Part shown: positions 1 through 12,241 of the stretch, piece after piece
How the letters are laid out: each line of letters opens with the position of its first letter
How positions within the stretch are numbered: the first letter of the stretch is position 1
DNA from: Candidatus Heimdallarchaeota archaeon
GTDB taxonomy: Archaea; Asgardarchaeota; Wukongarchaeia; Wukongarchaeales; JBHIFL01
Direction: 5' to 3'
DNA: 12,241 nucleotides
Assembly: GCA_046761065.1 (NCBI GenBank)
Contig: JBHIFL010000102.1
Coordinates: 1-12,241 of the forward strand
Translations under genes and position numbers: made by a program
The notes under the pieces: generated by a model
Told to the model about the DNA's origin: nothing
The model's input: the letters and a program-made list of their open reading frames with translations, nothing else
Database searches by the model: none

Positions 1-83
1 TCATAATATCTAGATATATATCTCCCCCTCATTGTGGGTGTAACAGAGTACTAGGCTTTTTTCTTTACAAAGATTATATAGTG

Positions 84-362
84 TTAGAGGTTAATTATAC
101 CTATTAATAAGGCGCGATATAAACTAAGAATTTTAAAGAGAGAATCGGCGATTGATCTCCCAAAAACCAAAACTGACACCACTTTTAACGGCAATAGGTG
201 AATTTTGGCAATAAAAGTACGGATGATACCTGATTCCTTTAGCGTTTGGATTCTCTTATACACTGTGTTGACAGATAAACCTAGCTTGTCGGTGAGTTTT
301 CTGTAGGGGGTTTGAGAATTCGTCATTAAAAGCTTAATTAAGGCTATATCTGTCACGTCCAT
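84..362 (-). pseudogene. Lrp/AsnC-family winged-HTH transcriptional regulator, apparently C-terminally truncated (92 aa)
   Basis: From the ATG at 362 (GGGAG about 11 nt upstream) it reads MDVTDIALIKLLMTNSQTPYRKLTDKLGLSVNTVYKRIQTLKESGIIRTF, matching the Lrp/AsnC HTH pattern (D..D..I...L..N.R....LA..LG.S...V..RI..L...GII..F). Similarity fades after VLVFGRS, with no complete effector-binding (RAM) domain. The track start at 467 is probably spurious. Confidence 0.65.
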
Positions 363-473
363 TACGAACGAACTCCCTACAATCATCATAACTAGGTATC
401 TAAAAGCAATGGAATGGAATAATGTTAAACTATTTATTCTTAAAAAAGTACAAAAAGAAGAAATCAACTAGAA

Positions 474-977
474 TTACGCATAAAACATTTTATCTAATTC
501 AGTACCTTCGAAAATATCTGCTGTTGTTCCCCGATTTTTAATAATAATTACATGGATAATTTGTTCTGCAGTCTCATCAGTAATTCCTACTGCTTGCTGT
601 AATTTTTCCAAAAATTCTTTTTCTCGAGGATCAACTATCCCATCAGCTAAAACCACTTCAACTGCATTAGCAAAAGCAGTATCTCTCATATCTTTGTTAA
701 TAGTGTTTTTGGCGGCGGTTATGAGTGTTCCCACCCCTTCTTTCCGGATAATTTTCTGAAATCGAACTATTAAATTTTGAAATTGTACAGGGGTTAGTGT
801 CGCAAGGCCTTTGAATCTCGAAAGAATAAAATTTAATTGATGTAATTCTTCTGGTCTTATCTCTTCATCAGCTAACATGGCACTAAATATAATGGCAATG
901 AATGCCTCTTCGCTTGTCAAGCGTAAAACAGCTACCCTTGTGTCATTAACTTTAAAGGGTTTATCAAAAATCCCCAT
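474..977 (-). CDS. TerB-like (tellurite resistance TerB family) protein
   Basis: Two TerB-type acidic motifs: AMLADEEIRPEE and AVEVVLADGIVDPREKEFLEKLQQAVGI. The all-helical character fits. Likely start is the ATG at 977 (MGIFDK); the track uses a TTG at 989. Confidence 0.8.
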   Translation of the reverse strand: MGIFDKPFKVNDTRVAVLRLTSEEAFIAIIFSAMLADEEIRPEELHQLNFILSRFKGLATLTPVQFQNLIVRFQKIIRKEGVGTLITAAKNTINKDMRDTAFANAVEVVLADGIVDPREKEFLEKLQQAVGITDETAEQIIHVIIIKNRGTTADIFEGTELDKMFYA

Positions 978-1128
978 TCCCGCATACAAACTTAATTGTT
1001 TTACTTTAACTATAAAAACATTTTTCTAATTAAAAATTAATATAATTCTTCTGATTAAATATTAAAAAATAACAAAAATAACATTTTAGCTTAAATTAAG
1101 TCTATTAAAAATATAATGGAAGGAGATC

Positions 1129-2091
1129 CTAAAATAAGAGTACTTGTATAAATGGGGCGGTGAAATAACCAATAATCAAGAAAATGCCTGTCATCATATG
1201 GGTCATGATTGTCATAGCACTAGCTGGAATCATCTTTCCTGGTTCATTATAGAATGATTTGGCAAATATGTTTGCTTTTAATGCGAAAAGAATACCGGGA
1301 ATGAGGACAATCAGACAGGTGATAGGCATTTGGTTCAAAAACACCATGGCTACAACCCACACATATGGACCATACAATAAAACGGGGACGAACCGAATCG
1401 CAGTATCTCGTCCCATACGAACAACCAAGTTGTTTTTTCCAACTTGACCATCGGCTTCGATATCAGGGAACTCATTTATATAAATAACTGCAAAGATGAG
1501 AAGGCCGATAGGCACACTAGCTACAATGGGGGCCCATGAAAATTCAGACCCTTGGGCATAATACCCCCCAAGAGTGGCAAGAGGCCCAAAAAAGGTACCA
1601 ATGACCAACTCCCCCACTGCTCGATGAGAGAATATAATGGGTGGTGCGGAATAAAAGTAACCAAAAAATGTCGCAGCAACTGTCAAGATTAGAACCACCC
1701 AGCCTGTCAAAAAAGAGAGATAAACTGAGAGAGATATTGCAAGTAAGAAGTTAAAAATCGCGACTGTGTGGAGACTAGAAGGTTTCAATAAATTTTCAAC
1801 AAGAACGCGACTGCCTCCGTTAAATGGGCTGTAGAACTTATTGATGCGGTCTGTTCCATTAAATGTGTCCCAAAAATCGTTAGCTTGATTTGTCCCGCTA
1901 TGCAAAAGGATCCCAATGATCAGTGAGAGAAAAAAGTTAGTTACACTAAACTTCGACTGGCGTTGCCAGAAAATTGCTGCCCCCAAAACAATTGGGAGGA
2001 TCACTGCAGTAAAGAACCGCATTCGCGTTGCTCGAACCCAAATTTTTAATCGGTCGCGTAAAGGTGTAATTTCAGCAGCTTTTTGCATCAT
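1129..2091 (-). CDS. menA: 1,4-dihydroxy-2-naphthoate polyprenyltransferase (MenA, UbiA superfamily)
   Basis: 320 aa multi-TM protein with N-terminal W..ATR..F, first Asp-rich motif NQANDFWDTFNGTD, then GGSRVL, YFYSAPP...RAVGEL, and second motif NEFPDIEADGQVGKNNLVVRMG. Confidence 0.88.
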   Translation of the reverse strand: MMQKAAEITPLRDRLKIWVRATRMRFFTAVILPIVLGAAIFWQRQSKFSVTNFFLSLIIGILLHSGTNQANDFWDTFNGTDRINKFYSPFNGGSRVLVENLLKPSSLHTVAIFNFLLAISLSVYLSFLTGWVVLILTVAATFFGYFYSAPPIIFSHRAVGELVIGTFFGPLATLGGYYAQGSEFSWAPIVASVPIGLLIFAVIYINEFPDIEADGQVGKNNLVVRMGRDTAIRFVPVLLYGPYVWVVAMVFLNQMPITCLIVLIPGILFALKANIFAKSFYNEPGKMIPASAMTIMTHMMTGIFLIIGYFTAPFIQVLLF

Positions 2092-2177
2092 TTAAACCAA
2101 CTCAAAATTATGAGGTCTTAGCGCCAAAATGAGGAAGGGAATTTAAATTTACCTCAACGAAGCACTTCTTAATTATT

Positions 2178-2585
2178 TTATGTTTTTTCATTGATTAATG
2201 CCCTAATTTTCTTGCTTTTCTCAAGAAACATAACCAAAATCGTGTTCTTTACAGATCATGCTGGAAAACATTTAACTGGCATTTTCCCACAATTTAAAAA
2301 TACCTAATTTCAGAAAAGATTGGTAATTTGGCTAGCTGGCGAGTGAAAAGATGAAGAATGAAGTCAAGACGGAGGAAGGAAAAAATATTGCTGTGGGGCT
2401 TTCTGAGAATTTGCTCAAATTGAATGTGAAGATAGCCTCCGTGAACAGGGATTTGTTTCGGTAACAAGACTTTAGGACAATCAATGTCCTAGGATCTATT
2501 GTGATCAAGAAAGACCTCACTTGTTGCAGAGATAGTAAAACGGTTGAAGAAAGGATATCGACTCGTCTTTATTGTAGGAGACTTA
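2178..2585 (+). repeat. Diverged direct repeat, copy 1 (hypB upstream region plus first 78 codons)
   Basis: Aligns to 11389..11795 at offset 9211 with one 1-nt insertion. In the coding part I counted 43 substitutions over 234 nt by hand (~82% identity). Confidence 0.95.
2351..2585 (+). pseudogene. hypB: hypB 5' fragment pseudogene
   Basis: Reads MKNEVKTEEGKNIAVGLSENLLKLNVKIASVNRDLFR then TAA at 2462-2464 (AAA in the intact copy). A +1 insertion falls in the P-loop codons (attgtgatca vs attggatca), and homology ends after the ...GDL codons at 2585. Confidence 0.92.
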
Positions 2586-2702
2586 ATTCAAATAATAGTT
2601 TTAATTGTGTCTTTCTTGGTTTTTTTTAAATCCTCAATTTTTTTATAATCGAAAGAAGATGTGAAGATTATAATCTGGCTCATTTTTAGAATTCCAATAA
2701 AT

Positions 2703-2787
2703 AATTATTATTTAAGGTAGGCATCTAACAAGAATATTTTATATAATATAAGTTTAAGTCTTCTGATGCCTAATTTTTATAATAATT
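2703..2787. repeat. Imperfect inverted repeat, 23-bp arms with a 39-nt spacer
   Basis: aattattatttaaggtaggcatc (2703-2725) versus the reverse complement of 2765-2787 (aattattataaaaattaggcatc): 19/23 match. Confidence 0.55.
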
Positions 2788-3077
2788 TTATATACTTATT
2801 ATACATAAAGTAAAATATATACAATAAATCTGATTATGTGCGATATCTGAACAATATGAATAATTAATCTTCTATTTAGACCCTGAAATGGTGATTTGCT
2901 TTAAATCATGTCCATATTTGGAATTGCATTGACAGAGTTAATATTAAACAGACAAATAGGTATTGTCGAGACTGTTGCAAGAAAAACTGTGAAATGGGGC
3001 ACACAAAAGTGGTTTCACTTAGGGTTCGAGTGGGGATGTAATGAATTTAGATATCGCAACTTAAACATGACAACGTA

Positions 3078-4349
3078 ATGAAGTGGGATACAATGGACAA
3101 ACATCCAAATCCTCCTTTAGACTTATTTTCTCCCCTCGTATACAAATGGTCTGTTGAGGAGATATTTAGGAATCTATGGCCTTTCAACAAGTTTCGCCCT
3201 CCAACCAGCTTAATTATTTGTAGCCTGATCGTCACATTAATAGCAAGTGTCACTGGGTTTCTATACGCGGTTCCATTGGGAACTATCATTGCTGGGATTC
3301 TAGCCGCTCAAGCCATAATCTTTTGTTCTCTTCAAGTCACCAACTACGCGGATTCCATAAGGAACACCCAATTTGATGTCCTAAGTTCGGGGGGGCATGT
3401 ATATGCAAAATTGTTGGAAAAATACATAAGAACAACCTTTAGCGATTCGCATATTTTGATTGGAGTTGCTCTTATTACTGGAACACTCGCACACCTTTTC
3501 AATCGCACGTACGTGCTTAAAGAAGTTCTAGGTGGGATAAATTCAGTCTTGATGGTGTTTGTGCTTATCCTAACCCTTGGGGTTTGTTATAGTTATGGGC
3601 TAACTGTCTGGGCCTCTCTTGCTGCTTTTTGGCGTTCATGGACGATTCGATCCCTCTATCTGAAAGGCGTTCTCGACTTTTATCCCAATTTCACTCAGTT
3701 CAAACGCCTTGATCTTCAGAGTTTGTCCTTCATTGGGAGTTCGTGGTTCTTAATCCCTGCGGCTCGCTCCGATTTGGTCTTGTTATATGGAGTAATCTCT
3801 TATAATCTGACAATGCTTGGAACAGTTCTCGCTTCCTTGCTGCTTTCCTCCTCCATACCTCGCCTGCCCTCTGAAATCCGGAAACTTCTGCATAAGGGAC
3901 AGTTCATCTATATTGCCGCAGCTGACCCACAAACCAAGCACCCACATGTGACTCCCGTGATTTTTGTGTACGATGAATTCCATGTGTACTTTTATACCTC
4001 TCTCAAAGCGTACAAATATGCTCTCATGAGACAAAATAAGCGAATTGCACTTTTGATTCCCGAACCACAAGTGGAACATCTAGAAAAAATGGAGATGCTA
4101 ATATTAGAAGGATCCGTCGACATCTTAGGATTTGCCAAGACGCTTTTACTGTTGCCTCTATATATTAGGACATTTTTACTGATCCGAAGAAAATATCAAA
4201 CATATTGGCGGATATATCGGAAGAATAGCAAGTATTTGCCCCGAGCATGGCAAGTTAAGCCATTTTTGGATCGAGTTCTGTTACGGGTTAGACCGCGTAA
4301 ATTGACTTGGATTAAAACACCAAAAAAAATTACAGCGAGGTTGGATTAA
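3078..4349 (+). CDS. Multi-TM membrane protein fused to a C-terminal pyridoxamine 5'-phosphate oxidase-like (split beta-barrel, flavin/deazaflavin/heme-binding) domain
   Basis: About 6 hydrophobic segments in aa ~45-260. These are followed by EIRKLL...IYIAAADPQTKHPHVTPVIFVYD...YFYTSLKAYKYALMRQNKRIALLI...LILEG...RVLLRVRPRKLTW, the characteristic PNPOx-like pattern. The start could be 3093. Confidence 0.75.
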   Translation: MKWDTMDKHPNPPLDLFSPLVYKWSVEEIFRNLWPFNKFRPPTSLIICSLIVTLIASVTGFLYAVPLGTIIAGILAAQAIIFCSLQVTNYADSIRNTQFDVLSSGGHVYAKLLEKYIRTTFSDSHILIGVALITGTLAHLFNRTYVLKEVLGGINSVLMVFVLILTLGVCYSYGLTVWASLAAFWRSWTIRSLYLKGVLDFYPNFTQFKRLDLQSLSFIGSSWFLIPAARSDLVLLYGVISYNLTMLGTVLASLLLSSSIPRLPSEIRKLLHKGQFIYIAAADPQTKHPHVTPVIFVYDEFHVYFYTSLKAYKYALMRQNKRIALLIPEPQVEHLEKMEMLILEGSVDILGFAKTLLLLPLYIRTFLLIRRKYQTYWRIYRKNSKYLPRAWQVKPFLDRVLLRVRPRKLTWIKTPKKITARLD

Positions 4350-4849
4350 TGACCCAACCTATCCAGTCACATCATATTCCTCGCACCATTGAAACCTTAG
4401 TAAAACAAGCCAAGGTCGGAATTCTTACTACATGCTCGATGGATGCGCTTCCTCACCCTGCGATTATATTCTACTGTTACTACCCTATAGAAGATACCCT
4501 TTATTTCTTCACATCACGGACGACAAGAACTTTTCGATACCTTTGTCAGAACCCCAATGTGTCAGTTTGTATAGATCAACGTGACCTTCGTAATCCTATG
4601 AGAAACTTCGGGGTAATGCTCCGTGGGCTTGCGAAGCACATCAAAAATGAAGAAGAAATCAATCGTGTCCTTAAAGATCTTTTAAACAAAAAGTACCGTT
4701 CCCTTCCCAAGGATTCACAAAAGCTGAAAAAGAACTATTGGTGGCTTGTCCCACCAGACCGACGATGTTTCAGGCTTGAGATCACTACCATGGTCTGGTG
4801 GCGGGGTCCATATTTCAGGAAAATCCGAATACGACCTCAGAAAATTTAA
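4349..4849 (+). CDS. Pyridoxamine 5'-phosphate oxidase-like (split beta-barrel) family protein
   Basis: Motifs VGILTTCSMDALPH...LYFFTSRTTRTFRYLCQNPNVSVCID...GVMLRGLA...FRLEITTMVWW. The start overlaps the upstream stop (TAATG), with GAGG at 4337-4340. Confidence 0.82.
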   Translation: MTQPIQSHHIPRTIETLVKQAKVGILTTCSMDALPHPAIIFYCYYPIEDTLYFFTSRTTRTFRYLCQNPNVSVCIDQRDLRNPMRNFGVMLRGLAKHIKNEEEINRVLKDLLNKKYRSLPKDSQKLKKNYWWLVPPDRRCFRLEITTMVWWRGPYFRKIRIRPQKI

Positions 4850-5317
4850 TTATCTCTTTGAAGATGTTGTCAGAATGCTAATATGATGGAAATGATTCAA
4901 ATAATCGAAAGATATTATATGGTTTTTCTGTTGAATTTAATAACACAAATTCGAGGTAATATCGATAGAATTTACGGCACAGAGGACAAATTTGGTTGCC
5001 CCATTAGAGAAAATGATATCTACATCAGTTTTACATACTCATAGAAATATAAGAACTCTCCACTTCTTGTTATCAACATCCTGAACCGATATTCAAGTAG
5101 AACTTCATTTACCTATTTCGGGGGTCCTGGAATATTCTTTTAGAATATAAGTAAAAATGATTATTTTTGATAAACTAAATGTTTAATTAACATATTAAAT
5201 AATTCTAGTATAGTCCAGTATAATCAATATATACTAATGCATATGTATAATTGAATAAATACAAATATATATGAAAAAATGAAAGTTTGTCGTTATAAGT
5301 CGTATAGTAGGATTCGT

Positions 5318-5356
5318 CTTTATAGAACCTTTAATCTTCCAAACACTTCGCGAAGT
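5318..5356 (+). promoter_or_regulatory. Candidate promoter (TATA-like CTTTATA / CTTTAAT) and 12-bp palindrome upstream of the DOMON operon
   Basis: Perfect palindrome ACTTCGCGAAGT at 5345-5356, just downstream of the TATA-like elements and 32 nt before the ATG. Confidence 0.35.
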
Positions 5357-5388
5357 CGTCCATATTATTTTGAAAGAGATGACGAAAA

Positions 5389-6546
5389 ATGAAGAAAAGG
5401 ATGATGATCTTTTTTATTGGTCTCCTATTGATTTATTGGACTTCGAGTTCGAGCAGACAACTCACACAAGCTGTGGGCATTCCATACGTTGCAGATAATA
5501 AGGTAATCATAGATGGAACTATCGGTTCGGGGGAATACGTTGGGTCTTATCACGAGACGATAACAGATATGTACCTTTACTGGGAACATGATGGGACTAA
5601 CCTTTACATCGGGATGGAATCCCCAGGTACAGGTTGGGTCGGTATAGGGCTCGGGCCGCAAGGGGCAGGGATGGATGGTAGTAATATGATTGTGGGCTAT
5701 GTTGACGATGCAGGTAGTCTACTATTGCTGGACGAAGTTGGAGTCGGCTGGGAACATCATGAAGATACCACTCTTGGAGGTACGGATGATATCCTAGCTA
5801 AAGCAGGATCCGAGAGTAATGGGAAAACGATCATTGAATTCGTTTTTCCCTTGAATTCGGGGGATGAACTGGATCATTCATTCGAAGTGAGCGGTACCTA
5901 TGGGTTTTTTCTTGGCTATCAAGCCTCTGCAGACGATTTTACTTCATATCATACAAAACGATCTAAAACGATTGACATCTACATAATATCTGGCTCAACT
6001 GAGCTTCCTGAGCCGGAAACAAAGGTTAGCACAACCATAAGTATCAACGTACCTGCAAGTGTGATTGTAGATCAAGCGTTTACTGTAGTAGCAAGACTTC
6101 ACGATGAAATGGGAGCGCCGGTTGAAGGTGAACCCGTCGAGTTTTATCGGATCACAACATTTGGAAAGCTGGAATTAGGCCAAGTGATGACTAACTCGAA
6201 GGGAGACGCTACTCTGGAATGTCGAATGCGCATGGCTGGATCCGTGGAGTTCGAAGCTAGTTATGGTGGCTCCGCGAATCGGGGATCATCCAGTGCTAGC
6301 GTGTCTCTCCTCGTTCAACCGCTAATCCAAGAGGAACCAGCAAGGATCGCTCTTCCAGGAATTTCAATGGAGATTTCTACCGATCGTTTCATTTCCTTAC
6401 TTGGATTAGGAGTTATTTTTTGGGTTTTAGGGTCGGTCGCCCTCACTTTTGCGTATGTAGGCTATCAGATCATTTCTTTGTATAGGGAGAAAGAAAAACC
6501 AGATGAAGAGTTCGTAGAACCATTGAGGTATGAGTGGCGCAGATGA
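5389..6546 (+). CDS. Secreted, C-terminally membrane-anchored DOMON domain protein (predicted Met/His heme b) with an Ig-like stalk
   Basis: Signal peptide MKKRMMIFFIGLLLIYW. DOMON signature GWVGIGLGP..AGM95DGSNMIVGYV, and a His in the terminal region (FTSYH188). Pro/Glu linker, then an Ig-like domain (VVARLHDEMGAPVEGEPVEF...TNSKGDA...FEASYGG) and a TM helix at about aa 335-362. No CxxCH motif. Confidence 0.82.
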   Translation: MKKRMMIFFIGLLLIYWTSSSSRQLTQAVGIPYVADNKVIIDGTIGSGEYVGSYHETITDMYLYWEHDGTNLYIGMESPGTGWVGIGLGPQGAGMDGSNMIVGYVDDAGSLLLLDEVGVGWEHHEDTTLGGTDDILAKAGSESNGKTIIEFVFPLNSGDELDHSFEVSGTYGFFLGYQASADDFTSYHTKRSKTIDIYIISGSTELPEPETKVSTTISINVPASVIVDQAFTVVARLHDEMGAPVEGEPVEFYRITTFGKLELGQVMTNSKGDATLECRMRMAGSVEFEASYGGSANRGSSSASVSLLVQPLIQEEPARIALPGISMEISTDRFISLLGLGVIFWVLGSVALTFAYVGYQIISLYREKEKPDEEFVEPLRYEWRR

Positions 6547-7319
6547 ATTTGAGTCGTAGACGATTCCTAGGAGGCCTTGTAGCAGTAGGTTCAATAATCC
6601 TCTTAGGACAATTATTCTCCCGTGTTGGAGCGTTGAAGAATGGGCCCGTGGCAAGCAGATACTCAAAAACACAATCGGTGGGAAGCACAAAAAAATGGGG
6701 CATGTTGATCGATCTAATGCGATGCAATGGATGTAAAGCGTGTACGAGGGCTTGCAATCTAGCTCACAACGTACCAGAAGGTCAAGAGTGGATTAAGTGT
6801 TATATACTTGAAGAAAATCCCATGAGTGGTGAACATTTTTTTGTCCGCCCCTGCATGAACTGCCAAAATGCCCCCTGTATTAAAGTTTGCCCGGTCGGAG
6901 CATCATATTATAACGAAGAGGGCGTTGTCCTTATCGACAATAAACTCTGCATCGGGTGTCGATTTTGTATGGCAGCATGCCCATATGGGGCGCGGTACTT
7001 CAATTGGGGAGAACCTGAACAGGCTGCTAATAACCCCGATAATGAGAGTACGCCGGAATTTGCCAACATCCACATTAAAGGTACTGTTGAGAAATGTGAT
7101 TTTTGCGTTCATTTTGCTCGTGATGGGACTTTGCCGCCATGTGTAGTGGCATGCCCAACAAAAGCGATTTACTATGGTGACTTTGCCGAAAATGCGGTGT
7201 CAAATACTGATGAGACGATCCCACTGATGGAGACTCTTGAGCACAAATTTGGGTATCGGTTCAAGGAGGAACTAGGAACCGAGCCACGCGTGCACTACCT
7301 GCCTCCACGCAGGGATTGA
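6543..7319 (+). CDS. Tat-exported four-cluster [4Fe-4S] protein (NrfC/PsrB/DsrO/QrcC/ActB2 family)
   Basis: Tat motif SRRRFLG followed by a hydrophobic stretch. KKWGMLIDL then CNGCKACTRAC, CMNCQNAPCIKVCP, CIGCRFCMAACPYGAR and KCDFC...PPCVVACP (16 Cys), with C-terminal GTEPRVHY. The ATG at 6543 overlaps the DOMON stop (ATGA). Confidence 0.93.
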   Translation: MNLSRRRFLGGLVAVGSIILLGQLFSRVGALKNGPVASRYSKTQSVGSTKKWGMLIDLMRCNGCKACTRACNLAHNVPEGQEWIKCYILEENPMSGEHFFVRPCMNCQNAPCIKVCPVGASYYNEEGVVLIDNKLCIGCRFCMAACPYGARYFNWGEPEQAANNPDNESTPEFANIHIKGTVEKCDFCVHFARDGTLPPCVVACPTKAIYYGDFAENAVSNTDETIPLMETLEHKFGYRFKEELGTEPRVHYLPPRRD

Positions 7320-7372
7320 ATCTGAATAACCAGTTGGGGTGTCCTTCTGAATGCTATCGGTGATGATGACAT

Positions 7373-8728
7373 ATGGAAAGAGTATTTGAAGAAGAGAAAG
7401 TGGATGAATTAGAACAACAGATGCTTCAGCCCATGATCCGAACAGGGAAGCTGTTTTATGCCTTTATTGCAATGCTTATAGCTGTCATCGGGTGGGCAGG
7501 CTATGCATATCATGTCCAATACACACGAGGTCTTATAGTAACAGGAATGAGAGACGTTATCCTTTGGGGGATTTATATCACAAATTTTGTGTTCTTTATT
7601 GGCATCTCTCATGCGGGCACACTCATTTCGGCCATTCTACGGGTCTCAGGAGCCGAATGGCGGCGACCTATTACGCGAATGGCTGAAGCTATAACCGTCT
7701 TTGCCCTTATGGTCGGAGCAACCATGGTCTTAATAGATCTGGGGCGCCCAGACAGGCTATTGTACATAATAACGAATGGACGTCTCCAATCTCCAATCCT
7801 ATGGGATTTCATCTCCATTGGTGCCTATATAACCGGAAGCATAATTTATCTTTACCTTCCTCTCATCCCAGACATGGCTATATGTAAAAACAAGCTACCT
7901 AACCTCTCTGGATGGAAAAGGCGCCTTTATGGGTTACTGTCAGTTGGGTGGACGGGCAATGAGCGGCAAAAAAAACGACTCAAAAAGAGTATTTCAATAA
8001 TGGCCATCTTGATTATACCAATTGCCGTCTCGGTCCATACAGTAGTCTCCTGGATGTTTGCCATGACCATGCGCCATGGGTGGCATAGCACAATCTTTGG
8101 ACCTTACTTCGTAGTAGGAGCGATCTTCTCCGGTATTGCAGGTATCATTCTTGCAATGGCAATTTTTAGGCGCGTATACCACCTTGAAGGCGTTATAACT
8201 CGCGATCATTTCAACTATCTTGGGCTGCTGCTTTTGACATTAGATGTCATCTATATTTATTTCACTATAAGCGAGTACCTCACAGCAGGATACGTAGGTG
8301 AAACTGCAGAAGCGCGGTTGCTTAGGGAATTGTTCAGGGGGCAGTATGCATATCTTTTTTGGTCAATGATCCTAATCGGATTTGTGCTACCCGCATTTCT
8401 CCTAGCCTATTCTAGGACACGAACGATCAAGGGAATTGTAGTTGCTTCTGTCTTGGTCAACATTGCGATGTGGATCAAGCGTTATATAATTATTATCCCA
8501 ACTTTATCCCTTCCACTCGTAGCGGGTGGCTGGGGGCAGTATACGCCAACATGGGTCGAGTTATCCATCACGGCGGGAGCAATCGCGGGCTTCATACTGC
8601 TTTATACGATCTTCTCAAAGATCTTCCCAATCATCTCCCTCTGGGAGGTGAAGGAAGGCCAAGAGAAGATGGAGCCAATGACCGCAAAAGTTGAACCCGA
8701 GGGTGTACCGACATTCGGCTCCCCATAA
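7373..8728 (+). CDS. NrfD/PsrC-family quinone-interacting membrane subunit, ~10 TM, ActC-like
   Basis: WGIYITNFVFFIGISHAGTLISAIL, WRRPITRMAEA, DLGRP, SPILWD, SVHTVVS, GWHSTIFGPYFVVGAIFSG and YTPTWVE match NrfD-family motifs, especially ActC. A GGTGA RBS lies at 7359-7363. Confidence 0.92.
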   Translation: MERVFEEEKVDELEQQMLQPMIRTGKLFYAFIAMLIAVIGWAGYAYHVQYTRGLIVTGMRDVILWGIYITNFVFFIGISHAGTLISAILRVSGAEWRRPITRMAEAITVFALMVGATMVLIDLGRPDRLLYIITNGRLQSPILWDFISIGAYITGSIIYLYLPLIPDMAICKNKLPNLSGWKRRLYGLLSVGWTGNERQKKRLKKSISIMAILIIPIAVSVHTVVSWMFAMTMRHGWHSTIFGPYFVVGAIFSGIAGIILAMAIFRRVYHLEGVITRDHFNYLGLLLLTLDVIYIYFTISEYLTAGYVGETAEARLLRELFRGQYAYLFWSMILIGFVLPAFLLAYSRTRTIKGIVVASVLVNIAMWIKRYIIIIPTLSLPLVAGGWGQYTPTWVELSITAGAIAGFILLYTIFSKIFPIISLWEVKEGQEKMEPMTAKVEPEGVPTFGSP

Positions 8729-8777
8729 GAGATAGGAATTTACGCCCAAGAGTGGCTGCAAAGGGTTCAAAGAATTG

Positions 8778-8837
8778 TACCACTCCACGAACTAATGAGT
8801 CTCAATATACCACTCCACGAACTAATGAGCCTCAATA
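8778..8837. repeat. Tandem direct repeat, 2 x 30 bp
   Basis: taccactccacgaactaatgagtctcaata (8778-8807) and taccactccacgaactaatgagcctcaata (8808-8837): one mismatch, no spacer. Confidence 0.95.
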
Positions 8838-9024
8838 TAAGGCTTAGCAATGGGCACGCAGCCTTTTTAGTCATTAAAGCTGTGATTCAAGCTTTTTGAT
8901 AACCTAAATAAAACAACGTAGCAATTATCAATAACAATATTCTTCTGCATATCGATCAGAGAGAATGAGTTCGTAGTCAGTCTATTTTTGGTTTTAAATT
9001 CCTATCTTGATCCGAACTGATACT

Positions 9025-10944
9025 TTACTGAATTTTATCCTCCATATTCGAATCTTGCTTACAATCTCCTCGTGCAATATGTTTTGCAAGGATTGCCACA
9101 ATGTCTGTAGCCTCGATCGCACCATTTTCTTTATTCAGTGCTGCTGTTTCTTTGAGGATCTGGACACAAGCGGGGCAAGCAGTCACCAAAGTTGTTGCTC
9201 CTACATTTATAGCCATCTGGATGACTTCTGGGGACATTTTGAGGGACATCTGATTATTCACGAGCCGGAGGCCCCCTCCTGCCCCACAACAATGTGTATA
9301 ATTTCGATTTTCTTCCAATTCGACAAATCCGGCAGTTAGTTGCCTTAGCAGGTCACGTGGTTCTTCATAGACACCCAAATATCGTGTCAATTCACAAGGA
9401 TCATAGTAGGTCAGCTTTCCAACTATGTATTTTCCTTTTGGTTTCAGTCGCCCCTGATCCAACGCTTCCTTTACCAATTCAACAATGTGTTGCGTCACAA
9501 ATGGCAAAGCATTCCCCAAGAGCTCCGGATAAAGATGTTTAAATGTTTTATAACAGCCTGGACAATTGAACACCACTTTTTTAACCCCTAAGGCTTCGAG
9601 ACGTGCAATATTGTGTTTCGCTAATTTGTGAATGCTGTCTTGATTCCCCAGAAGCTTGAGGGGTAGGCCACAGCACCATTCGTCTGATCTTAATATTACC
9701 CACTTGTCCCCGAGGATACTCAAGATATCTCCGACGGCTTGGCCAACAACCTCTAATGCTCCTGAGAAAGAAGTAAGGCAACCCATAAAGTATGCGATGT
9801 CTGCATGCTCTTCATCCGGAAAGTCGAAGAACATCCCGCGGTCGTCATTATCCATGGCAAAAACATTTTTTTCCTCGATAATAGCCTTTTCTACTGTCAA
9901 AATCTTAGGTGGTGCTTGTTCGGCCTTATGAAAGGAGGAGCGCGCTTCAAGCCACAAATCAGCTAAATCTAGACCACTGGGACAAACAGTCGCGCATCGA
10001 CCACAAATGGTGCATTCCATGAAGGTACCTTGTTTCAATTCCTCTACGACTGGTTGAGAGGGTTGACGTGGGCCTACAATCCGTGCTAGAAGGCCTTTTT
10101 GAGAGGTGACCACTTTTCGAAGGTTTGCAACACGCGTTCGGGGCGCAATAACAACATTTTCATGGCCTTGATAGACTGGACAGACATCATTACAATTGCC
10201 ACATTTCCCACAGGCGTACAGATTGGCAAACCGAATGATCCCGAAATTCGTGGCATCGAATAGCCCACGAGGAGAGGTAGGTTCGATTTTAAAGGGTTTG
10301 GGCTTTTCCTTCGGGGTCGGGAACAGGCCTACCCGCGAGAGTTGCAGGAGTACGTTCGCGAGGGCCTTTCTCAGAAGACCACCTCCAAGTAAAGATAAAA
10401 GCAACCAGCCGTATCCTAAAAGAGCATGACTCGGAGAGTCTGGGATGACGATATGGAATGTATAGTCACTGATATTCTCAGGAACCCCAAAATCTTTTAC
10501 ATAAGTGCCCCAAAGGCCAAGATTCCAACTGTAAGACATTCCATAAATGGTGAAAATTAGCAATAACACAAACTCGGCATAATCGATGCGTTCTAGTCCT
10601 TCGCGTAGCTGATGGTTGAACAACAGCTGGAGTATGTAGGCTACCAGAACGAGACCAAACACCAGTAATGCCCATCGATGAAAGATTCGGAAGGGGTACG
10701 CAATCCCCCCAGGTTCCAGGATCGCATGATCGAACTTCGTGATGGCAAAAAGAAGATCCATGCCCACACAGGAAGTTATGCCCAAGAGCATCATGATGTG
10801 GAAAAGCCAAGCAAGTTTCGAACTATAAAAGATTGGGCGAAAAATTATTAATCGTTCAAGAAAACCCTTTGATGTTTCAGATAGAGGATATGCAAATGCA
10901 TTGATCTCCTTTTTCATTCTTTTAGAGGCAGGCGCCCGTGTCAA
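9025..10944 (-). CDS. Membrane-bound heterodisulfide-reductase-related Fe-S oxidoreductase (NarI/HdrE-like TM domain + 2x[4Fe-4S] + two CCG domains; HdrD/GlpC/HdrF-like)
   Basis: About 4 N-terminal TM helices with His49/89/164/173. Ferredoxin motifs CGKCGNCNDVCP and CTICGRCATVCP. CCG domain 1: YFMGC...EWCCG...NCPGC. CCG domain 2: YYDPC...HCCGAGGG...TACPAC. TTG start with GGAGG 6 nt upstream. Confidence 0.9.
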   Translation of the reverse strand: MTRAPASKRMKKEINAFAYPLSETSKGFLERLIIFRPIFYSSKLAWLFHIMMLLGITSCVGMDLLFAITKFDHAILEPGGIAYPFRIFHRWALLVFGLVLVAYILQLLFNHQLREGLERIDYAEFVLLLIFTIYGMSYSWNLGLWGTYVKDFGVPENISDYTFHIVIPDSPSHALLGYGWLLLSLLGGGLLRKALANVLLQLSRVGLFPTPKEKPKPFKIEPTSPRGLFDATNFGIIRFANLYACGKCGNCNDVCPVYQGHENVVIAPRTRVANLRKVVTSQKGLLARIVGPRQPSQPVVEELKQGTFMECTICGRCATVCPSGLDLADLWLEARSSFHKAEQAPPKILTVEKAIIEEKNVFAMDNDDRGMFFDFPDEEHADIAYFMGCLTSFSGALEVVGQAVGDILSILGDKWVILRSDEWCCGLPLKLLGNQDSIHKLAKHNIARLEALGVKKVVFNCPGCYKTFKHLYPELLGNALPFVTQHIVELVKEALDQGRLKPKGKYIVGKLTYYDPCELTRYLGVYEEPRDLLRQLTAGFVELEENRNYTHCCGAGGGLRLVNNQMSLKMSPEVIQMAINVGATTLVTACPACVQILKETAALNKENGAIEATDIVAILAKHIARGDCKQDSNMEDKIQ

Positions 10945-11388
10945 AACAATTCCTCCATTCTAGTTGTGACAAAAAAGATGAAACGATTGCTCAAGTGTGA
11001 AGTTTCTTCGATGAGTCAATTAACATCATGTAAACCTAGTTTAGTCTTTATTGGTAAAGATATATACCAAATCTTTCATCTTTTGATTTGCTTTATATCT
11101 ATAATGCTATTGATTAAAATTCTGGATCTATATAATATAGAAGAAATGCTGATGCATCAGAAAGCATTGATTACCTGCGATTTCTTTTCTGTTGATGTGT
11201 GAAAACCAATTTGGATTCTGAAAGTTCCGTATTGGTCCAATCGAAAGCTCATGTTGGCATAAGTGTTTCTGCTGAAAGATCTCCCGGCTTTAACGATTCA
11301 AGTGCTCTTCCTCAATTAGAGCAAACATCAGCAAGTGATAATTTTCTTAAAGAAAGAAAACGATTTTTATTTATCCTAGAGAAGAAAA

Positions 11389-11795
11389 TTATATTTTTTC
11401 TTCGATTGATGCCCTAATATTCTTGTCTTTCTCCAGACGTATTACCAAAATAGTGCTCTTTAAAGATCATACTAGAAAACATTTAACAGATGTTTTCCCA
11501 AAATTCTCATATTCCTAATTTCAGAAAAGATTGGTAATTAGGCTAGCTGGCGAGTGAAGAGATGAAGAATGTGATCAGAGTGGGGGAAGGGAAATCCATT
11601 GATGTTACGCTTTCTGAGAATTTGCTCAAGTTGAATGTGGAGATGGCTTCCGAGAACAGGGATCTGTTGAGGAAACATGGCATCAGAACAATCGATGTCA
11701 TGGGATCCATTGGATCAGGAAAGACCTCACTTGTTGCAGAGATGGTGAAACGGTTAAAGAAAGGATATCGGCTCGCCTTTATAGCGGGAGACTTA
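11389..11795 (+). repeat. Diverged direct repeat, copy 2 (functional hypB promoter and 5' end)
   Basis: Aligns to 2178..2585 (see copy 1). Confidence 0.95.
11475..11542 (+). promoter_or_regulatory. Candidate hypB promoter (BRE/TATA-like GAAAACATTTAA) with two dyad sites
   Basis: GAAAACAT-N7-ATGTTTTC at 11475-11497 and CCTAATT-N15-AATTAGG at 11514-11542. Both are partly retained in copy 1. Confidence 0.5.
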
Positions 11796-12233
11796 TCAAC
11801 TACCATAGACTCAGACCGCATCGAAGAGCACGGGGTGGATGTAATTCAGATCAACACTGGAAAGATGTGCCATCTGGACGCCAACCTCGTTAAAAAAGCT
11901 TTAGAGCTCCTCGACTTAAATAGTATAGACCTTCTATTTATCGAAAATGTAGGTAATCTTATCTGTCCTGCCGGATTCCAATTGGGCTCTGATCAGCGAA
12001 TCGTGATTGTAAGTGTTACAGAAGGCCCGTATATGGTCATAAAACATCCTATCAGCTTTATAGATGCCAATGTGGTGGTTATAAACAAAATTGACTTGGC
12101 AGAGGCGATGGATATCGATATTATTGAGTTGGAGAGGGATGCTCTTAATATCAATCCCAACCTTAAGGTTGTGAGAACCAATTGTCGAAGTGGGGAAGGA
12201 GTCGCAAAGGTGATAGAAGCCTTAGGTCTCTAA
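11562..12233 (+). CDS. hypB: Hydrogenase nickel-incorporation GTPase HypB
   Basis: P-loop GSIGSGKT, then GDL.T..D, QINTGKMCHLDA, FIENVGNLICPA, SVTEG and NKIDL. No His-rich N-terminus. Confidence 0.96.
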   Translation: MKNVIRVGEGKSIDVTLSENLLKLNVEMASENRDLLRKHGIRTIDVMGSIGSGKTSLVAEMVKRLKKGYRLAFIAGDLSTTIDSDRIEEHGVDVIQINTGKMCHLDANLVKKALELLDLNSIDLLFIENVGNLICPAGFQLGSDQRIVIVSVTEGPYMVIKHPISFIDANVVVINKIDLAEAMDIDIIELERDALNINPNLKVVRTNCRSGEGVAKVIEALGL

Positions 12234-12241
12234 GAATCTAT

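Follow-up and report, generated by a model that had tools for sequence, protein, structure and literature searches.

A conserved DOMON-ferredoxin-NrfD gene trio in Asgard archaea, encoding a candidate ACIII-like menaquinol:acceptor oxidoreductase

Alternative complex III (ACIII, ActABCDEF; structures 6f0k, 6btm, 6lod and 8k9e) combines two NrfD subunits, ActC and ActF, with pentahaem ActA, monohaem ActE and ActB, in which a MopB-like domain (ActB1) precedes a Tat-exported four-cluster FeS module. The DsrJOP module of DsrMKJOP likewise joins a haem protein, the trihaem c-type DsrJ, to an FeS protein (DsrO) and an NrfD protein (DsrP), and the Psr, Phs, Ttr and Arr complexes carry a Mo-bisPGD catalytic subunit. 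DOMON-fold haem-b proteins are known from other settings. The gamma subunits EbdC, NxrC, SerC, ClrC and DdhC of the type II DMSO-reductase family exchange electrons with a four-cluster ferredoxin, serve a Mo catalytic subunit and have no NrfD partner. Eukaryotic DOMON cytochromes (CDH, AIR12 and the b561-DOMON proteins termed CYBDOM) use a Met/His haem-b DOMON as an outward electron exit that is fed by a flavodehydrogenase or cytochrome b561, and in CYBDOM proteins the feeding module is transmembrane.

The NrfD signature comprises a protonatable residue in TMH2, a serine at the quinone pocket and a gating arginine in TMH8; the ActC positions of the quinol site and proton gate have been assigned, and ActC and DsrP fall into one NrfD group (PMC8076601). 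As a group, NrfD-family complexes are bidirectional, with QrcABCD being menaquinone-reducing (PMC8076601, PMC13059093). DOMON genes also stand first in Heimdallarchaeia cox operons of the order DOMON-COX3-COX2-COX1-COX4-SCO1, whose products were called 'putatively electron-transferring' by Appler et al., where NrfD goes unmentioned (bioRxiv 10.1101/2024.07.04.601786). A literature search found no published description of a DOMON-FeS-NrfD complex, in line with the original prediction, for which no characterised complex of this composition was known.

A three-gene operon without c-type cytochrome or molybdopterin genes

The DNA analysed here (the window, 12,241 nt) comes from an uncultured Asgard archaeon with a 91% complete genome that originates from hydrothermal-vent metagenomes. 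Three genes on the plus strand encode a DOMON subunit (P0001, 5389-6546, 385 aa), an FeS protein (P0002, 6543-7319 from the ATG at 6543, with an alternative GTG start at 6534; 258 or 261 aa) and an NrfD protein (P0003, 7373-8728, 451 aa). The ATG of the FeS gene overlaps the stop codon of the DOMON gene in an ATGA at 6543-6546, and 53 nt separate the FeS stop (7319) from the NrfD ATG (7373). On the 5' side lies an AT-rich intergenic region of 539 nt (4850-5388, plus strand, GC about 0.30-0.32) with a TTTATA-like element near 5317-5325, and the promoter of the operon is presumably located within this region. The next gene on the 3' side (9025-10944) is on the minus strand and thus convergent with the operon.

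The coordinates, co-orientation, translational coupling and boundaries that had been described for this operon were all confirmed in the sequence, and Pfam searches and motif scanning returned the expected content of DOMON, Tat-exported 4x[4Fe-4S] and NrfD proteins. None of the three proteins contains a CxxCH motif, and the Pfam search of the window gave no match to a cytochrome c family and no molybdopterin gene (no PF00384 match). Both the operon and the window contain one NrfD gene only, and the window also encodes MenA.

Properties of the three subunits

P0003 matched the Pfam NrfD family (PF03916) with 126 bits over residues 56-377 (cut-off 25.8) and aligned over its full length with ActC from each of the four solved ACIII structures (E 1e-70 to 9e-62), best with 6lod_C (1.3e-70, residues 32-435 against 49-459) and also with 6f0k_C, 6btm_C and 8k9e_C, compared to only 2e-7 for ActF. 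Hydropathy indicated about 10 hydrophobic or TM segments, and over its full length the protein is similar to ActC, with 10 TM helices, and not to the PsrC type, with eight. The best-scoring NCBIfam model was DsrP (124 bits, cut-off 350), not an ACIII model. Judged from sequence, P0003 is an ActC/DsrP-clade NrfD-like integral membrane subunit, and its proposed ActC-like nature is borne out by the full-length match. Residues Asp122, Ser140 and Arg370, invariant in 12 orthologues, align with His139, Ser164 and Arg395 of R. marinus ActC, so that the Ser and Arg of the signature are kept whereas the quinone-site His of ActC is replaced by Asp. P0003 is presumed to provide a menaquinol/menaquinone site and a proton path.

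P0002 carries a Tat motif (SRRRFLGG; SRRxFLK was seen in the orthologue comparison) and 16 Cys residues in four C-x2-C-x2-C-x3-C-type motifs, all of them invariant in 12 orthologues. Since all 16 Cys are present, four [4Fe-4S] clusters and no 3Fe cluster are expected, unlike in ACIII. The protein scored 67.6 bits with Pfam Fer4_11, and its best NCBIfam match, DsrO, was below the cut-off (188 against 200 bits). Comparison with the PDB found ArrB (5e-33), PsrB (2e-31) and the C-terminal domain of ActB (3.5e-22), followed by EbdB (3e-15) and NxrB (5e-12), with the ActB alignment limited to residues ~681-991. These matches identify P0002 as a predicted Tat-exported four-cluster ferredoxin of the NrfC/PsrB/ActB2 type, corresponding to the C-terminal half of ActB; at 258-261 aa it has no counterpart of the MopB-like ActB1 domain.

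P0001 is laid out as an N-terminal Sec signal peptide, a DOMON domain (~28-204), an Ig-like stalk (~211-295), a C-terminal TM helix (~331-369 by AF2 model and hydropathy) and a short charged tail, which is cytoplasmic. The Pfam DOMON match (PF03351, residues 60-174) scored 54 bits against a cut-off of 32.7 bits, and a Big_1/Big_3_5 Ig-like match at residues 221-309 was below cut-off (Big_1, 30.7 bits). The AF2 model had a pLDDT of about 90 over residues 30-200. When the DOMON model was compared with known structures by VIA-align, the best fold match was EbdC (Z 16.4, rmsd 2.6 over 163 residues), followed by NxrC (Z 14.8), the haem-free DOMON of dopamine beta-hydroxylase (Z 14.5), the CDH cytochrome domain (Z 13.7, with PDH and CDH cytochrome domains spanning 13.3-13.8) and CBM9 sugar-binding modules (Z 12-12.6). 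The top matches are haem-b proteins, and the modelled domain has the fold of haem-b cytochromes. Its resemblance to the eukaryotic DOMON cytochromes is one of fold only, with 12-14% identity and no detectable sequence relationship. The DOMON proteins of the Heimdallarchaeia cox operons, in comparison, are anchored paralogues (33-39% identity), but they are ~260 aa long, have no Ig stalk and are unlinked to FeS or NrfD genes, and the trio-bearing genome has no cox genes.

Met95 and His188 had been proposed as haem-b ligands, and this candidate pair proved to be conserved among 18 homologues: His188 is invariant, and Met95 is kept in 17, with Lys in the remaining one. Their spacing, judged by aligned ranges, agrees with that of Met65 and His163 in CDH, which we take to be the haem ligands of that domain, as the title of entry 1pl3 also indicates. 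The ferredoxins to which EbdC and NxrC dock have four clusters and belong to one superfamily with P0002. Unlike these gamma subunits, the candidate haem protein of the trio would be membrane-tethered on an Ig stalk, with the ferredoxin on NrfD and no Mo subunit, and the tethered haem-b DOMON domain appears to be the outward-facing electron carrier.

Conservation, gene linkage and exchange of the head domain

The genome contains a paralogous operon on another contig (C117), encoding DOMON (390 aa), FeS (257 aa) and NrfD (451 aa) proteins. A survey of 400 Asgard genomes for NrfD orthologues at E<1e-60 found 14 in 11 genomes, with 11 of the 14 adjoining a DOMON match and the other three sitting at contig starts; hence every assessable orthologue (11/11) lies beside a DOMON gene. 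The trio also occurs in Hodarchaeales and Heimdall MAGs, in Thermofilaceae and, with the genes ordered FeS-NrfD-DOMON, in Geothermarchaeales; among 80 metagenome loci, 11 have it. Gene overlaps are seen in several loci. Molybdopterin genes are missing beside the trio at every locus examined, whatever the lineage. The trio is therefore a real, conserved module, and the search for DOMON/FeS/NrfD adjacency without a molybdopterin partner that had been suggested as a check yielded strict synteny.

The part of P0001 comprising the Ig stalk and anchor could be aligned across subunits that have different heads, namely DOMON, cytochrome c or cupredoxin. Cytochrome c heads are found on the homologous stalk and anchor in the Chloroflexi locus L073 and in loci L090 and L105, and cupredoxin heads in L097 (29.7 bits, above cut-off) and, with weak matches, in L072 and L100. 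A tree of NrfD proteins placed the DOMON-, cytochrome c- and cupredoxin-headed types in one clade (support 0.87), and in the clusters of the sister clade (0.99), pentahaem and tetrahaem c proteins are encoded together with a protein of roughly 800 aa. Since homologous stalks and anchors carry a cytochrome c or cupredoxin head, the DOMON domain can be argued to be a one-electron redox head as well. The original prediction of a DOMON protein in place of c-type cytochromes in a three-subunit quinone-linked complex thus gains support from the synteny, the paralogous operon, the shuffled-order trio and the head swap. The organism can make cytochrome c, as c-type cytochromes and a Ccm system are encoded elsewhere in the genome (contig C35), so that lack of a maturation system does not explain the use of a DOMON. 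In Chloroflexi, a separate cupredoxin gene lies 5' of the operon, similar to auracyanin for ACIII.

Proposed electron route and alternative readings

We think it probable that the three proteins form a single membrane complex: a pared-down, ACIII-like menaquinol:acceptor oxidoreductase with a DOMON haem-b exit. The ActC-like NrfD would bind menaquinol at the outer membrane face, and electrons would run through P0002 and its four [4Fe-4S] clusters to a haem b that has Met95 and His188 of the third subunit, P0001, as ligands. The C-terminal helix would tether this subunit beside the complex and the Ig-like stalk would lift the DOMON above the membrane, where its haem could serve as a one-electron exit to a partner outside the cytoplasmic membrane. 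That the DOMON binds haem, that the three proteins assemble and that electrons flow in this direction are inferences on our part. The complex presumably does the same job as ACIII, transferring quinol-derived electrons to a one-electron carrier on the outside of the membrane, without a second NrfD subunit (ActF) and with a single-pass, Ig-stalked DOMON subunit, the candidate haem-b protein, in place of ActA and ActE. In contrast to the eukaryotic DOMON cytochromes, its DOMON would be fed by a quinol-linked FeS/NrfD pair. Candidate electron acceptors are the other five DOMON/EB_dh haem-b proteins of the genome, its multihaem cytochromes c, or insoluble acceptors. Against this reading, searches of the 91%-complete genome turned up neither a haem-copper nor a bd oxidase, and COX1 was not found in the trio-bearing Thermofilaceae and Geothermarchaeales genomes. 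The haem-free relatives of the DOMON fold, the DsrO and DsrP models as best NCBIfam matches and a PsrA/PhsA-like molybdoenzyme encoded elsewhere in the genome also weigh against it.

More tentatively, the trio may belong to a family of 'stalked-head' quinol:carrier oxidoreductases that is widespread but has gone undescribed. Each member would have three subunits: a four-cluster ferredoxin exported by Tat, an NrfD resembling ActC, and a single-pass subunit whose Ig stalk can bear a DOMON, a cytochrome c or a cupredoxin as exchangeable head. Such a family could be the missing complex-III equivalent of archaea without bc1 and soluble cytochrome c, including oxidase-bearing Heimdallarchaeia. If the family reading is correct, the trio would feed a haem-b-based extracellular electron-transfer chain in an oxidase-less vent archaeon.

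Electron flow could also be reversed, as in Qrc-like menaquinone reductases: the DOMON haem b would be reduced from outside, by an extracellular or pseudo-periplasmic donor such as a reduced metal, a sulfur species or a partner cytochrome, and the FeS/NrfD pair would reduce menaquinone, possibly electrogenically. This reading fits the capacity of NrfD-family complexes to run either way, the protonatable quinone-site Asp, which is shared with QrcD, DsrP and HybB, and the vent origin of the metagenomes; no O2 reductases were found, yet a membrane-anchored HdrD-like protein, a candidate quinol consumer, is encoded next to the operon. However, the known DOMON b-haems of CDH, AIR12 and EbdC have potentials well above that of menaquinone, so that menaquinone reduction would be uphill and is unlikely without a strong driving force. 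The swapped-in heads, monohaem cytochrome c and cupredoxin, are typical high-potential carriers of the quinol-oxidase side, and the cupredoxin gene preceding the Chloroflexi operon points the same way. Quinol oxidation is favoured by both the haem potentials and the swapped-in heads, and we regard reverse flow as unlikely.

The neighbouring gene at 9025-10944 encodes this HdrD/DsrK-like protein, which has an N-terminal membrane domain and matches DsrK (106 bits, cut-off 400) as well as TfrB/HdrD-type models. Together with a candidate haem protein, a DsrO-like FeS protein and a DsrP-like NrfD, it raises the idea of a DsrMKJOP-like loop, in which the trio, with its DOMON substituting for trihaem DsrJ, is the outer module and is connected via the menaquinone pool to an HdrD/DsrK-like protein reducing a cytoplasmic disulfide. 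A split homologue of the HdrD-like protein lies 5 kb from the trio of one Hodarchaeales locus, and the grouping of ActC with DsrP is consistent with such a scheme, as are DsrO and DsrP being the best NCBIfam matches. Against this, every Dsr score falls under its curated cut-off, the predicted haem is b-type, most other trio loci lack an HdrD-like gene, and the second operon copy adjoins SdhC/SdhB and no Hdr gene. In the genome at 91% completeness, DsrC (PF04358) had no match and DsrA (TIGR02064) scored no higher than 16-18 bits (cut-off 393), so that DsrAB was not found. A loop of this kind is, in our estimate, improbable.

Still less probable is that the FeS/NrfD pair anchors a molybdoenzyme encoded elsewhere, with the DOMON as an accessory or side-branch subunit. 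P0002 does resemble PsrB and ArrB, only four NrfD genes were found in the assembly, and contig C132 encodes a Tat-exported PsrA/PhsA-like molybdoenzyme and a TorD-like chaperone; this contig ends before the enzyme's own FeS and anchor genes. The trio loci of all lineages, though, are free of adjacent molybdopterin genes, the sister clade has its roughly 800-aa large subunit in cis, and the Psr-like enzyme can be served by a C35 cluster, which combines an FeS gene with two genes for 8-TM NrfD proteins, or by unassembled DNA. Finally, a haem-free DOMON acting as a CBM9-like sugar- or surface-binding module that merely positions an FeS/NrfD pair with another redox partner would match the non-haem members of the superfamily, but we give it very little credence given the higher scores of haem-b members, the conserved Met/His pair and the cytochrome c or cupredoxin at the same stalk position in homologues, an exchange not expected of a sugar-binding module.

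The proposed menaquinol:acceptor oxidoreductase may have a further component. It had been argued that the locus leaves no room for another subunit, which holds for the operon itself but not for its surroundings, as a DUF7530 membrane protein gene lies directly upstream of both operon copies, the only two occurrences of DUF7530 in the genome. Here, the gene (3078-4349, plus strand) encodes a protein in which a PNPOx-like split barrel is joined to the DUF7530 membrane domain, and it is followed on its 3' side by a second PNPOx-like gene (4349-4849). The DUF7530 protein could be an accessory part of the complex, and the same gene pair is found near a DOMON gene in another locus (L005).

The DOMON-FeS-NrfD trio

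Re-reading of the sequence bore out the three-gene layout that had been predicted. The gene for the DOMON subunit (P0001, 5389-6546, + strand) overlaps that for the FeS protein (P0002, 6543-7319, +) in an ATGA, the NrfD gene (P0003, 7373-8728, +) follows after a 53-nt spacer, and the set lies between a 539-nt AT-rich upstream gap and a convergent downstream gene. In P0001 (385 aa) a signal peptide precedes a DOMON domain, which scores 54 bits in Pfam. Next come an Ig-like domain, a clear beta-sandwich in the AF2 model although its Big_1/Big_3_5 match stays below the Pfam cut-off, and a C-terminal helix at residues 331-369. P0002 has four complete cubane motifs, all 16 cysteines of which are invariant across 12 orthologues, and its twin-arginine motif reads SRRRFLGG; P0003 matches the NrfD family at 126 bits. 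CxxCH motifs are absent from all three proteins and no molybdopterin gene lies in the window, in line with the original prediction of a complex lacking a Mo subunit and cytochrome c.

The window is contig C102 of the source MAG, which comprises 4.4 Mb in 234 contigs (completeness 91%, contamination 8%), and the closest named homologues of the window proteins carry the label Candidatus Heimdallarchaeota. Sequencing runs containing this stretch are exclusively hydrothermal-vent metagenomes, which may be the assembly's own source; no RNA run is among them. The 296-nt gap between the NrfD stop codon and the convergent gene contains two tandem 30-nt direct repeats (97% identical, 8778-8837) and is bracketed by two 20-nt inverted repeats, at 8730-8749 and 8988-9007. 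Scans of the window for bacterial sigma-70 promoters and terminators were set aside as uninformative for an archaeon.

The DOMON-FeS-NrfD trio is a unit, on four independent grounds. A paralogous operon on contig C117 of the same genome encodes a DOMON protein of 390 aa, an FeS protein of 257 aa and an NrfD protein of 451 aa, at 42-61% identity. When 400 Asgard genomes were searched with the NrfD protein, 14 orthologues were found at E<1e-60 in 11 genomes; 11 of these have a same-strand DOMON match within ~2 kb, and the remaining three lie at contig starts with the upstream DNA missing. Adjacency of DOMON to homologous NrfC/NrfD pairs, which the original prediction had set as its test, was thus seen in every assessable Asgard case. 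Beyond Asgard, a Thermofilaceae MAG has the trio in the order DOMON-FeS-NrfD, and a Geothermarchaeales MAG has overlapping genes in the shuffled order FeS-NrfD-DOMON. Among the best 80 loci of a metagenome scan with the NrfD alignment, the FeS/NrfD pair has a DOMON-headed gene as its immediate neighbour in 11. A search for related loci with a narrow DOMON alignment gave only seven genome loci. Short DOMON genes (~250 aa) of Asgard, Bathyarchaeia and bacteria mostly have no FeS/NrfD neighbours (bacterial L024-L028; archaeal L008, L009, L033-L068), showing that the linkage belongs to the long, stalked form and not to DOMON genes in general.

Several trio loci vary in composition. A tandem double DOMON (a third subunit of ~570-600 aa) occurs in Hodarchaeales/Heimdall loci L003 (8001-9707), L006 (8001-9713), L029 and L031; in L003 and L006 the trio is followed by a LANC_like gene and a ~260-aa gene without family assignment. 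The FeS protein of L031 and L032 has a ~110-aa C-terminal extension.

A candidate haem-b domain and a presumed quinone site

The AF2 model of P0001 has a pLDDT of ~90 over residues 30-200. Its best structural match by VIA-align was EbdC (Z 16.4, rmsd 2.6 Å over 163 residues), followed by NxrC (Z 14.8), the dopamine beta-hydroxylase DOMON (Z 14.5), the cytochrome domains of pyranose and cellobiose dehydrogenases (Z 13.3-13.8) and CBM9 sugar-binding modules (Z ~12). Of the candidate ligands, His188 is kept by all 18 homologues and Met95 by 17, the exception having Lys; over the aligned ranges the two fall within a few residues of cellobiose dehydrogenase Met65/His163. From the modelled fold and these residues we infer that the P0001 DOMON would bind haem. 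Against PDB sequences, a profile of the DOMON alignment gave chance-level matches only, which leaves the fold as the sole connection to solved DOMON cytochromes. Both EbdC and NxrC are haem-b subunits, and the four-cluster ferredoxins on which they dock are relatives of P0002, whose own matches are 3e-15 to EbdB and 5e-12 to NxrB. There is thus a precedent for electrons passing between these two folds.

For complex prediction, NrfD 15-435, FeS 45-258 and DOMON subunit 28-375 were each supplied together with an alignment. The score of 0.55-0.56 compares with 0.00 for two swapped-partner controls and 0.60 for a control in which NrfD was replaced by an unrelated protein; because the latter makes the score non-specific, it was used neither for nor against binding.

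The claim that the NrfD protein is ActC-like held up, as P0003 matched ActC of four solved alternative complex III (ACIII) structures over its full length (E 1e-70 to 9e-62); its match to ActF is weak. In R. marinus ActC, His139 is assigned to quinol deprotonation, Ser164 to the quinone pocket and Arg395 to the proton gate (PMC8076601). The aligned residues of P0003, Asp122, Ser140 and Arg370, are invariant in 12 orthologues; by having Asp in first place, P0003 resembles DsrP, QrcD and HybB rather than ActC. The best NCBIfam matches of the trio FeS and NrfD proteins are DsrO and DsrP, both sub-threshold, because ActC, ActF and DsrP form one group in the NrfD family review (PMC8076601).

Exchange of the head subunit

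The result saying most about function is a swap of the head carried by the stalk and anchor subunit. Close NrfD homologues (57-67% identity) from Thermoplasmata, Thaumarchaeota and Chloroflexi lie at loci with an FeS gene, an NrfD gene and a third gene of ~310-340 aa. The C-terminal two-thirds of the third protein (Ig domain and transmembrane helix) can be aligned with the P0001 stalk and anchor. In Chloroflexi the head is a monohaem cytochrome c (Cytochrome_CBB3, 47 bits), in the thaumarchaeon it matches cupredoxin weakly, and in Thermoplasmata it is a beta-rich domain with a GGCVCH motif and no family assignment (L071 5208-6230, L074 4211-5230). The trio at these two Thermoplasmata loci adjoins Rieske/cytochrome b genes, a multihaem cytochrome c gene and tatAC.

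Head types were tallied over the same best 80 metagenome loci. Besides the 11 DOMON heads, there were five CxxCH heads, six other or short heads (including one cupredoxin above the Pfam cut-off and one with two cytochrome c domains), and five loci with the stalk fused to the NrfD protein. The stalk gene was absent from 21 loci with both flanks assembled; 31 had one or both flanks too truncated to score, and one gave no usable NrfD call. All 21 stalk-less loci share one ACIII/Qrc-like architecture, consisting of a ~170-aa pentahaem c protein, an ~800-aa protein, FeS, NrfD and tetrahaem c proteins. In the fusions (L092, L128, L129, L142, L143; 650-700 aa) the Ig-stalk lies at the NrfD C-terminus and no redox head could be assigned. 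A profile of the stalk/anchor alignment, run against the whole library to count heads, gave a list swamped by giant multi-Ig-repeat proteins.

In a quick, approximate FastTree of 100 NrfD sequences with weak inner nodes, rooted on two 8-TM paralogues from the source genome, the multihaem type formed one clade (support 0.99) and every stalked-head type fell in its sister clade (0.87), where DOMON, cytochrome c and other heads are interleaved. As the conserved tether beside an FeS wire can carry DOMON, cytochrome c or cupredoxin, the sequences are most simply read as making the DOMON head a one-electron carrier.

NrfD-type modules have been catalogued with molybdoenzymes, hydrogenases and multihaem c cytochromes, with no DOMON or b-haem head in the 2021 family review (PMC8076601). 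Consistent with the original prediction, searches of the open-access literature found no account of a complex with DOMON, FeS and NrfD composition, a scope that could miss one in a subscription journal. The trio would be a quinol module of the NrfCD/ACIII type whose modular head subunit is new. A tethered haem-b DOMON that a cytochrome c or copper domain can replace would give the quinone pool a novel and simple outlet.

Function, electron acceptor and gene neighbours

The trio is most likely a minimal ACIII-type quinol module, with the anatomy of a pared-down ACIII: electrons would pass from the quinol site in NrfD through the FeS wire to a one-electron exit in the DOMON subunit. Known DOMON b-haems have potentials above menaquinone. 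For this reason, and since the alternative heads are typical acceptor-side carriers, quinol oxidation is the favoured direction. Operation in reverse, as a Qrc-like menaquinone reduction, would suit both the Asp at the quinone site and an anaerobic habitat, and we consider it improbable. Somewhat less probable still is a Dsr-like loop between the trio and the convergent membrane-fused HdrD-like protein, which fits the NCBIfam matches; against this sulfite-reduction reading, neither DsrC nor DsrA/DsrAB was found in the source genome, and the Hdr neighbour is not conserved across trio loci. That the FeS/NrfD pair serves a molybdoenzyme encoded elsewhere is unlikely to a further degree: contig C132 does end inside a Tat-signal PsrA/PhsA-like gene (L014, C132:1-3006) whose FeS and anchor genes are unassembled, but no trio locus examined has a molybdoenzyme gene in cis. 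A DOMON without haem is very improbable given the head swap.

The convergent neighbour (9025-10944, - strand) is a 639-aa fusion of an N-terminal membrane domain, which has His-rich helices and a weak cytochrome b561-like match (E 0.05), to an HdrD/DsrK/TfrB-like domain (Fer4_8 and two CCG). It is a candidate quinol:disulfide oxidoreductase, and on a Hodarchaeales contig its split counterpart is 5 kb away from the trio (L003 249-3008). On the 3-kb contig C132, a TorD/NarJ-type chaperone gene is divergent from the PsrA/PhsA-like gene.

A quinol module of this kind bears on the open Asgard question of how electrons reach the Heimdallarchaeia haem-copper oxidase. Cultured and metagenomic Heimdallarchaeia have this oxidase, and one preprint (bioRxiv 10.1101/2025.02.26.640444) reports that in those that bear it no electron route to the oxidase is discernible, a complete complex III, a cytochrome c and a copper carrier all being absent. 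In the sample of 400 Asgard genomes, COX1 was found in all 10 others with the trio, weak evidence because these genomes are close kin. COX1 and cytochrome bd subunit I were not found in the source genome (91% complete), nor was COX1 in the trio-bearing Thermofilaceae and Geothermarchaeales genomes. A quinol:Cox link was accordingly dropped as the explanation for the source organism, and an oxidase link cannot be the sole role of the trio, which remains a candidate quinol-to-oxidase route in oxidase-bearing Heimdallarchaeia. A DOMON-COX3-COX2-COX1-COX4-SCO1 operon of one Heimdall genus has as its first gene one for a short, anchored DOMON protein of ~262 aa (L045 1942-7609, L050 3253-7715), an association mentioned in passing by Appler et al. 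(bioRxiv 10.1101/2024.07.04.601786); in L050, cytochrome bd genes directly follow.

Other redox genes of the source genome include one further short DOMON gene (contig C54) and three EB_dh-family genes. The downstream partner could be the short DOMON, the EB_dh proteins, 7-8-haem cytochromes c or the PsrA/PhsA-like enzyme. The EB_dh genes (DOMON-superfamily haem-b, 379-460 aa; L156-L158 on C14, C34 and C30), whose products are possible partners of the DOMON head, include one on C34 flanked by a tetrahaem cytochrome c gene and by a gene for a membrane protein with 11 TM helices. The genome's second NrfCD-type cluster, a classical one (L020, C35:26000-45111), encodes a 354-aa FeS protein, two 8-TM NrfD proteins (~291 aa each), a complete CcmABCEF system and two 7-8-haem cytochromes c, so the organism can make cytochrome c.

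Two further gene families recur beside DOMON genes. DUF7530, a membrane domain of ~6 TM helices, has two copies in the source genome, both directly upstream of a DOMON-FeS-NrfD operon (window 3078-4849; L019 1363-2202 on C117), and its product may be an accessory protein, for example in haem handling or delivery. In the window copy DUF7530 is joined to a PNPOx-like split barrel, and another PNPOx-like gene comes next; on a metagenome contig (L005 2350-4102) the same fused pair has an EB_dh gene and a DOMON+PKD gene in its vicinity. In three places a lipoate-protein ligase (LplA-B_cat) gene is the neighbour of DOMON genes: at the paralogous operon (L019 78-1247, C117), at the short DOMON gene (L021 3886-4977, C54) and at the Geothermarchaeales trio, where it lies upstream (L004 146-1258).
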